Source: an archaeon GW2011_AR10 (GTDB lineage Archaea; Iainarchaeota; Iainarchaeia; Iainarchaeales; GW2011-AR10). Taken from it: 32,000 nt of DNA. A model generated the notes under the pieces. That model did not search any database, was not told where the DNA came from, and saw only the letters and a program-made list of their open reading frames with translations. The stretch is from NCBI GenBank assembly GCA_000830275.1, contig CP010424.1:330001-362000 (forward strand), written 5' to 3'. This document shows, one piece after another, positions 1 to 32,000 of this stretch. A program made the translations under genes and the position numbers. Every line of letters begins with the position of its first letter. Positions within the stretch are counted from its first letter, which is position 1.

Positions 1-1
1 A

Positions 2-382
2 AAAGGTTTTTCGCTTGCAATTGCCCCACAGCACGCCAAGGAAATAAAGAGAAGAATCCAACAGATTTCAGTGCCTGGAGCAGTAAGCCTCGGCATTCTT
101 GTTGCAATGGTTGAGCTGCCCTGCACTGGCGGCCCCTACCTTGCAATAACAGCCCTGCTTGCAAGGGAGTTTAACTTTCTTGCATTCATTTACTTGGTGG
201 TTTATAATATGATTTTTGTTTTGCCGTTGGCGGTAATACTTTTGCTTGTATACTTGGGTTACTCGCCTGAAAAAATGAAGCAATGGAAAGAGGGTGCGAG
301 GAAGTGGATGAGGCTTAGCATTGGCTTGTTACTTGTTGCACTTGGAGCATTCCTAATATGGTATTATCTGGCTGCGGTCTGA
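2..382 (+). CDS. CcdA/DsbD_2-like thiol-disulfide membrane protein, C-terminal part (5' end lies outside the window)
   Basis: The frame is open from the window edge, so the ORF-track GTG at 71 is internal. Several hydrophobic helices. The ELPCTGGPY motif resembles the Cys-Pro transmembrane motif of the CcdA/DsbD family. Stop TGA at 380-382. Confidence 0.45.
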   Translation, partial: KGFSLAIAPQHAKEIKRRIQQISVPGAVSLGILVAMVELPCTGGPYLAITALLAREFNFLAFIYLVVYNMIFVLPLAVILLLVYLGYSPEKMKQWKEGARKWMRLSIGLLLVALGAFLIWYYLAAV

Positions 383-393
383 AGAAAAAGGGG

Positions 394-816
394 TTAAATC
401 CTGTTAAAAGAGTAAACCGAAATCGTGAAAATCAGTGTGAGCGAAAGATGGGACAGCATGCACCAAATGCAGACAGCATTTAACACAAACAACATAATGT
501 AGATGAAGTAGAGTGCAATAAGAATTCCTGACCCTGAAAGAACTGCAATTCCAAAAACTGCTTTTTTTGCTGGCAGTTTTCCCTTCAATCCAAGCAAAGC
601 AATAACAAATATTGCTATGAATGCGCTGAAACCAAAGAGCGATACAGGCACTCCAAAAAACTCTGAGTAAATGCTTCCGCTTACAATGTCGCAGCCTCCT
701 CCGGCCTGGCAGCCGAGGCTTGAGGAAGTAACCTTGTTGTATGTTAGCAGAGTGTCAAATGACATTCCTGCGAGTGCAAGCAGAATTATTGCAGTGAAGA
801 CTTTGGAATAATTCAT
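394..816 (-). CDS. Vitamin K epoxide reductase (VKOR) family membrane protein
   Basis: 140 aa and polytopic. It has a loop Cys pair (GCQAGGGC), a conserved S-x-FFGVP segment and a transmembrane CxxC (CIWC), which together are the VKOR signature. A minus-strand TATA (TTTTTATAC, 840-848) lies about 23 nt from the ATG, so the mRNA is near-leaderless. Confidence 0.75.
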   Translation of the reverse strand: MNYSKVFTAIILLALAGMSFDTLLTYNKVTSSSLGCQAGGGCDIVSGSIYSEFFGVPVSLFGFSAFIAIFVIALLGLKGKLPAKKAVFGIAVLSGSGILIALYFIYIMLFVLNAVCIWCMLSHLSLTLIFTISVYSFNRI

Positions 817-900
817 TGTATGAAAGATGCATATTTTAGTATAAAAACGTTTCTGGCGGCGTGCTGGCTCAGTTCAGTTAACTTTCTTCAGGGAAAGCAT

Positions 901-908
901 TTTATATA
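901..908 (+). promoter_or_regulatory. TATA box (TTTATATA) for the small membrane-protein gene
   Basis: Consensus-like archaeal TATA 29 nt upstream of the ATG at 937. It shares a divergent promoter region with the VKOR gene. Confidence 0.45.
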
Positions 909-936
909 TGGTTGAATTATTATCAATTGGTTTTCA

Positions 937-1185
937 ATGAAGAAACTAGTGGCTGAAGGGCTGAAAATTCTTATCCTTTTTTTGGCGGCAGCAGGTCTTT
1001 TTGGTTTGGTAATTTCATCATTTTTTCAGGGAATCATACTGCAGCTTGCTGGAAACAGCTTCAATGCGGCAATTCACTATACTCTCGCTGGAATCTCAGC
1101 AGTTGTGCTGCTGCTTGTCGGCTATGAAATCCTTAGGATTGCAAACACGTTTGACATAATCAGTTATCTTGCAAAGCTCAGGTAG
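937..1185 (+). CDS. Hypothetical small membrane protein (82 aa, two hydrophobic helices)
   Basis: ATG start, TATA box upstream, strongly hydrophobic sequence. I recognise no family. Confidence 0.4.
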   Translation: MKKLVAEGLKILILFLAAAGLFGLVISSFFQGIILQLAGNSFNAAIHYTLAGISAVVLLLVGYEILRIANTFDIISYLAKLR

Positions 1186-1241
1186 TTGGTTAGCAACATA
1201 AAGGATTTTAATTAAACCAATAGTTGTTTTTTAGTGGTTGG

Positions 1242-2072
1242 ATGAAAAAGTTGCTTTTTGGCACAGCCGGCATTCCTTCCTCAACTCAGGGCGATACAGT
1301 TGAAGGAGTGAAACAGGTTAGAAAGCTTGGCCTTGATGCAATGGAACTAGAGTTTGTTAGAAATGTAAACTTAAGTGAGGAAAAGGCACTGGAAGTAAAA
1401 AGGGCAGCTGAAGAAAACAGGGTGGTGCTTACTTGCCATGGCCAGTACTTCATTAATCTTAACGCGGTTGACAAAAAAAAGCTTGAAGCCAGCAAGAAGC
1501 GGGTTTTGGCTGCTGCAAGGCGTTCCTTTCAGGCTGGTGCGTGGAGTGTGTGCTTTCATCCGGCTTACCTTTTAGGGATGCCTGAAAAAAAAGTTTACGA
1601 GAACGTAAAGAGCGCGGTAAAGGAACTTGTTGGTCAGCTTAAGGATGAAGGCGTTACCATTTGGGTAAGGCCGGAAACAGCCGGAAAGCTTTCACAGTTT
1701 GGCTCGGTTGATGAGCTGATTTCCATGAGTGAGGAACTAGAACAAGTAATGCCCTGCATTGACTTCTCGCATGTTTGCGCCAGAAGCAATGGAAAGGAAA
1801 ACGAATTTGACGCATTTGCATTAATTTTGTCCAAGGTTGAGAAGAGACTTGGAAAGGATGCACTTAATAATCTTCACATCCATGCTCAGGGCATAGAGTT
1901 CAATGAGAAAGGGGAGCGAAGGCATATGATGCTGAACGAGTCAGACTTCAATTATAATGATTTGCTGAAGGCACTTAAAGAATTCAATGCAAAAGGCGTT
2001 GTTATTTGCGAGAGCCCTGTGCTGGAAGAGGACGCCCTCATTCTTGCAAGAGAGTATGCAAAAATAGGGTAG
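1242..2072 (+). CDS. Endonuclease IV-like / xylose-isomerase-like TIM-barrel protein
   Basis: Motifs parallel AP_endonuc_2: TCHGQYFINLNA (HAPY-INL-like), VRPETAGK (ENxAG-like), CIDFSHVCA (C-DTCH-like), LHIHAQG. The ATG at 1242 (MKKLLFG) is preferred over the ORF-track TTG at 1224. Confidence 0.6.
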   Translation: MKKLLFGTAGIPSSTQGDTVEGVKQVRKLGLDAMELEFVRNVNLSEEKALEVKRAAEENRVVLTCHGQYFINLNAVDKKKLEASKKRVLAAARRSFQAGAWSVCFHPAYLLGMPEKKVYENVKSAVKELVGQLKDEGVTIWVRPETAGKLSQFGSVDELISMSEELEQVMPCIDFSHVCARSNGKENEFDAFALILSKVEKRLGKDALNNLHIHAQGIEFNEKGERRHMMLNESDFNYNDLLKALKEFNAKGVVICESPVLEEDALILAREYAKIG

Positions 2073-2081
2073 GTTTTGGAA

Positions 2082-2564
2082 ATGGAGGAAAGGGAACTGA
2101 AAAAAGTAATTGAGGCATCTCTTTTCATGGCGCCAGGCGCTGTTTCCTTGGTTGAGCTCGCAAGAATTGCAAAAACAAATGTCGCAGAAATAAGGATTGC
2201 GGTTAACGAACTAATCCACGAATTTGAAAACAGGGATTCTGCGCTTGAAATAAGGCTGGAAGAACAGGGCATAAGAATGGCTGTTAAAAAAGAGCTTGAG
2301 GGAACAGTTGGGCATATGGCTGCAGCTCCCGGGCTGCATAAAGGAATAATGAAGACGCTTGCATTCATTTCATACAAGCAGCCCGTAAAGCAAAGTGAAA
2401 TAATCAGGTTCAGGAACAACAAGGCTTATGACCATATTAAGGTGCTAGAGGATAAGGGGTTTATAAGAAGGGAAGAGGCAGGAAGAAGCTACATTGTTTT
2501 TACAACAAAAAAATTTCTTGACTATTTTGGCTCTGCTGCATTGGAGAAAAAGCAGGGCGCTTAA
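2082..2564 (+). CDS. scpB: Segregation and condensation protein B
   Basis: EASLFMAPGAVSLVELARIA followed by two winged-helix-like halves (TLAFISYKQPVKQSEII, LEDKGFIRR), typical of ScpB. ATG at 2082. A T7 run at 2663-2669 lies downstream. Confidence 0.8.
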   Translation: MEERELKKVIEASLFMAPGAVSLVELARIAKTNVAEIRIAVNELIHEFENRDSALEIRLEEQGIRMAVKKELEGTVGHMAAAPGLHKGIMKTLAFISYKQPVKQSEIIRFRNNKAYDHIKVLEDKGFIRREEAGRSYIVFTTKKFLDYFGSAALEKKQGA

Positions 2565-2683
2565 AGCATTTCAGCAAACGGAAACCGAAAACTTTAAATA
2601 CTTCCTTTGGAGCAATGTTATACTGTGAGCCTGATCCCGATTTCTTGAATTAAATGCATTGGTTTTTTTATTCTCTAATTCTC

Positions 2684-3154
2684 TTATTTTTCTTCTTCAG
2701 CTTTTTCAAATGTGATTTCAAGAATGCCGTTATTGAAAGACTTTCTAGCTGGCTCATGTTTTACTATGTTCTTTAGTTCGACAAGCTTGTAGAATGGAGT
2801 TGGTGAAGCAATGGTCAGTAGAACTTTGCTGCCTGAGACCCTTATGCCGATTTCTTCAGGTTTTGTGTTATGAAGCTCCAGCACAATAGTGGAGTTGTTT
2901 TCAGTTTCAATTACTTCAAACAGGTATTTGTTTTTATTCAATCTTTGCTGGTATAATGAGTCAATGTTCTGCAGGCTCCTGATGCGCGGCCTTCCATTTG
3001 CGTCAAGAGTGATTGAAAAACTCATTATGAATGGCGTGTTATGGTTAATCATTGAATAGTCTAGCGAATTCTCAAGAATTTCAAGGATTATCTCCTCAAG
3101 CCGCCTAATGTCTGTAGCATCATTGATATTAGATATTTTTTTACCTGAAGCCAT
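2684..3154 (-). CDS. Hsp20/alpha-crystallin-domain protein
   Basis: The C-terminal half fits the ACD pattern: FEVIETENNSTIVLELHNTKPEEIGIRVSGSKVLLTIA ... FNNGILEITFEK. The N-terminal half is unassigned. It lies 4 nt downstream of rnhB on the same strand. Confidence 0.55.
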   Translation of the reverse strand: MASGKKISNINDATDIRRLEEIILEILENSLDYSMINHNTPFIMSFSITLDANGRPRIRSLQNIDSLYQQRLNKNKYLFEVIETENNSTIVLELHNTKPEEIGIRVSGSKVLLTIASPTPFYKLVELKNIVKHEPARKSFNNGILEITFEKAEEEK

Positions 3155-3158
3155 TCAA

Positions 3159-3818
3159 TCACTTCCATTGTACAATTTTTTTCTGGAATTTTTCCTCCAG
3201 AATTCTTTGATTGGTTATCCAGCTCTTTCTTGCAATGAAAGGCAGTGAATTATTTTGATGCAAGTACTTCCTTAAAAAACCAATAGTAATTTCGTCGTGC
3301 GGATAACCGCTGCCGAGTGGCCCAAAATCTTTTTCAAGTTCTTTCAATGCACTGTCCCTTTCAACTTTTGAAACAATTGATGCAGCACTAACAACAGGGT
3401 ATTTTTGATCGGCCTTGTGCTCTGCCCTGATTATCGGGTTGAACGAAATGAATTTCCTTATTCTTTTCTCAAACTCTGAGCTTATAACGTCTGGGCTGTC
3501 GACATACACGACTTCTGGTTTCTCTTCAAGCCCCTCAAGGAGCTCGCCCACGCGCATTGCTTCAACTTCGTTCAGAGACTTTCGGTCCCGCAGTGAATCT
3601 ATTTCCTCGGCTTCAATTCTAACGAATCTGAATTCCTTCAAAATTTTTTTAAGCTCCCTAAACTGGCGTTCTCGTTCCCGTGCAGAAAGGAGTTTGCTGT
3701 CTTTTACGCCCAACTCAATAAGCTTTTCCTCATCTCTTTTCTCGATACAGGCAACAGATATGACGAGCGGCCCAATGCAGGGCCCTCTGCCTGCTTCATC
3801 AATTCCTGCAATAAGCAT
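3159..3818 (-). CDS. rnhB: Ribonuclease HII
   Basis: N-terminal IAGIDEAGRGPCIGPLVI catalytic motif, and the length and layout of archaeal RNase HII. Confidence 0.92.
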   Translation of the reverse strand: MLIAGIDEAGRGPCIGPLVISVACIEKRDEEKLIELGVKDSKLLSARERERQFRELKKILKEFRFVRIEAEEIDSLRDRKSLNEVEAMRVGELLEGLEEKPEVVYVDSPDVISSEFEKRIRKFISFNPIIRAEHKADQKYPVVSAASIVSKVERDSALKELEKDFGPLGSGYPHDEITIGFLRKYLHQNNSLPFIARKSWITNQRILEEKFQKKIVQWK

Positions 3819-3922
3819 TTTCCCCTATGTAATAGGAGTTTGCAGTTAAAAAGAATTTCGTATGAGTGCCTGCCAGAAAGCTTCTTATTAAAAAAATTTC
3901 TGCCTACATTTTTATGTTCACT

Positions 3923-4183
3923 ATGAGGGCAATAGTTAAGAATTTCAGAAGAGGAAGAAACAGGACGAGGTCAAACCAGCTTGTGCTGGACATTGCAAAA
4001 ATCACTTCAGCCAGAGACGCTTACAGAATGATTGGCAGAAAGGTTCTCATAACTCTTCCTGCAGGCAAAAAGCTCATCGGGAAAATAATTTCCACGCACG
4101 GCTCAAAGGGAAGAGTAAGAGCACATTTTCAAAAAGGGCTGCCTGGAGATGCGCTCGGCGTAAAAGCAGTGATTTCAGACTAA
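3923..4183 (+). CDS. rpl35ae: 50S ribosomal protein L35Ae (eL33)
   Basis: MRAIVKNFRRGRN...THGSKGRVRAHFQKGLPGDALG matches the L35Ae pattern. The start is moved to the ATG at 3923 (ATG 3914 is also possible) because the ORF-track start adds a non-homologous extension. Confidence 0.8.
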   Translation: MRAIVKNFRRGRNRTRSNQLVLDIAKITSARDAYRMIGRKVLITLPAGKKLIGKIISTHGSKGRVRAHFQKGLPGDALGVKAVISD

Positions 4184-4211
4184 TGCTTCAAAATAAGGCT
4201 GGCTTATTGGG

Positions 4212-4529
4212 TCACTTCAGTTGAAGTAGCCTTCTGTTTGCCCTGTCAACTTCCTTATCGCAAGCCTTGCACTCATTTATGGTATCAAGAATTAGGCTTT
4301 TGTTGAAGCGGGCATTCTCAATTTCTGAAATAGGGCCCTCTTTTCTAGCTAAGTTGAATTCGCCAACATATGCGTCATACATTAAGTTCAAAGACTCAAG
4401 CACTTTGCGCTTTTCCTCTTCAGTCGTTCTAAGCATGCGCCTTGAAGAACAAAACCTGCAGATGTTCCTAGTTGAATTGATAGTTCCCTTCTCCATAGTA
4501 AAAATATTGCTGATGGGATATTTAAACAT
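4212..4529 (-). CDS. Hypothetical 4-Cys (CxxC...CxxC) small protein
   Basis: 105 aa with CRFC and CKAC pairs about 60 aa apart. A minus-strand TATA (ATATAAAAA, plus-strand coordinates 4557-4565) is centred about 30 nt upstream of the ATG, so the mRNA is near-leaderless. No family recognised. Confidence 0.4.
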   Translation of the reverse strand: MFKYPISNIFTMEKGTINSTRNICRFCSSRRMLRTTEEEKRKVLESLNLMYDAYVGEFNLARKEGPISEIENARFNKSLILDTINECKACDKEVDRANRRLLQLK

Positions 4530-4621
4530 AGCTTCAGAGCATCCCCTAGAAAAAGGTTTTTATATGGGTTTGAAAGCAGCTACTGTTGAATTAGAAAAAG
4601 AAAAAAAGGGAAGGGTGCTTT

Positions 4622-5527
4622 TTAAGCAACCACTTCAATGTTGAGCTTCTTTCTCAGTTCCCTGTACCTGTTTCGGATTGTAACCTCGGTTACGCCTGCA
4701 ACATTTGCGACCTCTTTCTGGGTTCTGCGCTCGCCCTTCAAGAGCCCTGCAATGTAGACCGCTGCAGCTGCAACCCCGGTTGGGCCCCTTCCACTTATGA
4801 GGCCATTGCTGATTGCTTTTTCGAGTATTTTCCTTCCTTCCTCTTGCACTTCACCTGAAAGGTTCAACTCGGAGGCAAACCTCGGAATATAATGAACGGG
4901 GTTTGTGAGAGGCACGTCCAGCTTCAGCTCCCTAACCAAGAACCTGTAAGTTCTCCCAATTTCTTTCTTGGTTAAACCTGATGCTTCAGCCATCTCATTA
5001 AGGGTTCTGGGAACATTGTATGTTCTGCACACAGTGTAGAGCACTGCTGCAACAACCGCTTCAATTAGCCTTCCCCTAATGAGGCCTTTCTTGACGGTTT
5101 TCCTGTAAAGCAGTGCAGCTGTCTCAATCAACTGCTCCGGAATGTTCAAGTAAGAGGCAACCCTTCTCAGCTCGGTTAAAGCAATTGAAAGGTTTCTCTG
5201 CATTGAAGAGCTGATTGAAGCACGCTTATGCCACTTGATAAGCCTGTACATTTGTGCCCTGCTTTTGCTTGAAAGCTTGTTGCCGCGAAGGTCTGTTCCG
5301 CGCCTGTCAATCATTGTTACAAGGCCCTTGTTGAGCTTGACATACTTCATTGGAGAACCTGTTCTGGCTCTTTCCTCCATCTGGTCAGAGTCAAAGCTCC
5401 TCCACTCCTTGCCCAAATCCACTAAGTCGTCAGACAGAATAAGGCCACATTGATTGCACACTATTTCTCCTCTTTCGTCGTCTCTCCTCAACTTTATGCT
5501 CCCGCATTCAGGACATTTTTCACTCAT
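4622..5527 (-). CDS. tfb: Transcription initiation factor IIB (TFB)
   Basis: N-terminal Zn ribbon CPECGS...CNQCG followed by two cyclin-like repeats and a C-terminal HTH (TQKEVANVAGVTEVTIRNRY). Confidence 0.95.
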   Translation of the reverse strand: MSEKCPECGSIKLRRDDERGEIVCNQCGLILSDDLVDLGKEWRSFDSDQMEERARTGSPMKYVKLNKGLVTMIDRRGTDLRGNKLSSKSRAQMYRLIKWHKRASISSSMQRNLSIALTELRRVASYLNIPEQLIETAALLYRKTVKKGLIRGRLIEAVVAAVLYTVCRTYNVPRTLNEMAEASGLTKKEIGRTYRFLVRELKLDVPLTNPVHYIPRFASELNLSGEVQEEGRKILEKAISNGLISGRGPTGVAAAAVYIAGLLKGERRTQKEVANVAGVTEVTIRNRYRELRKKLNIEVVA

Positions 5528-5732
5528 TATATCTCACCCTGCTGTTGATAGAACCTCTAAATACGCTTTAGATGGCACTTAAACAAATAGTTCCAACTCT
5601 AAAACGCAAAAAGAGACCATTAGAAATCTATATTAATTTGCTGTGGAGCAGCTATTTAAACCTTTCGGTTTGATTATGAAATCAAAAAACAGTTTTTTGG
5701 CCTTAAAATGTGCCTTAAGAAGAGTTAGAAAC

Positions 5733-6152
5733 CTACTTTTTTTCCTCTACAAGAATGGCGTTGACTGCTCCGTCCTGCCCCGGCCTGCTTGAAACCTTGG
5801 CAATTCTTTCACTGCCGTCAAGTTTCACCCTAATAAGTGCCCCTTTTGTGATTATGTTTCTCCTGGTGAACAGCCTGTTGGCATCGTTCTGGTGAACACT
5901 CAAAATTTGTGCCTTTTTGCTTTTCTGGTCATTCGGGTTTAAAACATTGGCATAAAAAACGCTTTTTGCTGCAAGCTTGTTGGTTCCTCCAACTCCATCC
6001 ATTAAATCAACCCTTGCCTTTTCATCGCTGTCAGCAATTGTGGTTAGAGTTGTATCTCCCCCCTTCCATGAAAGCCTCTTATCTGATCTGTTTCGGCTGT
6101 TCCTTACCCCGCCTGAAGGCTTTCTTACTGATTTCATGTGCCATTGTGTCAT
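5733..6152 (-). CDS. rps8e: 30S ribosomal protein S8e
   Basis: MTQWHMKSVRKPSGG...GGTNK...ITKGA pattern of S8e. Start placed at MTQWH, whereas the ORF track begins 4 codons earlier. Confidence 0.85.
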   Translation of the reverse strand: MTQWHMKSVRKPSGGVRNSRNRSDKRLSWKGGDTTLTTIADSDEKARVDLMDGVGGTNKLAAKSVFYANVLNPNDQKSKKAQILSVHQNDANRLFTRRNIITKGALIRVKLDGSERIAKVSSRPGQDGAVNAILVEEKK

Positions 6153-6217
6153 GCAAATCTCCAAAAATTAATTTAGCAATAAATGTTTAATTATTACTGT
6201 CATTAGCTATAGTTAAC

Positions 6218-6760
6218 ATGCTGTTAAAGCCGATTAGTTCCCTTAAAGCAGGAATCCTGACTGGCTCAATTAAAGTAAATAGTGTAGGGTCAACAATAAA
6301 AAAGCTATCGGTTTACTGTTCCGGCAAGCAGTTTGTTCAGCTGTGTTATGCTGCTCCAATTGCCTCAATTGACCAAGTTTTTTTTGCTTTAGAGCAAACA
6401 ATAAGCGCCTTTGATTCTGGCGCAAACTTTTCAAAAAAGCAGGAGTTGGAGTTCTTAATCCGCTTGACTGGCAGGAAGCAGATAAGCAGGGCGCTTGACT
6501 TAACAGGGCTGAAAAAAGGCATGAATACTGCCCTGCTCGTAATAGTTGCTTCCAATGAAAAAGAAATAAAAAAAATTTTTAATGAAATAAAAATGCAAAC
6601 CGGGTTCAAGGAAAAAAAAATCGATTTCAAAAAAAATGAAAAAGAACTGATTAAAATCCACGGCATACTGCAAAAAGAAATTGATGCGCTCAAAGATTTG
6701 AAAAACCCGGTGCAAGAACTAGTGCTTGAAAAAATTGCATTGGTTGCGCTTGAAAACTAA
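6218..6760 (+). CDS. cgi121: KEOPS complex subunit Cgi121
   Basis: ELEFLIRLTGRKQISRALDLTG and the C-terminal VLEKIALVALEN closely parallel archaeal Cgi121 (compare ..GQRQI..AI..G and VLEKIALIEL). Confidence 0.75.
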   Translation: MLLKPISSLKAGILTGSIKVNSVGSTIKKLSVYCSGKQFVQLCYAAPIASIDQVFFALEQTISAFDSGANFSKKQELEFLIRLTGRKQISRALDLTGLKKGMNTALLVIVASNEKEIKKIFNEIKMQTGFKEKKIDFKKNEKELIKIHGILQKEIDALKDLKNPVQELVLEKIALVALEN

Positions 6761-6788
6761 TGCTTTTAACTCACCAATTATATAAATT

Positions 6789-9041
6789 CTACTCTTCCTT
6801 GTACTTTTCTCCCAGAACTTTCATAATCTGCTTTGCTTTCTTTGGCCCAAGCTTTTCAATTTCCTGCAGCTGCTTTTCATCCGCGTCAACTATTCCCTTA
6901 ATCGAACCAAAATGTTTTAGTAAGCTCTTTGCAAGGGTTGGCCCAACTAAAGGCAAAGATTCAGCAATGAAGCGCTGCTGTTCCGCAAGGGTTAAGCCTT
7001 TTCTGCCAACTCTCAGCCTTATGTCCTTCTCTGCTGCAAGCTGCTCTCGCCTTGCAATAACCATCAGAAACTCGGCTGTTTCGTTTTCATCTTCAGTGAA
7101 AAGCACTGGCACCTTATAGTTCAATGCGATTGATGAAAGCGCGCCGATTATTGCATTGCGGTGAATGTCGCGCAAGGAAAACAAGTCTGATCTGCTTCCT
7201 TCAACCAACACAAGCGGGGAAGCGTAATTCTCTGACATTTTCATGAGCTGCGTGAACAGCCTTCCATCAACCATGCTCTGCAGGAAATCCTCAACAGTTT
7301 TTCTCTCCACAACAACGTCATCGCTTAACACAAAGTCTCCGACTTCAAGCTGCTTCACTTTGATCAGCGCACCCATTTCCGAAAGGGTTTTTGAAACGCT
7401 GGAACTCTGTTCCCTTGTGTCAACATAGACAAGCACCTGTTCTTTTGCTTTTTCAATGTATTTAACCAAAGTGCTCTGCTTTGGCAGTGAGCTGCTGTTC
7501 TGCATTCCGTGCAGGGTTTCCTGCATTCTCCGCTCCTTTGCAACAGAAGAATAGTAGAATATTTCGTCTCTTGTGCCTTTTGCAAGCAAACCAATTACTT
7601 TTCCTTTTCCAAATCTTCCTGTTCTGCCTCTGCGTTGGATTGAACGGATTTCGCTTGGCACTGCTTCATATAACACAACTAGGTCAACTGACGGAATGTC
7701 AAGGCCTTCCTCTGCAACAGAGCTGCAGAGCAGGCAGTTGAACTTTCCTTCCCTGAATTCTTCCAGCAATTTTATCTGCTCCTTTTGCGTCATTCCTTTC
7801 TCATTTCCCTTGTCTGCTTGGCCTACAAAGCGCGTTGCCCTGATGCTAGTAAACCCCTTGAGGTATTTTTCAAGGTATTTTATTGAATCCCTGTAATGGT
7901 TGAAAACAAGGACCCTGCTTTCAGGGTTTTCAAGAAATTGCTTTTCAAGTATTTCCTTCAGCTTTAAGAGTTTTGGGTGGTTAATGCCCTGCTGTTTCAG
8001 CTTTCCTGAAAGCAACAGTGCTTCCTGTATTCCGTCATCGTTTAGCAAAAACTTTAATGCCTTTGAAGTGTTTTTTCCTGAGGCTTCTTTCATTCTATGA
8101 AAATAGTCTTCCAGTGAAAAAATTCCTTGGGTTTCAAGCAGGGTGTGAGCATGACTGATTTTAAGCAAAGCTGCAATCCGGGAAGCTGCAACATATACCT
8201 GCGGGTGCTCCTTTGCTTTCAGGCCAATGTCTCTCCTGATAATGGCTTGAAGCTCAAGCAACTGCTTTTTGCCGAAGTACTTTGAGTTGATTGTCCGGGC
8301 ATAGCCTAGTTTTTTCATGAACAGCAGTTGTTCTTTCATGAATATTTCAAGCAACTGCTTTATTTCCTGAAAAACCTGCGGGAGCTCGACTCTAATCCAC
8401 TGAAACTCTATTTCCTGGGAGTAGGGCTTGACATCTGCACTTTCGCTTGTCTTAATCTCAACGTTTTGAATGAACAGGTTCTTGCATACATCCTGGATTT
8501 TTTCCTCTTCACTTCCAGGGGAAGCCGTTAAGGCAAGAATGTGCGGGCTCAATGCTTTTTTAATGTACTGCTGTGCAATGAAAACATATCCATAGTCTTT
8601 AACCGCTCGGTGTGCTTCATCAAAAATAATCAGCCCAACATCTTGCAGCGAGACTCTGCCAGCCATTAAGTCATTCTCAATTGTCTGCGGTGTGGCAGCT
8701 ATGATGCTTGAGTTTTCCCATGCCTTCGCACGCTCTTTTGGTGCAACTGCTCCTGTAAGAAGGGTTATTTCTTTTTCCGGCAGCTTCAGGAATTTCCTGA
8801 AGCTTTTCTCGTGCTGAACAGCTAAAGGCTTTGTTGGAGCGAGAAACAGCACCTTTTTTTGCCGGTTTTTTTCGAGCACGAATGCACTAGCCATAATTGC
8901 AATAATTGTTTTCCCCAAAGCAGTCGGGGCAACAATTAGTGTGTTGCCTTTCTCAAGCACTCTTGCAACAAGTACCTCTTGGTAAAGCCTTGACTGAATT
9001 GAATTCTCTTTAATCAGCGGGTGGGATATAAATTCGGGCAT
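6789..9041 (-). CDS. hef: Hef: helicase-associated endonuclease for fork-structured DNA (SF2 helicase + ERCC4/XPF nuclease + HhH2)
   Basis: Walker A APTALGKT, DEAH box (FDEAHRA), helicase motif VI QRRGRTGR, an ERCC4 nuclease core (VDTREQ...GDFVL...VERKTVEDF) and a C-terminal helix-hairpin-helix pair. Confidence 0.92.
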   Translation of the reverse strand: MPEFISHPLIKENSIQSRLYQEVLVARVLEKGNTLIVAPTALGKTIIAIMASAFVLEKNRQKKVLFLAPTKPLAVQHEKSFRKFLKLPEKEITLLTGAVAPKERAKAWENSSIIAATPQTIENDLMAGRVSLQDVGLIIFDEAHRAVKDYGYVFIAQQYIKKALSPHILALTASPGSEEEKIQDVCKNLFIQNVEIKTSESADVKPYSQEIEFQWIRVELPQVFQEIKQLLEIFMKEQLLFMKKLGYARTINSKYFGKKQLLELQAIIRRDIGLKAKEHPQVYVAASRIAALLKISHAHTLLETQGIFSLEDYFHRMKEASGKNTSKALKFLLNDDGIQEALLLSGKLKQQGINHPKLLKLKEILEKQFLENPESRVLVFNHYRDSIKYLEKYLKGFTSIRATRFVGQADKGNEKGMTQKEQIKLLEEFREGKFNCLLCSSVAEEGLDIPSVDLVVLYEAVPSEIRSIQRRGRTGRFGKGKVIGLLAKGTRDEIFYYSSVAKERRMQETLHGMQNSSSLPKQSTLVKYIEKAKEQVLVYVDTREQSSSVSKTLSEMGALIKVKQLEVGDFVLSDDVVVERKTVEDFLQSMVDGRLFTQLMKMSENYASPLVLVEGSRSDLFSLRDIHRNAIIGALSSIALNYKVPVLFTEDENETAEFLMVIARREQLAAEKDIRLRVGRKGLTLAEQQRFIAESLPLVGPTLAKSLLKHFGSIKGIVDADEKQLQEIEKLGPKKAKQIMKVLGEKYKEE

Positions 9042-9172
9042 GTGCTGACAGAATAGTTTGTTAAATTACTTTAAATGTATTCATGGCCTTGCTTCTTAAT
9101 TGCGTCAATTAAAACAAATTATTCAAAAAACAGAGCATTTTGCGGGGTTTTAAGGCAAAAAAGGCAGTTATT

Positions 9173-9180
9173 TTTATATA
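9173..9180 (+). promoter_or_regulatory. TATA box (TTTATATA) with purine-rich BRE-like upstream segment, histone promoter
   Basis: AAAAAAGGCAGTTATTTTTATATATTT lies 35 nt upstream of the histone TTG start. Confidence 0.5.
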
Positions 9181-9214
9181 TTTGTCGTATTAATTGGTTT
9201 TCTGAGGTAATTGA

Positions 9215-9427
9215 TTGGCTGAAAAGATTCTTCCACTTGCAGCTGTTGACCGCATCATCAGGAAAGGCGGTGCTGCACGCGTTAGCGAGGATGCAGCAGC
9301 TGCCCTGGCTGAAATACTAGAGGATTACGGCGTTAAAATCAGTCAGAAGGCAGCAGAGTTTGCAGGCCACGCCAAGCGGAAAACCATTGTAGGTGCTGAC
9401 ATCAGGCTCGCGGAAAAAAGCAGATAA
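9215..9427 (+). CDS. Archaeal histone (HMf family)
   Basis: 70 aa. LPLAAVDRIIRKGGAARVSEDAA...HAKRKTIVGADIRLA is the canonical archaeal histone fold. TTG start with a GAGGT Shine-Dalgarno 6 nt upstream. Confidence 0.9.
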   Translation: MAEKILPLAAVDRIIRKGGAARVSEDAAAALAEILEDYGVKISQKAAEFAGHAKRKTIVGADIRLAEKSR

Positions 9428-9428
9428 C

Positions 9429-10019
9429 TTACTGAATCCTGATTGTTTTGTCGAAGAAAAGCGATAGGTTCTCGATAGTTATTTCGTTGCCTCTTGTCTC
9501 AACCGTTACAAAAATCCCCTTGGTTTTCCAGTGATAAATCCTCTCTAAGAGAGCGTGAACGAACTTCTCGACTGTCTTCTCGTCATTGTAAACCAAAAGC
9601 GTTGAAACGGAGTCAAGGAAAATGAATTCACCACCATACTGCTTGGATTTGATTGCCTTGTCCAACAACACAGTTATCTCTGTTACGTTTTGCGAGGAAA
9701 AAACCTTTATGCCCCTTTCTCCTGCCGGCTCCCTCTCCTTAGTGACGCAATCAACAAAGAAAAGGTTTTCCGCTTTAATGCCATTCTTCAGGAAATTTTC
9801 AAGGATTTTTCTGAAAGGCTTGTTTGTTGTAATGTATGTGCCGAAAAGCTTTTTCTCGTTCAATAGTATATCCATGAAGCCCAGCACAACCTTCTCATAA
9901 TTGTTTGGCTTAACTATAATCAGAACAGTGAACTCTTCCGGCAGCTTGGTGAGCTCGCTTTCAATAACCTGTTTTATTCCATAGTCTATGTCAATTATTT
10001 CAATGCCTTTTTCTCGCAT
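9429..10019 (-). CDS. KaiC/RecA-superfamily-like protein lacking a recognisable Walker A
   Basis: The C-terminal part (FIFLDSVSTLLVYN...KGIFVTVE) resembles the Walker B/strand region of KaiC-like ATPases. The place where a P-loop is expected reads VKPNNYEK. Confidence 0.35.
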   Translation of the reverse strand: MREKGIEIIDIDYGIKQVIESELTKLPEEFTVLIIVKPNNYEKVVLGFMDILLNEKKLFGTYITTNKPFRKILENFLKNGIKAENLFFVDCVTKEREPAGERGIKVFSSQNVTEITVLLDKAIKSKQYGGEFIFLDSVSTLLVYNDEKTVEKFVHALLERIYHWKTKGIFVTVETRGNEITIENLSLFFDKTIRIQ

Positions 10020-10032
10020 TCCGGCACCAGCC

Positions 10033-10098
10033 TTTAAACTATAGCAAACAGCTTTAATTCTTGGACTTTTATTGGCTGTTTGCTAGTTGCAAAATGCA
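10033..10098. repeat. Palindromic intergenic repeat family 1, copy A
   Basis: TTTAAACTATAGCAAACAGC-N22-GCTGTTTGCTAGTTGCAAAATGCA. 11-bp inverted arms at 10042-10052 and 10075-10085. By-eye alignment shows close similarity to 13775-13840 along the whole length. Confidence 0.8.
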
Positions 10099-10176
10099 AT
10101 TTTTGCTCAAATGCACAAGCATTTTGCCATAATTACCTTATTTCTTTCAGCAATATAAAGTTATGCTGCTGCAGGC

Positions 10177-10262
10177 AAGGTTGTTGAATACCTTCACCTC
10201 ACCCATATAACCTCACCCATATAGAAGCACTAATTAAGTTAATAAGTATTCAACACCCTTAG
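10177..10262 (-). repeat. Palindromic stop-codon-adjacent repeat family 2, copy A (minus orientation)
   Basis: The reverse complement of 10227-10259 is identical over 33 nt to 15724-15756 (AGGGTGTTGAATACTTATTAACTTAATTAGTGC). The distal arm GTATTCAACAACCTT is also shared. There is an internal duplication of CCTCACCCATATA. The core starts 3 nt after the stop of the 10263-10967 gene. Confidence 0.8.
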
Positions 10263-10967
10263 TCACTTTATTGCTTCCCACATGATTTTGTCTCTTGGGT
10301 TGATTTGGATGCCTTTGCTGGTTATTTCGAATGGGTGAACGTTTTTGCTGTGGTTGGTGGCGCGCATTTTTCTAACGAAAACGCTTCTGTTTGGTGGAGA
10401 AAAATACAATGCAATGACCCCGTCAGCAACAAACTCTTCCACCCCAAAAGCACTAAAATCATTCCTCCTGCCCCTCGTCTCAGCAATGAGCAGAGTAGTG
10501 CAGCCCAGCTTTTTCAGCTCGTCAGTGAACTCATACAGCAATGACCTAATTTTGCCGGTTTCCTGAATCCACACTGCAAAAGCAGTAGTTGAGTCAACAA
10601 CAAGCCTTTTTACATTCATTTGCTGCACTATTTTGGAAATTGCCTTCAGCTCTGCCTTTATCTGCATTTCAATGTTTTCTTCAGAGTTAAGGTTGAGTTT
10701 GTATATTTTGACCATGTTTTTGTCCTGCAGTCTCTTTAGGTCCCAGCCAAAGTTCTCAATGTTCCACTCAATGTTTTTCACGTTCTCCTCAATGCTGACA
10801 TAAAGCCCCGGCTCATTGAAGTCTTTTGCGCCAATGTAAATGAAAGTTGAGGCTAGAATTGTCTTGCAGGTGCCGCTGCCGCCTGAAATAAGTACTGTGC
10901 TGTCTCTTGGGAAGCCGCCTTCAATCAATTCGTCTAATCCGCTTACTCCGCTATTGGTTCTATCCAT
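10263..10967 (-). CDS. KaiC-like RecA-superfamily ATPase
   Basis: SGVSGLDELIEGGFPRDSTVLISGGSGTCKT (Walker A), Walker B-like LVVDSTT, single KaiC-type domain. Confidence 0.8.
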   Translation of the reverse strand: MDRTNSGVSGLDELIEGGFPRDSTVLISGGSGTCKTILASTFIYIGAKDFNEPGLYVSIEENVKNIEWNIENFGWDLKRLQDKNMVKIYKLNLNSEENIEMQIKAELKAISKIVQQMNVKRLVVDSTTAFAVWIQETGKIRSLLYEFTDELKKLGCTTLLIAETRGRRNDFSAFGVEEFVADGVIALYFSPPNRSVFVRKMRATNHSKNVHPFEITSKGIQINPRDKIMWEAIK

Positions 10968-11548
10968 TATTTAACCTCCATTTTTTCCTTTATTTTATTT
11001 AAAGCAATTTCAAATGTCTGGCTTTCATTCAGGTTGTTAGTGTCAATAACTAGGTGAAATGGCTTTTTATCTTTTCCGAGCTCAAAGCCGTATAGCCTTT
11101 TGTATATTGCTGCAGTTTTTTTGTCGCGTTCAACAATTTTTTTCTTAACTTTCCCGAATGGAATGGAGTCCCTTTCAGCCACGCGCTTTGCGCGGGTTTC
11201 AGCTGATGCTTCAAGCCAGATCTTGAACCCTTTTTTGCTCAGCCAAGGCAGGGTCCAGGAGTCAAGCACAACACTGCCTTTTTCAGCAATTTTTAATAGC
11301 TCCTTGTCAAGCCTTTCATCCATCGAGGAATCGTTTTCCCTTTTCTTCATGTACTCTTCTGCTTCCTTGCTTTCCCACCATCCGCTTCCAGACTTTGTGT
11401 GCTCTGCATCAAGCTTTCCTGTTTTCTTGCTTTTCAGCTGCCGTAAAAGGTCAGAGGCATGGACAAATTTCAGCCCAAGGGCTTTAGCGAGCTTTTCTGT
11501 TAGGGTGCTCTTGCCTGAGCCAGCAAAACCGGAAACGATAATTAGCAT
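10967..11548 (-). CDS. cmk: Archaeal-type cytidylate kinase
   Basis: P-loop SGFAGSGKST, then the KIWLEASAETRAKRVAERD...YKRLYG...LVIDTN pattern of archaeal Cmk. Its stop overlaps the downstream KaiC-like start (TAATG). Confidence 0.65.
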   Translation of the reverse strand: MLIIVSGFAGSGKSTLTEKLAKALGLKFVHASDLLRQLKSKKTGKLDAEHTKSGSGWWESKEAEEYMKKRENDSSMDERLDKELLKIAEKGSVVLDSWTLPWLSKKGFKIWLEASAETRAKRVAERDSIPFGKVKKKIVERDKKTAAIYKRLYGFELGKDKKPFHLVIDTNNLNESQTFEIALNKIKEKMEVK

Positions 11549-11584
11549 CAGAATCCTTTAAATAAAATGAATTCCACTGTTTTT

Positions 11585-11877
11585 AAACCTTTTAGTAAAC
11601 CCAAGCAAAATCATGGATTTTGCGGGCCTCGTAAAACCTTTTAGGAAACCCAAGCAAAATCATAGATTTTGCGGGCCTCGCAAAACCAAAGGTTTTGCAA
11701 GGAGGTTTGCGAAAAATTGCCTTCGGCTAAAACCTTTGGTTTTACAAGGAGGTTTATCAAAACGCAGCTTCGCTGAAACCTTTTAAGAAAAGGTTTATCA
11801 AAACGCAGCTTCGCTGAAACCTTTTAAGAAAAGGTTTATCAAAACGCAGCTTCGCTGGAAACATTGGTTTTTGGTTG
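11585..11877. repeat. Decayed tandem array of seven AAACC-initiated units (49, 49, 47, 46, 41, 42 nt plus a remnant) rich in short palindromes
   Basis: Units 1 and 2 differ at 3 of 49 positions. Units 5 and 6 are identical over 41 nt. Palindromes with 3-nt spacers lie at 11605-11623, 11654-11672, 11680-11698, 11728-11744, 11776-11796 and 11817-11837. Confidence 0.9.
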
Positions 11878-11895
11878 AAAGGGGGAAGAAAGAAA

Positions 11896-12504
11896 TTATC
11901 CCCTTGCCTTTCTGGAGAGCTCTTCCACCTTCTTCCAGTTGATTACGTTAAAGAATGCCTCAACGTATTCCAGTCTTCTGTTCTGGTATTTGAGGTAATA
12001 CGCGTGCTCCCACACATCAATGCCAAGAATGGGTTTCTTTCCCTGTGAGATTGGAGAATCCTGATTGGGCGTTGAAACGACCTCTAGCTTGCCATTGCTT
12101 GCAACGAGCCATGCCCAGCCTGAACCAAACTGGCCTAATGCTGCATTAGTGAATGCTTCCTTGAACTTATCGAAAGTGCCAAATGCTGAATTAATGGATT
12201 TTCCTATTTCTCCTGACGGGCTTCCTCCTGCTTTGGGCGCCATAATTTGCCAGAAAATGGAGTGGTTATAATGCCCGCCGCCATGATTGCGGACAGCACC
12301 CCGGATTTTTTCAGGAACCTTGTTCAGGTTTGCAATTATTTCCCCTATTTTCTTGTTTTCCCATTCCGTACCTTTCACTGCCACATTGAGCTTGTCAATG
12401 TAAGTCTGATGGTGCTTTGTGTGGTGAATTTCCATTGTCTTTGCATCAATGTACGGCTCAAGAGCATTATAAGCGTAAGGAAGTTTTGGTAATTCAAATG
12501 CCAT
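11896..12504 (-). CDS. sod: Fe/Mn superoxide dismutase
   Basis: [36 protein letters not shown] and [15 protein letters not shown] motifs. GGAGGTGA Shine-Dalgarno 7 nt upstream. Confidence 0.95.
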
Positions 12505-12589
12505 AGTGCATCACCTCCAACGTGTGATTTCTATTTCATGTGAAATTAAATGCTTTTAAATGTTTTGGCGCAGCCTCTTTTTGGTTAGC

Positions 12590-13366
12590 TTATTCGTATG
12601 AGAACTCTTTTGTTGGAAACTTGCCGGCTTTAACTTCTTCCTTGAATCTTTTAAAAGCAGCGATTATTTCAGGGCGCAGGTTAAGGTACTGCTTTACAAA
12701 CTTGGGCTTGAAATCAGCTGCATTCAATCCTATCAAGTCGTTGCTTACAAGCACTTGGCCATCACAGTCAGCACCAGCACCAATTCCGATTGTAGGAGCC
12801 TTTACTGCATTAGTTATTTTTTTGCCTAGTACTGCTGGCACTGATTCAACCACAATTGAAAAGCAGCCTGCCCTGTCCAACGCAATTGCGTCATCCAAAA
12901 TTCTTTTGGCTTCCTCATCCTTTCTTCCTTGCACCTTCCAATCGCTTGTTTGCGGGGTTAACCCTACGTGGCCCATCACATCAATCCCGTTTTTTTTTAG
13001 TTCTTCCACAATTTCAATTTTTGGGCCCTCAATTTTGACTGCATTAGCGCCTGCTTCAATGAACGCGCGCGCGTTTTTCACTGCTTGTTGTGGGCCTTCA
13101 TAACTCTTGAAGGGCATATCTCCAACTACAAGCGCTTCAGGGTTTGTCCTTGCAACTGCTCTAGTGTGGTGAAGCATATGCTCCATTGTGACGGGCTTTG
13201 TATTCTTGAAGCCAAGCCACACGTTGCCCAAACTGTCCCCTACAAGGATGATGTCTGTGCCTGCCTCGTTAAGGTAAGAAGAAAAAATCGCGTCATAAGC
13301 GGTAAGCATTACTATTTTTTCTTTTCCCTTCATTTTCCTGATTTTTTCGGCGAAACCTTTTACCAT
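12590..13366 (-). CDS. panB: 3-methyl-2-oxobutanoate hydroxymethyltransferase (ketopantoate hydroxymethyltransferase)
   Basis: MLTAYDA...VGDSLGNV...GDMPF...VKIEG...GHVGLTPQ motifs of PanB. Confidence 0.92.
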   Translation of the reverse strand: MVKGFAEKIRKMKGKEKIVMLTAYDAIFSSYLNEAGTDIILVGDSLGNVWLGFKNTKPVTMEHMLHHTRAVARTNPEALVVGDMPFKSYEGPQQAVKNARAFIEAGANAVKIEGPKIEIVEELKKNGIDVMGHVGLTPQTSDWKVQGRKDEEAKRILDDAIALDRAGCFSIVVESVPAVLGKKITNAVKAPTIGIGAGADCDGQVLVSNDLIGLNAADFKPKFVKQYLNLRPEIIAAFKRFKEEVKAGKFPTKEFSYE

Positions 13367-13412
13367 AAACGCTTATTTATAATTTTGTTAATTTAAATTA
13401 ATTGGTGCGAGA

Positions 13413-13742
13413 TTGGCCAGAGAACTGCGTTCAAAGTCGTTTGACGAAAAAGTTTGGCTAAAACTTAAAGAAATCCCCTATGGCAGAGTAACAACATACA
13501 AAGCGATTGCAATTGCATTAGGAAAACCGAACGCTGCAAGGGCTGTTGGAAACGCGTGCAGGAAAAACCCTTCTGCCCCTGATGTTCCCTGCCACCGGGT
13601 TGTGAAAAGCAATGGGGGCCTTGGCGGATATGCTAAAGGGCCAAAAAGAAAAAAACTGCTGCTGCAAAGCGAAGGCGTAGAAATAAAAAACGGGGTTGTG
13701 GAAAACTTCTACAAAATCCTGCTGAAACCCAGGCATATTTGA
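13413..13742 (+). CDS. ogt: Methylated-DNA-protein-cysteine methyltransferase, single-domain (C-terminal domain only)
   Basis: IPYGRVTTYKAIA...NACRKNP...PCHRVV active-site motif. Only a TTG start is available in frame, so the start is uncertain. Confidence 0.8.
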   Translation: MARELRSKSFDEKVWLKLKEIPYGRVTTYKAIAIALGKPNAARAVGNACRKNPSAPDVPCHRVVKSNGGLGGYAKGPKRKKLLLQSEGVEIKNGVVENFYKILLKPRHI

Positions 13743-13774
13743 TCGTGTCCAATTAGCGCATTTATTTAAATTCA

Positions 13775-13840
13775 TTTAAACTATAGCAAACAGCTTATAT
13801 TTTTGAACTTTTTATTGCTGTTTGCTAGCTGCAAAACGCA
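13775..13840. repeat. Palindromic intergenic repeat family 1, copy B
   Basis: TTTAAACTATAGCAAACAGC...GCTGTTTGCTAGCTGCAAAACGCA. Inverted arms at 13784-13794 and 13817-13827. Same orientation as copy A. Confidence 0.8.
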
Positions 13841-13891
13841 GTTTCAATGTTCAATTACTTAAGCGTTTTGCTATATTATAATATTGGTTCT

Positions 13892-14809
13892 ATGCAGGAA
13901 GCAGAATTCATCTGGATGGACGGAAAGCTTGTCAAGTGGAATGAAGCGAAAATCCATTTGTTGACCCACTCGCTGCATTACGGCACAGCTGTTTTTGAGG
14001 GAATTCGCTGCTATGATACACCGAAAGGTTCTGCAATTTTCAGACTTAAAGACCATGTGAAGCGGCTGCTGAATTCACAGCATATTGTTGGAATGGATTG
14101 CGGTTACTCTGCAAAAGAACTAGAGCAGGCATGCAAACAGGTTGTGAAAGAAAACAAGTTGAAAGAGTGCTATGTGAGGCCGCTGATTTATTACGGTTAC
14201 GGTTCAATGGGAATTGACACAAGAAAAGCACCAGTAAATGTAGGCATAGCGGCTTTTAATTTTCCATCTTATCTTGGCAAAGAAGGCTTGGATAAGGGAA
14301 TCAGGGCAAAGGTTTCCTCTTTCACGAGGCCCCACCCGAACACAATGATGACAAAAGCAAAGGTTTCTGGAAATTATGCTAACTCCACTTTTGCAAAAAT
14401 GGAGGCCCTCAACTCCGGTTTTCAGGAAGCGATAATACTTGACTCTCAGGGCTATGTGAGCGAATGCAGCGCGGAAAACCTTTTTATTTCAAAGCAGGGA
14501 AAGCTGGTAACTCCGCCAGTGCTTAATGCGCTTGAAGGGATAACAAGGAATTCGATAATTGAAATTGCAAGGAAAGAGTTTAAGGTTGAGGTTGAGGAAA
14601 GCCTTTTCACAAGAGACCAGCTTTATATTGCGGATGAGGTCTTCCTTTCAGGAACTGCTGCTGAAGTCACGCCGATAGTTGAAGTTGACAACAGGAAAAT
14701 CGGCAGCGGAAAACCGGGAGAGCTCACAAAAAAAATTCAGGGCTTTTTCTTTGATGTTGCGCGAGGCAGGAAACCAAAGTATTCCGCGTGGCTTGAATTA
14801 GTGAAATAG
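13892..14809 (+). CDS. ilvE: Branched-chain amino acid aminotransferase (class IV)
   Basis: FIWMDGKLVKWNEAKIHLLTHSLHYGTAVFEGIRCY and the downstream class IV pattern. Start moved to the ATG at 13892 by homology with the usual N-terminus. Confidence 0.9.
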   Translation: MQEAEFIWMDGKLVKWNEAKIHLLTHSLHYGTAVFEGIRCYDTPKGSAIFRLKDHVKRLLNSQHIVGMDCGYSAKELEQACKQVVKENKLKECYVRPLIYYGYGSMGIDTRKAPVNVGIAAFNFPSYLGKEGLDKGIRAKVSSFTRPHPNTMMTKAKVSGNYANSTFAKMEALNSGFQEAIILDSQGYVSECSAENLFISKQGKLVTPPVLNALEGITRNSIIEIARKEFKVEVEESLFTRDQLYIADEVFLSGTAAEVTPIVEVDNRKIGSGKPGELTKKIQGFFFDVARGRKPKYSAWLELVK

Positions 14810-14823
14810 ATTTTGTTGGTTGC

Positions 14824-15717
14824 ATGTTTTCCAGAGTGGTTGTTGTTGGTGCTGGAGCAATCGGCAGCAGTTTCGGCGTGCTTCTATCCAGGAATTCTTC
14901 CGTGCTTTTAGTTGGAAGAAAAAACCATGTGGGGGAAATTAAAAAACGCGGCCTTAAGCTTAGTGGGGCAGTGAAAGGAACCTACAGGCTTCAGGCCGTT
15001 TCAGTGCTTAAAAAAATTCCTGAAAATTCGCTTGTAATTGTTTCCGCAAAAGCAACCACGAACATGGAAATTGCGGCGCAGCTTAAAGGAAAGGTGAAAA
15101 GGGATACTATTGTTGTGGTTTTGCAAAACGGTTTTGGGGTGGAGAACGCTTTCCGCAGGGCACTTGAAAGAAAATGTCTGGTTTTACGTGCAGTGACAAC
15201 TGCAGGCGCATTCATGGAAAAACCAGGAGCAGTTGTTGTTTCAGGCATCAACAAAACTTTCATTGAGCCGTCAGGGCATTCCAGGAAAATAGCTGCATTG
15301 TTTAATGAGGCTAAGATTAAAACCGAAATACCAGGAGACTTCAAGAGAGTGATTTGGTTTAAGCTGATAATGAACTGCGTTTTCAATCCCTTAACTGCTT
15401 TGGCGGAAAAAAGGAACAATGTTGTTGTGGAAATGCCTAAGCTGGTTGAAGCGATTGTATCTGAGTGCGTTGATGTGGCAAAAGCAGAGGGGCTTTCTTT
15501 TTCAAAAAAAGCACTGTCTAAAAAACTGCTTAAAAGCTCTGCCGAGAGCACAAATTATTCTTCAATGCTGCAGGACATATGGAAAGGCAGGGAAACAGAA
15601 ATCGAGTTTCTCAATGGCCAGATTGTTTCTCTGGGAAAAAAGCACGGAATCAATTGCCCCTTAAACTCTGCTTTGGTTGAACTCATTAAAGCAAAGGAAA
15701 AAGCAACTGTCGGGTAA
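14824..15717 (+). CDS. panE: 2-dehydropantoate 2-reductase
   Basis: N-terminal Rossmann VVVVGAGAIGSSFG and the C-terminal ApbA/PanE pattern (SSMLQDIWKGRETEIEFLNG). Confidence 0.85.
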   Translation: MFSRVVVVGAGAIGSSFGVLLSRNSSVLLVGRKNHVGEIKKRGLKLSGAVKGTYRLQAVSVLKKIPENSLVIVSAKATTNMEIAAQLKGKVKRDTIVVVLQNGFGVENAFRRALERKCLVLRAVTTAGAFMEKPGAVVVSGINKTFIEPSGHSRKIAALFNEAKIKTEIPGDFKRVIWFKLIMNCVFNPLTALAEKRNNVVVEMPKLVEAIVSECVDVAKAEGLSFSKKALSKKLLKSSAESTNYSSMLQDIWKGRETEIEFLNGQIVSLGKKHGINCPLNSALVELIKAKEKATVG

Positions 15718-15722
15718 TTCAA

Positions 15723-15793
15723 AAGGGTGTTGAATACTTATTAACTTAATTAGTGCCCCGCATATAGGTGGAGTAAAGGTATTCAACAACCTT
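15723..15793 (+). repeat. Palindromic stop-codon-adjacent repeat family 2, copy B (plus orientation)
   Basis: The core AGGGTGTTGAATACTTATTAACTTAATTAGTGC starts 6 nt after the panE stop. Arms GGTGTTGAATAC (15726-15737) and GTATTCAACAACC (15779-15791) are complementary with one bulge. Confidence 0.8.
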
Positions 15794-15815
15794 TCACGGC
15801 GGGGCATTTGTTTTT
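15755..15815 (+). terminator. Putative terminator: GC stem GCCCCGC/GCGGGGC followed by TTTGTTTTT
   Basis: A 7-bp GC-rich inverted repeat (15755-15761 / 15799-15805) encloses the distal half of the family-2 element. It is followed by an oligo-T tract (15807-15815) downstream of panE. Confidence 0.4.
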
Positions 15816-15890
15816 ATTATTATTTATATCCTTTTCTAAATAGGGCTTGGACTTCTTTTTTTGCTTTTGAACCGTTTTGGGAGGCTTGAA

Positions 15891-16547
15891 ATGCAGATTT
15901 TTGCTGACACCGCTGATGTGGAGAAAATAAGGGAACTTAATGCAATGGGAGTGATTGACGGCGTTACAACAAACCCGACTCTTGTGATGAAGGCTGGCAG
16001 GGATTTCAATGAAATCCTGAAAGAGATAACATCTATTGTAGATGGCCCAATCAGTGCTGAAACTGTCAGCTCTGATGCCAAGGGAATGATTAAAGAGGCT
16101 GCAGAGCTGTCGAAGATTCACAAAAACATTGTGATAAAGATTGTGAACACTCCCGAGGGGTTAAAGGCAGTAAAGCAACTTGCAGGAAAAGGCATTAAGA
16201 CAAACGTGACACTTACTTTTTCCGCAAATCAGGCATTGCTGGCAGCAAAGGCTGGCGCAACTTATGTCAGCCCGTTCATTGGAAGGCTGGATGATGTTGG
16301 GGAAGACGGCATGCAAGTGATTAGGGACATTGTGCAGATTTACAGGAACTATGGTTTTAAGACAAAAGTCTTGGTTGCAAGTGTAAGGGGGCCATTGCAT
16401 GTGCTTGAAGCCGCAAAAATTGGCGCTGATGCTTGCACTTGCCCTCCGGAAGTGATTGAGAAAATGTTCAAGCACCCTTTGACTGATGCAGGAATAAAGC
16501 GTTTCCTAGAGGATTGGGAGAAAGCCAGGAAGAATTTCAAGAAATGA
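15891..16547 (+). CDS. tal: Transaldolase, short (fructose-6-phosphate aldolase-like) type
   Basis: [15 protein letters not shown]...GVTTNPTL...KIV(N)TPEG...NVTLTFS...[13 protein letters not shown] motifs. GGAGG Shine-Dalgarno 7-9 nt upstream of the ATG at 15891. Confidence 0.9.
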
Positions 16548-16553
16548 TTGGAA

Positions 16554-17612
16554 ATGACTCTTGAGAAGGCTCGCAGGGAAATTGATTCCATTGATGATAA
16601 CATTGTGGAGTTGCTTAACGAGCGCGCAAAAAAGATAAAAGCAGTTGCTGCAGAGAAGAGGAAAAGCAATGCACCTGTTTTTGACCCTGCAAGGGAAAGC
16701 GAGGTTCTAGGCAAGCTGACTTCTAAAGCAAAGGATTTTCCAAGCAAAGGAATCAGGAGCGTATTCACTGAAATTTTCAGTTTTTCCAGAGCAATGCAGC
16801 AACCGCTCACTGTTTCGTTTTTGGGGCCGAAAGCAACTTTTACCCACATTGCTGCAATAAAAAAGTTTGGGTCACAGCCTGACTTTAAGCCAGAGGACTC
16901 AATTGCTGAAGTGTTTGATTCTGTTGAAAAAGGAAAAAGCTCTTATGGTGTTGTTCCGGTTGAGAACTCAATGGAGGGCAGCGTAAACCACACGCTTGAC
17001 ATGTTTTTGGATTCAAACTTAAGTGTTGTGGGGGAAATAAGCCTTGAGGTAAGGCACCATCTTCTCTCAAAGTACAGGCTGAAGGAAATAAAGAAGGTTT
17101 ACTCTCACCCGCAGGCTTTTGCTCAGTGCAGGAAGTGGCTTAACAGGAACCTTAGAGGTGTGGAGTTGGTTGAGGTTTCTTCCACCAGCAAGGGCGCAGA
17201 GTCAGCCAAGCTTTACCTTCATTCTGCTGCAATTGCTTCAGAGCTTGCAGCAAAAGAGTTCGGGCTTGAAATAGTTGACAGCAGCATTCAGGATTCTGGG
17301 GCAAATGTTACAAGGTTTCTTGTTATCGGGATGGGAAAGCCAAATAGAACTGGAAAGGACAAGACAAGCATACTGTTTTCGGTAAGGAACAAGCCGGGAG
17401 CACTGTTTAAGGCCTTAAAAGCATTTCATGATTTCAATATCAATATGACAAAGATTGAGTCAAGGCCAGCTAAAACCAAGGCATGGGACTATGTTTTTTT
17501 TGTGGATTTTCAGGGTTTTGCAGAGGATGAAGCAGTAAAAAAATCTTTGGGCGAGCTGGAGAAAAACTGTGGCTTTATGAAAATTCTTGGCTCCTATCCT
17601 GAGGAAGCGTAG
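16554..17612 (+). CDS. pheA: Bifunctional chorismate mutase / prephenate dehydratase (P-protein) with C-terminal ACT domain
   Basis: N-terminal CM_2 helix (REIDSIDDNIVELLNERA), PDT core (VSFLGPKATFTH...VPVENSMEGSV) and an ACT/ESRP motif (TKIESRPAKTKAWDYVFFVD). Confidence 0.92.
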   Translation: MTLEKARREIDSIDDNIVELLNERAKKIKAVAAEKRKSNAPVFDPARESEVLGKLTSKAKDFPSKGIRSVFTEIFSFSRAMQQPLTVSFLGPKATFTHIAAIKKFGSQPDFKPEDSIAEVFDSVEKGKSSYGVVPVENSMEGSVNHTLDMFLDSNLSVVGEISLEVRHHLLSKYRLKEIKKVYSHPQAFAQCRKWLNRNLRGVELVEVSSTSKGAESAKLYLHSAAIASELAAKEFGLEIVDSSIQDSGANVTRFLVIGMGKPNRTGKDKTSILFSVRNKPGALFKALKAFHDFNINMTKIESRPAKTKAWDYVFFVDFQGFAEDEAVKKSLGELEKNCGFMKILGSYPEEA

Positions 17613-17620
17613 TGATACAA

Positions 17621-18451
17621 ATGGCTGACAAAAAACTGGTTGAGCAGTTCAAGAAAACCGCGAAAGAGCTCCGCAAAGACATACTGGAAATGACAACAGA
17701 GGCGGGATCAGGGCACCCTACAAGTTCTTTGAGCTGCATTGACATTCTTGCAGTGCTTTACTTTCATGAAATGAAGTTCAACCCAAAAAAACCTGATTGG
17801 CCGGAAAGGGACAGGTTTTTGATGAGTAAAGGCCATGGCGTTCCTGCACAGTACGCTTGCCTTGCAAAAGCAGGCTTTTTCCCTAAAAGCGAGCTTAAGA
17901 CTTTAAGGAAATTGAATAGCAGGCTCCAAGGCCATCCTGATAGAGAGAAAACTCCTGGCATTGAAATTTCTTCGGGCAGCCTTGGGCAGGGGTTAAGCGT
18001 TGGCAACGGCATTGCATTGGCTGGAAAACTTGACAAAAAAAATTATCGCGTTTATGTTTTGCTTGGTGACGGAGAATGCCAGGAAGGCCAGGTGTGGGAA
18101 GCAGCAATGTCTGCAGCGCACTTCAAGCTGGATAATGTGTGCGCAATTGTTGACAAGAACAGACTGCAAAACGATTCATGGGTTGACAAAACAAAGGATT
18201 TGGGGAACCTTTCAGGAAAATGGCGTGCCTTTGGCTGGCATGTAATTGAAATTGATGGCCACGACTTTGAGCAGATTCTCGGCGCGCTTGAAGAAGCAAG
18301 AAAAACAATGGGAAAACCAACAATGATTGTTGCTTCAACAGTTAAGGGAAAAGGCGTTTCTTTTATTGAGAATGATCCTGACATGCATGGAAGGGCAGTG
18401 AAAAAAGAGGACTTGGGGAAAGCCTTGAAGGAACTGGAGAAAGGTGCCTAA
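17621..18451 (+). CDS. Transketolase, N-terminal subunit (split type)
   Basis: SGHPTSSLS, SKGHG and GSLGQGLSVGNGIALA...GDGECQEGQVWEA ThDP-binding motifs. Confidence 0.92.
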   Translation: MADKKLVEQFKKTAKELRKDILEMTTEAGSGHPTSSLSCIDILAVLYFHEMKFNPKKPDWPERDRFLMSKGHGVPAQYACLAKAGFFPKSELKTLRKLNSRLQGHPDREKTPGIEISSGSLGQGLSVGNGIALAGKLDKKNYRVYVLLGDGECQEGQVWEAAMSAAHFKLDNVCAIVDKNRLQNDSWVDKTKDLGNLSGKWRAFGWHVIEIDGHDFEQILGALEEARKTMGKPTMIVASTVKGKGVSFIENDPDMHGRAVKKEDLGKALKELEKGA

Positions 18452-18452
18452 A

Positions 18453-19388
18453 ATGGTTCAGATGATTGCTACTAGGGACGGCTACGGCAAAGCGCTTGTT
18501 GAGCTTGGGCAAAAAAACCATGAGGTTGTTGTGCTGGATGCTGACCTTGCAAAGAGCACAAAGTCAATAGAGTTTGGAAAAAAATTTCCTGAAAGGTTCT
18601 GGTACACTGGAATAAGCGAGGCTGACACAATCGGAATGGCTGCCGGCCTTGCAACCTGCGGTAAAGTGGCTTTTGCAAGCAGTTTCGCTGTTTTCATTAC
18701 CAACAGGTGCTATGACCAGATTAGGATGAGTGTTGCTTACTCAAACACTAATGTGAAGATTGTTGGAAGCCATGGTGGGCTGCTTACTGGTGCCGATGGT
18801 CCAAGCGCCCAAGCAATACTTGATGTTGCATTGATGAGGACAATGCCTAACATGGTTGTAACGGTTGCAGCTGACTTCGTTGAAGCGCAAAAAATCACTC
18901 ACGCAATTGCCGAGCACAAAGGCCCTTGCTATTTGCGAACCACCAGGGAGCCAAGGCCGGTTATTTTTGATGACAGTTATGAGTTCAGGATAGGGAAAGG
19001 CGCAGTTGTTGTTGAAGGAAATGATGTAAGCCTAATTGCGTGTGGCCCGATATTGAATGAGGCAATTCAGGCCTCAGCTGTTTTGAAAAAGCAGGGAATT
19101 TCTGCTTCCGTTGTTAACATGCCAAGCATTAAACCTTTGGATGAAAAACTTGTAGTGCAGCAGGCAAAGAAAACAGGAAGGGTTTTGACAATTGAGGACC
19201 ACGTAATAAATGGCGGGTTAGGCAGCGCTGTTGCCGAAGCTCTTGGAGAGCATTTTCCCGCTAGAATGCAGAGGGTTGGAGTGCAGAACGTGTTTGCTGA
19301 ATCAGGTTCTCCGAAGGAGCTTTACGGGAAATACGGTCTTGACGCTGAAGCAATCGTGAAAAAGGCTAAAAACCTTTTGAGGGAATGA
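18453..19388 (+). CDS. Transketolase, C-terminal subunit (split type)
   Basis: TRDGYGKAL...GISEADTIGMAAGLA...pyrimidine-binding and C-terminal domains. Its start is 1 nt after the stop of the N-subunit gene. Confidence 0.92.
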   Translation: MVQMIATRDGYGKALVELGQKNHEVVVLDADLAKSTKSIEFGKKFPERFWYTGISEADTIGMAAGLATCGKVAFASSFAVFITNRCYDQIRMSVAYSNTNVKIVGSHGGLLTGADGPSAQAILDVALMRTMPNMVVTVAADFVEAQKITHAIAEHKGPCYLRTTREPRPVIFDDSYEFRIGKGAVVVEGNDVSLIACGPILNEAIQASAVLKKQGISASVVNMPSIKPLDEKLVVQQAKKTGRVLTIEDHVINGGLGSAVAEALGEHFPARMQRVGVQNVFAESGSPKELYGKYGLDAEAIVKKAKNLLRE

Positions 19389-19395
19389 ATTCAAA

Positions 19396-20409
19396 ATGAT
19401 TATTGTAATGAAGAAGGGTTCCACGCAAAAGGACGTGGACAAGGTGCTCAACTTTTTGGAGAAAAATGGCCTTAGCGGGCATGTTTCAAAGGGAGTAAGG
19501 ATAACTGTTATTGGGGGCATTGGAACAGACACTCCTTTGGTGAAGGAGCGGGTTGAAGAGCTTTCCGAGGTTGAAAAAGTTATTCCTATTCTGAAGCCTT
19601 ACAAGCTTGTCTCAAGAGAGGCACAACCTGAAAACACTGTTATTGATATTGATGGCATTAAAATCGGCGGAAACGAAATTGTGACAATTGCAGGGCCATG
19701 CGCTATTGAAAGCGAAGAACAGTTAATGACAACTGCTGCTTCCCTGAAAAAAGCTGGAGTAAAAATTCTGCGTGCCTCTGCTTACAAGCCGAGGACAAGC
19801 CCTTACGCTTTTCAAGGCATGGAAGAGGATGGCTTAAAGCTTTTGGCCAAAGTAAAGGAAGAGTTTGGCTTGGCGGTTGAAACAGAGGTTATGGACACAA
19901 GGAGGGTTGAGCTTGTCTCAAAGTATGTTGATGTTCTGCGCATTGGTGCAAGGAACATGCAGAACTTTAACCTGTTGAAAGAAGTTGGAAAAGTTGACAA
20001 GCCAATTATTTTGAAGCGCGGCATAAGTGCAACAATTGAAGAGTTTTTGCTTGCTGCAGAGTACATCCTGAAAGAGGGAAACAAGCAGGTAATTTTATGC
20101 GAGCGGGGCATTAGGACCTTTGAAACATCCACAAGGAACACTATTGACATAACTTCTGTGCCGGTTGTCAAGGCCGCATCCCATCTGCCAATAATTGTTG
20201 ACCCAAGCCATGCTGCTGGCAGGAAGGAACTGGTGGGGCCAATAGCAAAGGCAGCTGTTGCAGTTGGAGCTGATGGCTTGCTGATTGAAGTTCACTGTGA
20301 CCCGGAAAACGCTTTATGCGATGGCAAGCAGGCGTTAACTCCTGGAGAGTTTTCCAAACTAATGGTTGATTTGAGGAAAATTGCTTCAGCTATTGGCAGA
20401 AAAATGTGA
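19396..20409 (+). CDS. aroF: 3-deoxy-7-phosphoheptulonate (DAHP) synthase, type I-beta, with N-terminal ferredoxin-like regulatory domain
   Basis: IAGPCAIES...LRASAYKPRTSPYAFQG...LRIGARNMQNF...KRG...DPSHAAG motifs. The roughly 65-aa N-terminal extension resembles the Thermotoga-type regulatory domain. Confidence 0.9.
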   Translation: MIIVMKKGSTQKDVDKVLNFLEKNGLSGHVSKGVRITVIGGIGTDTPLVKERVEELSEVEKVIPILKPYKLVSREAQPENTVIDIDGIKIGGNEIVTIAGPCAIESEEQLMTTAASLKKAGVKILRASAYKPRTSPYAFQGMEEDGLKLLAKVKEEFGLAVETEVMDTRRVELVSKYVDVLRIGARNMQNFNLLKEVGKVDKPIILKRGISATIEEFLLAAEYILKEGNKQVILCERGIRTFETSTRNTIDITSVPVVKAASHLPIIVDPSHAAGRKELVGPIAKAAVAVGADGLLIEVHCDPENALCDGKQALTPGEFSKLMVDLRKIASAIGRKM

Positions 20410-20447
20410 AAACCAACGCTGAGCTCTTCTGCGAGAGCGTGAAATCT

Positions 20448-21071
20448 ATGAAGCTGATACTTGTAAGGCACGGCCAAACAATTTCCAATGCAGAAAAACG
20501 CTATCAGGGCAGGATTGACGCGCCTTTAAGCGAGAAAGGCGAGAGGCAGATAAAGGCGGTTGCAGAAGAACTTAAAAGCGAAAAAATCGATGCAATTTAT
20601 TCAAGCACTATTGGAAGGGCTTTGAAGACTGCAAAAGAGATAGCGAAATTTCATAAGGTTCTAATCGAGGAAAAAAAAGAATTAGGGGAGGTTTCTTATG
20701 GCAAATTTGAAGGGAAAACCATTGCTGAAGTAAAAGCTGCTTTTCCTGGAGAGTACGAGAAGCGGAGGCAAAACACCTACTATCATCGCCCTCCCGGCGG
20801 TGAAACTTTGGTGGAGTTAGAGGAAAGGGTTGCACCGTTAGTAAAAAAAATAATTAGTGACTTTAGTGGAAAAACCGTTGTGGTTGTGGCACACAATAAT
20901 GTGAACAAAATCATCATCAAGCACTTTCTCGGCTACTTGCCTGAAACAGTGTCAGAGTACTTTCAGCCAAATGATTGCATTTACTTTATTCAATGGAAGC
21001 AGGGCAGGGCAGTTTTAACTCACAAATTTCCAGGAAAAAAGGAAAAAAATGGTTTTGTAAAGCTGGAGTGA
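20448..21071 (+). CDS. Histidine phosphatase superfamily protein (dPGM-like)
   Basis: MKLILVRHGQTISN (RHG motif) and a second His in VVVAHNNV. A GTG at 20406 overlapping the DAHPS stop is an alternative start. Substrate unknown. Confidence 0.8.
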   Translation: MKLILVRHGQTISNAEKRYQGRIDAPLSEKGERQIKAVAEELKSEKIDAIYSSTIGRALKTAKEIAKFHKVLIEEKKELGEVSYGKFEGKTIAEVKAAFPGEYEKRRQNTYYHRPPGGETLVELEERVAPLVKKIISDFSGKTVVVVAHNNVNKIIIKHFLGYLPETVSEYFQPNDCIYFIQWKQGRAVLTHKFPGKKEKNGFVKLE

Positions 21072-21117
21072 ATCAAATCCTCTACTTGTTTTCCAACGAT
21101 TTTCCGGCGTACAAAGC

Positions 21118-21125
21118 TTTAAATA
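21118..21125 (+). promoter_or_regulatory. TATA-like box (TTTAAATA) with BRE-like ACAAAG
   Basis: ACAAAGCTTTAAATACTT lies 47 nt after the phosphatase stop. The transcript start would be near 21150. Confidence 0.35.
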
Positions 21126-21222
21126 CTTTATTGGGGGCAATTGTTTAAGTGAGATTGTGAACAGTGAGTGTCTTTGGAACGCGCAGAACTGATTCAAGAA
21201 ATTTGCTTAGTCTCACAAACAC

Positions 21223-21230
21223 TTTAAATT
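21223..21230 (+). promoter_or_regulatory. TATA-like box (TTTAAATT), candidate promoter of the leader/tRNA-Trp/trp unit
   Basis: CAAACACTTTAAATTC. The predicted start is near 21255. This is the last AT-rich promoter-like element before trpE. Confidence 0.4.
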
Positions 21231-21254
21231 CTAATTTTTTCCACTTTTTCTATG

Positions 21255-21491
21255 CAGTTTGTGGTGTTCTAGCTGCCGGGCTGCAAAAAGCTTTAGTAAA
21301 CTGCGGCATCAGTTTAAAGGGTGCGCCATTGAAAACAGTGCACCTTGTAAACGGGGGAATTATTACCGTCCTACCGAAGGTAGGACACGTACAGCTCGTA
21401 AACGGAGCTTTCCGTTTAATGCGAGACCTGAAAGGTCGAGCAAGTGGAATGCAAAGCATTCCACGCCCTGTAAACGGGGGCTTCCGTTTAA
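21255..21491 (+). ncRNA. Unclassified highly structured leader/ncRNA with repeated G-TAAAC(N)G...C(N)GTTTA-A hairpins, directly abutting tRNA-Trp
   Basis: Near-contiguous perfect stems at 21297-21316, 21320-21344, 21368-21386, 21399-21418, 21425-21437, 21444-21464 and 21471-21490. There is no credible ORF: the open frames on both strands come from GC-rich stems. The 5' boundary is inferred from the TATA box only. Confidence 0.4.
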
Positions 21492-21563
21492 GGGGTCGTA
21501 GCATAACTGGCAGTGCGGCCGGCTCCAGACCGGCTGGTTCGGGTTCAACTCCCGCCGACCCCA
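21492..21563 (+). tRNA. tRNA-Trp (anticodon CCA), no intron, CCA not encoded
   Basis: Manual cloverleaf. Acceptor GGGGTCG/CGACCCC is perfect. U8 and A9 are present. D arm is GCAT-AACTGGCA-GTGC with A14, G18, G19 and A21. Anticodon arm is GCCGG-CTCCAGA-CCGGC. Variable region is TGGT. T arm is TCGGG-TTCAACT-CCCGC with one 49:65 mismatch. Discriminator is A73. Confidence 0.9.
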
Positions 21564-21584
21564 CTATTGTTGGAGGGAACTAAT

Positions 21585-23189
21585 TTGAGTCAGGAAAACT
21601 TTGAGGCAGGAAGAATTTATCCCCTCACTAAAACAGCTGATTTCAGCGGTGATGCATTCTACTTTTTTGCAGCCATCTCTGATTACGGGAGAAAAAGGAA
21701 CTGCATTTTTCTTGAGTCAGCTGACGTGATTAGAAAGTACGGTGAGAAAAGCATTGGTGCAACTGAGCCCTGCCTGAAAGTCAGAGGCAGAAAAGAGCTG
21801 TTTGAAATCATTGCACTGAATGAGCTTGGCGAGAGGTTTCTTGCTTTCATCAAGGATGACTTTGGCTTTGCTGATTCTGTAAAGTGCTCAAAAAAAATTA
21901 TTTCCGGGAGGTTAAAGCCTGTAAGAAGGATTGTTTCAGAGGATGAAAGGCTGGAACTGAAAACACATGCTGATGTGCTTAGGGCTGTTGCATTCAAGTT
22001 TAAGCCAACTGAGAAGCCGTTTGTGCCTTACGCAGGCCTTTTTGGCGTCATCAGCTATGACTTCATTGACCAGTTCGAGGATTTGCCTGCAAGCAGGAAG
22101 GATGTCTTAAACGAGCCGGACTATGAGCTTAACTTCTATGACAACCTTTTCCTTTTTGATCATAAGAGAAAAACAGTTACTTTTGTTGCCAACATTCTTG
22201 CGATGAGCAACACAGCGGAGTTCGAGCAGCAGCATGCTGAAAAAATGCTGGAAGAATTTGCTTCAGGGCTGAAAAAGCCCGTGCCAAAGATGAAAAAAGC
22301 CGTGAAGCGAAAATTAAGGCTTTCAACTGACACTTCCAAAAAGGAATTCGTAAAAATTGTAAAAGAATTGAAGGTGCATATTTTGCAGGGGGATGTCTTC
22401 CAGATTGTGCCCAGCAGGACAATTGCAGTTGAATTCAGTGCAGAACCTCTTGACGTTTACAAGAAACTGCGAAACCTTAACCCAAGCCCTTACATGTTTT
22501 ATTTTAACAATTCTGCCGGAATTTTGCTTGGCTCCTCTCCAGAAATGTTTCTGAAGGTAGAGGGAAACGAAGCAAAAAAGGTTGAAATCCGGCCAATTGC
22601 AGGAACTAAGCCACGCGGCTTCAAGGATGGAATAATTGACCCTGACCTTGATTCAAGGTTTGAAGCAGAACTGAAGCTGGATGAGAAGGAGTTGGCAGAG
22701 CACACAATGCTTATTGATCTTGCAAGAAATGATGTTGCAAGGGTTTCAGTGCCTGGCACAAGGCACTGCGACAAGCCTTACCTCATTGAAAAGTACTCGC
22801 ATGTGCAGCACCTTGTAAGCAATGTTTCTGGAGTGATGCGCAATGAATTGGATGCGCTGCATGCTTATCTTGCATCAATGAATATGGGTACTTTGACTGG
22901 TGCACCAAAAGTTGAGGCAATGAAACTGCTTCGCCTGAAAGAGAAAACAAAGAGGGGGTTTTATGGCGGGAGCATTGGCTACTTGACTCCTTCAGGGGAC
23001 TTTGATTCTGCCATTGTCATCAGGAGCATGAGCATTAAGGGCGGCAAGGCCTTTGTCAGGGCTGGCGCAGGAATTGTTTTTGATTCTGTGCCGGAAAAAG
23101 AGTTTGAGGAAACCGAGGGAAAGGCGCGAGCTGCAATTATGGCTCTGGAGCTTGCAAGTGGCGGTAAAAGCGGTGAAGAGAATGACTAA
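21585..23189 (+). CDS. trpE: Anthranilate synthase component I
   Basis: Chorismate-binding core (LRNLNPSPYMFYF, IRPIAGT, LAEHTMLIDLARND, GTLTGAPK, GFYGGSIGY). TTG start at 21585 with a GGAGGG Shine-Dalgarno (21572-21577) 7 nt upstream. The ORF-track start at 21513 lies inside the tRNA. Confidence 0.93.
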   Translation: MSQENFEAGRIYPLTKTADFSGDAFYFFAAISDYGRKRNCIFLESADVIRKYGEKSIGATEPCLKVRGRKELFEIIALNELGERFLAFIKDDFGFADSVKCSKKIISGRLKPVRRIVSEDERLELKTHADVLRAVAFKFKPTEKPFVPYAGLFGVISYDFIDQFEDLPASRKDVLNEPDYELNFYDNLFLFDHKRKTVTFVANILAMSNTAEFEQQHAEKMLEEFASGLKKPVPKMKKAVKRKLRLSTDTSKKEFVKIVKELKVHILQGDVFQIVPSRTIAVEFSAEPLDVYKKLRNLNPSPYMFYFNNSAGILLGSSPEMFLKVEGNEAKKVEIRPIAGTKPRGFKDGIIDPDLDSRFEAELKLDEKELAEHTMLIDLARNDVARVSVPGTRHCDKPYLIEKYSHVQHLVSNVSGVMRNELDALHAYLASMNMGTLTGAPKVEAMKLLRLKEKTKRGFYGGSIGYLTPSGDFDSAIVIRSMSIKGGKAFVRAGAGIVFDSVPEKEFEETEGKARAAIMALELASGGKSGEEND

Positions 23190-23769
23190 CGTTTTGTTTA
23201 TTGACAACTTTGACTCTTTCACTTACAATTTGGTTGACGAGTTCAGGAAGCGCGGATGCAGTGTTAACGTGTACAGGAACAACACTCCACTGGAAATAAT
23301 CCATGGTGTTGTAAGGGAGTTCAAGCCAAGGCTAATTGTTGTAAGCCCTGGTCCAAGTCGCCCAAGAGATGCGGGAAACAGCAATGAGTTGATTAAGCTG
23401 TATGCTGGTGTGCTGCCTATTTTTGGAGTTTGCCTTGGCCATCAGTGCAGCATTGAGGCTTTTGGCGGGAAAGTGGAAAGGGCTCCAGAAATCCTGCATG
23501 GAAAACCATCCAGAATAGTGCACGATGGAAAAACGATTTTCAAGGGGGTAGAGCAAAACTTTCAGGCCGGAAGGTACCATTCGCTTTGTGGCACCAGGGT
23601 TCCGGGAGAATTTGAAGTTTCAGCAAGGACTGCCAATGACATTGTTATGGGTGTAAGGCACAAAAAGTATTTCATTGAAGGAATCCAGTTCCATCCAGAG
23701 AGTATTCTAACTCCTCAGGGCGGAAGAATAATTGAGAACCTCATTGATTTGGTTAGGAAGGTGGCTTGA
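23182..23769 (+). CDS. trpG: Anthranilate synthase component II (glutamine amidotransferase)
   Basis: VLFIDNFDSFTYNLV...GVCLGHQ...QFHPES triad motifs. The ATG at 23182 overlaps the trpE stop (ATGACTAA). Confidence 0.95.
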   Translation: MTNVLFIDNFDSFTYNLVDEFRKRGCSVNVYRNNTPLEIIHGVVREFKPRLIVVSPGPSRPRDAGNSNELIKLYAGVLPIFGVCLGHQCSIEAFGGKVERAPEILHGKPSRIVHDGKTIFKGVEQNFQAGRYHSLCGTRVPGEFEVSARTANDIVMGVRHKKYFIEGIQFHPESILTPQGGRIIENLIDLVRKVA

Positions 23770-24789
23770 ATGATAAAGGAGTCAATTGCAAAAGTTGTTG
23801 AAGGAAATGATTTGAGCAGAGCAGAGGCACGGCAGGCGTTTGACGAAATAATGCAGGGAAAGGCAAGCGATGCGTTAATTGCTTCTTTCATTACCGCGCT
23901 TAGGATGAAGGGAGAAACCGCTGATGAAATAATCGGTGCAGCTGAATCCATGAGAAGCGTTGCTGCAAGAGTTGAACCAAAAGTAAGTGGGAAAATTCTT
24001 GACGTGGTTGGAACAGGCGGTGACAAGAAAAGTTCTATGAATGTTTCAACTGCTTCAGCGTTTGTAGCGGCAGGTGCAGGCTGCATTGTTGCAAAGCACG
24101 GAAACAGGAGTGTTTCAAGCAGGTGTGGTGCAGCAGATGTCCTTGAGAAACTCGGCGTAAAAATTGGGTTGAACAATGAGCAGAACTCGAGAATAATTGA
24201 AAAAATTGGTGTCGCATTTCTTTTTGCACCAATGCATCACCCTGCAATGAAGTATGCTGTTGGCCCAAGAAAGGAAATTGGCATAAGGACAATTTTCAAT
24301 ATTGTTGGGCCCATAACCAATCCAGCGAATGCTTCAACTTACCTTCTTGGAGTGTATGATGTGGAACTTGCGGAAAAGCTTGCAAGGGTTCTGTCAGGGC
24401 TTAACACTGAGAAAGCATTGGTTGTTCACGGCCTTGACGGATTTGATGAAATCAGCCTTAGCGGTGAAACAAGGGTTTTCGAAGTGTCGAAGGGCACTGT
24501 GAAATCTTATACTGTTAGGCCCGAGGAATTCGGATTGAAGAGGTGCAAGGAGGAAGACCTAAGTGTTTTTGGGGTGGATGAGGCTGCTGAAGCAATTAGG
24601 AGTGTCCTCTCTGGAAAGGATAAAACCCCTAAATCAAGGATTGTTGAATTGAATGCTGGTGCGGCAATATACGCAAACGGAAAAGCTTCCAGCATCGGTG
24701 AAGGAATTAAGATGGCAAAGAACAGCATCGTTTCAGGCAGTGCTTTGAAAAAACTGAACCAACTGATTGAGGAGAGCAACAGGCAATGA
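23770..24789 (+). CDS. trpD: Anthranilate phosphoribosyltransferase
   Basis: LDVVGTGGD...KHGNRSVSS..GAADVLE..., FLFAPMHHPAMK motifs. The ATG immediately follows the trpG stop. Confidence 0.95.
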   Translation: MIKESIAKVVEGNDLSRAEARQAFDEIMQGKASDALIASFITALRMKGETADEIIGAAESMRSVAARVEPKVSGKILDVVGTGGDKKSSMNVSTASAFVAAGAGCIVAKHGNRSVSSRCGAADVLEKLGVKIGLNNEQNSRIIEKIGVAFLFAPMHHPAMKYAVGPRKEIGIRTIFNIVGPITNPANASTYLLGVYDVELAEKLARVLSGLNTEKALVVHGLDGFDEISLSGETRVFEVSKGTVKSYTVRPEEFGLKRCKEEDLSVFGVDEAAEAIRSVLSGKDKTPKSRIVELNAGAAIYANGKASSIGEGIKMAKNSIVSGSALKKLNQLIEESNRQ

Positions 24790-26168
24790 ATTTTCTGGAA
24801 AAAATCGTTAAAGAGAAAAGAAGGGAGGTTGAAAGAGCGAAGATTGAAAGGCCGCTTGGCAGCTTCCGCTCCAAGCTGAGGAAGAGTTCTCTGAGCTTTA
24901 GGAATGCATTGAAGAAAAAGGGCATTGCATTAATTGCTGAAGTTAAGGTTGCTTCCCCTTCCCGTGGAACTATAAGGGAAAACTTTAACTTAAAGGAAAC
25001 TCTGAAGCTTTACAACGACTACGCTGATGCAATATCCATAATAACTGACAGAAAGTTCTTCAAAGGAAGCCTTGATTATTTGAAGGAGGCTTCAGTGCTG
25101 GCGAAAAAGCCACTGCTTAGAAAAGATTTCATTATTGATGAATACCAGCTATTTGAGTCCCGGCTTTTTGGAGCTGATGCGGTTTTGTTTATTGCAAACA
25201 TTCTTTCAGCCGAAAAAATTGACGATTTTATTAAAACTGCAAAAAGCCTTGGCATGGATTGCTTGGTGGAGGCTGACTCATTGCAGGGAATGAAAAAAAT
25301 TCTTGGAACCAAAGCTGAAATAATCGGCATAAACAACCGGAGCTTGAGCTCGTTTAAAATGGATTCTGGCAAAACTGGAAAGCTCGCACGGGTTATTCCA
25401 AGGGGAAAAAGAAAGAAAATTGTGTTGGTGGCTGAATCAGGTTTTTCAACAAGGGAGTCGATTGAAGGCGTGAAGGGAGTTGCTGATTCGGTTTTGATTG
25501 GAACTGCAATCATGGAGTTTCCTTGCATCAGGACCAAATTGCGGGAGCTTAGCGGCAAAACTTTGGTGAAGGTTTGCGGCATAACCAATGAGAAGGATGC
25601 TGTCAATGCAGTAAAGCTTGGGGCGGACTTTGTTGGAATAAACTTTTACAGGAAAAGCCCAAGATATGTTAATCCATTTGATGCATCTAAACTGGTTAAA
25701 AAGTTAAATGGAAAGGCAGTTGTTGTCGGGGTGTTTGTGAATGAAGCGCCTAAAAATGTAAAAGATGTTGCAAGAAAATGTGGCCTTGACATGCTCCAGT
25801 TCTCAGGCAATGAAAGCGAAAAATATGTTAAACAATTTGGTTTCCCTTCTGTTAAGGCATTCCATGTTGAGGGTGCAAAGTCTTTGGAGGAGGCAGCAAA
25901 CAGCAGTGCAGATTTTATTCTTCTTGATTCATTTGTTAGCGGAAAGTTTGGCGGCACCGGAAAAACGTTTAACCACAAGCTCCTTAATGGGACTGATTTT
26001 AAAGGAAAAAGAGTGTTTATTTCTGGCGGAATAACCCCAAAAAATGTTGTGGGTGTGCTTAAAAAATTCAGGCCATTTGCTGTTGATGTTGCATCAGGTG
26101 TGGAAAGCAGGCCTGGAAAGAAGAGTTTTTCAAAAGTGAGGGAACTAATAAGGAAAGTGAGTGCATGA
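24786..26168 (+). CDS. trpCF: Bifunctional indole-3-glycerol-phosphate synthase / phosphoribosylanthranilate isomerase (TrpC-TrpF fusion)
   Basis: The N-terminal half is IGPS-like ([26 protein letters not shown]). The C-terminal half is PRAI-like ([11 protein letters not shown]...[29 protein letters not shown]). ATGA overlap with trpD. Confidence 0.9.
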
Positions 26169-27349
26169 AGGAAAGGGGTTATTTTGGGGATTTTGGGGGA
26201 ATGTATGTTCCGGAAACTCTTGTTCCTGCGCTGGAGGAACTGGAGAAAGCATTTGTAAAGTACAGAAAGGACAAGCAATTCAGGAAAGAGCTGAATGACC
26301 TTTTGGAGAAATATGCTGGCAGGCCAACACCTGTTACTTTTGCTGAAAACCTCAGTAGAATGGCTGGCTGCAAGATTTACTTTAAGCGGGAGGACCTGGC
26401 GCATACTGGGGCGCACAAGATTAACAACGCATTAGGCCAAGCTTTGCTTGCAAAGCGCATGGGAAAGAAAAGGATTGTAGCTGAAACCGGGGCTGGGCAG
26501 CATGGAACCGCTGTTGCAATTGCCTGCGCGAAACTAGGCATTGAATGCGATGTTTACATGGGTGAGGTTGACATTGAAAGGCAGAAGCCGAATGTCATGC
26601 GCATGGAGCTTGCAGGCGCTAGGGTGATTCCTGTCAGCAGCGGCTCAAAAACACTGAAGGATGCAATTAACGAGTGCTTGCGCGACTGGACAACAAACGT
26701 GCGCACAACTCATTATCTTCTTGGCAGCGTTCTTGGCCCGCACCCTTACCCTTCAATGGTTGCATTCTTTCAGGAGGTCATAGGAAAAGAGGCAAGGAAA
26801 CAGATACTGGAGGAAGCAGGAGAACTGCCTCGGGCTGTTATTGCGTGTGTTGGCGGCGGAAGCAATGCAATAGGGATTTTCAAGGCATTCATGAATGATA
26901 ACGTGGAGCTAATCGGTGTTGAGGCTGGCGGAAAAGGAATTAAATCAGGGAAGCATGCAGCGCGCTTTTCTGACAGGAAAACTGGAAGGGTTGGAGTGCT
27001 TCACGGCACTAAAACATTTGTACTGCAAGACAAATTCGGGCAGATAATGAACACTCATTCGGTTTCAGCAGGGTTGGATTACAGTGCAGTTGGGCCTGAG
27101 CACTCGATGTTAAGGAAAAAAGGCAGGGCTCTTTACACATACGCAACTGACAAAGAGGCTTTGAATTCGTTCAGGCTTGTGTCAAGGGTTGAGGGAATTA
27201 TTCCAGCACTTGAGAGTGCCCATGCAGTTGCGTTTGCTTTAAAATATGCAAGGAAATGCAGCAAGGAAGATGTGTTGTTGATTAACATGAGCGGCCGCGG
27301 TGACAAGGATTTGGAATACATTTCAAGGTTTGCGGGGAAAAAAACATGA
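26165..27349 (+). CDS. trpB: Tryptophan synthase beta chain
   Basis: [43 protein letters not shown] motifs. ATGA overlap with trpCF. Confidence 0.97.
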
Positions 27350-28158
27350 GCAGATATCAGAAAAGGTTTTTGGAAGTCCGGAAAAGAAATGAAATAGCTT
27401 TTGTGCCTTTTGTTGTGCTTGGCGACCCAGACTATGCTGCATCCAAAGAAATAATTAGAGTGCTTGTTGGCAGCGGGGCTGACGTGCTTGAATTGGGTTT
27501 GCCATTCTCTGACCCTATTGCTGACGGCAAAACAATTCAGGCTGCAGACCAGAGGAGCATTAGCTCTGGAATGAACACATTGAAAGCGTTTGAGCTGATA
27601 AAGTTTGCAAGAAGTCTTGACCGAGACATTCCAATCGGCCTGCTTGTTTACTTTAACCTTGTTTTTTCATTGGGCATTGAGGAGTTTTACCGCATGGCAA
27701 AGGCTGCAGGCGTTGACGGCATTCTCATTGCTGACATGCCCATTGAGGAATCAGGGCAAGTGCTTGGGGTAGCTGAAAAGCAAGGCATTGACCAAATTTT
27801 TTTGATTGCCCCTACAACTGACAACAAAAGGGCAAAGGCCATTCTCTCAAAGTCAAGGGGCTTTGCATACCTTGTTTCTTTGACCGGCATAACAGGGGAG
27901 AGGAAAAAGCTTTCGCCTGAAGCGCTTTCATTGGTTAGGAGAGTAAAAAAGTTTTCAAAGCTGCCATTATGCCTTGGCTTTGGTATTTCAAACAGCGAGC
28001 ACGTTAGAATGGTTAAAGCTTCAAAAGCAGATGGAGTGATTGTTGGCAGCGCGATTGTTAAGCTTGTAGAGAAAAACAGCCTTGACAGGCAAAGAATGCT
28101 TTCAGAAATAAGGCGTTTTGTGGGGGAGCTAAAGAATGCAACAAGGAAAAGTGCTTGA
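27346..28158 (+). CDS. trpA: Tryptophan synthase alpha chain
   Basis: [14 protein letters not shown], layout as in TrpA, GFGIS motif. ATGA overlap with trpB. Confidence 0.93.
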
Positions 28159-29407
28159 AATTTTTCCTGTGGAAAATTTGCGTGCGGTGGTTTCTGCGCC
28201 ACCGTCCAAGGCAATAACTTTGAGGTCGCTTTTCATTTCTTCTTTAGCTGGGGGAAAAAGCAAGCTTGAAAATGCTTTGTTTGCTGAAGACCAGCAGTTT
28301 GCTGTCAAGGCCCTGAACTCTGTTGGAGCAAACATTTCCTACAAAAATGGCAGCTATTCTGTTGTGGGAAGCGGCGGACTGCTTAAAGCTCCAAGCAAAA
28401 AAATTTTTGTTGGGAACAGCGGGGTTACGCTGCGTTTCCTTGCTTCTCTTTGCTCACTTGCAGAGGGCAAAACAGTCATTGATGGAAGTGAGGCAATGAG
28501 GAGAAGGCCTGTTGGAGAGCTAGCGGCTGCTCTTAAAAGGCTTGGAGTGAAAATAAGCGTTTCAGGAAACGGTTTTCCCCCAATTGAAGTGGAAGGAAAA
28601 ACATTTAGGGGCGGGACAACCGAACTTGACTTGAGCACAAGCTCCCAGTTTCTGAGCTCAATCCTTTTAAGCGCACCTTATGCTGAAAGTGATGTAAAGG
28701 TAATGGTAAAGGGCATAAAGCGCTCAATGCCCTTCGTTGATTTGACTCTAAATGTCATGAAGCAGTTCGGGGTGACCCCAACTAAGGAAGAAGATGTCTT
28801 TTCAGTTAGTGCAGGGCAGGAGTATAATGCAAGGCGGTTAAGCATTGAAGGGGATTACGCAAATGCATCGTATTTTATGGCTGCAGCAGCTGTTACTGGC
28901 GGAACGGTTATTGTCAAAAACCTGAAAAAGAACTCAGTGCAAGGAGACAAAGTAATTCTTTCTATTTTGGAAAGAATGGGGTGCAATGTTAAGCGTTCAT
29001 CCAGTGAAGTTGAAGTGAGAGGCGCTTCCCTTCAAGGAATTGAAGCTGACCTGAATGACGCACCTGATTTGGTTCCAACAATTGCGGTTGCTGCTGCGTT
29101 TGCGGATGGCAAAACTGTTTTAAGGAATATTTCTCACCTAAAGTTCAAGGAAACAGACCGGCTTAAGGCACTTGAAGCAGAGCTGAGGAAAATCGGGGCA
29201 GATGCAAGGGCTTCCAAGGATTCATTGGAAATAGTTGGAGGCAGAAAACTGATGGGCGCAGAAATTGAAACCTATAATGACCACAGGATTGCCATGGCTT
29301 TTTCTGTTGCAGGGCTTAGGTTGAAAGGAATTAAAATTTTAGGCCCGGGCTGTGTTGCAAAAAGCTTTCCTGCATTTTTCAGTGAATTCAGCAAGTTTGG
29401 TGGTTAA
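28136..29407 (+). CDS. aroA: 3-phosphoshikimate 1-carboxyvinyltransferase (EPSP synthase)
   Basis: PPSKAITLRSLFISSLAGG, GNSGVTLRFL, DHRIAMAF motifs. It overlaps the trpA 3' end by 23 nt, and there is no alternative in-frame ATG. Confidence 0.92.
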   Translation: MQQGKVLEIFPVENLRAVVSAPPSKAITLRSLFISSLAGGKSKLENALFAEDQQFAVKALNSVGANISYKNGSYSVVGSGGLLKAPSKKIFVGNSGVTLRFLASLCSLAEGKTVIDGSEAMRRRPVGELAAALKRLGVKISVSGNGFPPIEVEGKTFRGGTTELDLSTSSQFLSSILLSAPYAESDVKVMVKGIKRSMPFVDLTLNVMKQFGVTPTKEEDVFSVSAGQEYNARRLSIEGDYANASYFMAAAAVTGGTVIVKNLKKNSVQGDKVILSILERMGCNVKRSSSEVEVRGASLQGIEADLNDAPDLVPTIAVAAAFADGKTVLRNISHLKFKETDRLKALEAELRKIGADARASKDSLEIVGGRKLMGAEIETYNDHRIAMAFSVAGLRLKGIKILGPGCVAKSFPAFFSEFSKFGG

Positions 29408-29408
29408 A

Positions 29409-29936
29409 ATGAACGTGGTTTTGATTGGTTACAGGGGCACAGGCAAAACAACTATTGGTAGAAGCCTTGCCCGCAGGCTTGGCCGAAGTTTTTTTGACTC
29501 TGACAACTTAGTGGTTAAAAAAGCCGGCAAAAGCATTCTGGAAATATTTAAAGAGGAAGGGGAAGGAAAGTTCAGGGAAATTGAGGCAGAGGCAATATTG
29601 GAGTTGAGCAGAAAAAATAATGCAATCATATCCTGTGGCGGCGGAGCTGTTTTGAGGCAGGACAACGTGAAAAATCTTAAAAGCAGCGGCATTGTTATAT
29701 TACTGAAGGCTTCTGCTGAAACAATTTTTGAGAGAATTGAAAGCGACAACAACAGGCCAAGGCTTACAGACAAAAGCGGTATTGAGGAAGTAAGGCATTT
29801 GCTTCTGCAGAGAAACCGGTTTTATGATAGTGCAAAAGACTTTGAGGTTGACACTGGCAGGAATTCAGTACAGGAAAGCGTTAAGTCAATAATTGGTTTC
29901 ATCAAGGAGAAAGGTGTTCTAGTTGAAAAAGGTTAG
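29409..29936 (+). CDS. aroK: Shikimate kinase, bacterial AroK/P-loop type
   Basis: VVLIGYRGTGKTTIGRSLARRL...FFDSD...FREIE...SCGGGAV pattern of AroK/AroL. The ATG is 1 nt after the aroA stop. Confidence 0.88.
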   Translation: MNVVLIGYRGTGKTTIGRSLARRLGRSFFDSDNLVVKKAGKSILEIFKEEGEGKFREIEAEAILELSRKNNAIISCGGGAVLRQDNVKNLKSSGIVILLKASAETIFERIESDNNRPRLTDKSGIEEVRHLLLQRNRFYDSAKDFEVDTGRNSVQESVKSIIGFIKEKGVLVEKG

Positions 29937-31026
29937 GGTAAATTTGATGAAACGAGTTGATGACTCGTATGATATTCTTATTGGGCGCGGATTGTTGGAG
30001 GAAATTCCTGCGCGGTTAAAAAAAAGGCCTGTTGGAAACAAGTATGCCATCATTACTGACTCAAACATTAGGAGCTCTTATGGGAAAAAATTCCTTGCTT
30101 TGATGAAGAGAAGCGGTTTAAGGTGCTGTCTTCTTTCTTTCCCGGCTGGAGAAAAGCACAAAACTCTTGCAACAGTTGAATCACTTCAAAACCAGATGCT
30201 TGAAAACGGCATTGACAGGAAATCAGCGGTCATTGCTTTAGGCGGGGGAGTAGTTGGGGATGCGGCTGGTTTTGCTGCCGGAACTTACATGAGGGGCATT
30301 CCGTTCATTCAGGTTCCGACATCACTGCTTGCAATGGTTGACTCAAGCATTGGAGGGAAAGTTGGAGTAAACCTTGCAAAGGGAAAAAACAGTTGTGGAT
30401 TGTTTTCGCAGCCTAAGATGGTTTTCTCGGATGTTTCGCTGCTGAAATCACTGCCTAAGCGGGAGCTGCGCAACGGCTTGGCAGAGGCAATAAAACACGC
30501 AGTAATCGCTGACAAAAATCACTTTTATTTCATTGAACAGAACAAGGAAAAAATAATTGGAGCAGATGCCACAACTTTGACTGAACTTATTAAGAGAAGC
30601 TGCGAGATCAAGGCAGGCATTGTTGAAATTGACGAGCGGGAGCAGAACTTTAGGAAAATTGTAAATTATGGGCACACGGTAGGCCATGCAATTGAAGTCT
30701 TAACAAAATTCAGGGAGTTCTCTCATGGCGAGGCCATTGCAATTGGAATGGCTGCAGAGGGAAGGCTGGCAGTGGATTCCAGGTTTCTAACGGAGAGAGA
30801 GCTGTACAGGCAGAACAAGCTTCTTGAGGATTTCGGGTTCAATATTGGCCTTCCGAAAATCAGGCCTGAAGTGCTTGTTAAGGAAATGCGGAAAGACAAA
30901 AAGGCTGTAAGCGGGAAAATACAGTTTGCTTTGCCTTCAGGGATTGGCAGAATGAAATCCGTTGCCGGCAACTTTGGCTTAAAGCTGAATGAAAAAGATG
31001 TGCTGAAAGTTTTGAGGGCGCTGTAA
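29923..31026 (+). CDS. aroB: 3-dehydroquinate synthase (canonical AroB type)
   Basis: GGGVVGDAAGFAA, VPTSLLAMVDSSIGGK, NYGHTVGHAIE motifs. The TTG at 29923 (AGGTG upstream) is favoured because VRVNL..SYDILIG matches the usual N-terminal strand. ATG 29947 is an alternative. Confidence 0.9.
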   Translation: MKKVRVNLMKRVDDSYDILIGRGLLEEIPARLKKRPVGNKYAIITDSNIRSSYGKKFLALMKRSGLRCCLLSFPAGEKHKTLATVESLQNQMLENGIDRKSAVIALGGGVVGDAAGFAAGTYMRGIPFIQVPTSLLAMVDSSIGGKVGVNLAKGKNSCGLFSQPKMVFSDVSLLKSLPKRELRNGLAEAIKHAVIADKNHFYFIEQNKEKIIGADATTLTELIKRSCEIKAGIVEIDEREQNFRKIVNYGHTVGHAIEVLTKFREFSHGEAIAIGMAAEGRLAVDSRFLTERELYRQNKLLEDFGFNIGLPKIRPEVLVKEMRKDKKAVSGKIQFALPSGIGRMKSVAGNFGLKLNEKDVLKVLRAL

Positions 31027-31027
31027 A

Positions 31028-31720
31028 ATGATATGCATTCCGATAACCGATGAAAGCATGAGGGGGGCTTTGGCAGACATAAGGGAAGCCGGCAAAATAG
31101 CTGATGTACTGGAGCTAAGGCTAGACTATATCAAGGGGCTGAATGAAAAAGCCTTGAAGGAATTAGTTTCTGCATCAGAAAAAAAGGTTATTGCAACTGT
31201 TAGGAGAGAAAATGAAGGCGGAAAGTTTAAGGGCACTGAAAGCAAACGGGTTGAGCTGCTTAAGAAAGCCATTAAAGCCGGTGTCCACTTTGTTGACATT
31301 GAATTCGAAATGAATTCAAAGCAGCGCGCCGCACTGCTAAAGTATGCAAAAACCCAGCACGTCAAGGTTATACTGTCGCACCACGACTTTAAGGGAACGC
31401 CTTTTTTTGAAGAACTACTTGAATTGTTTGAGAAAATGTCGAAAGTCAAAGGGGTTTATGCGTTGAAGATTGCCACTTATGCCAGAACGCATGAGGATAA
31501 TTCCCTTATTTTCAGGCTGCTTAGAGTGGCAAGAAAGAAAAATAGAAGGCTCATTAGTTTCAGTATGGGCGCCCTTGGAAGAGACTCCAGAATTCTTTCA
31601 CTGCCACTTGGGAGTTACCTTACATTCGGCAGCCTTGCATCAGGCAAGGAATCAGCTGAAGGCCAGATTGAAGCAAAGGAACTGAAGAAGATTTACTCTG
31701 GGTTGAAGGTGATGATTTGA
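31028..31720 (+). CDS. aroD: 3-dehydroquinate dehydratase, type I
   Basis: ICIPI...LELRLDY...VDIE...ILSHHDF..TP...KIAT...SFSMG pattern of type I DHQase. Confidence 0.88.
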   Translation: MICIPITDESMRGALADIREAGKIADVLELRLDYIKGLNEKALKELVSASEKKVIATVRRENEGGKFKGTESKRVELLKKAIKAGVHFVDIEFEMNSKQRAALLKYAKTQHVKVILSHHDFKGTPFFEELLELFEKMSKVKGVYALKIATYARTHEDNSLIFRLLRVARKKNRRLISFSMGALGRDSRILSLPLGSYLTFGSLASGKESAEGQIEAKELKKIYSGLKVMI

Positions 31721-32000
31721 TTGACTCAAAAACCAGGCTTTTTTGCCTTATTGGAAATCCTGTTGAGCACTCTCTCAGTCCTGCAATGCACAATGCTGCA
31801 TTCAAGGCAATAGGCATGAATGCGGTTTACCTCGCATTTAGCGTAAGGAATGCAAAGCATGGCTTCAACTCACTGAAAGAATTAGGCTTTTATGGCGGGA
31901 ATGTAACTATGCCATTAAAGCAGAACATTATTGGGCACCTTGACGTGGTTGACCCCACAGCAAAAAAAATTGGCGCAGTAAACACAATTGCACTGAAAAA
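31717..32000 (+). CDS. aroE: Shikimate dehydrogenase, N-terminal part (3' end outside the window)
   Basis: My own translation gives MIDSKTRLFCLIGNPVEHSLSPAMHNAAF...GGNVTMPLKQ...GAVNTIALK. The TTG start at 31717 overlaps the aroD stop, with AGGTGA 5 nt upstream. This ORF is not in the ORF track because it is open at the window end. Confidence 0.85.
   Translation, partial: MIDSKTRLFCLIGNPVEHSLSPAMHNAAFKAIGMNAVYLAFSVRNAKHGFNSLKELGFYGGNVTMPLKQNIIGHLDVVDPTAKKIGAVNTIALK

What the first reader, a model, noticed from the sequence alone, without database searches (positions are those of the whole stretch)
21223..21491. ORF-less 235-nt leader of near-contiguous hairpins with a fourfold repeated G-TAAAC(N)G arm and mutually exclusive pairings
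No credible gene lies between the TATA-like box CTTTAAATT (21222-21230) and tRNA position +1. Instead there is a string of perfect stems:
- 21297-21316: TAAACTG/CAGTTTA
- 21320-21344: GGTGC/GCACC
- 21368-21386: GTCCTACC/GGTAGGAC, GAA loop
- 21399-21418: TAAACGGA/TCCGTTTA, GCTT loop
- 21422-21440: GACC/GGTC flanked by tandem G.A/A.G, which is K-turn- or loop-E-like
- 21444-21464: GTGGAATGC/GCATTCCAC, AAA loop
- 21471-21490: TAAACGG/CCGTTTA, ending 1 nt before the tRNA

The 5' arm G-TAAAC(N)G occurs four times (21296, 21347, 21398, 21470). The second copy has no full partner of its own, but it can pair with the CCGTTTA arm of copy 3 or copy 4. GCAGTTT at 21254-21260 can pair with AAACTGC at 21298-21304, competing with the first hairpin. 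Such alternative folds are what attenuators and riboswitches use. I could not match the region to RNase P, SRP, box C/D, H/ACA or T-box signatures by eye. It is a candidate novel cis-regulatory RNA or processing scaffold for the tRNA-Trp/trp unit.
Basis: partly seen in the sequence, partly recalled or inferred. Interest (0 to 1): 0.8.

Follow-up and report, generated by a model that had tools for sequence, protein, structure and literature searches.

The report
Hairpin spacer in frameshift-sensing trp leader
The hairpins are real, but they are a lineage-specific spacer inside a larger, conserved leader of an archaeal tryptophan operon, whose core looks like a tryptophan-sensing +1 ribosomal frameshift site placed upstream of a co-transcribed tRNA-Trp and trpE.

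Summary
The window comes from the archaeon GW2011_AR10, a Diapherotrites/Iainarchaeota-like DPANN lineage. The block folds far better than shuffled sequence (z -5.8). It matches no Rfam family.

The hairpin family occurs only in AR10 and one 94% relative whose leader is identical, so covariation cannot be tested. It looks like an in-phase duplication (51, 51 and 72 nt) of the hairpin that abuts the tRNA.

- a BRE/TATA promoter at 21113-21125;
- a short ORF at 21157-21192 reading ...RGNGAU-NNN-CUU-UGG. This resembles the RF2 site (CUU-UGA-C) and the Ty1 site (CUU-AGG-C), but with a Trp codon in the A site.

In 18 related leaders the +1 frame stays open for 30-563 codons, against 6-17 for the +2 frame. 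Nine of those 18 +1 ORFs contain no ATG, GTG or TTG at all. The +1 frame ends in W-x-W-stop, at the trpE start, or fused to TrpE. In the window it is the "139-aa ORF". It runs through the hairpins and the tRNA and stops 1 nt before trpE.

Best reading: Trp-tRNA shortage triggers a +1 frameshift, and the hairpins are a translation-sensitive structured spacer. This is unproven.

The parts
21113..21125 (+). Conserved archaeal promoter P1: a BRE-like AAAGC followed by the TATA box TTTAAATA (21118-21125).
   Evidence: The same AAAGCTTTAAATA, or NNNNTTTAAATA, is found upstream of the short ORF in L001, L002, L003, L162, L164, L168, L170, L176, L177 and L178. The start codon of the short ORF lies 36-42 nt after the TATA start in most loci.
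21157..21192 (+). uORF1, frame 0: GTG AAC AGT GAG TGT CTT TGG AAC GCG CAG AAC TGA, translated as (M)NSECLWNAQN*.
   Evidence: Homologous 9-15 codon ORFs with one invariant Trp codon occur in 17 further loci.
21163..21168 (+). SD-like element AGTGAG (family consensus RGNGAU), lying 3 nt upstream of CUU.
   Evidence: Alignment of 18 sites. The spacing is the same as the AGGGGG-UAU-CUU of prfB (that comparison is from knowledge). Pairing with the 16S tail could not be tested, because no 16S gene is in the window.
21172..21178 (+). Candidate +1 shift site CUU UGG A: slippery Leu codon followed by a 'hungry' Trp codon.
   Evidence: CTT TGG is found in 17 of 18 loci, although CTT makes up only 29% of Leu codons in the neighbouring genes.
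21173..21583 (+). +1 reading frame downstream of the shift site. It runs 136 codons through the T-tracts, the hairpin block and the tRNA-Trp to TAA 21581-21583.
   Evidence: No stop falls in this frame, against 14 in the +2 frame. It is fully open in only 18 of 20000 shuffles. The +1 frame is open in all 18 loci.
21222..21230 (+). It is a possible internal promoter P2, or simply part of the A/T-rich terminator region.
   Evidence: 10 of 11 bases match the P1 box (D6). Relatives have a T-run/A-run element at the analogous place but no conserved box.
21235..21249 (+). Oligo-T tracts (T6 at 21235-21240, T5 at 21245-21249). They are candidate archaeal termination or attenuation signals lying inside the +1 ORF.
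   Evidence: T5-T7 tracts follow the short ORF in most relatives.
21262..21280 (+). Degenerate copy of 'motif 2' (RTGG-NNC-TGGC, the W-x-W end of the +1 ORF in relatives). Here it is out of register: GTGGTGTTCTAGCTGCC.
21297..21316 (+). Hairpin U1: TAAACTG / CAGTTTA.
   Evidence: I13; -4.1 kcal/mol.
21318..21346 (+). Hairpin of 9 bp with two G.U pairs. It is stable only on the + strand RNA.
   Evidence: -11.6 kcal/mol.
21347..21354 (+). Orphan 5' arm U2 (GTAAACGG). The minimum-free-energy (MFE) fold pairs it with the 3' arm of U4, closing a 145-nt multi-hairpin domain.
   Evidence: (I14, I15).
21368..21386 (+). Hairpin GTCCTACC / GGTAGGAC with a GAA loop.
   Evidence: I8; -11.4 kcal/mol.
21393..21418 (+). 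Unit U3, a bistable element. Fold A is TAAACGGA/TCCGTTTA (21399-21418, -8.6 kcal/mol). Fold B is AGCTC[GTAAACG]GAGCT (21393-21409, -6.5 kcal/mol).
21420..21442 (+). Hairpin with a symmetric tandem G.A internal loop: UGC-GA-GACC...GGUC-GA-GCA.
   Evidence: -9.8 kcal/mol. Look-alikes lie at a similar distance from the tRNA in L168/L169 (GC-GA-GCC..GGC-GA-GC and AUC-GA-GCCCC..GGGGC-GAA-GAU), in L170/L171 and in L177.
21444..21464 (+). Hairpin GTGGAATGC / GCATTCCAC with an AAA loop.
   Evidence: I4; -12.1 kcal/mol.
21463..21491 (+). Unit U4, a bistable element abutting the tRNA. Fold A is TAAACGG/CCGTTTA (21471-21490, -7.4 kcal/mol). Fold B is GCCCT[GTAAACG]GGGGC (21465-21481, -8.6 kcal/mol). ACGCCCU (21463-21469) can also pair with tRNA positions 1-8.
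   Evidence: (I2). An AACGG..CCGTT hairpin lies at the same place in L168/L169.
21492..21563 (+). tRNA-Trp (CCA anticodon), intron-less, with no encoded CCA end.
   Evidence: ARAGORN; Rfam 60.4 bits.
21572..21587 (+). trpE ribosome-binding region: SD GGAGGG (21572-77), the stop TAA of the +1 ORF (21581-83), one base, then the trpE start TTG (21585-87).
   Evidence: The 534-aa TrpE product is identical to P0001.
21585..23189 (+). trpE, the first gene of trpEGD(CF)BA-aroAKBD.
   Evidence: Pfam.

Best explanation
The segment 21223-21491 is the distal part of a roughly 340-nt leader.

**Shown**
- The leader is preceded by a conserved BRE/TATA promoter at 21113-21125.
- It joins a conserved 11-codon ORF (21157-21192) to an embedded tRNA-Trp and to trpE.
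- The short ORF carries an RF2/Ty1-type shift site: SD-like RGNGAU, 3 nt, then CUU-UGG.
- The +1 frame behind that site is kept open in every related leader.

**Inferred**
- When charged tRNA-Trp is scarce, the ribosome waits with CUU in the P site and an empty UGG in the A site. It slips +1 onto UUU and keeps translating.
- In the window the +1 frame crosses the oligo-T tracts, all the hairpins and the tRNA, and stops 1 nt before the trpE TTG. Frameshifted ribosomes would therefore follow RNA polymerase through the T-tracts (anti-termination), melt the leader, and deliver ribosomes to trpE (termination-reinitiation).
- When Trp is plentiful, the ribosome leaves at TGA 21190-21192. The leader stays naked, the hairpins fold, transcription can stop at the T-tracts, and read-through transcripts are matured into tRNA-Trp.

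**The hairpins themselves**
- They are a lineage-specific, repeat-derived structured spacer. They consist of four in-phase copies of the hairpin that abuts the tRNA, plus unrelated perfect stems.
- Their last unit is bistable. It can either sequester or free the 5' strand of the tRNA acceptor stem.
- I take them to be a translation-sensitive insulator or gate between the sensor and the tRNA/trpE. This last step is the weakest.
For: **Context**
- The locus is an aromatic supra-operon with tRNA-Trp lying 20 nt upstream of trpE.
- The organism is the archaeon GW2011_AR10. TFIIB and Hef genes are in the window.

**Short ORF**
- 18 loci carry it at a fixed distance from a TTTAAATA box.

**Shift site**
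- CTT-TGG occurs in 17 of 18 loci, although CTT makes up 29% of Leu codons in the neighbouring genes.
- The codon before CTT varies (TTA, CTA, TCA, CGA, TGT, TGC).
- RGNGAU lies 3 nt upstream of CTT in all loci.

**+1 frame**
- It is open for 30-563 codons in 18 of 18 loci, against 6-17 for the +2 frame. Per-locus shuffle p values run from 0.0025 to 0.24; my rough Fisher combination of these by hand, which treats the loci as independent, is of the order of 1e-8.
- It is closed just upstream of the site, often by the TGA inside ATGA or GTGA at the start of the short ORF.
- Nine of the 18 +1 ORFs contain no ATG, GTG or TTG at all.

**Where the +1 ORF ends**
- In W-x-W-(R/P)..stop in L001, L002, L115, L168, L170, L174, L176 and L177. 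L162, L166 and L178 have variants with two or three Trp codons.
- Overlapping the trpE start in L081 (ATGA) and L004 (TAGTG).
- Fused in frame to TrpE in L006 and L031.
- In the window it stops 1 nt before trpE.

**Negative control**
- Two chance occurrences of the 18-mer in viral contigs have +1 frames of only 4 and 16 codons.

**Window hairpins**
- They are real.
- The repeat spacings of 51, 51 and 72 nt are all multiples of 3, so every TAA of GTAAAC and GTTTAA falls in the one closed frame.
- Two G.U pairs favour the + strand RNA.
- U3 and U4 each have two near-isoenergetic folds, with three double substitutions between the Fold B stems.
- A leader heptamer pairs with tRNA positions 1-8 in the MFE of the pre-tRNA.
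- The same AACGG..CCGTT hairpin abuts the tRNA in L168/L169.

**Literature**
- No paper in the library describes an archaeal trp leader peptide or a Trp-sensing frameshift.
Against: - Everything is computational. There are no transcript ends, ribosome footprints or peptides.
- In the window and six other loci, a GTG lies in the +1 frame two codons before the site (21164 in the window). The +1 ORF there could initiate on its own.
- L004 has CGC-TGG, which is not slippery.
- L003 and L164 have no Trp codon at the end of the +1 ORF.
- The SD-like pairing is untested. A role for SD-antiSD in archaeal +1 shifting is unknown.
- In L168, L170 and L177 the comparable structured block lies after the +1 stop and is not translated. 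Translation through the hairpins in AR10 may therefore be an accident of losing the W-x-W stop. I estimate the chance of an open frame at only about 0.001-0.01, and the in-phase repeats inflate that estimate.
- Translating through a tRNA gene that must also be matured is awkward.
- The hairpin family has no covariation data and is absent from relatives, so its function may be nil.
Confidence: 0.4

Rival explanations
1. Internal promoter plus processing scaffold. The TATA-like box at 21222 (P2) drives a separate tRNA-Trp/trpE transcript that starts near 21250-21262. The hairpin block is its 5' leader. It acts only in pre-tRNA handling: it protects against exonucleases, keeps the tRNA from mispairing, or times RNase P cleavage through the bistable U4 hairpin.
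For: - The box CTTTAAATTCT matches the P1 box at 10 of 11 positions (D6).
- Relatives have a T-run/A-run element 26-38 nt upstream of the conserved RTGG of motif 2, which could be an initiator.
- A hairpin abutting the tRNA, with an extension into the acceptor strand, recurs in L168/L169.
- Structured blocks in L168, L170 and L177 are untranslated.
Against: - The P2 box itself is not conserved. L003 has only a T5 tract there.
- This reading does not explain why the +1 frame is open from the shift site to motif 2 in all loci and then closes within 1-8 codons.
- It does not explain why the window's +1 frame stays open to the trpE start.
- The hairpin family is absent from most tRNA-carrying relatives.
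Confidence: 0.22
2. Neutral, recently expanded palindromic repeat. The block arose by tandem duplication or template switching of the pre-tRNA hairpin and has no function of its own. The open frames and the alternative pairings are side effects of in-phase repeats.
For: - The stems are perfect and the repeat arms near-identical, which suggests a young origin.
- The block is absent in 16 related leaders and undetectable by BLAST or nhmmer.
- Short-leader relatives lack any excess structure, with z between -0.9 and +0.8.
- Both strands fold equally well.
Against: - The seven further stop triplets in the leader (21225-21430) outside the GTAAAC/GTTTAA repeat arms also avoid the 0 and +1 frames across the block.
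- The Fold B stems of U3 and U4 differ by three double substitutions yet both still pair.
- The tandem-GA hairpin and the AACGG/CCGTT hairpin recur at similar distances from the tRNA in lineages with only 64-68% TrpE identity.
Confidence: 0.2
3. One reading: a ligand- or tRNA-sensing riboswitch or attenuator. The repeated G-TAAAC arms would switch between mutually exclusive hairpins in response to Trp, anthranilate or tRNA-Trp.
For: - The fold is exceptionally stable.
- U3 and U4 are genuinely bistable, at -8.6 vs -6.5 and -7.4 vs -8.6 kcal/mol.
- The location upstream of the trp genes fits.
- Fold B is followed by a U-rich tail.
Against: - There is no Rfam hit, T-box included.
- The element is not conserved in relatives that keep the same operon, tRNA and short ORF.
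- There is no conserved single-stranded pocket or junction.
- Cross-pairings are the expected by-product of four copies of one arm.
- Archaeal RNA polymerase terminates at oligo-T without needing hairpins (from knowledge).
Confidence: 0.08
4. DNA-level operators. The three 20-bp palindromes TAAACNG-N6-CNGTTTA would be binding sites for a dimeric transcription factor that blocks elongation into the trp genes.
For: - The three palindromes have equal length and equal geometry.
- Centre-to-centre spacings of 102 and 72 bp are close to whole helical turns.
- The fold scores are symmetric between strands.
Against: - The sites lie 170-370 bp downstream of the promoter.
- The other four stems have unrelated sequences.
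- The G.U pairs work only in + strand RNA.
- In L168/L169 the position and the pairing of the pre-tRNA hairpin are kept, but its arms differ from the window's at one of seven positions each: GAACGG..CCGTTC against TAAACGG..CCGTTTA.
- No regulator gene lies in the window.
Confidence: 0.06
5. An ordinary protein gene: the 139-aa ORF (GTG 21164) or the 80-aa ORF (TTG 21259) encodes a functional small basic protein.
For: - Both frames are open.
- The repeats are in phase.
- A GTG start exists at 21164.
Against: - Pfam finds nothing.
- No gene is called there in the identical leader of L161.
- The 139-aa frame contains a complete tRNA gene.
- The homologous frames in relatives are 30-70 codons long and conserved only in FG....F.KF.. 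and W-x-W.
- The GA-hairpin region differs by a 4-nt indel between the window and L168, which breaks any shared frame.
Confidence: 0.03

Closest known systems
prfB (bacterial release factor 2) autoregulatory +1 programmed frameshift: AGGGGG-UAU-CUU-UGA-C
   Same: - Slippery CUU in the P site, slipping onto UUU.
- A slowly decoded A-site codon that starts with UG.
- C as the next base in 11 of 18 loci.
- A purine-rich SD-like element exactly 3 nt upstream.
- A functional continuation available only in the +1 frame, with no start codon of its own.
- A negative-feedback logic, in which the thing in short supply raises shifting.
   Different: - The A-site codon is the sense codon UGG (Trp), not a stop. 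The sensed quantity would be charged tRNA-Trp, not a release factor.
- The shift sits in a leader ORF. Except in L006 and L031, where TrpE itself is the +1 product, it is not inside the regulated gene.
- The host is an archaeon.
- Nothing has been tested experimentally.
Ty1 +1 frameshift site CUU-AGG-C in yeast, and 'hungry codon' frameshifting (Gallant and co-workers; reviewed in PMC5009743)
   Same: The heptamer has the form CUU-NGG-C. Shifting is driven by the scarcity of the tRNA for the A-site codon. No downstream structure is required.
   Different: In Ty1 the tRNA is constitutively rare and the ratio of products is fixed. Here the scarcity would be conditional, on Trp starvation, and would be used as a regulatory signal.
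Leader-peptide transcription attenuation of the E. coli trp operon (trpL)
   Same: - A short ORF with Trp codons lies ahead of trpE.
- Relatives carry two Trp codons close to the stop (W-x-W).
- U/T-rich terminator-like tracts follow.
- Ribosome position would be read out by the transcription or RNA-folding machinery.
   Different: - The tandem Trp codons are in a frame that has no start codon and is reachable only from the first ORF.
- No conserved 1:2/2:3/3:4 hairpin set exists.
- Archaeal termination uses oligo-T rather than hairpin-plus-U.
- A tRNA-Trp gene is embedded in the leader.
- No leader-peptide attenuation in Archaea turned up in the literature searches.
T-box riboswitch (RF00230) upstream of trp genes in Firmicutes
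   Same: It is a structured leader upstream of trp biosynthesis genes and is linked to tRNA-Trp.
   Different: - There is no Rfam hit at E<=10.
- There is no Stem I or specifier loop, no K-turn, and no T-box/antiterminator bulge.
- The tRNA is encoded in cis, not sensed in trans.
tRNA genes co-transcribed with mRNAs (for example the E. coli thrU-tyrU-glyT-thrT-tufB operon; mitochondrial tRNA punctuation)
   Same: A tRNA is embedded in a polycistronic transcript, so its excision by RNase P or RNase Z necessarily cuts the mRNA.
   Different: Here the tRNA is the cognate of the amino acid made by the downstream operon. It sits between a Trp-codon sensor ORF and trpE. In AR10 it lies inside an open reading frame.
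K-turn / L7Ae-binding motif
   Same: GA dinucleotides face each other across a helix (21423-24 and 21438-39).
   Different: The loop is a symmetric 2x2 internal loop (5'-CGAG/5'-CGAG) with no 3-nt bulge. Relatives have 2x2 or 2x3 loops. It is not a K-turn by sequence.

Membership tests
RF2/Ty1-type programmed +1 frameshift site | A slippery P-site codon that can re-pair in the +1 frame (CUU to UUU). | tested here: met
   CTT precedes the Trp codon in 17 of 18 loci, against 29% CTT among Leu codons of the neighbouring genes. L004 has CGC.
RF2/Ty1-type programmed +1 frameshift site | A slowly decoded A-site codon. | tested here: inconclusive
   The A-site codon is UGG in 18 of 18 loci. That it becomes slow under Trp limitation follows from known hungry-codon behaviour (PMC5009743), but it was not measured.
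RF2/Ty1-type programmed +1 frameshift site | An SD-like stimulator 3 nt upstream of the slippery codon (a prfB feature). | tested here: inconclusive
   RGNGAU ends 3 nt before CTT in all 18 loci. It resembles the GGUGAU part of an extended SD. The 16S 3' tail of these organisms is not in the data, so the pairing is untested.
RF2/Ty1-type programmed +1 frameshift site | The +1 frame is open downstream, closed upstream, and lacks its own initiation codon. | tested here: met
   The +1 frame runs 30-563 codons, against 6-17 for the +2 frame. A stop lies within 6 codons or fewer upstream in 14 of the 18 loci. Nine of the 18 +1 ORFs contain no ATG, GTG or TTG. Caveat: 7 loci, including the window, have a GTG two codons before the site.
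RF2/Ty1-type programmed +1 frameshift site | A trans-frame product is demonstrated. | not testable with these tools
   This needs reporters, ribosome profiling or mass spectrometry.
Leader-peptide (trpL-type) transcription attenuator | A short leader ORF enriched in codons of the regulated amino acid. | tested here: met
   There is one Trp codon in uORF1 in all loci. W-x-W, or a variant with two or three Trp codons, lies at the end of the +1 ORF in 11 of 18 loci. In the window the W-x-W is degenerate and out of frame.
Leader-peptide (trpL-type) transcription attenuator | Conserved alternative terminator and antiterminator hairpins overlapping the leader ORF. | tested here: not met
   No hairpin set is shared among the leaders. 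Short leaders show no excess structure, with z between -0.9 and +0.8. Oligo-T tracts are present in most loci.
T-box riboswitch | Stem I with specifier loop, plus the T-box/antiterminator sequence (Rfam RF00230). | tested here: not met
   cmscan of 20900-21700 at E<=10 lists no T-box. Nothing appears at the gathering threshold in the whole window.
K-turn (L7Ae-binding) | A 3-nt bulge followed by tandem sheared G.A pairs between a C stem and an NC stem. | tested here: not met
   21420-21442 is UGC-GA-GACC/GGUC-GA-GCA, a symmetric 2x2 loop with no bulge.
Box C/D or H/ACA guide RNA | Boxes C (RUGAUGA) and D (CUGA), or a pseudouridylation pocket with an ACA box. | tested here: not met
   No box C lies in 21223-21491. 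The only Rfam C/D matches are chance-level and lie outside the block, at E 3.4 and 8.9.
CRISPR array | Near-identical repeats with a regular period and unique spacers, usually with cas genes. | tested here: not met
   The three 27-nt copies share only 67-81% identity. Tandem Repeats Finder reports nothing. No cas genes are in the window.
Dispersed palindromic repeat (REP/MITE-like) | Many copies scattered through the genome. | tested here: inconclusive
   No further copy is found in the 32-kb window or in 187 other loci. The rest of the AR10 genome could not be scanned.

The most novel reading that the evidence does not exclude
DPANN archaea of the Diapherotrites/Iainarchaeota-Woesearchaeota-Nanoarchaeota type may regulate tryptophan synthesis by a programmed +1 ribosomal frameshift at a hungry Trp codon. 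The site reads SD-like, 3 nt, then CUU-UGG-C.

Under this reading, starvation for charged tRNA-Trp moves ribosomes from a dead-end 9-15 codon ORF into a start-less +1 frame. That frame takes one of three forms:
- It is TrpE itself (L006 and L031).
- It ends on the trpE start codon (L004, L081 and the window).
- It ends in a W-x-W checkpoint next to an embedded tRNA-Trp gene.

This would be the first amino-acid-sensing frameshift switch and the first leader-peptide type control in Archaea. In AR10 the same transcript would be either translated through (making TrpE) or folded and cut (making tRNA-Trp). The hairpin block and its bistable last unit would serve as the gate between those two fates.
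Probability: 0.4. Interest if true: 0.93.

Novelty: new variant of a known kind. Interest (0 to 1): 0.8.

Why it matters
If the frameshift reading holds, it adds a third logic to the regulation of amino-acid biosynthesis, alongside repressors/riboswitches and stalling-based attenuation. In this logic the frame itself is the signal.

- **New to Archaea.** The literature searches here found no leader-peptide control or regulatory +1 frameshift reported for cellular genes in Archaea.
- **Directly testable.** The cassette is about 40 nt long and can be placed in dual-frame reporters.
- **Annotation.** It would explain why some DPANN trpE genes appear N-terminally extended or preceded by odd overlapping ORFs.
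- **Resource allocation.** The embedded tRNA-Trp suggests a single-transcript choice between making the tRNA and making the enzymes that supply its amino acid.

For the hairpins alone the lesson is cautionary. Spectacular local structure with 'alternative pairings' can be a young, lineage-specific repeat, while the conserved regulator sits next door and is coded in reading frames.

Tried and rejected
1. **Known RNA families.** Rfam, at gathering threshold and at E<=10, found only the tRNA.
2. **Box C/D guide for tRNA-Trp Cm34/Um39 moved from the intron to the leader.** CUUUGG pairs with CCAGA of the anticodon loop. But no box C or D lies in register, and the motif is better explained as a codon pair. 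Dropped.
3. **Leader as a degenerate duplicate of the tRNA.** Smith-Waterman alignment of leader against tRNA is not significant in 9 of 10 loci and marginal in L002 (9 of 300 shuffles). The RTGGNNCTGGC resemblance to tRNA positions 22-33 has an expectation of about 0.75 by my own estimate. Dropped.
4. **'M-A-L-A' ORF starting at motif 2.** The frames relative to the tRNA are inconsistent, so it is not coding beyond the motif.
5. **Miniature RNase P, SRP, CRISPR or BHB motif.** None fits.
6. **Tandem Repeats Finder.** It reported nothing, because the units are too diverged.
7. **BLAST and nhmmer of the leader against all loci.** Only the promoter and short-ORF part gave weak hits.
8. **A loose regular expression for the GA hairpin.** It returned 592 uninformative hits in GC-rich bacterial loci. 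The homology of the GA hairpin therefore rests on position and local sequence only.
9. **Viral-contig scans.** The hairpin pattern gave 9 single matches that I judged chance-level. The 18-mer shift cassette gave 2 unrelated matches that served as negative controls.
10. **Leu-Trp avoidance in genes.** This is uninformative, because the sampled genes contain only 17 Trp codons in 11,622.
11. **Covariation.** It could not be tested, because the only other genome with the hairpins (L161) is identical over 513 nt.


Full report
**1. Where we are**

The window carries an aromatic-amino-acid supra-operon on the + strand:
- transaldolase, chorismate mutase/prephenate dehydratase, split transketolase, DAHP synthase and a His_Phos protein (to 21071);
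- then a 420-nt gap;
- then tRNA-Trp (21492-21563);
- then trpE (TTG at 21585), trpG, D, CF, B, A and aroA, K, B, D.

TFIIB and a Hef-type helicase-nuclease lie elsewhere in the window, which marks an archaeon. The TrpE protein is identical to that of 'archaeon GW2011_AR10'. Its closest relatives are named Diapherotrites, Iainarchaeum, Woesearchaeota and Nanoarchaeota, at 58-70% identity. After them come Planctomycetes at about 50%.

**2. The observation**

Four GTAAAC copies in 175 nt compare with 19 in the whole 32 kb on both strands. The block 21286-21491 folds with z = -5.8 on the + strand (0 of 200 shuffles as good) and z = -7.2 on the - strand. Single hairpins range from -4.1 to -12.1 kcal/mol. 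The stem 21318-21346 has two G.U pairs that exist only in + strand RNA.

The listed cross-pairings exist, but they follow from having four copies of one arm. The G.A/A.G element is a symmetric 2x2 internal loop, not a K-turn. Rfam gives only the tRNA.

**3. Is the hairpin block conserved?**

Only one other genome carries it. That is L161, with 94% TrpE identity, and its leader is identical over 513 nt. No covariation test is therefore possible.

- In 16 other related leaders the TAAACNG...CNGTTTA hairpin is absent.
- BLAST and nhmmer detect homology only for the promoter and short-ORF part, 21112-21284.
- Excess structure grades with relatedness. z is -4.1 in the window, -2.6 in L168, -2.1 in L170 and L162, and about 0 in the short leaders L001-L003, L164, L174 and L176.
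- The four units align as diverged copies of YTNGTAAACGG..CCGTTTAA, spaced 51, 51 and 72 nt apart. The last copy abuts the tRNA.

Two modules do recur elsewhere at comparable distances from the tRNA:
- a hairpin with a GA/GA(A) internal loop. The window has UGC-GA-GACC..GGUC-GA-GCAAG. L168/169 have GC-GA-GCC..GGC-GA-GCAAG and AUC-GA-GCCCC..GGGGC-GAA-GAU. L170/171 and L177 have AUC-GA-GCC..GGC-GA(A)-GAU;
- an AACGG..CCGTT hairpin directly before tRNA position 1 in L168/169.

So the block is a lineage-specific expansion of a variable structured spacer. It is not a conserved riboswitch.

**4. What is conserved lies just upstream**

All tRNA-carrying relatives share a BRE/TATA box (AAAGCTTTAAATA; window 21113-21125). 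A short ORF of 9-15 codons starts 36-42 nt after the TATA start and carries one invariant Trp codon. Several relatives without the tRNA (L004, L006, L031, L081) carry the same short ORF. A TATA-type box upstream of it was recorded only for L006 (TTTAAAAT).

| Locus | Short-ORF peptide |
|---|---|
| window (21157-21192) | (M)NSECLWNAQN* |
| L001 | MNSGDLLWLH* |
| L002 | MQGDSLWLQ* |
| L162 | MKGDLLWFL* |
| L164 | MARRDLLWSNFQ* |
| L168 | MARRDLLWNKPQF* |
| L170 | MVRRDLLWLFSK* |
| L174 | MMLRRDRLWLLQQ* |
| L176 | MKRRDSLWQLSFGFE* |
| L115 | MQRDLLWLPPRAF* |
| L166 | ..KSECLWHK* |
| L006 | MDSERLWQRKH* |
| L081 | MISDCLWRG* |
| L004 | MKSDCRWQG* |
| L031 | MGSDSLWLSKSCFL* |
| L177 | MVRRDLLWQQSK* |
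| L178 | MARRDLLWIQKF* |

**5. The short ORF is conserved at the nucleotide level in a telling way**

The Leu codon before UGG is CTT in 17 of 18 loci, although CTT is only 29% of Leu codons in the neighbouring genes. The codon before it varies freely. RGNGAU ends exactly 3 nt before CTT.

SD-like, 3 nt, CUU-UGG-C has the architecture of two known sites:
- the RF2 +1 frameshift site, AGGGGG-UAU-CUU-UGA-C (from knowledge);
- the Ty1 site, CUU-AGG-C, where a scarce A-site tRNA drives the shift (PMC5009743).

**6. The +1 frame behaves as a translated frame with no start of its own**

- After the site it is open for 30-563 codons in 18 of 18 loci. The +2 frame closes after 6-17 codons. Per-locus shuffle p values run from 0.0025 to 0.24.
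- In most loci it is closed a few codons upstream, often by the TGA inside the ATGA or GTGA of the short ORF's own start.
- Nine of the 18 +1 ORFs contain no ATG, GTG or TTG anywhere.

Its ends are informative:
- W-x-W-(R/P) followed within 1-8 codons by a stop, in L001, L002, L115, L168, L170, L174, L176 and L177. L162 has WLWAW, L166 has WHPEW and L178 has W..W. This is the nucleotide motif RTGG-NNC-TGGC that I first saw as an unexplained conserved box.
- A stop overlapping the trpE start, in L081 (ATGA) and L004 (TAGTG).
- Direct in-frame continuation into TrpE, in L006 and L031.

The +1 peptides also share FG.., (D/E)L.S and F.KF..Y-SW.W. Synonymous differences occur between L168, L170, L177 and L178: AAG/AAA, TTT/TTC and TAC/TAT.

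Two chance copies of the 18-mer in viral contigs have +1 frames of only 4 and 16 codons.

**7. The window in this light**

Its +1 frame is the '139-aa ORF'. From TTT 21173 it runs 136 codons through the following, in order:
- the T6 and T5 tracts (21235-21249);
- the degenerate, out-of-register motif 2 (21262-21280);
- every hairpin;
- the whole tRNA;
- the stop TAA at 21581-21583, one base before the trpE TTG.

Counting from the Trp codon at 21175 to the base before the trpE start, stop triplets are distributed 4, 1 and 14 over frames 0, +1 and +2. The single +1 stop is the terminal one. Only 18 of 20000 shuffles keep that frame open. Because the repeat spacings are multiples of three, every TAA of GTAAAC and GTTTAA falls in the one closed frame.

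Caveats:
- The in-phase repeats reduce the number of independent events.
- A GTG at 21164 could start this frame directly.
- In L168, L170 and L177 the analogous structured spacer lies behind the +1 stop.

**8. Fine structure next to the tRNA**

U3 and U4 each have two competing folds:

| Unit | Fold A | Fold B |
|---|---|---|
| U3 | TAAACGGA/TCCGTTTA, -8.6 kcal/mol | AGCUC[GUAAACG]GAGCU, -6.5 kcal/mol |
| U4 | TAAACGG/CCGTTTA, -7.4 kcal/mol | GCCCU[GUAAACG]GGGGC, -8.6 kcal/mol |

The two Fold B stems differ by three double substitutions yet both pair. L168 has UGCUC[ACGAACG]GAGCG at the same place.

In the pre-tRNA (21460-21566) the MFE extends Fold A with ACGCCCU (21463-69) pairing to tRNA positions 1-8, which displaces the acceptor stem. 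Fold B instead ties up CCCU and frees the tRNA 5' strand. This suggests a gate on tRNA maturation, but it rests on thermodynamic prediction only.

**9. Proposed mechanism, and what is shown**

Shown:
- the conserved promoter;
- the short ORF;
- the CUU-UGG site with its upstream purine box;
- the start-less open +1 frame and its three kinds of end;
- the oligo-T tracts inside that frame;
- the real but lineage-specific hairpins.

Inferred:
- With low charged tRNA-Trp, the ribosome shifts +1 at the empty UGG and keeps translating.
- It suppresses termination at the T-tracts and either makes TrpE, re-initiates at trpE, or reaches a W-x-W checkpoint beside the tRNA.
- With ample Trp, it terminates early and the leader folds.
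- The AR10 hairpins act as a translation-sensitive spacer or gate.

My confidences, taken separately:

| Claim | Confidence |
|---|---|
| The hairpins are real | 0.95 |
| The block is repeat-derived and lineage-specific | 0.85 |
| The +1 frame is translated | about 0.55 |
| Entry into the +1 frame is by a Trp-dependent frameshift | about 0.45 |
| The hairpins have a gating role | about 0.25 |

**10. Literature**

Full-text searches found no archaeal trp leader peptide, no Trp-sensing frameshift and no report on this locus. The 2016 recoding review lists hungry-codon shifting, Ty1 and a few archaeal cases (viral tail genes, Mg-chelatase) but nothing of this kind.

Noticed in passing
L115:3708-3845 and L166:865-1064: These loci carry intron-containing tRNA-Trp genes upstream of trpE. 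The introns are about 65 nt in L115 and about 130 nt in L166, inserted after position 37/38. ARAGORN missed both. The introns are themselves strings of perfect hairpins.
   Followed up: partly
L164:4918-4960, L168:996-1035, L170:2836-2875, L177:1398-1425, L003:3759-3800, L115:3846-3880: A conserved polypyrimidine/polypurine hairpin (CUUUUCUUUCUCUU...AAGAGAAAGGAAAAG) lies directly after the tRNA-Trp 3' end, between the tRNA and trpE. It is absent from the window, where only 20 nt separate the tRNA and trpE.
   Followed up: no
window:21259-21501: Frame 0 is also open across the whole hairpin block, as an 80-codon ORF (TTG start, second codon TGG) that ends inside the tRNA. Both frames 0 and +1 lack stops here, and all 14 stops sit in the +2 frame.
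   Followed up: partly
window:21113-21121 and 21287-21295: The 9-mer AAAGCTTTA, the BRE and start of the TATA box of the conserved promoter, is repeated exactly at the 5' edge of the hairpin block.
   Followed up: no
window:13847-31720 and the trp genes of L162-L178: Trp codons are extremely rare in the aro/trp enzymes sampled, at 17 of 11,622 codons. That fits enzymes that must be made during Trp starvation.
   Followed up: partly
L168:905-925 vs L169:815-835: Two contigs encode the same TrpE but differ by three SNPs, all inside the hairpin that abuts the tRNA. One SNP is at tRNA position 1 (T against G). The changes switch the predicted MFE between Fold B (L168) and an extended Fold A (L169).
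   Followed up: partly
window:19396-31720; L009-L039: The trp/aro genes are bacterial in type: SKI-type shikimate kinase, DHQ synthase, and DAHP synthase with an FXD domain. The closest non-DPANN TrpE sequences are from Planctomycetes at about 50% identity. This suggests horizontal acquisition. The planctomycete loci show no short ORF of this kind.
   Followed up: partly
L162:9582-10385: A Lactamase_B (metallo-beta-lactamase fold) gene is inserted between trpCF and trpB in this relative's trp operon.
   Followed up: no
L115:3572-3625: Directly after the W-S-W-R-G-P stop of the +1 ORF there is a GC-rich stem followed by T7 (GGCAAAGGCGTTTTTTTATTTT). This is the clearest hairpin-plus-T-run terminator-like element in any of the leaders.
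   Followed up: no

Follow-up and report, generated by a model that had tools for sequence, protein, structure and literature searches.

The window analysed here, a stretch of 32,000 nucleotides from archaeon GW2011_AR10, an uncultured DPANN archaeon, ends in a cluster of 12 genes arranged trpE-G-D-CF-B-A-aroA-K-B-D-E-C. The first of these, trpE, is directly preceded by a tRNA-Trp gene, and the region 5' of the tRNA carries two promoter-like boxes, a short reading frame with a single Trp codon, a hairpin, oligo-T runs and a structured leader (Table 1). The 12 downstream trp/aro genes had been named in the original prediction, and our gene identities agree. The product of trpE (534 aa) matches profile NF010079 (anthranilate synthase component I) with 502 bits, over the cut-off, and is identical to a deposited archaeon GW2011_AR10 protein; the gene as called on four public contigs gives the same product. 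In public gene calls the leader and the tRNA are covered by a hypothetical protein of 139 aa, which the anatomy presented here corrects. The gene upstream of the leader (20406-21071) encodes a histidine phosphatase and has the same orientation as trpE.

Table 1. Features of the trpE upstream region (positions in the window)
Feature	Position	Strand	Description and basis
P1 promoter	21111-21125	+	BRE-like ACAAAGC and consensus TATA box TTTAAATA; promoter matrix, box enrichment
Hairpin enclosing the leader ORF	21148-21217	+	RNAduplex against shuffles
Leader ORF	21157-21192	+	GTG to TGA, VNSECLWNAQN; conserved motif; TGG at 21175-21177
P2 candidate promoter	21222-21230	+	CTTTAAATT, a near-consensus TATA-like box that repeats the P1 box in direct orientation
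Oligo-T	21235-21249	+	T6 at 21235-21240, T5 at 21245-21249; candidate attenuator, archaeal terminator type
Structured leader	21255-21491	+	about seven hairpins; fold z-score -4.7
tRNA-Trp(CCA)	21492-21563	+	archaeal type; ARAGORN, Rfam RF00005, 11-species alignment
tRNA-trpE spacer	21564-21584	+	21 nt; Shine-Dalgarno GGAGGG at 21572-21577
trpE	21585-23189	+	first gene of the cluster; TTG start; profile match, deposited protein

The tRNA-Trp gene and its linkage to trpE

The original prediction had described a canonical tRNA-Trp(CCA) ending at 21563, and ARAGORN, Rfam and the sequence itself bear out both the end and the stem and loops given for it. ARAGORN calls tRNA-Trp(cca) at 21492-21564, and the gene aligns to the full RF00005 model with 60.4 bits against a gathering score of 29, which places it in the family. 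The acceptor stem GGGGTCG/CGACCCC has seven perfect pairs, starting with G1-C72. The anticodon loop reads CTCCAGA and the T loop TTCAACT, the discriminator A73 is nucleotide 21563, and the CCA end is not encoded. An alignment of 11 species recovers the cloverleaf, with compensatory (double) changes in 9 of the 22 pairs. The tRNA-Trp of one relative carries a canonical intron, which nothing other than a real tRNA gene would need. The tRNA-Trp is thus genuine and under selection. Rfam searches at the gathering score and at E <= 10 (the latter on 20900-21800) returned the tRNA only, with no T-box, no Trp_leader and no other family; the structured leader has no Rfam match. A partial duplicate of the tRNA 5' half at 21318-21350 was also considered but is not significant, since 1089 of 5000 shuffles reach its similarity.

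A tRNA-Trp gene lies directly 5' of trpE in 11 species-level loci, the window and 10 further ones, which belong to one TrpE clade and share 58-73% TrpE identity. The question raised by the original prediction, whether the adjacency is unique to this genome, is thereby answered: a recurrence in 10 further species-level loci is far beyond chance. The block formed by promoter, ORF, tRNA and trpE is kept despite differing left neighbours (His-phosphatase, glycosyltransferase, HATPase or DUF1801). In the window, the sequence agrees with a tRNA ending 21 nt before the trpE TTG and a spacer holding only a Shine-Dalgarno sequence, as had been proposed. The spacer contains no T-run of at least four, and a promoter matrix built from the relatives finds no promoter-like site either there or in the tRNA 3' end (best -9.9 bits). 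With the leave-one-out promoter matrix such a site between tRNA and trpE is absent in 10 of the 11 loci. The short spacer, the lack of an intervening promoter and the kept synteny make it most likely that tRNA-Trp and trpE are co-transcribed, in line with the earlier proposal for the tRNA and the trp genes.

The cluster enzymes are of bacterial type, as illustrated by an AroK-type shikimate kinase and a TrpCF fusion, and the closest non-archaeal/non-DPANN TrpE relatives are from Planctomycetes (about 50% identity). Since tRNA genes are common integration targets, both observations would also suit a relic of horizontal transfer, in which a bacterial-type trp/aro island integrated beside a resident tRNA gene and the adjacency has no function. 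However, the tRNA is internal to the conserved block, flanked by the leader ORF and trpE, rather than at an edge, the chance of hitting the cognate tRNA is about 1 in 45, and neither an integrase nor a repeat of the tRNA 3' end was seen, the 5'-half repeat being the insignificant one mentioned above. A functionless relic is therefore highly improbable.

The structured leader contains the repeat families D1 and D2 and three palindromes of the form GTAAAC-N10-GTTTAA (at 21296, 21398 and 21470), against 0.19 expected and none elsewhere in the 32 kb. The hairpin of the last palindrome includes a CCC (21466-21468) able to pair with tRNA nucleotides G1-G3, and the tRNA precursor in the window, when folded for minimum energy, has no cloverleaf. 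The Shine-Dalgarno sequence of trpE begins only 9 nt after the tRNA 3' end, and the tRNAs of two relatives (L169 and L172) have in common two U.U mismatches in the anticodon stem. These features could be read in favour of the embedded tRNA as a cis-regulator, an idea of the original prediction, acting via TrpRS, RNase P, tRNase Z or refolding against the leader or the Shine-Dalgarno sequence; trpE processing, stability or translation would then follow tRNA-Trp metabolism. However, neither the structured leader nor its acceptor-stem pairing is conserved in relatives, and energy models handle tRNAs poorly, so that the misfolded precursor carries little weight. The tRNAs moreover evolve as ordinary tRNAs, as seen from the compensatory changes and the one intron. 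The spacer measures 21-31 nt in the window and two other loci (L001, L166) but ranges from 21 to about 165 nt over all loci. A mechanism relying on the 21-nt spacing is therefore unlikely, and we consider cis-regulation by the tRNA in general improbable.

A short reading frame with a single Trp codon

The leader ORF of the window begins 31 nt past the end of the P1 TATA box, a distance which, with the start placed by prediction, would leave a 5'UTR of only about 8 nt and a near-leaderless message. ORFs of 9-17 codons with the motif [DE]-x-[LR]-W occur at the same place in 14 loci, and a 15th (L174) has the near-variant D-Y-P-W. The motif is specific to this position: of the only 15 short ORFs that carry it within 280 kb-strand of these loci, 14 are the leader ORFs. 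A start codon, an open frame through the TGG and a stop 2-6 codons further are kept in all 15 loci, and the frame always includes exactly one TGG. Among random TGGs, only 3.9% fall within a mini-ORF of this kind. The distance from the TATA box to the start of the ORF is 23-36 nt (29-36 nt in most loci). Changes within the ORF are synonymous or conservative (TTA/CTA, TGT/TGC, GAT/GAG). No leader peptides were seen before the neighbouring ilvE and fsa/pheA units.

The core of the ORF is also well conserved at the nucleotide level. The Leu codon before the TGG is CTT in 13 of the 13 loci with Leu, while L004 has Arg (CGC) and L174 Pro (CCG), and no GGAGG-type Shine-Dalgarno sequence precedes the ORF. 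This is what an untranslated GATTTACTTTGG-like element might look like, that is a DNA or RNA protein-binding site serving as operator for a Trp-responsive regulator. A binding site would not, however, explain why start, open frame through the TGG and near stop persist in 15 of 15 loci, nor the coding-type substitutions, and the fixed spacing to the TATA box agrees with an mRNA that is leaderless or has a short leader. Bacterial sister operons, moreover, use a translated leader: in Planctomycetes, 30 of 36 loci encode leader peptides of the form MRQINRKNTGNWWWPxG, and one such leader, when folded, ends in a perfect intrinsic terminator, which indicates that this operon family is regulated by leader-peptide attenuation. 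An operator thus appears quite unlikely. The P1 transcript was also examined as a C/D-box sRNA because of its CTGA and ATGATG-like boxes. This was rejected, as the box positions are inconsistent or lie 5' of the inferred start and no guide fits tRNA-Trp.

In four relatives (L004, L081, L006 and L174) the leader ORF is present without the tRNA, so that trp regulation does not appear to depend on the tRNA. The original prediction had seen the regulatory novelty in the tRNA; it was right about the position of the tRNA but overlooked the Trp-codon ORF and the T-run behind the promoter at 21118. It is most likely the leader ORF, rather than the tRNA, that senses Trp. Relatives without a leader ORF (Woesearchaeota-type), and only these, have a divergent ACT-domain gene at the TrpY position, which suggests that leader ORF and divergent ACT-domain regulator are alternative devices.

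Promoters, hairpin and oligo-T runs

The promoter-like boxes that had been placed at 21118 and 21223 were recovered as CTTTAAATA at 21117 and CTTTAAATT at 21222. The P1 box sequence occurs 8 times in the window, where 1.9 copies would be expected. In a 14-site matrix P1 is the top-ranked promoter-like site of the window, and in 10 of the 11 loci with a tRNA its homologue takes first or second rank, the exception being L003 at less than 6 bits. This matrix took in three loci without tRNA and gave higher window scores than the leave-one-out matrix. With the latter P1 scores 20.8 bits and its homologues 13-21 bits, save L003 at 4.9. The P1 transcript would start at about 21148-21150. Scans for sigma-70 promoters and hairpin-T terminators revealed no enrichment, as expected in an archaeon.

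The P2 box reaches 7.8 bits in the leave-one-out matrix (empirical p 0.029). It is a possible basal promoter whose start, predicted at about 21253, would fall just 3' of the T-runs. A comparable site between leader ORF and tRNA is absent in 8 of the 11 loci (leave-one-out matrix, empirical p > 0.1), and a second promoter after the leader ORF was therefore rejected as a general feature. A/T-rich boxes with TTTAAA- or TATAAA-like cores do occur 24-35 nt 3' of the leader stop in most loci, and the L004/L081/L174 group has a strong second TATA immediately 5' of trpE.

These boxes bear on a neutral explanation of the synteny, in which the tRNA-Trp has its own promoter (at 21222 in the window), the trp genes are expressed by read-through of a housekeeping tRNA transcript and the small ORF belongs to a separate short transcript that ends at the T-run and does not influence the genes beyond it. 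With a near-consensus TATA between leader ORF and tRNA and a predicted start just past the T-runs, tRNA and trp expression in the window could be largely independent of the leader. Constitutive expression would indeed be needed for a sole tRNA-Trp gene: if this one is the only copy, tight attenuation would be harmful. Across loci, however, 8 of the 11 boxes do not score as promoters, against 13-21 bits for P1. The leader ORF precedes trpE even where there is no tRNA, and the match between cognate tRNA and operon, kept together with a Trp-codon ORF over deep divergence, is hard to explain by neutrality. We consider the neutral explanation unlikely.

A hairpin encloses the leader ORF. Its 5' arm lies before or at the start codon (core GTGAGA, 21149-21154) and its 3' arm 8-25 nt 3' of the leader stop (core TCTCAC, 21211-21216). 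RNAduplex gives -14.8 kcal/mol for the two arms against -9.5 in shuffles (p 0.034). Pairing between the start region and the region after the stop was found in 10 of the 11 loci, with differing arm sequences. RNAalifold on MAFFT alignments of the leader ORF region and of the region from the T-run to the tRNA gave no consensus structure; the arms are out of register in these alignments, which is why each locus was examined separately by a duplex test with shuffles. No alternative terminator/antiterminator pair was found at the leader, where a single conserved stem encloses the ORF.

The oligo-T runs are conserved in position. A T-run of at least five starts 30-47 nt past the leader stop in 8 of the 11 loci, where 0.47 would be expected; 8 loci were never reached in 5000 shuffles, and other 18-nt windows hold 0-3. 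One locus (L166) has T4 runs only and in another (L115) the T-runs are elsewhere. Depending on the locus, 0 to about 25 nt separate the hairpin's 3' arm from the T-run, so that in most loci the hairpin cannot be a terminator stem of the bacterial type. We know of no hairpin requirement for archaeal termination. A simple footprint model does not place a stalled ribosome on the stem arms themselves.

A candidate attenuator and its relation to known systems

The observations are consistent with 21111-21584 being the leader of one transcription unit in which the leader ORF serves as a Trp-sensing attenuator, a reading towards which we lean on balance. The unit would run from P1 through the near-leaderless Trp ORF, the closing hairpin and the oligo-T to a functional tRNA-Trp and the trp/aro genes. 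Leader ORF translation, termination at the T-run, the sign of the regulation, co-transcription and tRNA processing are all parts of the mechanism that we infer from sequence. The tRNA-Trp would share a transcript with trpE, from which RNase P and tRNase Z would excise it, leaving a trp mRNA with a 21-nt 5'UTR that contains the Shine-Dalgarno sequence. The leader ORF would do here what the trpL leader peptide does in bacteria: the speed at which its UGG is decoded would report the supply of charged tRNA-Trp and set the number of polymerases that pass the T-run, and hence the amounts of tRNA-Trp and of Trp-synthesis enzymes. The sign we favour is the biosynthetic one. A ribosome stalled at the UGG, parked in the loop, would keep the stem between start region and post-stop region open and allow read-through, and a free leader would fold and the polymerase terminate at the T-run. 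In mechanical terms the opposite sign is equally possible, with a ribosome at the stop codon pushing the polymerase past the T-run. The near-consensus TATA at 21222 may add a basal, unattenuated supply in GW2011_AR10.

Several traits are shared with bacterial trpL. The locus has a short Trp-codon ORF just after the promoter and before trpE; this ORF sits within RNA structure, and a U-rich putative termination signal comes after it; the T-runs lie downstream of the ORF, and their terminating role is predicted. The TrpE family is homologous, with Planctomycetes as sister clade. The differences are also clear. The promoter is an archaeal BRE/TATA promoter and the ORF near-leaderless; the oligo-T stands at a variable distance from the stem, unlike in a hairpin-U terminator; a terminator/antiterminator pair cannot be recognised; leader and trpE are separated by a tRNA gene; and the Rfam Trp_leader model finds no match (E <= 10, 20900-21800). 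Bacterial trp leaders have two or three Trp codons in tandem, while here one Trp codon is set in [DE]-x-[LR]-W, and by this analogy the single codon counts against a trpL-type attenuator. Through the conserved context of the Trp codon, the nascent peptide may itself contribute to the sensing. In this respect the leader ORF resembles TnaC, likewise a very short leader peptide, whose single conserved Trp stands in a conserved residue context before a termination signal. However TnaC depends on the fixed geometry W12-D16-P24-stop and regulates a catabolic operon via Rho, whereas the distance from Trp to stop is 2-6 codons here and no Pro is conserved.

To our knowledge, the TrpY-regulated trp operon of Methanothermobacter thermautotrophicus is the sole well-studied case of archaeal trp regulation. 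It shares with the present locus an archaeal operon starting with trpE and a tryptophan-related control, here a candidate one. Unlike in that system, there is no divergent regulator gene in the window, the upstream gene being the co-oriented histidine phosphatase, and the candidate sensor is a translated leader rather than a DNA-binding repressor. The T-box riboswitches of Firmicutes trp genes also couple the status of tRNA-Trp to trp transcription by means of a leader RNA, but they bind the tRNA in trans via a specifier loop, while here it is encoded in cis and Rfam detects no T-box at the locus.

Co-transcription of tRNAs with protein genes is known from the E. coli thrU-tyrU-glyT-thrT-tufB operon and from the tRNA punctuation of mitochondria. 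An archaeal precedent for a tRNA in a leader comes from Thermococcus kodakarensis, where the 159-nt 5'UTR of TK0306 contains a tRNA-Lys (PMC4247193). As in these three cases, the tRNA lies 5' of the ORF with no intervening promoter, and its processing would set the 5' end of the mRNA. The present tRNA differs in being cognate to the downstream pathway and in following a leader ORF that contains the codon it decodes. Literature searches found no published description of a tRNA-Trp within a trp leader, in agreement with the original prediction, which knew of no archaeal trp arrangement of this kind.

More tentatively, with a probability that we put somewhat below even, the locus may represent a ribosome-mediated transcription attenuator in Archaea that derives from bacterial trpL and has the cognate tRNA nested in the leader it regulates. 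Following transfer of the operon, the bacterial attenuator would have been inherited or adapted and remade from archaeal parts, with a BRE/TATA promoter, an ORF that is nearly leaderless and termination at oligo-T; the reading of a single UGG would then exert feedback on the supplies of tRNA-Trp and of tryptophan alike. We know of no bacterial-style tryptophan-sensing attenuator documented so far in archaea. Transcription and translation are coupled in archaea, and this locus family offers a concrete and mutable test case of about 100 nt for asking whether archaeal coupling serves regulation as it does in bacteria, with a natural bacterial comparison within the same operon family. It also bears on the survival of bacterial regulatory RNA devices after transfer into archaea. 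For the cell, an amino-acid operon with its own cognate tRNA gene in the leader is a design that would allow tRNA and amino acid to be balanced together.

tRNA-Trp, trpE and their promoter

The only tRNA called by ARAGORN in the 32-kb window is tRNA-Trp(cca), and the Rfam tRNA model matches it end to end, scoring 60.4 bits where the gathering threshold is 29. It has an acceptor stem of seven perfect base pairs (GGGGTCG/CGACCCC), the anticodon loop CTCCAGA, the T loop TTCAACT and a discriminator A, and CCA is not encoded. G1-C72 and A73 without CCA are the archaeal pattern. The canonical tRNA of the original prediction is thus borne out in its stem, loops and discriminator. So are the TTG start of trpE and its GGAGGG motif, eight bases upstream: the 534-aa product scores above the NCBIfam cut-off for anthranilate synthase component I and is identical to the deposited protein of archaeon GW2011_AR10 as well as to public gene calls. 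The 21-nt spacer, predicted to lack both promoter and oligo-T, contains no run of at least four T and no promoter-like site (best matrix score -9.9 bits). The 12 predicted downstream trp/aro genes are all present: trpE, then trpG, D, CF, B and A, and aroA, K, B, D, E and C. Upstream of the tRNA, the same strand carries ilvE, panE, fsa/tal, pheA, a split transketolase, DAHP synthase and a histidine phosphatase ending at 21071.

A 139-aa hypothetical protein, spanning the leader and overlapping the tRNA, is called on three ENA contigs and is absent from the calls on one NCBI contig examined (L163). Because it matches no family and the length of the leader varies among relatives, this call is almost certainly spurious.

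Promoters were scored with a 17-nt matrix built from the sites of P1 (the BRE/TATA promoter upstream of the leader), omitting the site of the locus being scored. By this measure P1 reaches 13-21 bits (4.9 in L003). With a 14-site matrix it is the best or second-best promoter-like site of its locus in 10 of the 11 loci that carry the tRNA. Most loci also have an A/T-rich box 24-35 nt past the leader stop; in 8/11 loci it is not promoter-like (leave-one-out matrix, empirical p > 0.1). The window is an exception: its box is a near-copy of P1 (7.8 bits, p 0.029), and a second, basal promoter is possible in AR10, the archaeon under study. The nearest promoter-like boxes had been placed at 21118 and 21223; TATA-like boxes were found at 21118 and 21222. 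Since the second box is weak in so many loci, and the only good sites between tRNA and trpE are those of L169 (9.2 bits), P1 is the one consistent predicted promoter for the leader ORF, tRNA and trpE.

Features of the window and of related loci (positions in the window unless a locus is named)
Feature	Position	Strand	Description
P1 promoter	21111-21125		TATA box TTTAAATA at 21118
Leader ORF	21157-21192	+	GTG AAC AGT GAG TGT CTT TGG AAC GCG CAG AAC TGA, VNSECLWNAQN
139-aa call	21164-21583	+	
P2, TATA-like box	21222		CTTTAAATT
T-run	21235-21240; 21245-21249		T6; T5
Hairpin array	21255-21491		237 nt between T-runs and tRNA; about seven stable hairpins
GTAAAC-N10-GTTTAA palindromes	21296, 21398, 21470		partial fourth at 21347
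tRNA-Trp(cca)	21492-21564	+	Rfam match 21492-21563; discriminator A 21563
GGAGGG	21572-21577		
trpE	from 21585	+	TTG start
Repeated palindrome GCAAAATCYATGATTTTGC	11605-11687	-	intergenic region 11549-11895
Hairpin 3' of panE	15753-15822		
tRNA-Trp with intron	L115 2709-2845		contig Ga0315291_10000003 (533 kb)
tRNA-Trp with U.U mismatches	L169 2263-2335; L172 2324-2396		
Post-tRNA elements	L003 5322-5485; L167 2418-2500; L169 2336-2500; L170 2408-2500; L172 2398-2500		
tRNA-less leaders	L004 5743-5961; L081 2743-2937; L174 2281-2500		
Possible variant leader ORF	L005 5747-5785		MPMDWKHFVQNL
Leader and terminator	L039 5773-5826		
Divergent gene	L008 4332-4997	-	221 aa

A leader ORF with a single Trp codon

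The TATA box of P1 is preceded by ACAAAGC and followed, 31 nt later, by a leader ORF that the original prediction missed. The same arrangement is found in all tRNA-bearing loci and in three tRNA-less ones. The peptides of the relatives are MNSGDLLWLH, MQGDSLWLQ, MARRDLLWSRFGFE, MQRDLLWLPPRAF, MKGDLLWFL, MARRDLLWSNFQ, MVRRDLLWLFSK, VKHTKSECLWHK, MVRRDLLWQQSK, MARRDLLWIQKF, MKSDCRWQG, MISDCLWRG, MDSERLWQRKH and, in L174, MKSDYPWHGKRKI. Each has exactly one Trp codon, and all save that of L174 share [DE]-x-[LR]-W. Measured from the TATA box end, the ORF starts after 23-36 nt (29-36 for the majority), so the mRNA would be leaderless or have a 5'UTR no longer than about 12 nt. Both strands of 14 loci (280 kb-strand) contain 15 short ORFs with the motif, of which 14 are leader ORFs, a count to be read with the motif defined post hoc, after inspection of the data, and the loci related by descent. 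Such a mini-ORF configuration surrounds only 3.9% of random TGG triplets. The codon substitutions between loci are either synonymous or conservative (TTA/CTA Leu, TGT/TGC Cys, GAT/GAG Asp/Glu). Motif rarity, the low TGG background and these changes together argue that the leader ORF is real.

It is retained in both major DPANN TrpE clades. It also occurs without the tRNA in L004, L081, L174 and L006, so that the tRNA was most likely inserted once into a pre-existing leader. L004, L081 and L174 form a second DPANN group (MKSDCRWQG, MISDCLWRG and the L174 peptide, respectively) with conserved blocks 3' of the ORF (AGAGTTyTAT..AAAAGCCA), as well as a second, strong TATA box, TTTATATAAT, about 25 nt upstream of trpE. 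L175 keeps this second promoter; a Trp ORF was not seen there. The possible variant ORF of L005, 33 nt after a TTAAATAC box, includes Trp without the [DE]-x-[LR]-W spacing, and an out-of-frame CTTTGG lies just upstream.

Conservation of the tRNA, T-run and hairpin

TrpE relatives were drawn from genome representatives, metagenome contigs and the contigs of the closest proteins in a 5.8-billion-protein search. Ten further species-level loci (L001, L002, L003, L115, L166, L167, L169, L170, L172 and L173) carry tRNA-Trp directly upstream of trpE, and the predicted adjacency is thus not unique to this genome. In L115 the gene is interrupted at the canonical 37/38 position by an intron of ~64 nt; ARAGORN made no call without its intron option and called tRNA-Gly(ccc) with introns allowed, the Trp anticodon and intron being read directly from the sequence. 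Aligned, the eleven tRNAs form a cloverleaf in which 9/22 pairs show compensatory changes. Those of L169 and L172 have in common two anticodon-stem U.U mismatches (GTTGG/CCTTC), a trait that is unusual in functional tRNAs and that both species retain. In a neighbour-joining TrpE tree the tRNA-bearing loci form one clade (pairwise identity 58-73%, median 64%) within which the tRNA-less L006 is nested. The left-hand neighbours vary (histidine phosphatase in several loci; glycosyltransferase, HATPase or DUF1801 in others), so that the conserved block begins at P1. The tRNA-trpE spacer measures 21 nt in the window, 26 nt in L001, 31 nt in L166 and 61 to ~165 nt elsewhere: close spacing is not the conserved trait.

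In a subclade (L003, L167, L169, L170, L172), ACCTTTTTCTTTCTC immediately follows the tRNA and pairs with GAGAAAGGAAAAAG further downstream, before 2-3 repeats of GCTKTACCAAAAAGAAAGAG; none of these elements is found in the window. The TGTAC core recalls the TGTACA boxes bound by TrpY.

A run of at least five T begins 30-47 nt past the leader stop in 8/11 loci. Shuffled leaders give a mean of 0.47 loci (0/5000 shuffles reach 8), and neighbouring 18-nt windows contain T-runs in 0-3 loci. Oligo-T is an archaeal termination signal (PMC8716108, PMC7515710). The region around the leader start (-10 to +13 nt) pairs with that 3-42 nt past the stop in 10/11 loci, which places the ORF inside a hairpin. 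The arms are GUGAGA/UCUCAC in the window and GUGGAAGC/GCUUCCGC, GCAAGGC/GCCUUGC, GUGGGACUA/UAGUCCUAU, CGUGAAGC/GCUUCGCG and AUGGCCAG/CUAGCCAU in other lineages. Per-locus shuffle p-values range from 0.004 to 0.18, L115 failing; combined by hand with Fisher's method, relatedness ignored, they give roughly 1e-5. RNAalifold on a MAFFT alignment of the leader region found no consensus structure because MAFFT leaves the arms out of register, and the pairing is a per-locus result, not formal covariation. As the 3' arm lies 0-25 nt from the T-run, the structure is in most loci no hairpin-U terminator of the bacterial kind.

The hairpin array (fold z-score -4.7) was not found in relatives and is specific to the window's species; in strain variant L162, 8 substitutions cluster at 21354-21394. 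Its palindromes occur nowhere else in the window (0.19 expected), and the last can pair CCC 21466-21468 with tRNA G1-G3. Their start-to-start spacings (102 and 72 bp) would suit protein sites on one DNA face, or RNA hairpins, and the array may accordingly consist of operators or of structured RNA. Elsewhere, GCAAAATCYATGATTTTGC occurs twice, 49 nt apart, beside a TTTAAATA box at 11557. A long GC-rich hairpin 3' of panE (GTGCCCCGC..GCGGGGCAT, then TTGTTTTTATT), missed by the pattern scan because of its long loop, is a terminator-like hairpin-plus-T-run in an archaeal genome.

Origin of the operon and proposed mechanism

A 94%-identical TrpE labelled Candidatus Diapherotrites assigns the host to the DPANN archaea; contigs from several samples carry the locus, and their intergenic regions are virtually the same. 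TTTAAATA is over-represented in the window (8 against 1.9 expected) and pattern scans gave no enrichment of sigma-70 promoters or hairpin-T terminators, a combination that fits archaeal transcription signals. The pathway enzymes are bacterial-type (TrpCF fusion, AroK, AroB) and the closest TrpE outside DPANN is that of Planctomycetes (~50% identity). A MRQINRKNTGNWWWPxG-type leader peptide lies 130-320 nt upstream of trpE in 30/36 of the Planctomycete loci with the closest bacterial TrpE (L009-L039, L086-L096), and in L039, the sole one folded, a perfect intrinsic terminator, GCAGCCUGUCGGAGACGGCAGGCUGCUUUUUUU, follows it. These features indicate that in bacteria this operon family is under classical trp attenuation control.

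Woesearchaeota-type trp loci (L008, L072, L082, L084), DPANN relatives with neither leader ORF nor tRNA, carry a divergent gene upstream instead. L171 too has a divergent upstream gene. That of L008, the only one scanned, encodes a protein with a weak C-terminal ACT domain. This layout is TrpY-like, the TrpY arrangement being that of Methanothermobacter. The window element matches neither the Rfam Trp_leader nor the T-box model, and its leader lacks the TnaC geometry. According to a 2021 paper, no archaeal example of transcription attenuation or antitermination was known (PMC8448881). The original prediction was aware of no comparable archaeal arrangement; likewise, our open-access literature search found neither an archaeal trp leader peptide nor a tRNA-Trp/trpE linkage. 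A tRNA inside an archaeal 5'UTR has a precedent in tRNA-Lys before TK0306 (PMC4247193). We rate the element as a putative leader-peptide attenuator that has been rebuilt with archaeal signals and carries the cognate tRNA inside it.

Starting from the established anatomy, conservation and statistics of the leader, we infer that P1 would transcribe the leader ORF, tRNA and trp/aro genes as one unit, from which RNase P and tRNase Z would release the tRNA. Translation of the leader ORF would report charged tRNA-Trp through ribosome dwell time at the single UGG, and this would set the fraction of polymerases passing the T-run. Stalling leading to read-through is favoured, as this is how a biosynthetic operon should respond and how the bacterial homologues work. 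With a ribosome inside the loop, the enclosing stem should stay open; a vacated leader would fold, block re-initiation and leave the RNA upstream of the T-run free of ribosomes. In a simple footprint model the stalled ribosome does not cover the stem arms. The sign could be the reverse, a ribosome at the stop codon pushing polymerase through the T-run, since it would sit directly behind a polymerase at the T-run ~30-45 nt downstream. With the favoured sign, stalling leading to read-through, and the tRNA nested behind the sensor, a shortage of charged tRNA-Trp would increase tRNA-Trp and Trp synthesis alike. Should the genome have no other tRNA-Trp gene, a basal level would have to come from leaky read-through or, in AR10, from P2.
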